NCBI GenBank assembly: GCA_964016885.1
Contig: OZ024742.1
Location: 79,546,001 to 79,610,000 of the forward strand
DNA length: 64,000 bases
Source of the DNA: Eledone cirrhosa
Lineage: Eukaryota
Reading direction: 5' to 3'
The notes beneath the pieces were generated by a model. That model searched no databases, was not told the DNA's origin, and saw only the letters and a program-made list of their open reading frames with translations. This document shows positions 1-64,000 of the stretch, one piece after another. Made by a program: the position numbers and the translations under genes. Position 1 is the stretch's first letter, and each line of letters begins with the position of its first letter.

Positions 1-149
1 GAAAAGGAAAATTGGTATCATTATGAGGCTCTGTATGTAATGTTGAGACTAATGAATATTTGACGGCCTCTCAAAAACAAGCCCACAACCCCCATATATA
101 CAAGAAACCACTAAAGGTGGCACATGATGAAGCAAAATGTATTAACTAA

Positions 150-700
150 CTTTAGATTATGAGGAGATGGAAAAAAAAGAGTATCTGCAACGATCTACTC
201 TTAAGAAGAAATAGTACTTTTACAAATATTAACAAGTTGAGAATTATAGACCCCAGAAATTACGAAATATCCAGCATTAGGAAATACCAAGAGAATGACG
301 AAGTGCCCATACTCTGGTATCTTCTAATACACACAAACAGGATAATGAAGCGGCATCGATAAAATATTGTTGACAAATATCACCAAGAAAAAAGTGGTTA
401 CATTACCATTAGTCCAAAAAGATAGTAAACGTACCTATCACATAAATGAATAGATTATCGAACAGAGCTAATTACTATAATAGACGCCAAGCGTTGATAA
501 AATAAAGAAAGAACACACAAATACAGAATCAACCCACCAGCAGTTAAACATTTGTATACAGAAAATAGCACTACTAATTCCAATATTATAAAAGAAACAA
601 TATCATAAGAAAAGTCACCACGTGGTCAAGGGCATTTGAGCGGCACTCAGTAATACAATGAAAGTACGCTATAAATTAAAACTATTGAATGATAATAGTA
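150..700 (+). mobile_element. Highly degraded 3' fragment of an RLE-type (R4/Dong-like) non-LTR retrotransposon
   Basis: Translation ENDEVPILWY..HTNRIMKRHR*NIVDK resembles the ILWD..QTD....NRPDIV motif leading into the RLE endonuclease (compare 36084-36644). Many stops; boundaries approximate. Confidence 0.45.
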
Positions 701-1375
701 AGTCCTTACATATGCATATGATTAGAATGTTTTTGTGGTGGAGTCAGTCGAATTGCCAAGTAGTTCACTGTTAATTTATTATATCAATCTCGGAAGGAGA
801 AACGACAAAGTAAAACTAAATGTTGACCTTGGAAGGAAAGACTATGGTTATATGAGTAAAGTAATGGTTTTCCTCTCTTATCGCCTACCATGGACAAATA
901 TCACAAGAAGACGCAAGCCTGGCCAAAATGTTTTGTGGAACACCAGCAATCAAAACCATGTTATCCAAGGAAAGGCAAAGGCTCATACAGCTTGACATTA
1001 GTGATATCCAGCAGCTAAAATAAAATCACAGAAAATAAACATTTCTTCTAAAGATGAATAAAAGATAACATTAGTTACTACAGGAACAACATTTACAAAA
1101 AAATCAACAGTATCTACAATAACAACAACAACCACAGCAACAGTACCAGCGATAAAAGTAATAACTAAAGCAATAACACCATAATAATTAAATACGACAA
1201 TACCACTAAAAACAGCAATACCATTGGACACTTTATAGTATCCGCTTATGGCAAATTTTCTTTTTATTTTCATTGTCATAATAATGATAAGGAAACAATA
1301 ATCAATAGATTCATATCAGACAATTTTATTTGCCTTTATTTCTTTCTCGTATATTATATATTAAAGTTTATTGAG

Positions 1376-1429
<54 letters not shown>

Positions 1430-1598
1430 ATAACATTAATGACATTGATAATAACGACTTCGTTGAATATCCATTTTTGTCTCATTGAATTTATTTTATT
1501 TTTTGTAGAAATAATTGTTTCTATTTTTCGTCGAAGGCTAGCAAGTTGAAGGGAAGGAGGAAATCGATTAGATTGACCCCAGTGCGTACCTGGTACGT

Positions 1599-1683
<85 letters not shown>

Positions 1684-1684
1684 C

Positions 1685-1716
<32 letters not shown>

Positions 1717-1825
1717 TCTTTTTTTAGGAACGATCGACTTTCGTCAAATCGAACCGAAGAAACAATGTTTCCATCGGTCTTTCCAGTTGCTAATACTATC
1801 TATCGGTCGCAACTCCAGGTAGAAG

Positions 1826-2046
<221 letters not shown>

Positions 2047-2174
2047 GTGAGGTTTTTTTTACAAAATGAAAAATAACCGAGGTGTCCTACACGAGTGAAA
2101 GTATAAAGAAAAAGAGATGAAATCGAAAATGCAACTGGAGTCTTATTTTTTTTTAAATATATATATTTATTTGG

Positions 2175-2214
2175 TTCCTTTACCGGTTTCGCAGTTCTTC
2201 TGCTTTTCAAAAAA
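2175..2214 (-). ncRNA. Minimal hammerhead-like motif in a PLE pseudo-LTR remnant (2041-2256)
   Basis: Minus strand: ttt-TTGAAAA-gcag aagaa ctgc-GAAAC CG GTA-aaggaa. The same family is on + at 24467-24640. Confidence 0.45.
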
Positions 2215-2431
2215 TAAGACTTCAGTTGCATTTTCGATTTCATCTCTTTTTCTTTATATATATATATATATATAATAATAATATATATGCAGTAAGAAAC
2301 ACAGTAAACCGTGTGTCTAATATTACAAGGGTTGAAAAACCACATTTGTTTGAAATATTTAACCAAGAAGCAGACAGAATGATAAAATAAAATTATATTA
2401 TATTACACAAACCGCCTCAATAACAATTACA

Positions 2432-2507
2432 TTTCTCGAACAGATTATGCCTATTCTGTTTCGCCCTGAGTGTGTTTGCAACAGCCATGGGCATCATCAG
2501 CGAGAGA
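2432..2507 (-). ncRNA. Type I hammerhead ribozyme (slightly decayed copy)
   Basis: Minus strand: tctctcg CTGATGA t gccc..gggc GAAA cagaata ggca taatctg TT cgagaaa; single mismatches in stems I and III. Confidence 0.75.
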
Positions 2508-2607
2508 ATCTGATTAGATGCGACAAACACTATGTACCAACGTTCACACAGAACGTTGGTACATAGTGTGAACGTTGGTACATAGTGTTTGTCGCATTTA
2601 ATCAGAT

Positions 2608-2683
2608 TCTCTCGCTGATGATGCCCATGGCTGTTGCAAACACACTCAGGGCGAAACAGATTAGGGATAATCTGTCCGAGAGA
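2608..2683 (+). ncRNA. Type I hammerhead ribozyme, intact, full stem III
   Basis: tctctcg / CTGATGA / t gccc-22 nt loop-gggc / GAAA / cagatta ggga taatctg / TC / cgagaga. Stems I and III are perfect; predicted cleavage after C2676. Confidence 0.92.
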
Positions 2684-2919
2684 TGCAATTGTTATTGAGG
2701 CGGTTTGTATAATATAATATAATTTTATTTTATCATTCTGTCTGCTTCTTGGTTAAATATTTCAAACAAATGTGGTTTTTCAACCCTTGTAATATTAGAC
2801 ACACGGTTTACTGTGTTTCTTACTGCATATATATTATTATTATACGGCTCAGTATTTTATACTTGGAGCTTAATAATTACAGGGTTTCAATTGGAGTCAT
2901 TAACTCTAATTTTCATTTA

Positions 2920-2994
<75 letters not shown>

Positions 2995-3195
2995 TTAGTT
3001 ATACTATTTATGGTTATGTAAATACAAAACCTTATGCAGTTATAAGTATTTTACACACACCCTAAATAGTGGTAGGCAGTAATGTATTATTACCTTATTA
3101 CCAGTAAGTTAAGTAGCTCAGTGTAAAAACATCAGATGATTTACAGAGCAGTTATATGAAATATAAGAATCAAAGAACTGTTCAAAACATTATTG

Positions 3196-3242
3196 TGCTT
3201 ACAGCTGTTTCCTCCAAACCGAGGTTTGGATTCTTCGGAGCA
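3196..3242 (-). ncRNA. Minimal hammerhead (CCGAAGA core) in the inverted pseudo-LTR
   Basis: Reverse complement of 7315-7361. Confidence 0.7.
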
Positions 3243-4223
3243 ATTTATTAATGCATGGACAGTTATATGACCTCCTTTTCAGCCGAGAGACATACCGATA
3301 CATATTCAAACATTGATACATATTCAAACATTGTGGGTCAACATTCATTACAGGATTTAGAGTGGCAGTACACACTTCGAGATTACATTTATATTAAGAG
3401 GTACGATCAAAAATCAAAAATGCAGGTTAAAATACATGAAGATAACCGGTTATATAGTGCAAATGTTATATGTGTGGCACGCATGTGCGTCTTGTTTATA
3501 TAGTGTGGCAGAGAGATATGTGTGGTAGAGGCACTTAGGTAGGTAAACAAGAGTGTTAGGTTGGTAGATCTGGTGGCAAATTCTTTATGTGATTGATATA
3601 GTCTGTGTGTGGAGAAATGTTATAAGCATTAAAAATAGTGCAAGCATTAAAAGTGTTAAAAGTATTGGAGATGCACAGCGAAGGGATGTCAAGTATTTCA
3701 TGTACTTCGGCATTTTCATGGTCAGGGGAGTGTATTTTTCGATTATATGCCCCTCACATAATCCACGACAATCCGATATTGAGCGTTTGACAATCCAGTT
3801 AGAGATCGTAGTCTGGTATTCTTTAGTTCAATACAGGAGGCTGTTACGTTTCGAGAAACGCCATTGAATACCACCCGGAAGTGTGTGTGTGGCTAAGGGG
3901 AGTTAATGCATGCGGGGAGGTAACTCCGGGGTTTCTATACCTAGCTATTAAAATGTGTCACAATATAGACCCTAATTTCTATGGGGATGCGCATCCTCCA
4001 AGAAAATTTTTAAAGCATAAAGTGTATTAACTATAGAGTAGTTTAATTAAGTTATGCTGAAGGTGATCATATTATTATGGTGGATTAACCCATCGTAAGG
4101 TGCCACAAATGGAAATTATAGATGATGAGCGAGGATTCAAAATTAATGATCTCTGTGGTGGTAGTCTACTAAATAAGGCACTTATCATGGCCATGTTGTA
4201 GTCTATTAAATAAGGCACTTATC

Positions 4224-5849
4224 ATGGCCATGAGCAATAGCGACCTGACTAGAGCCCAGGTTGATGTCATCCTTGCGGCCCGTAAAACCATAATCACCTT
4301 CGAGGACCAACTATCGACACGCAAGGATACGCACAACAACTTCGACATAACCATGGGATCTAGTGACTCGGCGCAGGTCACTGATTTGGTCGGCCTATAC
4401 CTTCTCAATGAAATCCATAAGGACCTCCCTTACCTCAACGGTGGTTTGTAACGCGATGATGCACTTCTACTTATAGAATATAAAAAATTTAATATAGAAA
4501 GAACTAGAAAACAATTGCATAAGACATTCAAAAACTTTAACCTTAGTATCACCATGAACAAAAACACTAAAAATGTTAACTTCCTAGACGCCACACTATA
4601 CCTAGACTCAAAAATATATACACCTTTCCATAAGCCTAACGAGAAACTTATTTACGTAGATACCAAGTCTAATCACCCTAGATCAATATTAAACTCTATC
4701 TCTAAGGGGGTGTCCAATAGAATCTCTATTCTGTCCTATGACGCAAACATATTTAGCAAAAACTCATAATATTACAATCAAGCATTAGCTAGCTCCGGCC
4801 ATAATATAGAAATTGAGTTCCTACCTAAGAAAACACATAGCTACAACATCATCTCGCACAACATGTCCATGAGGAAACCTAATAATAGGAATAGCAACCA
4901 CAAGTACACCAAAGCGGAGGGTGTCACCGGAAGTAACCATTACCATGGAAACTACTGTGGGGCCTTAGGAAGAAGCAACACACCAAACACTAAAAGCAAT
5001 AATAGAAGAAGAAATAATACATTTTTCAACCCTCCTTTCAACCTAAATGTCTCCACTAACATACCTAGGGCTTTCTTCTCACTACTAGATAAAAACTTCC
5101 CTCTAGGACACAAGTACCACAACCTCTTAAACAAAAACACCATTAAAATCTCATACTCTACGACGCCTAACTTAGCATACCACATAGCTAGCAGCAATAA
5201 TAGTAAAATTAGTTCTTACTTCCAACAAACAAAATCACAACGGGATGCAAACCCTCTAAATACCACTGTAGCAAGCAACCATAGCAACGCCAGTAACAAT
5301 AGAAATAACACTAGTATAAGTAATAACACCAGGGTTGTCAACCCAAACGCCCAAAATACTATAGCTACCACACAGACTTCCGCACTGCATTATAACCAGC
5401 GGACTAACGCACAGGATAATTGTAACTGTAGAGCTAATAGAACCTGCACTTTAGATAAAAAATGCCTAACCAAGGATATCATATACTCATGCACCGTCAC
5501 GACTAACAACTCTTCAGAAACCTATGTAGGCTCCACTTCTAACTGCTTCAAAATCAGATATAATTCGCACATCCACTCGTTCAAAAAGCACAGCCTAGCA
5601 AACTCCACCTCACTTTCTAGCTACATACACTATCTAAAAACTAAAAATAAACCATACACACTGAAATGGGAAGTGATAGGCAGCGCGACCTCGTACAAAC
5701 CACCTAATAAATTTTGTAACCTCTGTATACTAGAGACACACAATATTATCTTCTCCAACCGTAACCTACTTAACAAAAAATCTGAGGTGTTTGCAACTTG
5801 CCAGCACCGCTTCAGACATTCCTTCCAAAACTTTAAGCCCAATATATAG
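4224..5849 (+). pseudogene. Disrupted Naiad RT / GIY-YIG ORF
   Basis: ORFs 4224-4451, 4515-4769 and 4863-5849 lie in one frame and are separated by TAA stops. Confidence 0.85.
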
Positions 5850-7314
5850 CAATGTCGGACTGGAACCTAACACCACATCTAGCATCAAACACCAGAGACA
5901 CACCTTATGCTACATACCCAACACTAACTGATCTATTATAACACAAACAACGACATCCCTTCTGGAACCCTTCGCAGGGAGAATACCCATTTATACCTCT
6001 ACGTCAGGTGTGACAACATCCACCCACTTGAACGGCACTACACCGCTCTAAGGGTAATTTGAGTATGAATTGATCGGTTGGATAGTGTTGTGCAGAGGAA
6101 ACACCCTCCTTAGACAGATGAAAAATGATTTAATCTAGTAACGCTGTTGAGCAGTAGGACCAGGCTGCTGAGCGCAGTGAGTGAATGCATTGCAACTGCC
6201 GTGCGGGTTGTACATATATGGATGATCTGACGGTCAGAGAGGGGTCGCGAGGAGTGCGGATTGACCGCTGGCCGGCCTGGGGATGATTATCTTTCGACAT
6301 CCAATGTTGCAAGCGATGACACAGAACTTAACAGAGATCATTGGGTCCTGAAGCAATCCTGCAATCACCGCGCCTGGTCCTATGAGTAGACTACAACCAC
6401 AAAGATCATTAATTTGGAATCCTCGCTCATCATCTATAATTTCCATTTGTGGCACCTTACGATGGGTTAATCCACCATAATAATATGATCACCTTCAGCA
6501 TAACTTAATTAAACTACTCTATAGTTAATACACTTTATGCTTTAAACATTTTCTTGGAGGATGCGCATCCCCATAGAAATTAGGGTCTATATTGTGACAC
6601 ATTTTAATAGCTAGGTATAGAAACCCCGGAGTTACCTCCCCGCATGCATTAACTCCCCTTAGCCACACACACACTTCCGGGTGGTATTCAATGGCGTTTC
6701 TCGAAACGTAACAGCCTCCTGTATTGAACTAAAGAAACCAGACTACGATCTCTAACTGGATTGTCAAACGCTCAATATCGGATTGTCGTGGATTATGTGA
6801 GCGGCATATAATCGAAAAATACACTCCCCTGACCATGAAAATGCCGAAGTACATGAAATACTTGACATCCCTTCGCTGTGCATCTCCAATACTTTTAACA
6901 CTTTTAATGCTTGCACTATTTTTAATGCTTATAACATTTCTCCACACACAGACTATATCAATCACATAAAGAATTTGCCACCAGATCTACCAACCTAACA
7001 CTCTTGTTTACCTACCTAAGTGCCTCTACCACACATATCTCTCTGCCACACTATATAAACAAGACGCACATGCGTGCCACACATATAACATTTGCACTAT
7101 ATAACCGCTTATCTTCATGTTGTATTTTAACCTGCATTTTTGATTTTTGATTGTACCTCTTAATATAAATGTAATCTCGAAGTGTGTACTGCCACTCTAA
7201 ATCCTGTAATGAATGTTGACCCACAATGTTTGAATATGTATCAATGTTTGAATATGTATCGGTATGTCTCTCGGCTGAAAAGGAGGTCATATAACTGTCC
7301 ATGCATTAATAAAT

Positions 7315-7361
7315 TGCTCCGAAGAATCCAAACCTCGGTTTGGAGGAAACAGCTGTAAGCA
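7315..7361 (+). ncRNA. Minimal hammerhead (CCGAAGA core) with palindromic stem III
   Basis: tgct CCGAAGA a tccaaac ctcg gtttgga g GAAAC AGCT GTA agca, about 40 nt from the element 3' end. Confidence 0.72.
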
Positions 7362-7427
7362 CAATAATGTTTTGAACAGTTCTTTGATTCTTATATTTCA
7401 TATATTTATATTTCATATATATATATA

Positions 7428-7554
<127 letters not shown>

Positions 7555-8203
7555 TCATATTTACACATTTTTTCTCCCGCTGTGACCCGTCTATTTCGTT
7601 CTTACTTCTTCTTCTTTCTCTGTATCTTTACCCTCTCTAACAGTCACTCTCTCTGTTAGCCTCTTCCTCACCCTTCACTCACTCACTCTCTGTTACTACC
7701 TCTCCTCCTCCTCCTTCTTCCCGTTTGACCTGTGCGTAATTCTTTTCTTTCGCACGCTTGGCCAGGCCGGTCGGCATTTTTTCTCTCTCTCGTCTACGAT
7801 TTCACAGAACTTATGTTTACCTAATTCACAGACCAGACCCCTTCTTCCTCCCGTTAGACCTGTGCGAAATTCCTTCCTTGCTCACATTTCAACCAGGTTT
7901 GATGGTCTTTGTTCTCTCTCGTTCACGATTTCACCGAACTTATATTCATGGAAATTTTTGGACTTTACTCGCTCTTCCTCACTTTTCGTTGCTTCACCAT
8001 TTTTGTTTGTTTACACTCTCGCTGTTCCCTTTATTTACATGTCCCAACGACTTTCTTTAGCAGTTGCTCGCACCAACCGGAGGTATATGGTCTTTAAAGC
8101 GAAGAAATACCGATGATGGTTGGAAGATCACTGATGAAGGACCACTTTATTATATATATATATATATATATACATATCCATATACATATATATATTTATA
8201 TAT

Positions 8204-8334
<131 letters not shown>

Positions 8335-8415
8335 ATGTAGGAGGTGAGTTTTATTGTAGTACAATGTGGATTTAAAACTGCACTATTCAGAAGTGTGTTT
8401 TAACCTTCATATCCC

Positions 8416-8486
8416 TATTTTATCTGACGAAAACGCAAATGTTATTGCATGGTGATATTTGTTTTTGAAATGCGCATAATAAAATA
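8416..8486 (+). ncRNA. Minimal hammerhead in an orphan pseudo-LTR fragment (about 8335-8518)
   Basis: tattttat CTGACGA aaacgcaaatgtta..tgatatttgttttt GAAA T GCGC A TA ataaaata: 8-bp stem I and palindromic stem III. Confidence 0.8.
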
Positions 8487-8514
8487 CATGGAACTCTTTT
8501 AACCATCTTTTGAT

Positions 8515-8630
<116 letters not shown>

Positions 8631-8787
8631 TATATACATATACATATACATATATATATATATATATATATACATATATATATACATATATACACATATA
8701 TATATATACATATATATATATATACATACATATATACATATATATGTATATATATATACATATATATACATATATATACATATATAT

Positions 8788-8851
<64 letters not shown>

Positions 8852-8855
<4 letters not shown>

Positions 8856-10240
8856 ACCTCTCTATACAGGTTGAGGCCAATCTCTCGGTCGTTAATTACC
8901 TCGACGTTACCCTCAATTTATCGAATGGGTTGTACTACCCGTATAGAAAGCCGAATGATACGCTTAATTACATAAGTAAACATTCCAACCATCCTGCCAG
9001 CATAACCAAGAACCTGGTAAGAAACGTTTCGTTGAGGCTTTCCCGTCTATCTACTAACGAGCATATTTTCAACGACCATTCCACTTATTACAATGACGCT
9101 CTTGCTCGGAGTGGATTTGTCGATAAGGTAGCACATACAGAGTACGAAAATAGACCTAGAAGAAATAGATCCCGTCGCATTTGTTGGTATAACCCACCAT
9201 ATAATATGGAGGTGGCCACACCATTAGCTAAGATCTTTCTTTCCCTTATTACGAAGCATTGTCCCCTTACACATAAATATAGTAAAATGTTTAATAGAAA
9301 TACTATTAGAATGTCTTACTCTACGACTCCTAACCTTGCACATAACATCACAGCTTCAAATTTAGCTAAACTACCTAGCCGTAGGAACACGTGCAAACCT
9401 GTAGTTAGTACTAACTGTAATTGTAGGAATCGGGTTGATTGCCCCCTATCCGGGAAATGCCTCTCTAGTAACATTGTCTACAAATGTAAGGTTGAAACAC
9501 CCACGTCCCGTAGGGCCTACATAAGGGTTAACCGCCAATAGATTCAAGCAGCGTGTTTACATGCATACCCATTCTTTTCGTTACCCTCTAAGAAGGAATA
9601 TGACGTTACTTTCAGCTTATATCTGGAGTCTAAAAGGCAACCACACCCAATATAAGTTACACTGGGAGATCCTAGCTAGGGCTAGATCGTATAACGGAAA
9701 TAAAAGACCATGTGACTTCTGCGCCGCTGAGGCCCTGGAAATACTCTACGCCACAGACCACATCTTAAACAAAAAATCTGAGGCAATTTCGGCTTGTAAA
9801 CATAAATTGCACAAAACCTTCCTGTATTACAGCCCCACATTGTACCCTAACGGATAGTACGATCTATATGTGGATATTTTATGTCTTGATGTGGTAGCTA
9901 AGTATATGTTATGTTTATACCATTACTTATTTGCATAGGTAAGTATATATTACCTGTATGTTTTGTGAAGGTACCTATATTTTCTCGTACGTATATATGA
10001 TTGTATATGTTATGGCGTATATTTTTTTATATATTCTGGAACATATGGTTTGGTTATGTGTATACGGGAGTTTTGCGTCTATGTGAGTATGCAGGTTCGT
10101 ACATATGTAGGGTCTGTGTATATGTGTACTTCATGTTTTGGTTGACTTACGTCTCCGAACATTTGTGTATTTACATGTAGGTATGTGTGTGTGCTTGTTA
10201 AATACGTATTTATTTATTTATATACGTTTATTTAATTATT
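8852..10240 (+). mobile_element. 5'-truncated Naiad-type PLE (RT thumb plus GIY-YIG)
   Basis: [66 protein letters not shown]; frameshift near 9530. Starts at a (TA)n tract; 3' boundary approximate. Confidence 0.85.
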
Positions 10241-10253
10241 TATTTATTTGTAT

Positions 10254-10293
<40 letters not shown>

Positions 10294-10298
10294 ACACA

Positions 10299-10364
<66 letters not shown>

Positions 10365-10757
10365 TATTTATATGTGCGTGGTTTTGTATACCTATGGCAA
10401 GTGTTTTCGCGTATGCTTGTGTATGTACGTATTTGTATGCGTGTATGTATTTATTTAATTTCTATTACCTCAGTATTGTATTTTATTTACTTTATTCTTA
10501 ACACTAAAGCGGAGATTCATTCGGTATCCTACTTAGAATTTTAGTCTACGACTTCAGCTATACCATTTACGTGGTTTTGTCTTTGCGTGCAATTGTTCTC
10601 CACGCTCCACATATGACGTATTATCTTCGTTTTTCCGTTCATTGCCAGAGAACGTCCCTATGAACTACCCAGAGAACATTAGTCTACGACTTCTTTTATA
10701 CCATAAACGTGGTTCAGTCTTTGCGCGTAATTGTTTTTCACCGCTCCTATTAATAAT

Positions 10758-10940
10758 TGTTTCTACTTTAGGCACAAGGCCAGCAATTACCCAGTGCATT
10801 ACTGGTACTTTATTTTATCGACCCTGTAAGGATGAAAGGCAAAGTCAACCTCGGCGGGATTTGAACTCAGATCGTAAAGGGATGTAACTATGCTGGAAAG
10901 CATGGCGTCCGACCCTCTACCGATACTGCCAATCCACCGC
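10758..10940 (-). mobile_element. tRNA-derived CORE-type SINE
   Basis: Minus strand: A box tggcagtatcgg, B box gagttcaaatccc, CORE-like gcctttcatcctt..gggtcgataaaataaagtacc. Flanked by the direct repeat ctcctattaataat. Confidence 0.8.
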
Positions 10941-11149
10941 TCCTATTAATAATGTATTATATTCGTTTTTTCCCGTTGTTTGCCAGGTAACGTTTCCACG
11001 GACAAAAGTAACGTCTTCCTGTCTTCCTCCGCTTGCAACGTTTTTTGAAATATCCATTTCTGCGTTTACAAATTGACTTTGTTAGTTTCATGAGATCCCG
11101 TTAATGGCGAAAGCAGCGATTCTTCGTTTAAACTATAAACTTTAATCTG

Positions 11150-11224
<75 letters not shown>

Positions 11225-11245
11225 GTATAATAAACAATACAATAT

Positions 11246-11313
11246 AATTACCTCATTACCAGAGGTTTCCCAAATAAGACGAATACGAAAACCGTTCATC
11301 GGACAAAGCAATT
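11246..11313 (-). ncRNA. Hammerhead (CCGATGA core), stem II partly deleted
   Basis: aattgctttgt CCGATGA ... g GAAAC CTCTG GTA atgaggtaatt; an 11-bp stem I with G-U pairs. Confidence 0.5.
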
Positions 11314-12402
11314 CAAAACAGGAAAATGTTTGAAAAATCTCCTCAAGAAAGGCAAGAGTTTAACGGGCAAAAAAAATAAAAAGCAAGAGATATATAAAAA
11401 AATAAGGAAATATAGTTAGGGTATGTGTATAAATGTGTTTATATTCACTCACAAATGTACATATGTGTGTATGTACAAATGCTTGTGTATAGTGAAAATG
11501 TGTGTGTGCGTAAATGCGTATATGAGGGTAAGCATAATAGTGTATGTGTGACCAATACGTATATAATATAAGTTGAAAAATAATGTACATCTAGATTTAG
11601 GTATTAAATATATACACATACAAGTATGAAAGCACGCGTATAAACACACACGCGCGATCATTTATATGCGGAAGATAAAAAGGGAAGGCAGAGTATTAGT
11701 CAAAAAGAGTGTCATATTCGATACATATGAAAATGAAATAATATATGAGAAAGAAACAAATTTTGTTTAAATCAAAGAGAAAGTTAGAGGGAGGGGTTAT
11801 CAATTATAAATTAACACTAAAGACAAAGAAAACAAACATAGGTTCGCACGTACGCACACATACATATCAAAAAAAAAATATATATATGAATATGTACAGG
11901 CAAAAGCGCATGCATACGTACATACATACACACGAAGCACACATATGTATACATATATCGGCACACGTATATCTAAGCACACGTACGTACGCGACTATAT
12001 ATTTATACACATATGCATGCACACACGTACATGCATATACATATATATATATATATATATATACACGTACTTATACACATACGTTCACCCACACACACAC
12101 ACACGTATAAAATATAGATATAAAAACATACATGCTCACACATATAGACACGCACACGCACACACACAGAGGCGCATACACACTCACACGCATAGATACA
12201 AATTATAGACCAGCCATATGAAAAAAGGAATATAAATATAAAAGCGGCTGCGAAACAACAGGATATATCTGGAGTTGAAAACGGAAGTGACATGTGATAT
12301 CAGGTAGTGAAAGAAAATGGGAAAGTAAAGTGTGGCATTTGAAGATATTAGGTAAGTGAATCAAAAAGTAGGGAGGGGAGGGGGTTATTGTAGATGTGAA
12401 GT

Positions 12403-12700
12403 GAAAATAAAAATAAAAATAAAAATAAAAAATAAAAATAAAAATAAAAATAAAAATGAAAATAAAAATAAAAATAAAAATAAAAATTAATATAAAAATA
12501 AAAATAAAAATAAAAATAAAAATAAAAATGAAAATGAAAATGAAAATGAAAATGAAAATGAAAATGAAAATGAAAATGAAAATAAAAATAAAAATAAAAA
12601 TAAAAATAAAAATAAAAATAAAAATAAAAATAAAAATAAAAATAAAAATAAAAATAAAAATAAAAATAAAAATAAAAATGAAAATAAAGTTTAAAATGAA
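12403..12700. repeat. (TAAAAA)n/(TGAAAA)n hexamer microsatellite inside the Naiad 3' UTR
   Basis: Direct reading; it produces the spurious KIKI/KMKM ORF. Confidence 0.9.
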
Positions 12701-15095
12701 AGTAAATCAGAAAGAGAAGTCTGTAAAGAGGATAATTGAAGGAAAGTGAAGAACAAGAGTGTATGGAGGATAAGTATCTGAAAGTGAGTTAAGTTTATAT
12801 GAGCTGGAAAGCAAGTGTGATTTCATGTGTGGGCAACTGGTGAACATTTCTGTTTTTGTATTCAGGTAGGTTTTTGGTGATTTAAGGTTTTGTAAGATCC
12901 AATATTTTTCACTTCACTTATGCAGAGTGTGCATCTTCTTGTTCCTCTTGCATATTCTTTAGATTGGTTCAAAATTGACCAATCCAATTTATATTGGATA
13001 CCTTGGTCTTTCAAATCCCATATTCTGCTAGCCAGAGCTGTTGTAAATCTTTTTTCTGGAAGTCGGAAAAATGCGACATGTGAGTAATAACGCGTTTTGA
13101 ATTTGTCTTGTGTCATACCCACATATCGTTCGCTGGTGGCTGGTAGGTTGTTGCTGATGGTTGTCACTTTAGCCGCATATACAATGGCTTTGGTGTTGCA
13201 TTTACCTTGTAATGAGCATTCCCTTTTGACTCTACAGGAGCAATTTTGATGTTCTCTGGGTGATTTGGGGACCGCAGGAGTAGCTAATTTTGACACAGTT
13301 TCTATTGAAGATCTTATAGTATCTATGTGTTCTCGGGTAATGTTTATCTAAGAGCTCTAGGAATTTTTTGCCTACATTAGTTTTAACTGCTAGGGAGTAG
13401 GGGGTGTGAACCAGATTATTTTTCTTTTCCTATTATTATGTTTAAAAGAGTTAGTATTGTTGGGTATATACTTAATCGGTTCGCTAAATCTGCTATTTTG
13501 AAGGGCTTTATTATAGTAGGGGATGCCTTATTGAAAATAGCTTCTGAGGAAGAGAGGGTGGAGATCCTACGGCTAATATTAGGGATAAGGTTTTTAAAAA
13601 CTATAGGAGGATGGCAAGAGCCTTTATTTATATATTTTAAATTTTCATTAGGTTTATGGTACGGTTTATAAGAAGCAGTAGGCAGTCTAGGTTTATATAT
13701 AGAAAATTAACATTGGAAAGGTTAGTGTCAATAGTAATTTTAAGATTAAAACTAGCGAAGGTTTTTATTAAGTCTTTCCTTAGTCTATCTAAGTTATGGC
13801 CTATGGTGGTATGGGAAAGTATTAGACCATCGTCGCAATAAAGCCCCAAAATATGGTTAGGGAATTTTTCTTTAAGTGTGTGTAGGAGGAATAGGCCGAC
13901 TAAATCACAAACATCAGCACAGTCAAAAGAACCCATTGAGACATCGAATGGTTTCTCTGGGTTAGATATTTTTACCCAAGTGTCATTATCAGTAAAGAGT
14001 AGAGTGTTTCTAGCATGCAAGATGACATTCTCTTCAATATCAGAAATATTGGTAAACTTTCTAGCGAAATTTAAGGCTTTTACTAAAAGCGGCAGAGTGA
14101 TAGACGGGTAGAAATCTACAATGTCAAATTGGGTGAATCTAGAACTATTTTTATCTTTAATATTATTAAACCAATGTAGTACGGAAGAGCTATTTATTCA
14201 TTGGAGTAATTCAGACTTACTTCTAATCTGTGTGTTTATATTATTTAAAACTTTTTTGCTAGCAAGACCGATATCAGTCTTAGCAGGGTTGATTAATCTA
14301 CAACTAGGACCATTAATAAATTCAGGTTTGTGATCTTTAAGGATGATATAGGCATTACGTTTAGCAAGTTTTTCTGTCCTATTATCTATTTTTAAAGAAC
14401 TAGCTAATTCTTTAGCTTCCTTATTTATATTATTATACGTGTTTATATTAGCTATTTGGTATTTAGAGGTGATGTTATCTGTTAAGAGTTGGGCATGTAA
14501 ATTATTATTAACTTCGTATAAGTTTTTAGTTTTGTCGGAGAAAATGAACTTATTTTTTAGAAGATTTGAATATTGAAATATCATTAGATAGTTTAGATTT
14601 AAAAGGGTTAGAGTACTTACGAAAATTGATATTGTTGATTAAATTTACTAAGTCTAGTTCAAAAGCGGTCATATCTTTTACTCTTTGCGGGTATTTATGA
14701 GTTTTGATATCAAAATGTTCCATAGAGTCCGTGTTAAAGTGTTCATCGAGAATCAAAGCTTTCCATCTGATTCTTTTAACAACTTTCTCTACTTTGTCTA
14801 TCAACATTTTCGTGTAGGAAGTGTTAGAAGGTGTTGGGATATGCTTGATAGAGTAACCCAAAGGATATTTATCCATGTTCACTATTGGTTTAAAATCCTA
14901 TTGACTGAAGAGCGCTCGACTTTAAAAGGGCTGGAAGGTGCCAATCTCATAAAAATGTAGAATATGCTACGATCATTCCCTCCGGAGCTGTATAAGTATT
15001 GACGTTTCCATTGAAAATTGAAAAAGTCATAGGAGTGAAGAGTGCTCTATGTAAGTACGAGAGCTAAATTTAATGTATAATAAACAATACAATAT

Positions 15096-15173
15096 AATTA
15101 CATCATTACCAGAGGTTTCCCGAATAAGACCAATACGAAAAACGTCCTCATTCGTTCATCGGACAAGGCAATT
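15096..15173 (-). ncRNA. Hammerhead (CCGATGA core) in the 5' pseudo-LTR
   Basis: aattgccttgt CCGATGA a cgaatgaggac..gtcttattcg g GAAAC CTCTG GTA atgatgtaatt. Confidence 0.65.
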
Positions 15174-15879
15174 TCAAACAGAGAAATATTTGTAAAGTCT
15201 CCTCAAGAAAGGCAAGATTTTAACGGGCAAAAAAAAACAAAGCAAGAGATATATAAAAAAATAATGAAATATAGTTAGGGTATGTGCATAAATGTGTTTA
15301 TATTCACTCACAAATGTACATATGTGTGTATGTACAAATGCATGTGTATAATGAAAATGTGTGTGCGAGTAAGTGCGTATATGAGGGCAAGCATAATAGT
15401 GTATGTGTGACCAATACGTATATAATATAAGTTGAAAAATAATGTACATCCAGATTTAGGTATTAAATATATACACATACAAGTATGAAAGCACGCGTAT
15501 AAACACAAACGCGCGATCATTTATATGCGGAAGATAAAAAGGGAAGGGAGTGTATTAGTAAAAAAGTGTGTCATATTCGATACATATGAAAATGAAATAA
15601 TATATGAGAAAGAAACAAATTTTGTTTAAATCAAAGAGAAAGTAAGAGGGAGGGGTTATCAATTATAAATTAACACTAGAGAAAAAGAAAGCAAACATGG
15701 GTTCGCACGTACGCACACATACATATCAAAAAATATATATATATGAATACGTACAGGCAAAAGCGCATGCATACGTACATACATACACACGAAGCACACA
15801 TATGTATACATATATCGGCACACGTATATCTAAGCACACCTACGTACGCGACTATATATATACACATATGCATGCACAC

Positions 15880-15926
<47 letters not shown>

Positions 15927-15936
15927 AACCAGTAAG

Positions 15937-16030
15937 ACCCCGACAGCTGAGCTCAAGCCGTTTCGACGGCTAATTCTGGACTAAATGAAAATTTATCCTG
16001 GTATTTAAATAGCCGATCTTCTCAAGGGGT
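15937..16030 (-). ncRNA. Type I hammerhead, U3-A8 core variant, in a nested fragment (about 15924-16120)
   Basis: acccc TTGAGAA gatcggcta..tagccgtc GAAAC ggct tgagctc agct GTC ggggt; all three stems pair. Confidence 0.8.
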
Positions 16031-16123
16031 AATTCCATATATGGTCAAAGTGATTGTCAAAAATTAGTAGTAATTCTGTGGTTGCAAATTAGTAGGGGAG
16101 ATGGTGGCTAAACCTGCCTAAAC

Positions 16124-16193
<70 letters not shown>

Positions 16194-16405
16194 GTACTTA
16201 TACGCATATGTTCACCTACATTCACACACTCGTATAAAATATAGATATAAAAACATACATGCTCACACATATAGACACACACACGCACACACACGGAGGC
16301 GCATACACACTCACACGCATAGATACAAATTATAGACCAGCCATATGAAAAAAAGGAATACAAATATAAAAGCGGCTGCGAAACAACAGGATATATCTGG
16401 AGTTG

Positions 16406-16443
<38 letters not shown>

Positions 16444-16568
16444 GTTATTCCGGGTTGAATCGGAGGTAACCACAGTAAGTAAGGTACTCAATACATAGCA
16501 GAGTATAACAGTTGATGATTTCTAATGAATGAAACAGTTCTAGTCCTGTAGAATCTCATCTATATTAA

Positions 16569-16671
<103 letters not shown>

Positions 16672-17007
16672 CTATAAAGTATGTCCATAGAATCATTTGA
16701 TAATATATATACACCATTTCCTCCCCCAATTAGCATAATTAACCACACAAAAAATCAATTAGACCAGGCTATAAGATTAAAAGGCACCTATGAAGAAATA
16801 GTAAATGAATAAACTACAGCAATCTCTTCGCGGCCAACCGCCATAGAAAAGTTTTCCTTTTCCTAGAATTATGCCTTGACAAAGGCTAAGGTGTCATATC
16901 TCCCGGTGATTTTGGATGGCCATTGACTCTTAAGAGCTCCTTTTCCCTTTGACAGGTTTTGTTTTTAGTCCTGCAGGATGTTCCAAAGTCACCCTCCTCA
17001 CCAAGAA

Positions 17008-17150
<143 letters not shown>

Positions 17151-17253
17151 GTATATATATATATAAAGTAAGAATATTTTCGAAACAGCGAGTGGGTTTG
17201 AAATTATTAGAAATGTAAGCTATCGCCGTATTTTGACTAAAGAAATTAAATAA

Positions 17254-17476
17254 ATTATTTAACCTGATAGTGGGGTTAAGAACACCAATTTACGACATTA
17301 CAGTCGCTAAGTTTATAGCTTCTAATATGAATGGAAAGAGACGTGTGATGTGTTGGTGTAAATGGTAGCACAGTTGTCCGGATAACCAAAGATGTGGGTT
17401 CGACTCCCATGTACGTCAATACTCATCTTTTTCCATTTCTCCGAGGGTTCTTAACCCCACTATCAGGCTAAATAAT
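17254..17476. mobile_element. Inverted-repeat-bounded cassette carrying a tRNA-like sequence
   Basis: 30-bp IRs at 17254-17283 and 17447-17476 (29/30 match); (TA)n on both sides of the wider 17167-17476 block. Confidence 0.65.
17347..17418 (+). other. tRNA-like 72-nt cloverleaf (pseudo-tRNA or Pol III promoter mimic)
   Basis: Acceptor gatgtgt/gtacgtc, D arm gtgt-aaatggta-gcac, T arm gtggg-TTCGACT-cccat. The anticodon arm is imperfect and lacks U33. Confidence 0.7.
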
Positions 17477-17524
17477 ATATATATATATATATAAGGGTTG
17501 TCTAGACTGAAATAGAAATTTTTA

Positions 17525-17690
17525 TTTGGTAGCATCGGTAGAGCAACGGACATGCTTTGCAGTTTATAGTTATGCCTCTTTAAGTTCCGAGATCAATTCG
17601 AATGGAGGTTAGCTTTGCTTTTCATTCTTCTGGGGTCAATGAAATAACGTACCAAGTACGCACTGCGGTCAATCTAATCGATTTCCTCCT
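17525..17690 (+). mobile_element. Degenerate CORE-type SINE
   Basis: tggtagcatcggtagagc..ctttgcttttcattcttctggggtcaatgaaataacgtacc; same family as 10758-10940. Confidence 0.65.
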
Positions 17691-17728
17691 AACTACATCG
17701 CTTTCTCGCTAACTAATTCCTCTCAATA

Positions 17729-20700
17729 ACTATGAAGTCGATGTATCCTCCATCTCGTAGCCTTCGTCTGTCTCCTCTCTTTCTTTCTCTCTTCCTCTTT
17801 CTCTCTATCTCTATCTCTCTCTCGCCCTCGGTCTACCACACTCCCTCTCCACATCTATGAATCTGCTCTCTGTGGCAATAAATAATCCCAATCTTGACCA
17901 CATCCACACAATGCCTAAGCTCTGTCACCTTGAGAGAAAACAGTATAATAAAACCCCAACCACAACATTTTGATTAAGCTATCTGTATTCTTCAAAAACC
18001 ACTCTCTCCCACTTCTCCAACCCCTACATCTCTCTCTCTCTCACTCTCTCTCTCTTCCTCTCCCCTTCTTTCTCTCTTCCTTTCTACTCTATCCTCTCCA
18101 ATAACCTCCTTTAAGAAGTACAAGGATATTTACATTTTAACCATTCTGCTCTGAGGAAATGGTAGTGGCAGCATTTGAAAATTGAGTTTCTGCAATCAAA
18201 TTGAGTTTCTGCAATCAATTTGCACATAGCATGACTAGGCTGTATAACTACTGTTGAAACATTTGTAAGGACTCTGAATAAATTACCTTTTTATGATGTC
18301 TTCCTGTTATTATTCATTCTTTATCTACACTCCGGAATACAGAAGGATCAGAAACTGAGTTTTTCCGACTATTCTTCCATAACTCGTTGAGTAACCCTTC
18401 ACCGTACGTCAACTCTATCTAGTGTAGTAATTAACTATTACTGCATTCAGGATAACCCTATGCATTTCTTGCATAACCTAATATATATATATTTTGCACA
18501 GTTGAGCAACCACACCGACATACGGCAGTAATATGGAAAGACATCATATAGGTATGTCACTTAAAAACATACCTATACCTAACAAAAGGAAATACATTCT
18601 TGGTATGATACAACGCAATAATGACTTTATCCTGTGTGTACGATGGAAGGCTTTCCATTTCGATAAGGGACACGCTAGTCCCGCGTCTGAATCAATCAAT
18701 AAATCATATGGCTTTAAATCATGTAAAAACCCACCCACAAACCCCCATCTCGATGCTTTTGAACAGAACTTAATGAATATGACCATGAATATGGCCATGA
18801 ATATCAAGTTTACCAAACATAGAAGTAATGAACTGCAGAACAACATGAAAGCACTACTCCGAAGACTGCAAAATACCAATGGAATTGTTGTGAAAGCTGA
18901 TAAGACCTCTAACGTGTATACAATGGATATCGATACATACAACAGAACTACATAAGAAATATAGAAAAACGAGTGAAACTACACTAACGAACATTAACAA
19001 CGAAGCATACAAAGTAGTGAAGAATCTCAAGATAGACGATAGAACCGAGCCGATTATACCCGCAACCCCCACCTTTAACATGAAGGACCATAAGGTAAAT
19101 TTTGACTCTAACCCTAAGATTAGACTTATATGCTCTTCTAAATCAGACATAGAAAAAATGAGCAAACATATACTTGACAGGGTAATAACTCAATTGAAAA
19201 AGGAAATAGAAATTAAATTATGGGGCAACACTAGCGAAGCAATTCGCTGGTTTAATAACGTTAAGACAAGAGTAAGTCTAAGTTTATACAATTCGACATT
19301 GACGAATACTACTCTTCAATCTCACCCAGTACTTTACGTAAGTAATTGCCAAAGTCAATTCCGACCTAACGGAGGACGAAATTAATATTATTCTAGAGGC
19401 TAGGAAAACTATTATCAAGTTTGATAACTGCTACTGGGAACGTAGGGACAGAACCACAAACTTCAACATCACATTGGGCTCTAATAACTCAGCGGAGGTG
19501 TCGGATCTTGTTGGAATTTACATAGCCCACATACTACATGGAAAATTTAGTAATCTACAGGGGGCAATATATAGAGATGACGCGCTTTTATCAGTTAATA
19601 ACTTAAATAACCCAAACCTTGAAAGGCTACGGAAAAACATTAGACATTCTTTTAGTGAACTGGGTCTAAAAATAACGTACGAATACAATCTTAAAGTGGT
19701 AAATTTTTTTGACGTAACTCTTAATTTGAATACTGGACGACTTTCCACAAGATAAATAAGAACCTTATATTAATTTTAATTCGAATCACCCACTTTCTAT
19801 GATCAAATCGGTTCCCCGTAGTATTTCTCTCAGAATCTGTCGCCTATCGTCTAACTCTGAGATTTTCAGTGAACAAGCTGAATACTATAATAACGCATTA
19901 AGGAATGCAGACCACCGTGATAAAATAGAATACATTGATAAGAATCTCCATAACACACATAGCTGCACACGCAATCAAAGAATATATAACCGGGGTACAG
20001 AAATACAAGCGCGCACACACACAGTACCACCAGACATACTAATAGAAAATCATCACCAAACCCAAATAAATCACGTTGTAGAAAGTATATCTGGTATAAT
20101 CCCATTTTTAATGCTTCGATTAGTACTAAACTATCTCTTTCATTCTTTAAGTTAATTAACAAGCATTTCCCTAGTTCCCATAAATACAGTAAGATTCTAA
20201 ACTCTAAGACTATTAAGCTATCATACTCCACTGCACCAAACCTTGAAGCATACATAAAAAACTTAACTTAAAGCAATTATTAAACAACACTACAAAACAA
20301 AATATTTTAGTAACAGATGAGCATAACGTAATATCGGCCTCCCAACCACCAAATGGGAGGCGGGTATTACACAACCCACCTGAACTGTTATCCCAACCTA
20401 TCCATGGTATACCTGCTACCCACAACAAAAATTGCAACTGCCACCTACCCGAAAGATGCCAATTGAAGAACAAATGCCTAGATTCCAACATTGTTTATCA
20501 ATGCACCTTTGAATCGAACGACCAGAAATGGTATTACATTGGGTCTACCACTACCTCCTTTAAATCTCGCTGGTATCGTCATCGATTTTCGACTAAGCAT
20601 CCTAAACACCGTCTTGTGAGTACGCTCGCCAATAAGACATGGCAACTCCGAGAATGCAACCCGCAGTTTACCTTGAAATGGGATAAACTATCCAGCGCTA

Positions 20701-21282
20701 GTGCATATCGGAGTGGATTGAAATACTGCAGATTATGCAACCTTGAACACTTTTATATCTTAAAATCCCAAAACAAATTACTAAATGACAGAATCGAACG
20801 ATCGTTATACTTCAACCATAAACTGAAGGCTAAATTCTCTCACTATAAAATAACTACTTCCTAACTATATCCCCCACCCCACACTACAAGCCAATACCCT
20901 GCTTATCATTATAAATGGGTACTTGAGTGCGATTTGCAGACTACAACTATGAACTCGATGTATCCCCCTTCGTCTGTCTCTCTATCTCTCTTTCTTTCTC
21001 TCTCTCTCCCTTCCTCTCTCTCTCCCTCTCTCTCTCTCTCCTTCTCTCTCTCTATCTCTCTCTCGCCCTTGGTCTACCACACTCCCTCTCCACATCTATG
21101 AATCTGTTCTCTGTGGCAATAAATAATCCTAATCTTGACCACATCAACACAATGCCTAAGGGCTGTCACCTTGAGAGTAAACAGTATAATAAAACCCCTA
21201 CCACAGCATTTTGATTAAGCTATCTGTATTCTTCAAAAAACACTCTCTCCGACTTCTCCAACCCCTACATCTCTCTCTCTCA

Positions 21283-21317
<35 letters not shown>

Positions 21318-21721
21318 CCTCTCTCATTCTTTCTCTATTCCTTTCTACTCTATCTTCTCCATAACTTCCTTTAAGAAATACAAGGATATTTACATTTTAA
21401 CCATTCTGCTCTGAGGAAATGGTAGTGGCAGCATTTGAAAATTGAGTTTCTGCAATCAATTTGCACATAGCATGACTAGGCTGTATAACTACTGTTGAAA
21501 CATTTGTAAGCACTCTGAATAAATTACCTTTTTATGATGTCTTCCTGTTATTATTCATTCTTTATCTACACTCCGGAATACAGAAGGATCAGAAACTGAG
21601 TTTTTCCGACTATTCTTCCATAACTCGTTGAGTAACCCTTCACCGTACGTCAACTCTATCTAGTGTAGTAATTAACCATTACTTCATTCAGGATTACCCT
21701 AAGCATTTCTTGCATAACCTA

Positions 21722-21723
<2 letters not shown>
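17729..21723 (+). mobile_element. Near full-length degenerate Naiad-type PLE with direct pseudo-LTRs
   Basis: Pseudo-LTRs at about 17729-18482 and 20947-21723. ORF pieces 18533-20864: SLKNIPIP..VRWKA, KADKTSNVY, MKDHK, GAIYRDDAL, IVYQC..YYIGST..FKSRWY.H, CRLC. Ends in (TA)n. Confidence 0.9.
18143..18196 (+). ncRNA. Possible atypical hammerhead (identical copy at 21403-21456)
   Basis: tgct CTGAGGA aatg..cattt GAAA attgagtt TC tgca. The core is present but stems I and III are weak. Confidence 0.35.
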
Positions 21724-21797
<74 letters not shown>

Positions 21798-21867
21798 AAT
21801 ACACGCCTATCCAGAAATCAATGGGCTGAAACACAACACTAACACGCATGTCATGTAGAAATTCTCT

Positions 21868-22060
21868 ACACGAGCCTCGGCTGAAATGTTCATAGCCTGA
21901 GCAAGATTACTCAAGGAATGACGAAATGAGGTTTATTTTTTCCTAGAAACGAACAATGCAGGTATTAATAAGAAGTGCTGAAATTAATGCAAGCCAAGTT
22001 TCACAGCTCTAGCATCCGTCCTTCATAGTCAGCCTATGAACTTTTCAGCATACACTCGTA
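21868..22060. mobile_element. Tc1/mariner-type MITE
   Basis: Imperfect TIRs acgag..ctgaaatgttcatagcctga / tcagcctatgaacttttcagc..ctcgta. Confidence 0.65.
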
Positions 22061-22714
22061 CAACCCCACAAACACGCACGCACGCGCACAAACAAACACA
22101 CATATATACACACATCTGACAAGTGATCATCTATGTAGCTGCTCAGCCTATTAGGATTAGAATCCAAACCATTCGCAAATCACATCTTACTGGCTTAAAA
22201 TTAAAAGTCTAATTACAAAGACTAATTGGATAAAATAACTTCTAAATAATAAATGACGGAAATATATGATGAAATCTCCATTAGAATAACTTTAATCATT
22301 GATCTGCTGAAACAAAAATGATACGGATTTATACAGTAATCGTGTTTTCACCTACACACATATCTAACAGAGCTAGAAGCAAAGGAATTCCAACTGTGAC
22401 TATTTAGTCGTTTTGTTTTCTGAAGCAATTAGTAGACTCATGTTACTTAATTAGTGCATTTTGAAAGCATTAGGATACGATTGACATCTGTCTGTTTTTT
22501 TTAACACGTCGAACAATCTCATTGAGGGTTATATTAAAGAACGTTTTTCAAAGAAGTACCTATCTAGATTAAAGTATGATATATCTAGTGTGTTGGACAT
22601 ATATTTGTAGGTCGAAACACTGCAAGAACAACAATGACAACAATGAATGCAACATGATATACGATTTGTCCCTGTCTCGATATACATATACATATATATA
22701 TATATATATGTATA

Positions 22715-23615
22715 TATTGTTATACTTTGGGAGGGTCATGTTGCCAATAAGAAACACACGCACCAGTTGCTTTCACTTCAATTTATTATAATAAATTTAT
22801 AAATTGAGGTATTTATAAATTTCCGGTTGGTTGGTTGGTTCCACAACCAGATGGTTGTTTATATATTGTCAAAGTTCTTTCGTCACACATTCTGTGACCT
22901 CTTCAGTGACTGGGGATTCTTTTCTTTGTTTTTTGTGCCTCTCCTTTGTTCTGTCCTACGCCATCTTGTTTTTGTGTGTGTGTTGTGTGCTTAGTTTGCG
23001 CATGTGTTACATCCGGGTGTCTGTGTGTGTTTATATTCGTTTATTTATTTGTTTATTTACATGTTACTGGTTGGTTGTTTGTTCTATGTGCGTGTGTGTT
23101 TTCATTTTGTCCTTAATTGTAAGTTGTGATGTTGCTGTTCCACTCATGTTTTCTATTTAATTTTGGTTGTAATTCATTTATGTTTATTGCCTCTGTCATT
23201 TGTCTAAACATTGCGTCTTTTCTCTGTTTAGATTCTATTTTTATTTCTATGTTCTCTAATTTACTCTTATGTTCTATTTTAGCATGTTGGTAGAGTACAG
23301 ATGATTCTTTACTATCTTGAAAGTCTCGCCAGTGTTCATTTATCCGTTCCCCTATACTACGAGCCGTCTCACCTATGTACACTATATTTTTATCTCTACA
23401 TTGTCCTTCAGTACATCTTATGCTATATACGACATTTCTAGTTTTACAGTTAATATGGGGGCTTAATTTACAGATTATACATTTCTTATCTATAAAGGGA
23501 GGTCTTTGAAAAGGGTATGTTTTTCTAATAAGTGGTTTTATGGAGGTACCTGGTCTTTATACTATCTTAATATTGAGTTTATGTTTATCTAGGGCCCATC
23601 TAAATACATACTTAC
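22715..23615 (-). mobile_element. 3' fragment of a Neptune-like PLE (GIY-YIG plus pseudo-LTR)
   Basis: Minus-strand translation CIICK..NCKTRNVVYSIRC..QC..VYIGETARSIGERINEH..EAININ..PKLN; the Cys-rich linker is typical of Neptune-type PLEs. Confidence 0.8.
22868..22910 (-). ncRNA. Minimal hammerhead of the Neptune-like PLE
   Basis: gtca CTGAAGA g gtcaca gaatg tgtgac GAAA G AA C TT tgac. Confidence 0.78.
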
Positions 23616-23622
23616 ATTTATG

Positions 23623-23657
<35 letters not shown>

Positions 23658-23672
23658 TTCTTCCCAAAGTAT

Positions 23673-23720
<48 letters not shown>

Positions 23721-23864
23721 GTGTGTGTGTGTGTGTGTGTTAGCTGTGTAACAACAATTACTGGCGACATGCTGTTTGAAGCACTCAATACTGTTACGAG
23801 GTCTGTTCCGTTCGGGTTGTATTCCTCTGTCACGGCTGTAGTGTGCAGCGTGTTAATAGGTTTA

Positions 23865-24162
23865 AAAGAGTCGAAGTCAGTGTTGCGGCATATATGAACA
23901 TTTTATTTGCAAATTACAATTCTTCTGATATCGATCAGTTCGAGTACAATCAATGTGACGGGACCCGATTCTTATTCGAGATCTCGTCAGATATGTATGC
24001 AACGATGTCTTTGCACAATAAGCTCGTATAACTGACGAGATGTCGAATGAGAGTCAGGCCCCATCACCTTTATTGTAGTAGAGCTGATCGGTATCGAAAC
24101 AATTATAAAATATAAATAAATTTTGTACGTATGCTGCAACGCTAATATGACTTCGACTCTCT
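23865..24162. repeat. Old diverged inverted pair of pseudo-LTR ends with decayed HHRs (23910-23995 on -, 24027-24113 on +)
   Basis: Both arms read CTGACGA gatstcga..ctgatcgrtatc (GAAAC/agaag) AATT (a/g)TA ..tgacttcgactct. Confidence 0.6.
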
Positions 24163-24289
24163 TGTTATATCCCTTGCTGGGTAAACACGTGGAGTAGCCA
24201 CTCCACCACTACTACTGCATTGGAACCCGCTAGACGGCTGAGAACAGAATTGCTTTGGTCTTCTTTTAGTCCATTAAGCGCTTGCCGCG

Positions 24290-24430
24290 TATCTCGAGGA
24301 TTGCGTTTCGTTTTGTTTTTGGACACCTCCGGAATACGATCTCCCTGAAATTATATATATATATATATAATTTCAGCGAGATCCTATTTCGGCGGTGTCC
24401 AAAGACAAAACGAAACGCAATCCTCGAGAT
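24290..24430. repeat. Inverted repeat centred on (TA)n
   Basis: atctcgaggattgcgtttcgttttg..ctgaaatt (TA)n aatttcag..caaaacgaaacgcaatcctcgagat; the same end recurs at 25340. Confidence 0.8.
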
Positions 24431-24466
24431 GTGAGAAAAACCACAGACCCTCCATCTCAACTCAAC

Positions 24467-24640
24467 TTCCTGAAAAGCGGAAGAACTGCGAAACCGGTAA
24501 AGGAACCAAATAAATATATATATTAAAAAAAAAATAAGACTCCAGTTGCATTTTCGATTTCATCTTTTTTTCTTTATACTTTCACTCGTGTAGGACACCT
24601 CGGTTATTTTTCATTCTGTAAAAAAGAAACCCCTCACTTT

Positions 24641-24645
<5 letters not shown>
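24467..24645 (+). mobile_element. PLE pseudo-LTR remnant with hammerhead-like motif (24467-24505)
   Basis: ttcc tgaaaa gcgg aagaa ctgc GAAAC CG GTA aaggaa; homologous to 2041-2210 on -. Confidence 0.55.
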
Positions 24646-24685
<40 letters not shown>

Positions 24686-24706
24686 TAATATATATATATA
24701 TATATA

Positions 24707-24745
<39 letters not shown>

Positions 24746-24797
24746 TTTCTGAATTTGTTTAGCAAGATTCTTTATCTGAAAACGTGTGTTGAAATCG

Positions 24798-25268
24798 ATA
24801 TTGTTATACTTTGGGAGGGTCATGTTGCCAATAAGAAACACACGCACCAGTTGCTTTCACTTCAATTTATTATAATAAATTTATAAATTTAGGAATTTAT
24901 AAATTTCCGGTTGGTTGGTTGGTTCCGCAACCAGATTATTGTTTATATATTGTCAAAGTTCTTTCGTCACACATTCTGTGACCTCTTCAGTGACTGGGGA
25001 TTCTTTTCTTTGTTTTTGTGCCTCTCCTTTTCTTTTGTTCTGTGAGGACAGAACAAAAAAGAGGCACAAAACAAAGAAAAGTCACTGAAGAGGTCACATA
25101 ATGTGTGACGAAAGAACTTTGACAATATATAAACAATCATCTGGTTGTGGAACCAACCAACCAACCGGAAATTTATAAATTCCTAAATTTATAAATTTAT
25201 TATAATAAATTGAAGTGAAAGCAACTGGTGCTGTGTTTCTTATTGGCAACATGACCCTCCCAAAGTAT

Positions 25269-25275
<7 letters not shown>
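24798..25275. repeat. Palindrome of Neptune-like pseudo-LTR ends with HHRs at 24952-24994 (-) and 25081-25123 (+)
   Basis: The arms are reverse complements and match 22715-22950. Confidence 0.88.
25081..25123 (+). ncRNA. Minimal hammerhead
   Basis: gtca CTGAAGA g gtcacat aat gtgtgac GAAA G AA C TT tgac. Confidence 0.78.
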
Positions 25276-25345
<70 letters not shown>

Positions 25346-26359
25346 CAGCGAGATCGTATAAATACATACCAGAAGGTGAGGTTAAACTATTTTGCAACTG
25401 AAATTCAAATCTGTCTGAAAGCGTTAGAGGTTAGTTGGGTTGCAGTGTGGTATTTTCCATGTTGGCGAAATTTCGGCGTATTAACGTTACGTTTTGTATA
25501 CTGAAGTGAGAGAGTGGTTCAGCCATATTATATTTCCTTTTATACTTTTGTAGATATGCATTCCGTATATATTCTATTTTATTTGTATTTTATGTTTGGC
25601 TCAACATTCCTTTAGTGCACTGATAAAATCTCTTTCTCTCACTCTCTCTCTGTCATACACCCGCATACACGTAGACACACATATACATAGATGTATATAA
25701 TGTATATATATATATATATGTGTGCGTGTGTGTGTGTGCGTATGTTCGTTTTTTTTCCAATGTCTATGGAGATTTGGATACTTTTCTATAGAAGTGAAAA
25801 TTATCACACCATAATCATTGTAATACCTCGTTAGAATTTTTTCGTCTTCAGTATAGAAGGCGTCGTCTTTGCACTGAAAACCATTTGCCAAATACTTTTG
25901 TGGAACAAAATGGAATCTCAATGGAATTGTCTTATTTTTGCTAAATTCTGTCAATCCAATTAATGGTGGTAATATATTACGCCCTTAGCAGATAAACATC
26001 AAAATAGAGCTAAATATTGTTTACTATAAGTAAAAAAATCACGTACCAAAACTAACTGGTAACATCGATAGAGCATGTTTAATGTAAATGAGTTCATATC
26101 TGAAATGCAAACACCCTCATATATCTATCAACCGGTAATACTTCACAGGAGCGTATATCAATTTCTGTTGCAGCTAATGTTACCAAATGCATGTTCATAA
26201 AAATAAAGATATAATAAAAGAATTGTAAAATTGCTGAGTAATCTGCATGTTAGATAAAATCAACATATCAAACATTTGAAAAATGCTGCTTAATTCTGCT
26301 TAAGGAAAAATAGAAATGAATTTATTTAAAATTTGTTTCTATATTTAATATCACCATAA

Positions 26360-26960
26360 AGCAGGTAGAGAAGTTCAATTATCCCGGGGCCGTGTTCATG
26401 AGTGATGGAAGGCAGGAGGCATAATTAAATGCAAGAAATGTAAAAGCTGGTGCAGTAATGCACCAGTTTCAACATTCATTAATCAGAAGAAGCGAGGCAG
26501 GCATAAATGCCAAACTCGCTATCTTCAATTCGGTATACGTACCAACCCTTACCTATGGTCATGAATCTTGGGTAACGACCGAAAGAATACTACCGTGAAT
26601 ACAATCGGTCGAAATGGGATTCCTCTGAAGGTCTTTGGAGTAAGGTTTGAATGTTTCAGGAAAGAATCATTGGACAGATTTTACGGAGAAAACCTACCAG
26701 CAAGAGACCCAGGGAAAGACCCTGGGCCAGATAGTTGCATAATATCCATGAAATTAGCTGGTCATCGTTGGGAATTCAGTCGGATCAGTTGGAGACGGTT
26801 GCTTCTGACAGGACCCACTGGAATCTACCCCAACTACCCTCTCAGGAATAAGTAGGCGAACAAGAAGAAGAAGAAGAAGAAGAAGAAGAAGAAGAAGAAG
26901 AAGAAGAAGAAGAAGAAGAAGAAGAAGAAGAAGAAGAAGAAGAAGAAGAAGAAGAAGAAA
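26360..26960 (+). mobile_element. RTE-like LINE 3' fragment with (GAA)n tail
   Basis: QVEKFNYPG..SDGR..KLAIFNSVYVPTLTYGHESWVTT, followed by (GAA)n at about 26863-26958. Confidence 0.75.
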
Positions 26961-27029
26961 AAGCTCAGAGATTAGGTAACAGGAAACTAACTCTCAAACT
27001 TGAACCTCGTGAATAATTAGGCAAAAAGT

Positions 27030-27378
27030 TTGCAGTAGAGTACAGACGCCAATATCCAATGATCACTTACTCCAGCTCGTGGTCCGACTTCCATAGGTGT
27101 CACATTTTCTCCCTGATATTGCGAGAGAAAATGCCAGCTCTCGCACCGAGGACCGAGGAGGTATCAATGACGGCTGACTAAAAGGAATCAGTCTGTCAAC
27201 GCTTGACAATTTGTTATCTAGCGCTCCACTGCGTTTCGTGAATGGGTAGCCACGTTTGTGGCCAAATCGATGAGCTGTGTAAATGTGTGAGTCCCCGAAT
27301 CTGTAGCGTCCCAGACGAGTGAATTATTCTCCTCAGAATAAAAAAAATTGTTCAACCATTCTCTGTTTTTATCACCAA
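27030..27378 (-). mobile_element. Degraded CRE-like RLE endonuclease fragment
   Basis: Minus-strand translation GDK..FFYSEENNSLVWDAT..TF resembles the PDG....GKxLVWDAT motif of CRE-clade elements. Confidence 0.45.
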
Positions 27379-27417
27379 TGCGACTTTAGAAATATTTAAT
27401 ATACATAGCTTGCCTAA

Positions 27418-27509
<92 letters not shown>

Positions 27510-28849
27510 AAATTATGAAACATTTGTATTTTTGTAACAATGTGGTAATCTATTTGTCTACTGAAGCAAATCTTAATTAAAGTTCTTATACAAAAGAACA
27601 AACAAAAAATAAACAAAACAAAAACAAAACAAAAGACAAACAAACAAGCATGAAAAGTAATTATTTTACCAATAATGACAACTGCAGCAACCTGAGTCTA
27701 TGGAGCTGCTATGTAGTTGTCACTTAAAATAAGAGCCACCTAACACACTGATATCTTAAATAAGGAAAACTAATACATTGTATCCTAAACGGACGGTAGT
27801 CCGTTTAGTAATACGTTATACAATGTATCTCCCGACAACCATTTATGGTTATATCAAGTAGTATAACCATAAATGGTAGTCGGGAGTGAAGCCGCTATCA
27901 TGTGAATGGGTGTTTTGCAGGTGTTTTAAGTGGTTATGTAGTGAACAATTGCTGCGTGGGGGAACGGTGACACACACCAGAGAATGTGATAAATAAAACA
28001 ATTGAATGAGGGGGATTACATGTTCAATTCCGAGCAAAATCTGTGTCCAGAAAATGTTGTGAATTCAACACATCAAAGTTGCACAGAATAATCGGCAGAT
28101 AATCGATATCAGCCATATATGCCACTTTGCCGATTAATCAGTTTTGATAATTATTCAGTATTTATTTTTTATTCATTTTGATTGGCAGGTCTGCTGGAAC
28201 AGAAAAAAATGGGAAGTACATAAGAAACATTTAATTTCCTACGACACACAATCTAAGCGCCCCGTTTTTAGTTCCCAATTGGAAATGTCTTAGGATGGCT
28301 TTCCTGTATATTATAGGGGATCTCTTACCTACCCGAGGGGATGCTAGTTTCTGATTTCATGTTACTTTAAAGGTACTCAAACATTTTCCAGAAATAATTA
28401 TTTGTGTTATCTTCATTCCTGCAAACAAAAACTATAATTCCATATTTAAAAAAATGGTAAATTATAATGTAAAATCCTCATTCTTTCTCCCTTTTTGGAA
28501 CATAGACTATTTTCTGCAAACTTGGATATGTTACCTCCCACAGGAAAATCAACCTAATTATTTTTATTATCTGCTCAATAATAGGAGCACCTTAATATCA
28601 TAATAAATAATTACATTAAATCTAATCGCCGGCCAATGTTTTGGCATCGGTCCATAACCCAAAGCCGATTAATCGCTATTTCATTATTGGTCAATTTAAT
28701 TATCAGAGAACTTCAGTATAATATAATCTTAGATACACCTAAGCAGATATGATGGTCACAACTGAATTGCCTACGATGCTAAGGAGTCTATTTCCTCATA
28801 GCTGCTTGGAGCTGAACGACTACTGTTACTTGTCATGTACACACTTCCC

Positions 28850-28887
<38 letters not shown>

Positions 28888-28993
28888 AATAGAATGAAAC
28901 GAAATTTCATTTCTCACTCTTAGTACGGCACTTACTTAAATGTAAGTATGTATGTATACGTACATACATATATGTATACAGACGTACAGTAGC

Positions 28994-29029
<36 letters not shown>

Positions 29030-29038
<9 letters not shown>

Positions 29039-29357
29039 CAGGCACACATATATATATACGTATCAGTTTAGCGAACATTTATTATAATGTTCGCTTTGTT
29101 CGTTTGTAAACAAACGGACAGTCTGATTTATGCCGTACGGTGTTAAGGCAACCACGTCACCTTTTTGTTCAACACTGACACAGGAACGATGTACTAGTTT
29201 CAAGCTTGTTAGCTATCGTCAGCACCGTATACCCTTCTGCCAGATAGTTGAACGTTCGAAAGTATATACTTTCCTTATGAAAATTAGCGAACAAACCGAA
29301 CATTATAATAAATGTTCGCTAAACTGATACGTACATATATATATGTGTGCCTGTATG

Positions 29358-29365
<8 letters not shown>
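29030..29365. mobile_element. Fold-back or MITE-like element in (TA)n
   Basis: About 75-bp inverted arms (29030-29102 and 29288-29365), each containing an imperfect palindrome (gcgaacatttattataatgttcgc on the left arm). Confidence 0.6.
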
Positions 29366-29420
<55 letters not shown>

Positions 29421-29586
29421 ACTCCTTTAAAAACCCTGTCCAACAAAACAGACACCCTAAACTAGGTAAAAACATACTACATAAAAACAATTATCCATTT
29501 TAATAGAATTAAAACAACAGAAAGCCGCTTCGTATGAGAAAATTTTCAACTGCGTTCTTAGTCCACACAGTATATATATGTATATG

Positions 29587-29638
<52 letters not shown>

Positions 29639-29665
29639 GTATCTCTCTCTCTCTTTCTCACTCAC

Positions 29666-29740
<75 letters not shown>

Positions 29741-30182
29741 CGGCGATGAATTAGTTATATAAAAGAGACAGAAGCGAAAAGCGAAAACCAACCAAACAGT
29801 GAGTGTGTTCTGTTATTAATTCTGGCAATATTACACAAATATGACCCTCCCCAAGTATAACAATATATATATATATATAAACTTTCCTTACACAACAACA
29901 AAATACAAGAATAAACCAGCCAAAACTGAACCGTGCAAAATACAATTATTTAATTTAACAAAATTAAAATATACGTATGTATGAATACGTATGTAAACAC
30001 ACACACACACTCACACACACATATATATATATATGTATATATACACACATACATACACATACACTCACACATATATAAATGTATATATTTATATATATGT
30101 ATACATATATATTCATATGCATTACACAAATACACACACAAACATACACTGCCCCGAAGTTAAGTTAAACTGTCAATATGGG

Positions 30183-30341
<159 letters not shown>

Positions 30342-30383
30342 CTTGTAACGATATATGCATACATATATCAATACACACACATG

Positions 30384-30444
<61 letters not shown>

Positions 30445-32407
30445 ATATATATATGTATATATATATATATACACATACATGTGTGTGTATTGATATATGT
30501 ATGTATATATCGTTGCAAGATATCGCTCATCAAAGTACACAGCAGGAATGTTCAATATAATTAACAATTATTTCATTAGGTGCTGCAAAAAAAGTTTCGA
30601 AGTAAATTAGCTTAGAATTTCTTAACAACAAAAACACAGAGGGTTGATTTAATTAGGCAACAGCCAACTAATAGCAACTAGAGAAAACAACAACCCACTC
30701 GACAACAATAAGAACATAAACATCTTAACTAACATAGCATATGTTTACTGTAGACAGGAATAAATTATTTAAAAGGTGTGAGCAAATACATACACTCAAA
30801 CGCACATAGAGACACACTAATACACACACGCACACGTACACATACGCCCCCCCCCACACACACACAGACGTATGTTCACGTGTACATATCAATACACACG
30901 AATGCACACATATATGGATCGATGAATATTTGTGTTTACAAGTAGAGAACAATGTACTCGAAACAAAGTAGAATTTGCATAGTTTATGATGAAGTTTATT
31001 GTAAGTTTATTATAGACTGTTAGTTATATCCTACCACGTATCCACACACACGTATAAAGACAAACATAGTCACTCACACACGTAATTTGGTTGAGAAGAT
31101 ATATTTTCTCACAACTCATATCATTATAGAATAGATGCTTTGCAATTCTTTCATATTTCAAACGAACTCAGTGTCTTGCCTACCATAGTCTGTTATTTTG
31201 AAAGAAGAGTGTCTATGCTAACATTTTCTGAATTCAGAACTTCAACACCCTCTCACGAAATATAACATTCACATTTCAAAGCCATACAAAAAAACTAAAA
31301 AAAAAAAAAAAAAAAAAAAACGAAATGCCCAGGTCATAACGAACTTTGTGATTTTCCGAAAGATATACAAATTTCACCTCTGAATTCTATTTTTAGTTTA
31401 CTCGTTAGTATTTACACCTTTGTTCAACATATACAATTATAGGAAGAAATATAAGAATCCACACGAAGCTTTGTAGGACTATTCTAATAAATAAACATTC
31501 TTACATGCTATAGCCAATGGAATTTTATATGTAAAAGCTAGATGATAGTTTTCAACGTGTACATCAATATCACAATCATTAGGGTGCAAAAAGGGTGCAA
31601 AAAGTAGTTTTGGATTATGATTTAAAATGAAGTCGGTTGAAATTAAACAACATACACCTCTTGGAGTAGTGTAGATTTATAAACTTTGATCAGTTTTTGA
31701 TCGTGATTAAATATCCATTTCAAAATATATAGTAAATAATTGTTTCTACTTTAGGCACGTTTCTACTTTAGGCAATTGTTTCTACTTTAGGGAAGTTTAC
31801 GCACATGGTGGATAGAATGTTATGGAATCGCTGCCGTAAATTTTTGATTTTTTACATATTTAAAACAATTGTGATAGAATAATTCTTATTACAAATGGGG
31901 CATAACACACCAGTATTAACTCTCAGGAAGGAAGTGACAACGCATAACACTATGGCATAGAGCTCCAATATTTAATTTTGTATTAGAGATTTTATAGTAA
32001 AAAAAGAAAATGGTTACAAATGGTCACAAATGGAAGAAAACAACAGCCAAATAATTTCACCACCAACACCACCACCGCCGGCGCCACCACCACCCCTACC
32101 ACAAAAAATGTAGCTAGAGACAAACCAACAGCAGCAACAACACCATCACTACAGTACTACTACCCCATCACCACCATCACCACCGTCACTCATCGCTACC
32201 ACCACTATTCCCTCACTACCTCCTGTTAAGAGAGGGAAGGTAGTAGTGCCACTACACATGACTAAAAGCGAGGAAGTCACCAACATATATAAATAGACTG
32301 ATTTAGTGACCCGGTCAAACAGCTAAAAACAACACCATAATAATTATTGTTGTATCTCTAAACTCTCTCAAAATGTTTAGTTTAAACGATGTCAAATAAT
32401 AATAATA

Positions 32408-32838
32408 ATTGTTTCTACTTTTGGCACAAGGCCAGCAATTATCCCAGTTTATTACTGGTACTTTATTTTATCGACCCCGTAAGGATGAAAGGCAAAGTTA
32501 ACCACGGCGGGATTTGAACTCCGATCATAAAGAGCCATAGCTCTTTGCTGCAAAGCATGACGTCAGACCCTCTACCGATACTGCCAATCCATCGCCCTTT
32601 CAAATAATAATAATAATAATGGTTTCTTATGTAGGCACAAGGCCAGCAATTTTGGGGGAGGGAAAAGTCGATGAAATCGACCCCAGTGCGTGACTGGTAC
32701 ATTATTTTATCGACCCTGTAAGGATGAAAGGCAAAGTTAACCTCGGCGGGATTTGAACTCAGATCATAAAGGGCCGTAACTCTATGCGGAAAAGCATGGC
32801 GTCCGACCCTCTACCGATACTGCCAATCCACCGCCCTA
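32408..32838 (-). mobile_element. Two tandem CORE-type SINEs separated by (TAA)n
   Basis: Copies at about 32408-32598 and 32620-32838; same family as 10758. Confidence 0.8.
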
Positions 32839-33139
32839 TAAATAATAATAATAATGATAAGCAACAAGTCGAAAAATTACAGAACAGAAGACAGACAAAA
32901 AGAAACGCAACAGCAAAAGAAAATCAAATTTCAAAAGTTTTGAACGCAACAACACCCACTTCCCTCGTAGCTAAAATCAAAAACAGCAGCAGCAACAACA
33001 ACACTAGTAAACGATGTTACTGGTCTTGAAAAACAAAAAGGAAAAAAAAACAAACTAAGTCAGACATTCAAACATTACAATGAAACTTATGTTTATTTTT
33101 TAAGGTTTTTATCTATTTATTTGTTTATTTATTTATGTT

Positions 33140-36100
33140 CGTCTACAGCGTGATGGTGTCACGCTAAAATCACCGGGGGGTGATGAAATCACCGGTGGTT
33201 ATGTAACCATACATTCACCAATCCTCGATATGTGTGTTTAAATGTCGAACCTAAATATTATGAATAACGGTGAAAAGGAGACTGGAACGCCATGTAAAAG
33301 ACTCTGACCCAGCAAGTGCTCCCTGGTCCAGCAGCAGGGACCTGGCTGTCATACAAATACTGCTGGTGTTGGAGGAAGAAGGAGGAAAGGAACAAGAACC
33401 AACTGGACGAAAGAATTGAATAGAACTGAAATGCAATGTTACCTGAAGAGTAACCCCAAGGAAAAAGGCTATAGGAAACGGATGCATAACATATGGAACG
33501 AGATTGGTCTATTTAAATTATATGAACAAACATTAGCCGGGCAGGCTCGGGTAATAAGAAATAATGGATGGATAAGCGAGTTGGAACTGGGGGAACTGAG
33601 CAGAGAGATTAAGTTGGAAATGGAGAATGGAGTATGTCAGGCAAACGAGCCAGAGGGAAATGAAGGTGAAGAGATTGAGAAACCTGAGGAAGCATCGGAA
33701 GCAGACAATGATCTGAATGCTGAAATAAATATCATCTGGAACAAAGATACGGCCATTGAGGAAATGAATGGTGACGGACTAGGACAAGATTTGGTAGATA
33801 TCCTGAACTTAGTGGTAGATGAAATGAACAATGATAATGGAAAACCTATGAACCTAAGATTTGTAGAGAGGAAAAAGTGAAAAGAAGCAACAGCTAAGGT
33901 AAACAAAGTCACCCCATACCTTGAGGCGAGGAACCTTCACCATTGCAACAATATCATCAAAGCTACAACAAATGCGGTGAGGAACGTACTTGGCATAAAA
34001 ACAACAAACAAGAAATAATATCAGAACCTTGGTGGAAGAAACGACAGAATCGTCAAATCAAGGAAATGAGAAAAGACATTAGAAAGCTTGAGTCCTTACT
34101 GAATGGGACATTACAAAACATAGACACTAAAGATAGATTGGAAATAAAGTACAAAACTAGGAGCAAAATGCTAAATATTATCATAGAGGAACTGAAGCAA
34201 CGTATTGTAGCAAAAAGTGCAAAGATTAGGCGGTATGAGAGCAGAGTCAGTCAGTAGAGACAGAACCGCATGTTTGACAACAACCAGAAGATGTTGTGTG
34301 GACAGCTTAAAGGGAAAGAAAGAGGCAACGGCTTGATCCCTGAGTCGGAACAAACTAAGACATTCTCGAGAGGAATATGGGGGCAGGATGTTGAACATAA
34401 TGGTCAGGCAGTGTGGATTGAGACAGTTCAAAGAGTGATTAGTGAACAAGCACATCAACAACCTGATTTGTGTATCACAGTTGAAACTCTTAAAGGGCAG
34501 GCTAAAAAACTAACCAACTGGAAATCACCAGGCCCAGATGTGCAAGGGTATTGGATTAAAAATATAAAATCCCTCCACCCGAAACTGACAACTATGTTCA
34601 ATGACTGCTTGATGTCAGGTGAGGTACCAGAGTGGTTGACAAAAGGTACCACAGTTCTGGTAAAGAAAGATGGAATCAAGGGTAATGATGTTACCAACTA
34701 TAGGCCTATCACATGTCTGTCCGTAATGTGGAAACTGTTAACAAGCATTGTGTCTGAGGAAATCTACCACCACCTCCACATAAACAACTTGTTACCGGAC
34801 GAACAGAAAGGATGCCGAAAGAAGTCCCGTTGTACAAAAGACCAGTTATTATTTATAAGATGGTAATGAGGAATTACAAGAGGAGACACACTGGTCTTGC
34901 CATGGGATGGATATACTAAGAAAAGGCATTCAACATGGTACCTCATTCTTGGATAACCAAATGCCTAGAGATCTTCAAGGTGGCAGATAACATCAGACAA
35001 TTGTTGAGCAAAAGTATGAAGTCCTGGGAAACAGAGTTAACATCGGGTGGGGAATCCTTGGGAGGCGCGAAGATCAAGAGAGGTATCTTCCAGGAGGATA
35101 GTTTGTCCCCTCTGCTGTTTGTCCTTGCCCTGATACCCCTGAACGTTATATTGCGAAAAGAGGAGAGCAGGATACAAGTTGGGAAAAGGAGAGCTTACCA
35201 TCAACCACCTCCTCTTCATGGACGATCTTAAACTCTTTGGGAAGAGTGAAAAGGAGCTGAATGTACTTGTTGGTACTGTCCGTATTTTCAGCAATGATAT
35301 ATGTATGGAATTTGGTATTAATAAGTGTGGAGTCCTAGTGATAAAGAGAGGTAAATTGAGCAGAAGCAACGGAATCCAGGTACCAACAGGTGAGATGATA
35401 AAGGAAATTGATACTGAAGAGGGATACAAATATTTAGGTGTTCTGGAGGCAGATGACATCAAGAATAAAAAAATTGAAGGCATTGATAAGATCTGAGTAC
35501 ATAAGGAGAGTAGGGAGCGTATTAAAGTTACATCTGAACAGTAGGAATGTCATAAGTGCGGTGATTTCCCGAGCTATGTCTATTATTAGGTACAATGCAG
35601 GAATTTGAAATGGAATGTTGCTGAACAAAAAGAAATGGATAGGAACACTAGGAACCTATTGACTATCTACATGTTCCACAAGAGGAGTGATGTTGATAGA
35701 CTCTACTTAAAGCGATATGAAGGTTGTAGAGATCTTATCAGCACAGAGGACTGTGTTCAGAGGGTGAAAAACAACCTGCACAAATACGTGACTGACAGTA
35801 GGGAGCCAATGCTCAAAATTGTACTGAAGGAGAAGACAATAGACCAAGGGATGCCAAGGACGAAATAACAACAAGGAGGAAGAGCAACCTTCATGAAAAA
35901 TCCCTTTATAGTACCTTCTTTAAGAAAACTGAATTTAGAGATCCACAGACATGAACTGGTTAAAAAGAGGAGACCTTAAAACGCTACAGAATGAATGCTA
36001 ATGGCTGCGCAAGAGCAGGCCCTCAGAACGAAGTGAGTGAAACACCATATTTACAAGAAGGAGGCTAGCTCACTGTGTAGGATGTGTGGAGAGAGGAGAC

Positions 36101-36725
36101 TGTGGCTTACATCGTCTCCGAGTGTAAACACCTAGCCCAGACTCACTATAAAGGCTGGAGACATAATGTGATAAGCAAGGTGATCCACTGGCATCTATGC
36201 AAACTAAATAATTTACCACATTCTGAGAAGTGGTATCAGCATAAGACAGAGTCGGTGATAGAAAACGATCAGGTGAAGGTGTTATTGGATTTTAAGGTAC
36301 AGACGGACAAGAAATTAGAACACAATAGGCCTGACCTGGTGGTTTGGGACAAGGAAAAAAGATCGTGCCTGATTGTATATGTAGCCTGCCCATTTGACAC
36401 GAGAGTGCAAGAAAATGAGAGGGAGAAAATTAACCGATACCAGGACTTAAAGTGGGAGTTAAAAAGGATTTGGAACTGCCATGAAATCAAGGTCGTTCCG
36501 ATTGTCATAGGCGCACTAGGTACTATCACAAAGAGTTTCCAAGGATGGTTAAAAAAGATTAGTCCAGCCCCACTTTGTGGAACACTTCAAAAGGCATGCT
36601 TTCTGGGAACAGCAAGAACCCTCCGATACGTCCTGAATATCTGAGGCTGCAGGTAGCGGCTTGATATTCATTTCAACAAAAGTTCCAGTTAAATAACATC
36701 AATGACTGAGACTCAAAGAACAATG
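33140..36725 (+). mobile_element. Near full-length degenerate R4/Dong-like non-LTR retrotransposon (RT plus RLE)
   Basis: CY.KS.P..GYRKRM, NWKSPGPD, NYRPITCL, GIFQEDSLSPLLF, HLLFMDDLKL, RHN, HNRPDLVV..VACPFD..EKINRY..VPIVIGALG; ends in (TAA)n. 5' boundary approximate. Confidence 0.88.
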
Positions 36726-36741
36726 ATAATAAATAATAATG

Positions 36742-36786
<45 letters not shown>

Positions 36787-36787
<1 letters not shown>

Positions 36788-36990
36788 TTTCTAGTATAGG
36801 CACAAGGCCAGTAATTTGGGGGAAGGAGAAAGTCGATTAACTCGACCCCAGTACGTTACTTATGCGTTATTTTATCGACCCCATAAGGATGAAAGGCAAA
36901 GTTAACCTCGGCAGGATTTGAACTCAGACCACAAAGGGACGTAACTGTATGCTGCAAAGCATGGCGTCCGACTCTCTACCGATACTGCCA
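36787..36990 (-). mobile_element. CORE-type SINE
   Basis: Same family as 10758 and 32620. Confidence 0.8.
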
Positions 36991-37002
36991 AATAATAATA
37001 AT

Positions 37003-40000
37003 GCTTTCTTTATTAACCACAAGGGTTTACACAAAGTAAGACATTAAGGACAATACAGGACAATACTGGATGGTACAGATGGGCATTTCTGCGTGTAAAA
37101 AAACAAAAACAGAGGATATAACAAAATAGAAACAATGAAAAATTCCCCAATAGGGGGGAGACTTCCGAGGGACATCCGTGGAGAAACTCCATTAAAAAAG
37201 CCACAGTGACCCTGACCACCAGGGCAAGTGCCCTCTCCCAGTTTTCCACCTTCAATTTACAGGCACATACTCAGAGTAGGCCATTCTTGCCTCTCTCACC
37301 CACCTTTCAACAAAATGCTGGGAAGAGAGCACTTCTCTCTCTACCCTGATTTTCCTTTTCAAATGAAATTTGAAAAAGTTAATCAGGGCATCACCGAAGA
37401 GGTAAGTGCTCGTCTTCAGCCCTTTCAAACACGTCCACCTTACTATCTCTTTCGCCATGGCCACCAGACAGATAAAAATGTCCTGCCCTTCCCGGCTAAA
37501 GGAGGAGGGCGGGACACTCTTCACGGATCCGTCCTACACGCGACAGCAGGTGTTCGACATAAACCCACAAGTCAGCAACGCTCGGACACTGGACGAGTGT
37601 GTGCAGGACGGTTTAGCGCATCTCGGACATGCCCGGCTGACGGCACTTCCATGCCTGTAGAGTTTATCCCGAACTGGCAAAGCTCCTAGGTAGCACTGCC
37701 AAGCCAGGGATTTCTGGAAGTTGTCCATAGGCCCCGGCCCGAAAGTTCTTCCGAAGAGATTGGTTAGTTGATTTTCGTCGGCGTCTAGCGTTTCTCTAAG
37801 TACGTCGTCGCTCTTCCCATCGACTAAGCCTCAATAGAACGCCAAGGTGGAGTTTTCTCGGAACATATTGCCCGACTGGTCGAGGGCTGTGAACGCCTGA
37901 AGACATTCCAATCTCCAAGTGCTCCCTCTCGGTCTTCGCTTGACTGAGGACCGCAGCTCCACCGAGGAGACGAGCTGGGGAAAGACGCGTCTAGCAAACG
38001 GCGACCACAACTGATCACCCTCGAGAAAGAGGTGGAGAAGTCGTAGCCGGAGCGCGTGTCTGCGCATCGTCAGCCATGGCATGCCCAGCTCTCCACGTAG
38101 CGTGTGTTGACAGCAGATGTACCGCCTGACCATCGGAGCGCGTCCCTTCCACAAAAAGCGAAAGAGCAAACGCTCCAACGCACTCTGGCGAGGCTTAGGA
38201 CAAGACACGACGGTCAGGCGGTAGTAGATGACGGACGCGATGTACGCATTTGCCACCTCCGCTCCACCTTTCAGGGATAGCTTCCTCTCTGCCCATTTCT
38301 GGGTGACAGAAGCCACTATGCACGCCACCTCGTCCCAGTTTTTGTCAGTCTGGAGGTCCGGATCGAACCAGACTCCTAGCAATTTAACCGGTCCAGGCCT
38401 GACGACGCTGTTGGACGGCATGGACCTGCCTCTCCAGGTGCCGATCTGCAGGCCCACCGACTTTTGCTGGTTTATCATTGCTCCTGTCACCGCTTCGTAT
38501 TCTCTAAGTGTAGTGCCGATCGGCTCGATGTCTTTGGCGTTCGACACCACTACGGTAACATTGTCCGCATATGCTGACATGGATCTTCCGCATCCTAGTT
38601 CGCGCGGGACCCCCTCAACGTCTCCAGTTTGTGCAGTAATGGATCGAGAGTCAATACGTACAAGAGAGACGAGAGGGGATATCATTGGCGGACCGAGCGC
38701 ATGATGTTGAACGGTTTCGAAAGGTGACCGTTCACTCTCACCAGCCTCTAAAGACGGGCCCAAAGCCACCCGCCCTCAAGACTGCCGCCAGATAACGATG
38801 GTCGACCCTATCAAAAGCTTTCGACTGATCTAAATTGATCAAGGACCCACGCGTGCCAGGTTCCCTAGCTACCGTCTCCACGATGTATCGCCAAGAGGCC
38901 TCCGAACAAGTCTGGCATCTGTACGTAAAGTTCATAGGGCAGACCATCCAAACCAGGCGATTTACCCCTTGTGCAGCTAGTCATTGCCTCCCGTACTTCA
39001 GCGGCTGTTATCGGCTTTTCGCAACACTCCGCCTCAGTGGCCGAGAGCCGCGACAGTCTGTCGAGGTAGGCACTAATCGCCTCGTCTAATTTTCTAACTA
39101 GTTCTCCCTCTGCTCTATTTTTCTCTATTGCTAGAGCCTTACTAAACCTAATGGACATTATTCTAATCGCTCTTTTCAGAGCAAACCACCTTTTGTAGTT
39201 GACGATGGCCCTCGTCAACGCCCGCTTAACAAATTCGCTAATCCTGTCTCTGTACGCCTTGCGTGCTGTTAATGACGCGTTTAGCTTCCAGTAGCCGGGT
39301 CCCTCTCTATGAAACCTATATAAGTCAACTTCACAGATCACGAATTTGTGGTCCATGTAGTCGACTATTTTGAAATGTGGACAGCCTATGCTAGACCTCT
39401 CTATTTCTCTACAAAATACCCTATCTAGATATGATCTGGATGACCCGATACGGTAGTCCATGTCCACATTGACACGTTCGGGAAATCCAGACGGTACCTG
39501 TGAGACAGTTGAAACCGTCTGAGCAGGTTGTGAGGCTTTTACACCCTCCTCCCTTATCCACTAATCCCACACAGTACCAGCGTGCATCTAAGATCCCGTT
39601 CCAGTCGCCCACTAACACTAAAGAGTGTTAGTGGGCGTTCTAAGAAAGGTCTCCAGACGCTGAAAGAAATCAGGCCGCCCTGCTCCTGTCGGGGCATAGA
39701 CGGCCATTAGCCTGAAAACTTCCCCGTGTCCGCTGGTCACGTCCAGCACCACCAACTTACCTTCTGGGTCCAGGAAGATGGCCCGTATGGCGAGATCCAA
39801 ACCTCTCCGAAAAAGCACAGCAACTCCTCCCCCGATCCAGGTTTGCTGGGAGAGGAGTACATATCGTAGCCGCCGAAGATTGGTGCAAAGGCTCGTGCTT
39901 CTGACATTCTGGTCACGCTGAGGGCCACCACATCTATGTTTAGTGACCTGAGGTCGTTGAGCAGGTGGCCCTGCTTCCATGACGACCCCAGGCCACGCGC

Positions 40001-40811
40001 CTTTATGCTGCCTATTCTGAGTGAGGTCATATTGAAAAGGAATGGAAAAAGAGGGGAAATACCACTTACTTCATTTCTCGTAGAGGAAAGATGGTTTCTC
40101 CATCCTTCTCACTGCTTGTGGCCTCCTCCGGAAGGATGTCCTTATAAATCCTCCTGGGGAGTGTTTGTCGGAAGTCTCCGATGTCCTTGGCGAATTTGTG
40201 TTTTAATGTCGTGTACGTTATTGTTATTTTTGGTATTGTTATTTTTAGTTTCAGTTGTGGTGGTGGTGGTGGTGGTGTTGTCAGTGGTGTTCGGCGTGGA
40301 AGAGTCGATTCTGGGTGAATCCATTTCGATGTCACGAGATAATAATTTGTTTTTTGTTGCTTCTGCTGTCGCTGTGGTAGTGGTGGTGGTGGTGGTGGTG
40401 GTGGTGGTGGTGGTGGGGGGGCTCTATCACCTGCAGTAATGGCTGGAAATGAATGTCTGCATGTGACAAATTTAAATTATTGCCACTGCTTATATTTTTA
40501 GTGTTGGCAACTGTAGTAATTTCTACAATGGTGGTGCTGGTGGGGAGAGGTGTTGGTCTGTTAGGAAGGCTGTCAGCTTTGTGTCGCTGAGAGACGTGCA
40601 TGTTTTTTTCCAAGAAAGTTTTTGTTTGATAATTATAAAAGTTTAAATTTTGGGCTCAAGGCCCCAAATTTTTTAGTGTCCTTTTTCGAAAGCAATATAT
40701 GTGAACTTATAAACACTTAACAAAAATCTTCCATAACTGGCAATTTGAAACAACCGAAAACAACAAACCTTTGCGGAGCTCACGACAAAACGATTTCCTG
40801 CGTAGGTCGCC
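37003..40811 (-). mobile_element. Tx1/L1-like LINE, internally deleted, in (AAT)n
   Basis: APE (LRIGSIKARGL, VYAP, LVGDWN, YLDR, DHK..GPGYWKLN), RT (SPGLDGLP, LDQSKAFDRVDH, AYADNV) and C-terminal CPRC; aataaa near the 3' end; ORF1 largely missing. Confidence 0.88.
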
Positions 40812-41620
40812 AATAATAATAATAATAATGATAATAATAACCACAACAACTATAGCAACAACAACTACATGATAATGATGATATCATTGTTCAGTATTTT
40901 ATTTACGGTTATTCAATTATCCAGTCTGCTTGTAGACCTCTAAAACAGTCTACTTCGCATGGATAGTCACTACGACCAATGATGTGTGTTCCTTGCCTTC
41001 TACCTATACATCAATATATCTCCATCTGCAGTAATGGCTGGAAATGAATGTCTGCATGTGACAAATTTAAATTATTGCCACTGCTTATATTTTTAGTGTT
41101 GGCAACTGTAGTAATTTCTACAATGGTGGTGCTGGTGGGGAGAGGTGTTGGTCTGTTAGGAAGGCTGTCAGCTTTGTGTCGCTGAGAGACGTGCATGTTT
41201 TTTTCCAAGAAAGTTTTTGTTTGATAATTATAAAAGTTTAAATTTTGGGCTCAAGGCCCCAAATTTTTTAGTGTCCTTTTTCGAAAGCAATATATGTGAA
41301 CTTATAAACACTTAACAAAAATCTTCCATAACTGGCAATTTGAAACAACCGAAAACAACAAACCTTTGCGGAGCTCACGACAAAACGATTTCCTGCGTAG
41401 GTCGCCAATAATAATAATAATAATGATAATAATAACCACAACAACTATAGCAACAACAACTACATGATAATGATGATATCATTGTTCAGTATTTTATTTA
41501 CGGTTATTCAATTATCCAGTCTGCTTGTAGACCTCTAAAACAGTCTACTTCGCATGGATAGTCACTACGACCAATGATGTGTGTTCCTTGCCTTCTACCT
41601 ATACATCAATATATCTCCAT
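40431..41620. repeat. 595-bp tandem duplication spanning the LINE 5' end and its flank
   Basis: 40431-41025 matches 41026-41620 (identical by eye); duplicate ORF MEKNMHVSQ. Confidence 0.9.
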
Positions 41621-43752
41621 CTGTACACCACTTGACGCTCATTCATCATTTCCACATATTAACATTTGACCGTTTCATTCATCTTAAAAGTGTGGTTTTT
41701 ATTTCCTAGAATTTTTTTCTATTTAATACTACATTATTTTCTTTCTGCTTCGCTCTTTTTAGTCTCTTCTCACTTGGTGTCTATTTTCATTAATTCCATC
41801 TTTCATTCTATCTTTTTATTTCCTTTGTCATGTAAATTTTATTGTTCCACCTTTTCTCTCTTTATTTTGCAACTCATTTGCTTCCCGTCTATGTATCTTA
41901 TGGCTATATTGACTTACACTTCACACTCATATATACTTTGCTTTATCAATTTGAGCGCACACACAATATATCTAATCATATTTACATGATAAAAGTTAGA
42001 AACTATAATGGTTTCCTTACTCAAGTTTGTCTTTCTGAACATAGCAGTTTTCTGAATTTCTGAATTTTGCGGATGAGTAATTATCCTCATTAAAAACTCG
42101 CGTATTTTGACTAGTGTCTTCATTTTGATTATTATAATCTCACACTTTTGGTCGTTGAACCGTTCTCCCAAATTCAAGTTTCTGTCGTATTCAGAAGCCT
42201 TGTTAAACTTTCAATCTGATCCCTATATTAAAATTACGAAAACAAATTCCGTTGTCCCTGCTACAGATATCCTTGAATTAGTTGATAACTTACCGTGGTG
42301 TAGGCTGCATGTTCCACGTAAACTTAAGTACGCATAGAATAAAGCGCATGCCATACTTATCGCTTATATGTGCAATGATATTATTTTGTCGGGCTTTAAC
42401 TTATATAATGAGAATTAGAAGCTTTGAGTATCATGTCATGCTTTTAAGTTTAATGCTACGCATACTAAATCAACTCATAATAAGGAGCAAAACCTAATAA
42501 GTATATGCAGAAGTAAAAGTTAGCATTAAATATAAATTAAACATATATTTACTAAATATTAAAAGAATTGAAAATCAATTATGAATACAAAATTATAAAG
42601 TTAAGAAATATATAATATTAGCAGATAAATAAAAATACAAAAGAAAATATATTTCTCAAGTTTGAAGATGTCAGGTCTGCTATTTAATCATAAAACTTAA
42701 AGTCAATTTTGTAACACGGTATAACTTGCGTAAGAGTTGTTTATTAACACCCTTAAGCGGGAAGGCCTTCGATTAGAGATGTTCTAGCTTGACTATTTCA
42801 TCTGTTTTGTTATACGTTATATTTCGTATACGTTTATACATTATTCAATGTCTTCTTTCTTTTTAATGCAGCAGGATATGATTTGAGGGAAGTTTGGATG
42901 CAATTACTAAGAGATATAATATCCATGAACGGGCACAGCTTAATTTACGTTTTCCGTGATCGATAAAATCAAATCCTATCAATTATGCTAAAGAATCATT
43001 TGTTAAATATATCTAGCTTGCTAAGTTTGAAAAATATGTTACAAAAAACTAATTACCACTAATTAAGTTCACATGTTAATGTTTAGTTTTGATAAGGGTC
43101 GGCTGTTCCCTCACTCAAAATCTGTGGTCATATAGCGCAACAGGACAGAACGCGGCAGTGTCACAAGAAAGAAGGCCATAATGTGATTGAACCAATCCCA
43201 ATAAATATTTTTCAACCAATTTTATTAATCTAATATTCATAGGTTGATACATAAATAATACGACTGAGAGAATGCCTTGAAAATGCCTCCTATCTAGTTG
43301 CATTTTGAGCTGAAATCCCATCAAAGTTAACTTCGCATTTCATATTTTGTAGATTGATAAAAAAAGTAGTAGCATTCGCAGCCATTTTTATTTCCCTATC
43401 ATTCTTGATTGTACGTCTATTTCGATGTGTCTATTGAACAACCAGTTATTTACACAGTAATTTCCCGAAGATATTCAATTGATTGTACTGAATGCTCTTC
43501 ATGAAAAAAGACGTATAACCTCCATATAAATAAGGTGTTATAAACTTTGAACCATTTGAACCATCACAATGTTTTACAACTAGTTCAGTATAACTACTAT
43601 ATTTTCGTTCACCATCCTAATAAACATTTGATAGATATTCCTGTATAGTTTACAACCGATTTGCGTATATTTTAGCAAGCAAGTAAACTATAATTTAGAT
43701 CTATTTGCGCAAAGGTAAAATACGGAGACAATGCTGAACATTAAGCTAAGGG

Positions 43753-43826
<74 letters not shown>

Positions 43827-45541
43827 TATTGAGAAAAGTTATATTTTGAGTCTCTCAAGCTCAATTGATTTTGACGTTGACTCTATTTAATAACATATAG
43901 TAAAATGCTAGGAAAGAATGAGAAGTATAACACACCCTCTCATTCCATGTAGTGTCATATCATTTCTTTTCAATATGCATCGTAATATATTTGAGTCAAT
44001 AAGCAATATTAAGTGTATGTATTTTTTATTGTTTTGCTTTATTTTATAGGGCGTATCTGTTCAATGATTACCTTTTTCCCCGACACGAGTTTAGTTTTGA
44101 GTACTTAATGATATAGCGTCCATCACATTAAGTATATTAGCGCTTACAACACTATGTACTTTTCATGCGAGTGATATCCCAGTGGTTTTTCCTTAGGGCT
44201 TATGTTGTGTTGCGATACCAATGTATGTAAATATTTTGTACATACATACCGTACTTCTCTATTAATCTGACAAACACGTAAATGACTGTCATTGAAAAGA
44301 TTCAGTAAGATAGAAATATGTTCGGTGTTATCACTGTGTCTGTCAAACAACAGTTTATTCTCACTTTCACTACATTGCCTATTTCCAAGTATAATTAATT
44401 AGAACATCACTGCGTCAATCTATTAGAAAATGATTTTGAATAATCACCCTATCCTTTGCTTGTTTGAATAAAGCAATGGTTCAAAATTTATCTCTTCTCG
44501 ATATAAATATAATCTTGATTATTCTACGTTGTCATGTTTACCACATCGAGTGTGATGACAGCAAAGTTATTGATATATTGATCAGTTTACTGTTCAGTCT
44601 CTTAAAATATGTATTAATATAACTTTTGCTGAGAGGAAGAGTGTATCCTGAAAATATTTTAGATCTAATTCATCACTCTATGTATATGAATAATGAATAA
44701 AAATGGTCGAATTCTTAATCATAGTCGGGATGAGACAACGTGCTGTGTATTAGTTCGTGGTATGTATGGTTAATCATTTCTACATACTTCATCTTATCTG
44801 TTAGGCAATATGTAAACCAATTATTTGTTATATTTTATAATACAATAGTGTAATTATTGTAATGACCGGAGTTTGTGATTTTATCAAAAGCAGTGTTCAG
44901 GCCAATAAACATTTTTGAAGTAATGTTAAGGTTGGTGGTTTATTTTATCAAAAGCAATGTTTAAGCAAAGAAACATTTTTGAAGTAATATTAGGTTTCAA
45001 ACACACCTTTTCAGTTAAGAGCACAAGGGAATTACAGGTTTTCTCTTTTTAAGATGATCTTCTGGGAATATTTTCTATTTATGTTGATTCCAGTCTAATT
45101 TCTTATTACAAAATATGCTTTTGACATTTCTTTTATTGATGTTGTTAAATACATTGGTGTAAAATTCGAACGTAAGAATGTCAGATGATGACTTAGATTA
45201 TGCTTTTCTCCGAAGAAGGTTAGCTGTTTTAAGAGACGACATTACGAGACATTTTGTCAACCGTAACAATCAATTATGCTATGTTGAATTATATTAATTT
45301 TAATTTTAGATAAGGTTACCTCAGGTACTATGGGAAATATGTCAAATAAACGTTCTTTGAGACAAGTCAGAGACCATCAGCCACCTATGTGAAATATAAT
45401 TTGAACAAATGCGTTTAGAATTTTCATAAATTTCCGTTTTGGAAACGACTGTTGTCTCGTTGTGCTCAACGCAAAGAACATAATGGATTATCTGAAGATA
45501 TTACCACTACTACAATATATTCATGTATGTATGTATGTATG

Positions 45542-45591
<50 letters not shown>

Positions 45592-46312
45592 TATATATAT
45601 ATACACACATATATATACCTATATATATACATATAGTAATAAGAATATTTATATTTATATATGTTTCATATATCTATAAATATATAGGGTAGTACTAAGT
45701 ACATGGTCAGTAATTCGGTGGAATTTACATTTAACAAACAAACACCTATTGACTATAAACGACTCAAAATAATCCCATGGTTAATAGCTGTGAGTAACAA
45801 ACAACATATACACATACATACGAACTTCATCACAAAAACACCTAAATGGAAATCAGATATCCAACTCTATCACGTGCTTTGCATTACACCTTACATAACA
45901 AATACCTACATTATCACCACATGCCTCTCTAACAAATTGCACACAATCTTAAACATTTATAACAATTATAGCATGCTTTAAAACCCCACACAAAATATAT
46001 TTATTTCAACTGCATTATAACGCTTTCCTCATACATGCCTTATTGACTGTATTGACTTCTGCGTTGTACACCGATTTTCCTTGCTATTAACCTTTTTGCC
46101 TGTGTTTATTTTTGCTTGTGATTTTTTTTGCTTGTGCTTTTTACTTATACCTATTTTCCTTTCAACCAGTGCTGCCTGTAATCGTGTTCTTTCAAGCAGA
46201 ACATCTTTTTAACTCCTGACTCTCCACATGATGTCTATGACACTAACAACAATTATGTACCCTAAATGTTCTAAACGACTAGGATTTTAGTAACATGTTT
46301 CGACATTACATA

Positions 46313-46358
46313 TGCTCCGATGATTCAGACTTCCCTCTGGAAGAAACAATTGTCAGCA
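46313..46358 (+). ncRNA. Minimal hammerhead (CCGATGA core) with palindromic stem III
   Basis: tgct CCGATGA ttcaga cttccc tctggaa GAAAC AATT GTC agca. Confidence 0.75.
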
Positions 46359-49300
46359 AATAAATGTTCCAAACTAAAATTTGATCGTTTTACACTTTGT
46401 ATCTCGGCTCTGTAAAACACCTGAAAATTTGGATTGAGCCTTTTGTCATACCGGTAACCGGCTAGTACTTAGTACTATCCTACATATTTATAGTTATATC
46501 AAACATATATAAATATAAATATTCTTATTACTAATTCTGCTCCTTCTAGTAGAGCTGACATATAGAGAATTAGTGGTATGTAGATCAAAGACTATCTTCC
46601 GTTGTCCCTAAAGAACATACCTATCCCATCTAGGGATACATACGAAAAATTACTGATTAATAGTGGCAACTCTTTTATTAAAAGAGTTAGATGGAGAGCT
46701 TTCCACTATGATAGGAGCCGCACTGTGAAAGAAAAAGATGCACCTTCGTTTGAAACATACGGCTTCAAAACATATAAACGCCTTCCACACAATATCTTAC
46801 TGGACTCATTTGAAAACGACCTTGTGTCACTTGTTAAAAGGATTAAGTACAGGAAATACTACAATAGGGAGAACGACTTCCTAAATAACCTAAATTCCAC
46901 CATAAAAAAACTTTAAAACTTTAAAAAGAATAGGAATACCTTAGTACTAGCTGATAAAACTAAAAACATATATAGCCTAGATTACGATACATATAGAGAA
47001 TTTATACATAAAGAACTTTACAGGAACTACAAAAAAACATCTCATAAAAACCTGGATGACATAAATCTTGAAGCCCGTAGTTTAATATGTAAATTAGGAC
47101 TAGAGAGATATACTCAACCATACACCCCTAATCCCCCACGATTCTCTCTGAAAGACCATAAGGATGACTTCAATACCAACCGCCCAATTAGACTTATATG
47201 CCCATCCAGATCTGATATTGGTATTATTAGTAAACAGATTTTAGATAAAGTAATCCCCCAAATTAAACAAAAAATTAATTTTAACCTCTGGGGAAACACT
47301 AGTGAAGTAATCGAATGGTTTAATGGTATTAATGAAACTAATAATAAGAAATTCATCCAATTTGATATAAACTCCTACTACACCTCTATTTCACCTATCC
47401 TCCTATATAAAGCATTAATAATGGCCATGAATAATAGTGAACTCACTAGATCCCAGGTAGATATAATCCTTGCGGCCAGGAAAACAATAATTAAATTTGA
47501 AGACCAACTATGGACCCGCAAGAATACACCCAACAACTTCGATATCACCATGGAATCTAGTGACTCGGCACAGGTAACCGACTTAGTCGGTCTATTCCTC
47601 TTAAACGAAATACATAAGAACCTACATTACCTTAACGGTGGCCTCTACCGATACGACGCACTTTTCCTCTTAGACTATAACAAGTTCAATATATAAAGAA
47701 CTAGAAAACAATTACATAAAATATTTAAAAACTATAACTTATGTATAAAACACCAAAAATGTAAATCTTCCTGGACGGCACTCTCTACTTAGACCCTAAA
47801 GAATATACACCTTATCTTAAACCTAATGAAAAACCAACTCTAACCACTCTAAATCTGTACTGACCTCAGGGGTATCTAATAGAATACCTAGCCTTTCTTA
47901 CAACGAGAATACATTTAATCGTAACTCCCAATTCTATAATGAAGCCTTCGCCCGTTCCGGCCATAGAGATAAAATTAAATTTAAACATAAATCGTCAACC
48001 ACCCATAGACAACCTAACATAATTCCACACAACATGGCCATGAATAAAAGTAAAAATAATCATAGTACTGAAAATCCCGACTCCTATACAGAGCGCACCA
48101 TAAAAAAAGTTAAATCACACCAGAGCAATAATCCTAAAAAAGACCACAGAAAGAAAAATATAAATAAGAAGGAACCTAACACCGCACTAAATAGTATTAT
48201 GAATAACAACCATAAGAAGAATAGAATAAGAAGTAACACCTTTTTTAATCCTCCGTTCAACTTAAATGTATCAACAAACATACCTAAAGCTTTCTTCTCT
48301 ACTCTAGACAAACACTTCCCAACTAACCATAAATACCACAACCTATTTAACAAAAACAATTAAAATCTACTCCACCACACCTAACATAGCAGACCCTATA
48401 GCCAGCACCAACAAGAGAAAGATTAAAAAGTACTTCAAATTACACCAAAGTAATAATGTCCAACATAGAAATAACCTGAACAATAACACAGTACAAGACC
48501 ATACAGCAAGTCACACTAATAATACCAATAATAATAATACTCACCATAATCATAACACTAAAAGTAGAAACAGAAACAACCACTCAAATGCATACCCCCT
48601 TAACCAGTATACCAGTCACCAAAACAATTGTAATTGTAGGCCCAACAAGACATGCCCATTAAATAAGAAGTGCCTAAAGGCATTGTCTACTCTGGTTCTC
48701 TAACCGCTAATCACATCTCGAAAGTATATATAGGCTCAATATCGAATAGCTTTAAGACCAGATATAATTCACACCTTCATTCGTTCAGAAACCCTAAACT
48801 TATCAACGTAATCTCACTAGCCACATACATACACTCATTAAAATCAAGTAATATACCATACACCTTAAAATGAGAAGTGATAGCTAAGGCCCCTTCATAT
48901 AGACCACCTAACATATTTTGTAAGCTTTGAATCCTCAAGTCTAGAAATATTATTCACTCTAACCTTAGCCTACTAAATAGGAAATCAGATATCTTCTCCA
49001 CGTGTCCACATTAACATAGATTCTCGTGCCACTACTTCAACCCTAGTAACTAATAATAATAATAATAATAATAATAAAAATAAAAATAAAGACCAATGTC
49101 GGAGATAACACTAGACCACCACCTTTTAATTTATCCAAGTAGACCTTCATGAATATAGGACTACACCTTAATTAAAAGGCCACACTGACCTACATACAGT
49201 CAATAAACCCGTTTGATCTCTTACCTTATACAATTAAAATATTTAAATAATATAGACACTCTAATACACTCTCAATATATAACACCAACTAAATAGCAGA

Positions 49301-49386
49301 CAGCTGTGTATATAACTCCAATTACTCCAGTATATATTATGCAACCTACTATCCTGTCATAAAAAACTTCAACTATCTCTACACAA

Positions 49387-49441
<55 letters not shown>

Positions 49442-49630
49442 TCTTTTACTCTTTTACCTGTTTCAGCCATCCGGCTGAGGCCATACTGGGGCACCGCCCT
49501 TATATATATATAAGTTGAGCCAACTTATGCAGCTTCATATGCAAATGAGATTAATCACCTCATTTACACAGACGAGAAAAGTAAATATTCTCAGCTGTCT
49601 TCTAGTCCAAAAGTCGCAAGCGGTGGCAGG

Positions 49631-49676
49631 GGCCGTCCTGACGAAGACCAGTTAAACCTGAAATACATAGACGGTT
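49631..49676 (+). ncRNA. Minimal hammerhead in a nested pseudo-LTR fragment (about 49510-49830)
   Basis: ggccgtc CTGACGA ag..ct GAAA T AC A TA gacggtt. Stem I extends (gcaag..cttgc); stem II is decayed. Confidence 0.65.
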
Positions 49677-49827
49677 GTCCCCCTTGCTTCTGCTGGACAT
49701 CACCAGAGGGCGTTAGCCCCCCCCCCGGTGTTTGCATACCTACGGCTTCCTAAAACTGTATTTCTTTGGAGATACAAAATATTTATACATATTGTATAAA
49801 GCTTTGCTTGAAGCGAAATACTATTTC

Positions 49828-50297
<470 letters not shown>

Positions 50298-51308
50298 TTC
50301 TAACACATATGTATATACCTTATCTTATATATACATATACTAACTATGTAAAAACTATATAGTTATAATAAACTAAAAAAATAAATGTTTTTAACTCTCT
50401 CCACACAAGTTTAAAAGATAATAATTATATAACCAATAATATTTTATAAACTCTGTAAAGATTAATTTATAACACTACTAATATATTAAAACAATCCTTA
50501 ATTTATTAACAACATTAATTACCTCCCTTTGTTATTAACCCCCTTAACAACACGCTGTGTAAAATTATAACATTAAGCAACCTAACGGTTTACCAACAGC
50601 TTAATAACGGTTAATACAAACCCTAGAAAAGATAATTTGTAGATAAAAAATGCATAACATAATATACCTACAATAACAACATGGCCAGTAATTCGGTGGA
50701 ATTTACATTTAACAAACAAACACCTATTGACTATAAACGACTCAAAATAATCCCATGGTTAATAACTGTGAGTAACAAACAACATATACACATATATACG
50801 AACTATAACACAAAAACACCTAAATGAAAATCACATATCCCACTCTATCACGTACTTTGCATTACACATTACATAACAAATACCTCCATTATCAACACAT
50901 GCCTCTCTAACAAATTGCACGCCATCTTAAACATCTATAACAATTATAACATGCTTTAACACCCCCACACAAAATATATTTATTTCAACTGCATTATAAC
51001 TCTTTCCCCATACACGCCTTATTGACTGTATTGACTCCTGCATTGTACACCGATTTTCCTTGCTTATCACTTTTTTGCTTGTGTTTTTTTTTTTGCTTGT
51101 GACTTTTTTTGCTTGTGATTTGTTTGCTTGTACTTTTTACCTATACCTATTACACTTTCAACCAGTGCTGCCTGTAATTGTGTTCTTTCAAGCAGAACAT
51201 CTTTTTAACTCCTGACTCTCCACATGATGTCTATGACACTAACAACAATTATGTACCCTAAATGTTCTAAATGACTAGGATTTTAGTTACATGTTTCGAC
51301 ATTCCTTA

Positions 51309-51354
51309 TGCTCCGATGATGCAGACTTCCCTCTGGAAGAAACAATTGTCAGCA
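51309..51354 (+). ncRNA. Minimal hammerhead (CCGATGA core), 3' pseudo-LTR copy
   Basis: tgct CCGATGA tgcaga cttccc tctggaa GAAAC AATT GTC agca. Confidence 0.68.
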
Positions 51355-51417
51355 AATAAATGTTCCAAACTAAAATTTGATCGATTTATCACTTTGTATA
51401 TATACATATATATATTC

Positions 51418-51492
<75 letters not shown>

Positions 51493-51586
51493 TATAAATT
51501 AAATACACCAAAACAACAAATCAGACAATACAATGAAAAAAAAAGAAGGAAAAAACGTGTTAACGCTTGATATAGTAGTAAAAGAT

Positions 51587-51624
51587 TATCTACGTTTCGG
51601 ACACTAGTCCTTCATCAGAAGATA
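51587..51624 (-). ncRNA. Minimal hammerhead with no stem III loop
   Basis: tatctt CTGATGA a ggac tagt gtcc GAAAC GTA gata; stem I is imperfect. Confidence 0.62.
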
Positions 51625-51952
51625 GAATGATAAATAAAAGATGAAATAGAAAGATAGAAAGTGAGAATTGGAAGGAACGAAAAAACAAAATTGGAGAAAT
51701 TGTATGTGTTCCCAGTTAGCTATTTAGGGGATTGGGGAAAATATGTATGGAAATATATAATATAGTTGTGTATGAAAGAGAGAGAGAGAAAGGGTGAGAG
51801 AGAGAGATAGGGTGAGGGAGAGGGTGAGAGAGAGGTGAGACACAGGGGGGAGAGATAGATAGATATAGAGAAAGAGAGAGAAAGAGAGAGAGAGAAAGAG
51901 AGAGAAAGAGAGAGAGAAAGAGAAAGAAAGAAAGAGATAGAGATAGATAGAT

Positions 51953-52054
<102 letters not shown>

Positions 52055-52466
52055 TCAGATATTGTCTTTTTTACCATAACTGTTGACATCCTCCCATTTC
52101 CACTGTAATGATGTGCCTATTCGTTTTGCTGCGCTCTCACTATTCCCCTTTCTCTGACATTTATCTTACACATCACCCCTCTCTCATCTGACTTTATCCG
52201 CCTCTTTTACTCTCTATCTTTTTCTATATAATGCCCAGATTATTCAATATGGACACGGAGATATAAACAACTGAATTTGAATATATTGCTTTATTTGTAA
52301 AGCAAATCAATTTTAACCATTACTGATCCCATAAGGTAGTGAACACCACACACACACACACAAGCACATACAAGCACACACACACACACACTATATATAT
52401 ATAGTTTTGCGGGTGTTCGCGGGTTCGCTTCTTAATACCGTGATACAAAGCGCATACGTACACACA

Positions 52467-52507
<41 letters not shown>

Positions 52508-52528
52508 ATCTGTTATTTTAATAAATAA

Positions 52529-52560
<32 letters not shown>

Positions 52561-52589
52561 TTAAATGCATATATTAATTCATACACACG

Positions 52590-52730
<141 letters not shown>

Positions 52731-53604
52731 GGTAAACAGAAATAACAACACAATCGGGGCAGTATATATATATAGAGAGAGAAGGACACACACACGCATT
52801 CAATCATTCCTGTTTAATTATATTTTCTTTCTCTATCTTCTTTTATCTCTTTGTGTTTCGATTTTCAATATTTCCTGCACATTTTACCCATTACTGTCTC
52901 TGCCTCATATTTGCTATTCTCTACATGTTTTCATTCTCACCTTTGCCCAATTCTTTCACCTATTCTCCCAAACGCTCTCTTTTTCTCATTCATTCTTGCT
53001 TTCTTCATCTTTTATTTCTCATTCTGACACTTACGTTTTGTCTATAAATCTCTGCATAAGATGTATACGATGAGACAACAAACAGTAAAGAAACACGAAA
53101 TGGTAATTTAGAAGTCAAGATTGATCGTTCTTATGATCGGTTTTAAACGTCGAGCCACTATTAGTATTTCAGTTTTGTCTTTTTTCTTCAGGTTTTTTTA
53201 ATGTAATATTTTGAAACATTAATCTATATAAAGTAATCAACCATAGATGGAATAAATCAAAATTCCCCAGAGAAATCTGTTTGTTTTTGTCTGTGTTTTG
53301 ACTGCCTACAAATATATTACAAACATGGTCGCTTCCCAGTCAATATAACTATTTAATGCATATATTTCAATATATGCCAGAGTGGAGTATCTTAAAGGGC
53401 AAATATGATACTTCGTAAAAGAAATTGATTTTATTTGAAGAGAATCTAAATTTGTTTCTACACATAGATACACACAAAACACAATTATATATATATATAT
53501 ATAAAAAAAAAACGATGAAGATTCATTTACACATATTTCCTATTTTTTTTATCTCCGTCTACCCTCTCAGTTCGTGTGTACCATAATTCCTTTATGAATG
53601 TTAT

Positions 53605-53665
53605 GCAATACACCTGATGATGTCGCTGCGATTCTACTGGCCATTGAAATGTATACAGTGTCTGC
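53605..53665 (+). ncRNA. Decayed hammerhead-like motif
   Basis: gcaatacac CTGATGA tgtc..gccatt GAAA tgtataca gtgtctgc. Stem I pairs; the cleavage triplet is non-canonical. Confidence 0.4.
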
Positions 53666-53834
53666 GAAAATAAAAATGTGAAGGAATTTCACCAATCTGG
53701 CCTCCCGTCATTTTATTCAATAGCAATCAACTCCGTTCCCGCACCATCAACAGAATCTTACATCAAAGATGAATGAGTTGCGTTATGTTGAATGCATTTC
53801 CTACTATTGAATTATGGTTAACTATATGTATATA

Positions 53835-54905
53835 TATTTCTAGGGCGGGTAAAATTCCCGAGATCAATGGACGAGTTCTCTCCAGCGGTCTCTGTCCCTC
53901 ATTATCACTGCCATGTCCTGCGTCTCCAACAGACCAGTGTCTGTCCTTAGGGCATCAACATACGTTAACCTTGGTCTTCCTCTTCCAGTGTGTCCATGTA
54001 GGGGCTCCCACAGGAGCAATGAGTGCAATGTCAACTCTGGATGCCAGTGAGCATGTCCAGCTAACCTCAGTCTCCTCTGTGTCACTTTTGAGCTGACTTT
54101 TGGGAGGCTCCCATACAGATCTGAGTTTTTCATCCTCAGTGTATACTGATTAATGTTCAGAGCCATCCTCAGCATTCTTGTGTAGCACCCATCCACCATC
54201 TGAGTGAGTTACTTGGTCAGTGTCCAAGTCTCAGATCCGTACAGCAGCACAGACTCCACTACATCAATGAAAAGGCGGAATTTCAGGTCTTTACGAAGGT
54301 CCGACTTTCACACCGATCTCAAGTTGTGGCAGTGCTCTTCCTCTCCACCACATCATCTTCCGTATTCCTAATCTTTGCTCCCAAATACAAGAAGTCCTCA
54401 ACCAATTCTAGCGGCTTCCCGCCTACATTAGTGATCCCCTCTGGCTTCTCAACATTCTCTACCAGATATTTTGTTTTAGTCTCATTCATTCTCAGCCCCA
54501 CACTCATCGACACAGTCTCAACCTCCTGCATCAAATCCCCCGCCTCCTTCCCTGTATTTGTCACCAAAACTATGTCGTCGGCAAATTCAGCATCCGATAT
54601 CTTTTTCGCCTTAACTCTCCTGCTCTGAGCCTGTGCTACAGTAAAACCAGAGTACTTTGATTCTGTGGACCGTCACTGCCTGATGAAGATCTTACATGCT
54701 TATGGAATCCCCAAGAAGATAGTGGACCTGATATCACTGCTCTACACCAACACCAAAGCCCAAGTCATTACACCTGATGGGATGACAGAGTTCTTTGAGA
54801 TACTGGCTGGAGTGCTCCAGGGAGATACATTGGCTCCTTACCTTTTTATCATCATAGTGGACTATTGTATGCGCCTTGCACCGGAGAAACAATAAGACTC
54901 TGGCT
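53835..54905 (-). mobile_element. RTE-like LINE 3' fragment with inverted 5' segment
   Basis: Minus 54653-53865: SGFT..SRR..AEFADDIV, FLYLG, LLYGSETW, RLRLAGH. Plus 54655-54905: FDSVDR..GVLQGDTLAPYLF. Confidence 0.85.
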
Positions 54906-54928
54906 TATATATATATATATATATATAT

Positions 54929-55004
<76 letters not shown>

Positions 55005-55223
55005 GTATATATATATAGGGATAGCGAGAGAGAGAGAGAGGGAGGGGAGAATAAAAAGTAGACGTCTTTGCAGTTTCGGTGAATGATAATTCTGACAGCA
55101 GCAGGACCATGGGATTCTGGTCAAGTAAATTATAGGCAGCGTAAGGGATACGCAGTCTAATGCTTGTTGGTCGAGGTTGAACAGCGGCATGACAGCTAGC
55201 TGAATGTGAAGATAGTGCTTTCG

Positions 55224-55280
<57 letters not shown>

Positions 55281-55875
55281 TAACACACAAACACAAGCAC
55301 ATAATTCGACATGTTTCTATCCTGGAAAGTTTGTTACATGTGTTTCTCGAAGTAAAGATGATTAGGTTATGTTAGATCAAATTATGAGTTATAAAAGAAA
55401 CACCTTTGATTTATTTAATGGGCACTGAATTTGTCTTCGATATATAGTTTTTACTATAAAGTTTAGCTACTAGCATAAAACAGAATGGAATGAAAATTAG
55501 TGCAATTTATTTGCTGCTTATACTGACATTCATGTGCATTTTACTCTTGCTTTCACTGAATGAATATTAAAATCTCAACCAGACCTGCACCACACAATCG
55601 TACAGCTACTAAAACACAAAGTTCTCACAAATATACACATATATGCACATTCAATCACAACACTTTATATTTGTTTCCCTCTATGTCTATTTATTTATCT
55701 TTCTATCTTTCTATCTCCCACACTAAGAATATCAGAAAAGAATACCAGGAATGATAGTGATGCCTGAAGATAAATTGTTGCCGACTTTGAGATCGTTAAA
55801 CTGTTTGGTGTTTGGATTTCACTGATATTGCATCAGTCAACAATCTAGGCAAAATAGAAATGACACTGTGTTTTA

Positions 55876-56055
55876 TAGGGTGGGCCAAAAGTCTCTTCTT
55901 ACCTTTTCTATTAATAAAGCATTAAAACTTAACTCAAGACTCATTTGTTCTTATCTTTGAAATAAATTTCATAATTAGATTTTAGAAAAAGAAATATTTT
56001 AATAATAAAAAAATATGAATTTATTTTAGTAGGAAATGACATTTGGCCCACCCTG
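55876..56055. mobile_element. Tc1/mariner-type MITE
   Basis: TIRs tagggtgggccaaaagtc / gacatttggcccaccctg; TA on the left side. Confidence 0.75.
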
Positions 56056-56059
56056 CATA

Positions 56060-56990
56060 AGCGGCAGGACGGTGACCGTATTCTCTGTCAAGCGGGCACA
56101 GCAGAGCAATCAGTGGAGATTCCACTTCGACATTCTATAGAGCGTTAGTACTTTACAAGTGCGACGACATGCTCGGGGAGACTCTAGGCGTCGAAGACGA
56201 CGAGCTCACCAGTCTGTTCGGTAGGACTTTCCGCTCTGGACCTATGGACAACTTCCAGAGGTCCCTGGCCTGGCAGTGCTACCAAGGAGCTCTACCCGTT
56301 CGAGACAAGATCTATAGGCACGGACCTTCCAAGAGGACGTGTCCAAGATGCGAGCAGCACATTGAAACCGTCTTGCACGCAATTGTACACTGCCCGGGCG
56401 TAAGCGACCTGGGGAACTATGCAGAAGAACTGCTGTCGCGTATGGAACAAATCCAGTTGACTGCCGAGTCCATAGTAAGGATCAAAACGCCAGCCTCTTT
56501 CAAAAACGAAAGAGAGGCGCTTTTCCTCTGTACAGTGGCTATGGTGAAAGAGGTTATATGGTGGACGAGATTGAGAGGACTGAGGACAGATGCCTTTCTC
56601 TCCGGAAAACAATTGATTCCCTTCTTTAAGTATCACTTTAGAAGGAGAATCAGAGTGGAGAGAGAGGCACTGCACCCCAGTGAATTTACTGAAAGGTGGG
56701 TGAATGAAGCGAAAATGACCCGAGTGATTGGGCCTTCTCTGTTTATAAGCCTGTAGGTTAAAGAAGAGAGCAAAAGGAAGAAAGGATTACTTTCACAACA
56801 CGCTCCTGAAGTCGAGGGTTGTTCTATCGACGGGATATTAAACAACCCATTTGTGACACCTCCCCCCTATTGGGGATTTCGATTGTTATAATTGTTTGTT
56901 TCAATATTTTTACACAACTGTATGTAAAGTCCCCAGCATGTGTCTTTGTATTGTCCCCTTTTCTTGTGCGCCCTTGTGGCAAATAAAGAA
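56060..56990 (+). mobile_element. 5'-truncated Tx1/L1-like LINE ending in (ATCT)n
   Basis: AWQCYQGALPV..CPRC..ETVLHAIVHCP (zf-RVT-like); 3' end gtggcaaataaagaa followed by atct repeats. Confidence 0.85.
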
Positions 56991-57142
56991 ATCTATCTAT
57001 CTATCTATCCACCTATCTATCTATCTTTCTATCTCCGGATGGTATAGACGTGCTTCACATCGGCTCCGCGGTTATTGGAGATATTACGTGTTAACAGTAA
57101 GTGTTTGTCTGTATTCTTGCGTTATTGTGTTAATTAACCCCC

Positions 57143-58438
57143 TTGCCTGGGTCTTCGGACATTAGGGTTAATTTATTTCACCCCTTTTGGGGTGAAATTT
57201 TTCATCCTAAAAATCTTGCAATTGTCTCTACGCTAGTGACAGGTAACAATGACACGCCCACTAAACAAACTGAAGGAGAGCGGGTAGCTGAGTCAACAAG
57301 CCACCCTACTGAAAGAATAATGATTATTAGAAACATTGAAAAAATGGAACCTAACCCTAATGAAAAAAATGTGAAAAAAATTAACTCGGAGAAATTGCCA
57401 AAATTAATGGATGCCGTTTCGACTTTTCACGGCGCCACGCCCACCAGCAAAGGTGAAAGAGAAGTAGTAGCTGTGACTACAAGTCTCTCAGATAATGAAA
57501 ATATAAGTGAAGACTTTGATAAAATGGAGTCTAACCGCAAAGGAAAAAAAAATGTGAACGAATACACCAACATAAATAACACAAACACAACAAAAACAAC
57601 TTTTGCCCAGACAACAAAAAAATCAATCCCATATACACCTATTGACTTAACTGCCGCCAGAGAGAAACTGGCAGAAACAAAAAAGCACATAGTCTTGGGG
57701 GAGAACGGAATGTTTTCCATTAATTCCCCCCCAGAATTCAAGAAAACGAGACAAGAGAACACTGTTCTGTTTAGAACAGTCCTAAACAACACAATGAAGC
57801 CAGCACAGCCCAGCCAAATGGAGATAGAGTTGGTCCTAAAAGACCATATGAAGAATATTCTCTTCATACGAAAGGACCGACTCTATGGCAGCATTTCTGT
57901 TTTAACAAAAGACAAAGAAACAGCACAGAGGCTTTCCCTAAGCCCACTCACATCATCAGCATACAGTTTCTATCCCTCCTACATGGGTAGAAGAACTCAG
58001 AGAGTCAAAATACAGACAATGCTGCCCACAATGGATTTCTGGTGGGCTATTGCTGGCTTCATAGACATGGGCGAGGACACAGTGCTGTCAATGGGGAAGG
58101 CATCTGGAGATGCGTTCCTGAGAATGGGCCTCGACCTACTAGTACAAATGATGCCCGAAAGAATAGCGCAAATCCCGGATCGCATCTGGCTGGATGACCT
58201 CACCACAATATATATAATTGTAGAGGGGAGAAGACCAGCATGCTATTCATGCATGGAAAGGGGACACGTTAAGGCTAACTGCCCGAATCGTATCCCCCCA
58301 AAAGGACTATTGCCCACACCCACCACAAACAGTACACCAACACCACCCACCTCCAAAAATACACTAACACCACCAACACACACAGCAAACAAAATACAGA
58401 CACCACCAACCACAACCACAACCACAACACAAACATGA
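57143..58438 (+). pseudogene. LINE ORF1 (nucleic-acid binding, zinc knuckle)
   Basis: EGRRPACYSCMERGHVKANCP followed by a T/P-rich tail, interrupted by a stop; true start uncertain. Confidence 0.75.
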
Positions 58439-59229
58439 CCACCACCAGCACCAAACACGAGCACGACACAAAAATTACCACCATCATCACCAACCACAAG
58501 CACAACACGAACATCACCACCACCACAAAACACATTCCAAACAAATAATAAAAAAAAAGACAGCAACAATTCTACCCCTCCCGCAAAAAAAAAAACAACC
58601 AGACATCCACGTCCCTCCCACCTAGCGCTGAAGAGTTTCCCCCAACTTCTGAAGAAGAAGGAGGAGAAGCCTTCAGACAAGTTAAAAGGAAAAAACGAAA
58701 GCACACACCCAGCACACCACAACAACAAATAATCCACACACAAACACCAACTCCAACCAAAAACACCCCACCCTCGACAAATAAAAATAAATCTGCGCCT
58801 CCCCCCTTCGAAACATTGACAGCATCACAAAAAAAGAATTTACAATACACATATATAAATAAAGAAAACAAAAAACTGTTTAAATTAATAAACAATAGCC
58901 CTTTGGTGCAGACCGAAAAAGCCAAACTTTATCTCAACAGAGAACTTCACTCATTTGAAAATAATAAAGGTCCCTCTGGACCTTTATCGTTCCTTAAAAG
59001 AACAATTTAAACAGGACGTGAGCCCCCCCTGTTTAAAACCGTTAAATCGCGTCCTCTTGAAAAATTTCCCCATAACCTCCCCTCTCCCTGACACAACTCC
59101 AAATACCCCAACCCCACCACACTCGGATACCCCCACACCACCACAAAACATCCCTCCACCCAACATACCCGACCCCATGGAAACTACACAACCCGGAGAG
59201 GTAGGTGCTTTTCTTTCTTCATTTCAACA

Positions 59230-62200
59230 CCAAAATAGATCAATTGAGGGTTGGTTGTTTGAATGCGCGTGGCCTGGGCTCAGCTTGGAAGCAAGCAAAG
59301 CTTCTAAGTGACCTCAGGTCACGAAGTATAGATGTGATGGTTATTTGCGAGAGTCGGATCAGCAGCGTGCGACAGCTGGCACCCGCCTTCGATGACTTTG
59401 AGATGCACGCATCTCTCTGTCAACCCGGAGGCGGGGGTGGGGTTGCCGTACTGCAGGATAAACGTCTGGCTCTCGACGTACAGATTGTTCACTCGGACCC
59501 GGGGGGTCGATTACTGGTGCTGGACGTCGGAGGTGGTGAAGGCGGGGCTTTCAGACTGGTCGGTCTTTATGCCCCCTTCGGGGCTGAAAGAGCCGACTTC
59601 TTCCAGCGTCTGGAGAATTTTCTAGGAACGTCGCGTTCCTTGCTTTTAGTGGGGGACTGGAATGGAATCCTAGTGCGCGTTGGGACTATGCAGGGGCATG
59701 TCCCGATAGAAGGGGGTGTAGCAGCCTCAAGGGTTACTCCATCGATTCGACCTGGTCGATAGATTTCGACTAGATTTTCCAACTGTGCCAACCTGGACCT
59801 GGGCAAACCGCAGTGGTCAATCTAGATCGTACCTAGATAGGTTTTTGGTTAGGTGTAAGGATAGGGACGTATTTAGTTGTCCAGAATTGCTCATGGTTGG
59901 CTATTCAGATCACAAATTAGTGACCTGCGTGGTCAACCTTGATAGAACGCATAGACAGGGTCCCGGTTACTGGAAGATGAACTTGTCCTTGCCGGCAAAG
60001 GAAGCTTACAGGAACCGGATTAGTAGCTTAGTTAAGATGCGGTTGACGGGAGCGATCGTCAACAGCAGGTGGTGGGTATCTCTAAAGAGAGTGATTAGAG
60101 TAAGTTCGATAGGTTACAGTAAGGAATAGCGAATAGAAATAGAAGGGAAAGGGAGTTGACAGATAAACTAGAAGAGGCGATTAGGAGCGGAGACGTGGCC
60201 AGAGTGTTAGCGTCGAGAACGGCGTTGTCCGAAGTAAAATACGTGCTTTAGGAAACGAGGGGACCAAAGCTGTTAGCTGGGCCCACGTGACAGAAGCCAA
60301 GAGTGGGATTAAATCCACCATTCGGTCTCTGCGAGACCAGGATGGACGGGTGATCCTTGAACCTGAGCGGATATGCGAGGCCTTTCAAAGGCACTTTGCT
60401 CGACTGTTCGGAGGGGGCAGGGGGCCGGACGGGGATGTGGACTTCGGTCCATATCTCGACGGTCTACCGCGTCTTTCGAGCGGCGAAGTGGAGTGCTGCG
60501 AAAGGCCAATCACAGCCACTGAAATCGGGGATGCGCTCAGCCAATGCAGCAGACGCAAATCTCCGGGTCTCGATGGTCTACCATACGAACTTTATTTAGC
60601 TATACCGGTCTTGTTCTCCGAACTCCTCGAGGCTGTCTATTGCAACTGGCAACAGAACGGGAGAATTCCCTGTTCTGTGACCAAGGGCGTAGTCACGCTA
60701 GTGAGGAAGGACGAGAGCAAGGGGGACGACTTAAGTAACTTTAGGCCCATAACTCTGCTGAATGCAGAGTTACAGATTTTGGCCAAGGTGTTAGCGAAGA
60801 GGTTGGCGCTTGTGGTGGGTGGCTTGGTGGGAGACGCGCAGACATGCATTATCCCGTCCAGGTCCATTCACGACAACCTCCACCTCATGCGATACATCGT
60901 AGAGAGGGTTGGGAACGAACCCGGCTTTGGTGGGGCCCTGATCAACTTGGATCAATCTAAGGCGTTCGATAGGGTCGACCATGGTTACCTGGATGCGGTG
61001 CTAGCGGCGGCGGGCTTCGGACCCGTTATCAGGGGCTGGATTTCTGCCATGCACAGTGGCAACGTCTGCTCTAGGGTTAAAGTAAACGGCTACCTCTCGG
61101 AGCCGTTTCAAATCACCCGGTCCATCAGACAGGGGTGCCCCCTCTCCTCCCTTCTGTACGTATTGACTCTCGAGCCACTGCTGCGGAAGTTGGAGTTGCT
61201 GCGGGGCATACCCCTGGAACCGGAATTGCACAAAGCGGTCTCGGCCTATGCCGACGACGTAACAGTAATGGTGGCGGACGCCTTGGAAATCGGGGCGATC
61301 GCCACCCTACTGTAGGAATACGAAAGGCTGACGGGGGCTAGGCTGAACCGGGACAAGTCAGTCGGTTTGCAACTCGGAACGTGGAGGGGCAAACCGATGC
61401 CGTTAGACGGTGTCGTCGGACGGTGGACGGAGGGCCCGGTGAAGCTTCTCGGGGTCTGGTTCGGACCGGACCTCCAGGCGGAGAAGAATTGGGACGAGGT
61501 GACGTGCAGGGTGTTTGCGCTGACCCAGAAGTGGGCCAAGTGCAAACTATCACTGAAAGGTCGAGCGGAGGTGGCGAACGCTTACATAGCGTCCGTCATC
61601 TACTACCGCCTGACCGTCGTGCCTTGCCCTAAGGAAACGCTCACCATCATGGAGCGCATGCTCTTCCAGTTCCTCTGGAAGAAGCGGCCTCCCATGGTGA
61701 GGAGATCCATCTGCTGCCAGCATCCTTCGAAAGCTGGGTATGCCGTGGCTGTTGATGCGTAGGCACGCATTGAGGCTACGGCATCTACAGGTATTCCTCA
61801 CCGGTCAGCCGGTGTGGGCCCCGTTTCTGAGGCGAACCTTCCCACAGCTCGTCTCGCTCACCGAGCTGCAATCCTGGGTGAAGCAAAGACCGAGAAAACT
61901 GGGCAACTGGCACACCGAGTGTGCCCAGGCGCTCACGGCTTTCTGGCAAGCGGACCCGACTATCAGTGGAGATTCCACTTCGACATTCTATAGAGGGCTG
62001 GTGGCTAGCAGGGGCGACGACACCCTTGGAGAGTCGCTAGGCATGGAGGAGGACGAACTGGCCAGCATGTTCGGTAGAACTTTCGGCCCGGGACCCATGG
62101 ACAACTTCCAGATGTCCCTAGCCTGGCAGTGCTACCGGGGGGCTCTGCCCGTTCGAGAAAAGCTCTACAGACACGTGCGCCCGGGCAGGGATCCCGCGAA

Positions 62201-62620
62201 AAAGATCTGTCCCAGATGCGTGCACGACGAGGAAACCGTTGCGCACGCACTGGTACACTGCCCGGGCGTTGCCGATCTGTGGGACTACGTCGAACGACTG
62301 CTGTCGCGTGTGGCGCCGATTCGATTGGCCGCCGAGTCCGTGGTGAACATCAAGCAGCATCCTCCCTTCAGAAATGAAGCAGAGGCGGTCTTTCTGTGCG
62401 TAATAGCCATGATGAAAGAGGTTGTGTGGTGGACGCGCCTGAAAGGTCTGAGGTCGGGTGACTTTCTCTCCGGCCAACACCTGGTTTACTTCTTCCAATA
62501 CCACTTCGGAAGAAGGATCAGGATGAAGAGAGAAGTGCTTGGCCCCAGACAGTTTTATGAAAGGTGGGTGAAAGGGCGAGAATGGCTCGTGTAAATGGGC
62601 CTCCTCTCTGGGCTTCCCCC
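59230..62620 (+). pseudogene. LINE ORF2 (APE endonuclease, RT, C-terminal zinc finger), disrupted
   Basis: CLNARGL, LVGDWN, YLDRF, SDHK, KSPGLDGLP, NFRPITLLN, KAFDRVDH, RQGCPLS, AYADDV, CPRC. Confidence 0.9.
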
Positions 62621-62792
62621 GGGAAAAGGGTTGCACACTTTTCGGGGGTATGTGCAATCCCCAACACGCCCCCTCCCTTTTATTATTATATTATTTTTAT
62701 TGTTATTCCTTTTTTTCTTTACTCGCATTTATGTAAACTCCCCCCTGTGTATCTGTCCCCTTCTTTTGTGCCCTCGTGGCAAATAAATAGAA

Positions 62793-62825
<33 letters not shown>

Positions 62826-63124
62826 ATATCTCTCTCTCCCGCTCTCGCTCTATCTCTCTCTCTCTCACTTTCACTACTTCTCCTTACCCTTTGGCTGTCC
62901 AGATACACTTACTAGTGTCTAGCCTCTAATTTCTCCATCAGACCAGTTTACTTTTATGATAAACTCAACCAAAGCACTACCAAGACGTGTGACCTATTTT
63001 CTCAAACTCTAAAAATATTACTACACCATCGTAAAGGCTTGCTGAACACACAAACTGAAACCGCTTGAAATCTCGATCGGGATTTTACATCTCGCTCCCT
63101 CGCGCTTTCTCGCTCTCTTACTCC

Positions 63125-63182
<58 letters not shown>

Positions 63183-63188
<6 letters not shown>

Positions 63189-63953
63189 CAACTAGAAATA
63201 GATTGACATATATATATATCAAATAGACATATGAAACAATCACAGGGAATAATTTGTAAAGTATGTAAGCACACACAGCTAGGTAGGTAACTAATTAAAG
63301 TTTAACTAGAACTTCAAATATAGATACCATTTAAAATGATTAATCTCCTTTAAATAAAAAATATATTTCACCAATTAATCGGTAAATCACAGTAGTCAAA
63401 TTTCGGATGGTCACCAAAGGAGAAGATCCAACCATCTGTGTTTACATAGCAAATGCAAATCTGTGAATGACTCGTACCACGTGTTGCATTTTTAAAAAAA
63501 TACACACATCGCACAGCGTCATCCCAGTGGCGTGAATAGGATTATCGACAGATAGAAATAGCAGCTGAGTCCATTCAACTGAGTTAGCTCTACAATTAAG
63601 GGGCCGTATATATATCCAAAATTAAATTAAGGGTGTCATGTCTGAGAGACATGCGCCATATCCACTGCAGAATAAGCTCAAATATTCCAATGAATATATC
63701 CGAGCATTTTATATCAACTAGAAATAGATTGACATATATATATATAAAATAAACATATGAAACAATCACAGGGAATAATTTGTAAAGTATGTAAGCACAT
63801 CATAGCTAGGTAGGTAACTAATTAAAGTTTAACTAGAACTTCAAACATTGATATCTTTTAAAATGATTAATCTCCTTTGTATATATTTCTTTAAATAAAA
63901 AATATATTTCACCAATTAATCGGTAAATCGCAGTAGTCAAATCCAGGATGGTC
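63183..63953. repeat. Imperfect direct repeat of about 235 bp (63183-63415 and 63710-63953)
   Basis: Shared atcaactagaaatagattgac..cagtagtcaaat..ggatggtc. Confidence 0.8.
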
Positions 63954-64000
63954 GCTAACTCTGTTGAATGGATTCGGTTGCTATTTCTAGCTGTCGATAA

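Follow-up and report, generated by a model that had tools for sequence, protein, structure and literature searches.

The palindromic cassette in the window (the whole stretch of 64,000 nucleotides of Eledone cirrhosa DNA that was analysed) is very probably a single 5'-inverted, truncated copy of a dispersed 478-bp hammerhead ribozyme (HHR) repeat without an open reading frame (ORF), that is, a non-LTR retrozyme, which was likely placed in (TA)n by the reverse transcriptase and endonuclease of a Penelope-like element (PLE) acting in trans. The value of the locus lies in the one-tail rule that its inverted relatives follow and in a testable link to PLEs, not in the palindrome.

Organization of the palindromic element

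The element and its flanks span positions 2254 to 2991. The features are as follows, with m denoting positions in the repeat monomer:

2254..2270, no strand: (TA)n target run of the left flank, read from the sequence
2271..2553, minus: inverted arm, monomer m191-m478, ending at the tail-less 3' end site (blastn against the natural monomer L010:1306-1783, oriented, 94%)
2432..2507, minus: type I hammerhead with a GUU site (2439) and mismatches in both stem I and stem III; damaged and probably inactive
2551..2588, plus: inversion junction with a 3-nt arm overlap (2551-2553) and a direct duplication of 19 nt bounded by a 4-nt repeat; it occurs once in the genome
2566..2844, plus: forward arm, 5'-truncated, monomer from about m195-m196 to m478
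2586..2605, plus: leader with a predicted ability to pair with loop II and a putative role; the pairing potential is conserved in the family
2608..2683, plus: type I hammerhead with a predicted cut after C2676 (motif, fold and family alignment)
2845..2924, plus: one-sided 80-nt tail, monomer m1-m80, with which the next tandem unit would begin; it stops at the second 3' end site
2925..2991, no strand: (TA)n target run of the right flank, common to the tail of the neighbouring coding PLE
2992..7404: coding PLE copy beside the element, 68 bp from the element end across (TA)n

The inverted arms (2271-2549 and 2566-2844) were 279 nt long and 97% complementary, with 7 differences. The initial annotation had described a palindrome at 2270-2844. 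The inverted arms are real, but the element ends at 2924, an 80-nt tail of the same family lying between the right arm and (TA)n, and it is asymmetric because this tail is found on the right arm only. The copy therefore reads inverted m478-m191, junction, about m195/m196-m478 and tail m1-m80, with less than one monomer per arm. The short duplication noticed at the axis was present, with a length of 19 nt and not 16 (copies at 2551-2569 and 2570-2588). Bounded as it is by a 4-nt repeat, it is what would be expected from a slip during copying. Both flanks consist of (TA)n, in which a target-site duplication cannot be read.

All 7 differences between the arms fell within 2406-2517 (left-arm coordinates), and in 6 of them the left arm departed from the family state. 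Of the 279 bp, only a stretch of 112 bp surrounding the HHR contained differences (post hoc p of about 0.02), and the outer 135 bp were identical; conversion of the outer arms or local mutagenesis may be behind this clustering. A-to-I editing was rejected as the source of the differences, as the changes were mixed in type. A 5-nt deletion was common to both arms and otherwise absent from the genome (2 genome matches in all), and the two arms were therefore copied from one template.

Hammerhead motifs on the two strands

The type I HHR described earlier on the plus strand at 2608-2683, with its 7-bp stem I, GUC site, extra U and 22-nt loop II, was confirmed. Stem I is formed by 2608-2614/2677-2683 and is followed by the core (2615-2621) and the extra U2622. 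Stem II has 4 bp (2623-2626/2649-2652) and is followed by GAAA (2653-2656), and stem III has 8 bp (2656-2663/2668-2675), leading to the GUC site with C2676 as the predicted cleavage nucleotide. The hammerhead fold was the MFE structure of the 76-mer (-25.2 kcal/mol). The mirror copy on the minus strand at 2432-2507 had been called slightly decayed. It is there, but its damage is worse than slight: GUC is changed to GUU, stem III has one mismatch and stem I another at its end, and the predicted hammerhead-fold share was 0.0001, against 0.25 for the plus copy.

The loop II of 22 nt was found not to be the family state. It is due to the 5-nt deletion, private to the two arms of this locus, whereas close relatives have 26-27 nt, and the deletion takes away the proximal half of the leader/loop II pairing. 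No curated Rfam hammerhead model matched the locus HHR at gathering score or at E ≤ 1, and miRNA-like hairpin matches at the locus were rejected as below the gathering score; the HHR call is based on core motif, fold and family conservation.

Since the arms stand head-to-head, a transcript entering from either side would begin with the antisense arm. The rod fold proposed earlier for read-through RNA of the cassette was also predicted here (-486 kcal/mol), and it takes in the HHR, which would be buried in duplex, so that the rod would silence the ribozyme. With one usable HHR and no second one in tandem, the window copy cannot release a monomer and probably represents a dead end.

A dispersed family of ORF-less monomers

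The whole assembly, 3.0 Gb in 1,796 contigs, was searched. With the arm as query, 54 matches were obtained from 40 scored of 1,610 candidates, 39 of them being other near-full arms at 94-98%, and exact 16-mer matches numbered 63. The core pattern gave 1,123 intact cores genome-wide in two related families, versus 0 with a reversed control; by hand count, 65 of the first 100 cores listed belonged to family A and 35 to the diverged family B. The earlier suggestion that the locus is not one-off debris was thus borne out.

The family A monomer was defined from match flanks as a circularly permuted unit of 478 bp, with a natural copy in locus L010. Its length across the family is about 450-478 bp, its GC content is 35%, and the longest stop-free frame in the doubled monomer has 101 codons. 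There is one HHR per unit, and head-to-tail tandems are present: periods of 449-473 bp were found in four loci, and of 424 and 521 bp in two loci bearing indels, and the array in L043 comprises five units at 472 bp and an inverted head. No LTR layout was seen in the loci mapped. The suggestion of a non-autonomous, retrozyme-like unit is supported by these ORF-less HHR monomers and tandems. None of the papers listed on retrozymes in octopus or on hammerheads in cephalopods described the family.

Among 115 distinct HHR sequences, 98 have retained GUC. In 56 aligned copies of family A the stem cells were paired in 95% of cases, and helix III in 97%; covariation in these copies was not above that of shuffles. 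The circular natural monomer was predicted to fold well (z = -4.7, 60 shuffles). Family B (L033-L091, e.g. L085, L052 and L077) has a monomer of ~540 bp, a GUA site and the same inversion and TA habits. It shares the core with family A and differs in the stem I sequences, and the first pair of its stem II is A-C rather than G-C in the aligned copies. Its covariation amounted to 5 double-change cells (0 of 500 shuffles), but few related copies lie behind them.

The leader 5' of stem I in family A is complementary to loop II, and the helices, which were selected from the consensus fold, were 90-95% paired in the 56 copies. Family B has an equivalent pairing in different letters (85-91% paired, with one double change in two related copies). 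For locus L002, two-dimensional prediction gave a hammerhead-fold share of 0.18 without the leader, <0.0001 with it and 0.03 in the whole monomer. The pairing may serve to lock the circle, or it may be a pseudoknot of loop I with loop II, a structure outside the scope of the folding program.

Another dispersed repeat of ~200 bp was seen inserted at the AT-rich m478/m1 junction in L097, L054, L063 and L065; it also occurs in the window near 10750-10970.

Insertion ends, tail and targets

Of 109 loci examined, 70 were kept, each matching the monomer over 200 nt or more at 80%; loci of family B and of diverged subfamilies were left out. The loci were picked for holding an HHR and lie mostly on one contig, so that the shares given below are not genome-wide rates. 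It was found that 42 of the 70 loci were 5'-inverted, with break points scattered over m3-m454 of the monomer. The outer 3' ends were concentrated at two sites, which accounted for 104 of 112: 51 at m455-478 and 53 in the tail, the latter comprising 48 at m60-82 and 5 near m48, where the alignment of a diverged subfamily stops. The other 8 ends lay elsewhere. As many as 92 of the 112 ends run into TA.

Both ends lay at the two sites in 36 of the 42 inverted loci. One tailed and one tail-less arm were found in 33 of these 36, two tail-less arms in 3 and two tails in none (p = 1e-7 versus 50:50). One of the three exceptions, L097, has a tail behind the 200-bp insertion. The ends in family B, judged by eye, also fall mostly at two sites, about 88 nt apart. 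Copies freely cross the m478/m1 junction and do not stop at the HHR cut site, which a circular or multimeric template would explain.

The tails of A (monomer m18-40) and B were observed to share a 23-nt stretch at 78% (E = 0.76, a weak match), and the PLE in L112 has a short motif resembling it in its 3' region. The stretch is a candidate protein-binding signal or a chance likeness.

The insertion footprints likely point to PLE enzymes acting in trans. The link to PLE biology in the initial annotation is supported by the 5' inversion, the one-sided tail and the (TA)n ends, all of them as in coding PLEs.

Coding PLEs and the question of mobilisation

The element had been described as having no coding element attached. 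The unit itself includes none, but 68 bp off, on the other side of the (TA)n run, begins a coding PLE copy that has no sequence in common with it. This neighbour has inverted ends of 1,018 bp (3153-4170 and 6385-7404), a 161-nt tail on the left arm only and a broken RT-endonuclease frame at about 4250-5850. It represents a young separate family with 40 copies at 98-100%. The family was searched with its tailed end: an inverted partner arm was present in 7 of 24 other loci, and all 5 of the arms that reach an end stop 161 nt short, as does the partner arm of the window copy. A relaxed pattern revealed no HHR core in the neighbour PLE end. A second, 5'-truncated PLE fragment lies at 8850-9857 of the window, after a (TA)n run.

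No sequence was common to the monomer and the two coding PLE families that were inspected; when monomers A and B were compared by blastn with the neighbour family and L112-L114, one 46-nt match (E = 0.004) was all that emerged, and flanking repeats contaminated the profile searches made with the 3'-end regions. PLEs are a candidate class for the partner of the repeat. The PLE in L112 has a minimal HHR, the single one visible in the coding PLE families inspected. A candidate active element was observed in L041 (1-2577, minus strand) and in L112: this PLE has an open frame of 859+ codons, and its 3' region contains a classic minimal HHR. Pfam gave no family for three PLE proteins, which were identified as such by their motifs and by Atlas clusters with GIY-YIG and RVT_1 members.

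In an alternative reading, the unit would be the pseudo-LTR of a coding PLE, all copies being 5'-truncated ends and the ORF-bearing copies unsampled. All insertion footprints are of the PLE type, many Xenopus retrozymes resemble pLTRs according to 10.64898/2026.07.22.740005, and PLE ORF pieces were found within the 6-10 kb fetched at 22 of 80 HHR loci, compared with 2 of 20 arbitrary loci. However, this excess is not significant (p = 0.14), and the HHR loci are richer in TA than the arbitrary ones. The nearest pieces lay at varied distances, 7 on the same strand and 15 on the opposite one, and the three closest (L041, L090 and L075) are set off from the monomer by TA runs. On this ground L090 and L075 were rejected as autonomous partners. 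The same was done with L041, where a monomer, an ORF start and an 899-codon PLE frame seemed to follow one another, since the stretch after the monomer, including the ORF-like start, is private to that locus and a TA run stands between.

Full monomers, with start and HHR, numbered 53. Immediately upstream, 40 of them have the monomer's own 3' end, 7 have an inverted piece and 6 have other DNA, in three cases with another short dispersed repeat in common. None of the 53 followed a PLE ORF, no PLE protein match was found in the 6 with other DNA upstream, and arrays of pure monomers exist. About 140 of the 1,123 cores were inspected for ORF linkage, and rare ORF-linked copies may exist among the remaining ones. 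Together with an HHR that has helix III and is not minimal, these observations make the pseudo-LTR reading improbable. The possibility named in the initial annotation as refuting its reading, that the other copies are all ordinary pseudo-LTRs of a coding PLE, also disagrees with what was found, namely ORF-less monomers and tandems.

Twin-primed 5' inversions are known for L1, and inversion with microhomology is not exclusive to PLEs. The same retrozyme family might thus be mobilised by a LINE rather than by a PLE, to which no sequence link was found, and LINEs are also named as candidates in PMC7229834. The two fixed internal 3' ends, the one-sided tail, the placement of both arms at a 3' end site and the (TA)n targets nevertheless match the coding PLEs present here, and no poly(A) ends were seen in the 30 flanks printed. 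LINE mobilisation is therefore considered somewhat less probable again than the pseudo-LTR reading.

Origin of the palindrome

A palindrome could also arise by DNA fold-back of a plain copy after its insertion, the deletion being copied along, or as an assembly artefact from fold-back long reads. The private deletion shared by both arms fits such an origin, and among the listed contigs of four runs (X1-X4, of unrecorded kind) that cover the arm none bridges the axis, which is uninformative. Against it, the arms differ at 7 sites, 6 of them in the left arm, hence no read artefact; the left arm stops exactly at the family 3' end site, joined to TA; and 60% of the sampled loci are inverted with the one-tail rule, which DNA fold-back would not give. 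This origin therefore has little probability, marginally below that of LINE mobilisation.

The initial annotation had favoured an ambisense unit and had suggested a genome-wide check of whether copies share the palindrome axis. The check was run and the axis was not shared: the axis junction occurred only once in 3.0 Gb. Because of this, and because the 42 inverted loci break at scattered points, m3-m454, the palindrome is not a propagated unit. No repeated arrangement of the same two-polarity unit was found, the other axes being scattered, and foldable intact HHRs in both polarities are not present at the locus, where the minus copy is damaged. The palindrome is very probably not an ambisense unit but a by-product of insertion.

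Ambisense hammerhead viroids and rod-like RNA circles carry an HHR in both polarities inside a long self-complementary RNA. That the palindrome itself is mobile or functional as such an RNA, with an active HHR in each polarity, is very improbable in spite of the HHR sequence on both strands (its span lies on both strands in 15 of the 70 loci) and the predicted rod, given the single axis, the damaged minus HHR, the asymmetry, the antisense arm always ahead of the sense HHR in read-through RNA, and the account in PMC4209133 of opposite-strand HHR pairs 100-700 bp apart as PLE truncation products. The HHRs of this locus, unlike those of ambisense viroids, are mirror copies made by one inversion in an arrangement that is not propagated, and one of them is damaged.

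Comparison with known elements and proposed mechanism

As far as sequence can tell, the repeat has every testable feature of a non-LTR retrozyme. Like the metazoan ones in PMC7229834, PMC7761336 and 10.64898/2026.07.22.740005, it is an ORF-less monomer with one type I HHR and a GC content below 50%, found in tandem arrays and as dispersed monomers, with a well-folded predicted circle and coexisting PLEs. Helix III is stable, as in most invertebrate retrozymes covered in PMC7761336. Retrozymes were first reported at 150-450 bp; the lengths found here (450-478 bp, and ~540 in family B) fall within the 51-972 bp given in 10.64898/2026.07.22.740005. In contrast to the metazoan retrozymes described there, helix III has 8 bp and the 27-nt loop II is complementary to the upstream leader. 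In most of the copies sampled there are 5' inversions of the PLE type together with an 80-nt tail on one side, features absent from the retrozyme descriptions in the consulted parts of the same three sources; the words 'inversion' and 'tail' do not occur in the main text of 10.64898/2026.07.22.740005.

The resemblance to EN+ PLEs (Penelope/Poseidon, Naiad) and their pLTRs, as portrayed in PMC8557442, PMC11167929 and PMC4209133, extends to partial tandems, an inverted 5'-truncated copy, a one-sided tail, AT-rich/(TA)n targets, an extra HHR base between positions 9 and 10.1 and opposite-strand HHR pairs, which for PLE remnants are already in print at this spacing (PMC4209133). Unlike them, the repeat has no RT or GIY-YIG ORF, carries a full HHR with helix III and did not match the two coding families checked. 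A further likeness is with Chlamys MRC1, an ORF-less PLE parasite with pLTR-like partial tandems and head-to-tail multimers (PMC8557442). The Chlamys elements, however, resemble their autonomous partners at the 3' ends and belong to a clade described as having no canonical HHRs, whereas an HHR is present here and no partner was found.

According to Craig et al. (PMC8557442), the hallmarks of PLEs include partial tandems, a neighbouring inverted copy with 5' truncation and a tail of 30-40 bp that is often confined to one end; the mechanism of tandem and inverted insertion is called undefined. Frangieh et al. (PMC11167929) described a PLE protein that acts on both strands of AT-rich DNA, which it cuts and extends, the tail being the stretch between two internal RT start sites on the RNA. 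In their in vitro PAc system no strand difference in the start site was described, unlike the one-of-each rule found here. Retrozymes were proposed to be mobilised by PLEs by Cervera and de la Pena in 2020, in a source that also notes that most animal retrozymes lack a lock for the circle (PMC7229834). Li, Clavereau and Pollet (2026; 10.64898/2026.07.22.740005) regarded animal retrozymes as non-autonomous derivatives of PLEs, on the grounds of co-occurrence and of similarity to pLTRs. In both works the mobilising enzyme is still argued from co-occurrence and phylogeny. Only 1 of 9 tested elements cleaved in the latter study, and caution is therefore due for the predicted HHR activity here. No literature joining retrozymes, or PLE tails and inversions, with twin priming was found within a mostly open-access search; supplements of PMC7229834 and 10.64898/2026.07.22.740005 may list the family or its inversions.

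The preferred reading, a retrozyme copy inserted by PLE enzymes, would proceed as follows. Tandem source loci would be transcribed and, judging from the retrozyme literature, their HHRs would cut out monomers to be ligated into circles. The PLE protein would nick both strands of (TA)n, and the two free 3' ends would serve as primers for reverse transcription of a single circular or multimeric RNA: synthesis would start near m478 on one strand and at m78-80, 80 nt beyond, on the other. The cDNAs, both ended prematurely, would be joined by a 3-nt overlap, with a 19-nt slip at this locus, and only one of the two head-to-head arms of the resulting palindrome would carry a tail. Several findings stand against this explanation, besides the absence of a sequence link to the coding PLE families inspected, of covariation above shuffles in family A and of a strand difference with PAc in vitro. 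The tail has 80 nt; for PLEs 30-40 nt have been reported, although the neighbour family has 161 nt. The family HHR with its leader was predicted to be mostly misfolded in two dimensions.

The repeat family combines PLE footprints with an HHR monomer that has no ORF. Its one-tail rule is nearly strict, could be scored in roughly a thousand copies and lends itself to testing in the in vitro assay already available for PLEs. The inverted copies are numerous and, if transcribed, would provide long duplex RNA. A broader interpretation, to which slightly less than an even chance is given, is that retrozymes record PLE integration. Every inverted insertion would then represent two coupled primings on one circular RNA, the two cut strands being assigned to start sites 80 nt apart, which would amount to footprint-level proof of PLE mobilisation. 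Likewise, a 478-nt protein-free RNA might be the minimal substrate for the tandem/inverted step, and the leader/loop II pairing in two diverged families might act as a viroid-like lock against self-cutting of the circle.

Other features of the window

Further palindromic or inverted repeat insertions were observed at 2102-2258, 24291-24430, 24689-25341 and 28994-29398. The one at 24689-25341 contains minimal-HHR-like cores on both strands (24990, minus; 25085, plus) and has a relative at 22680-22957. A tRNA-like match at 17347-17418 was just over the Rfam gathering score (34.5 bits), and a near-perfect 600-bp tandem duplication (99.8%) occupies 40428-41623.
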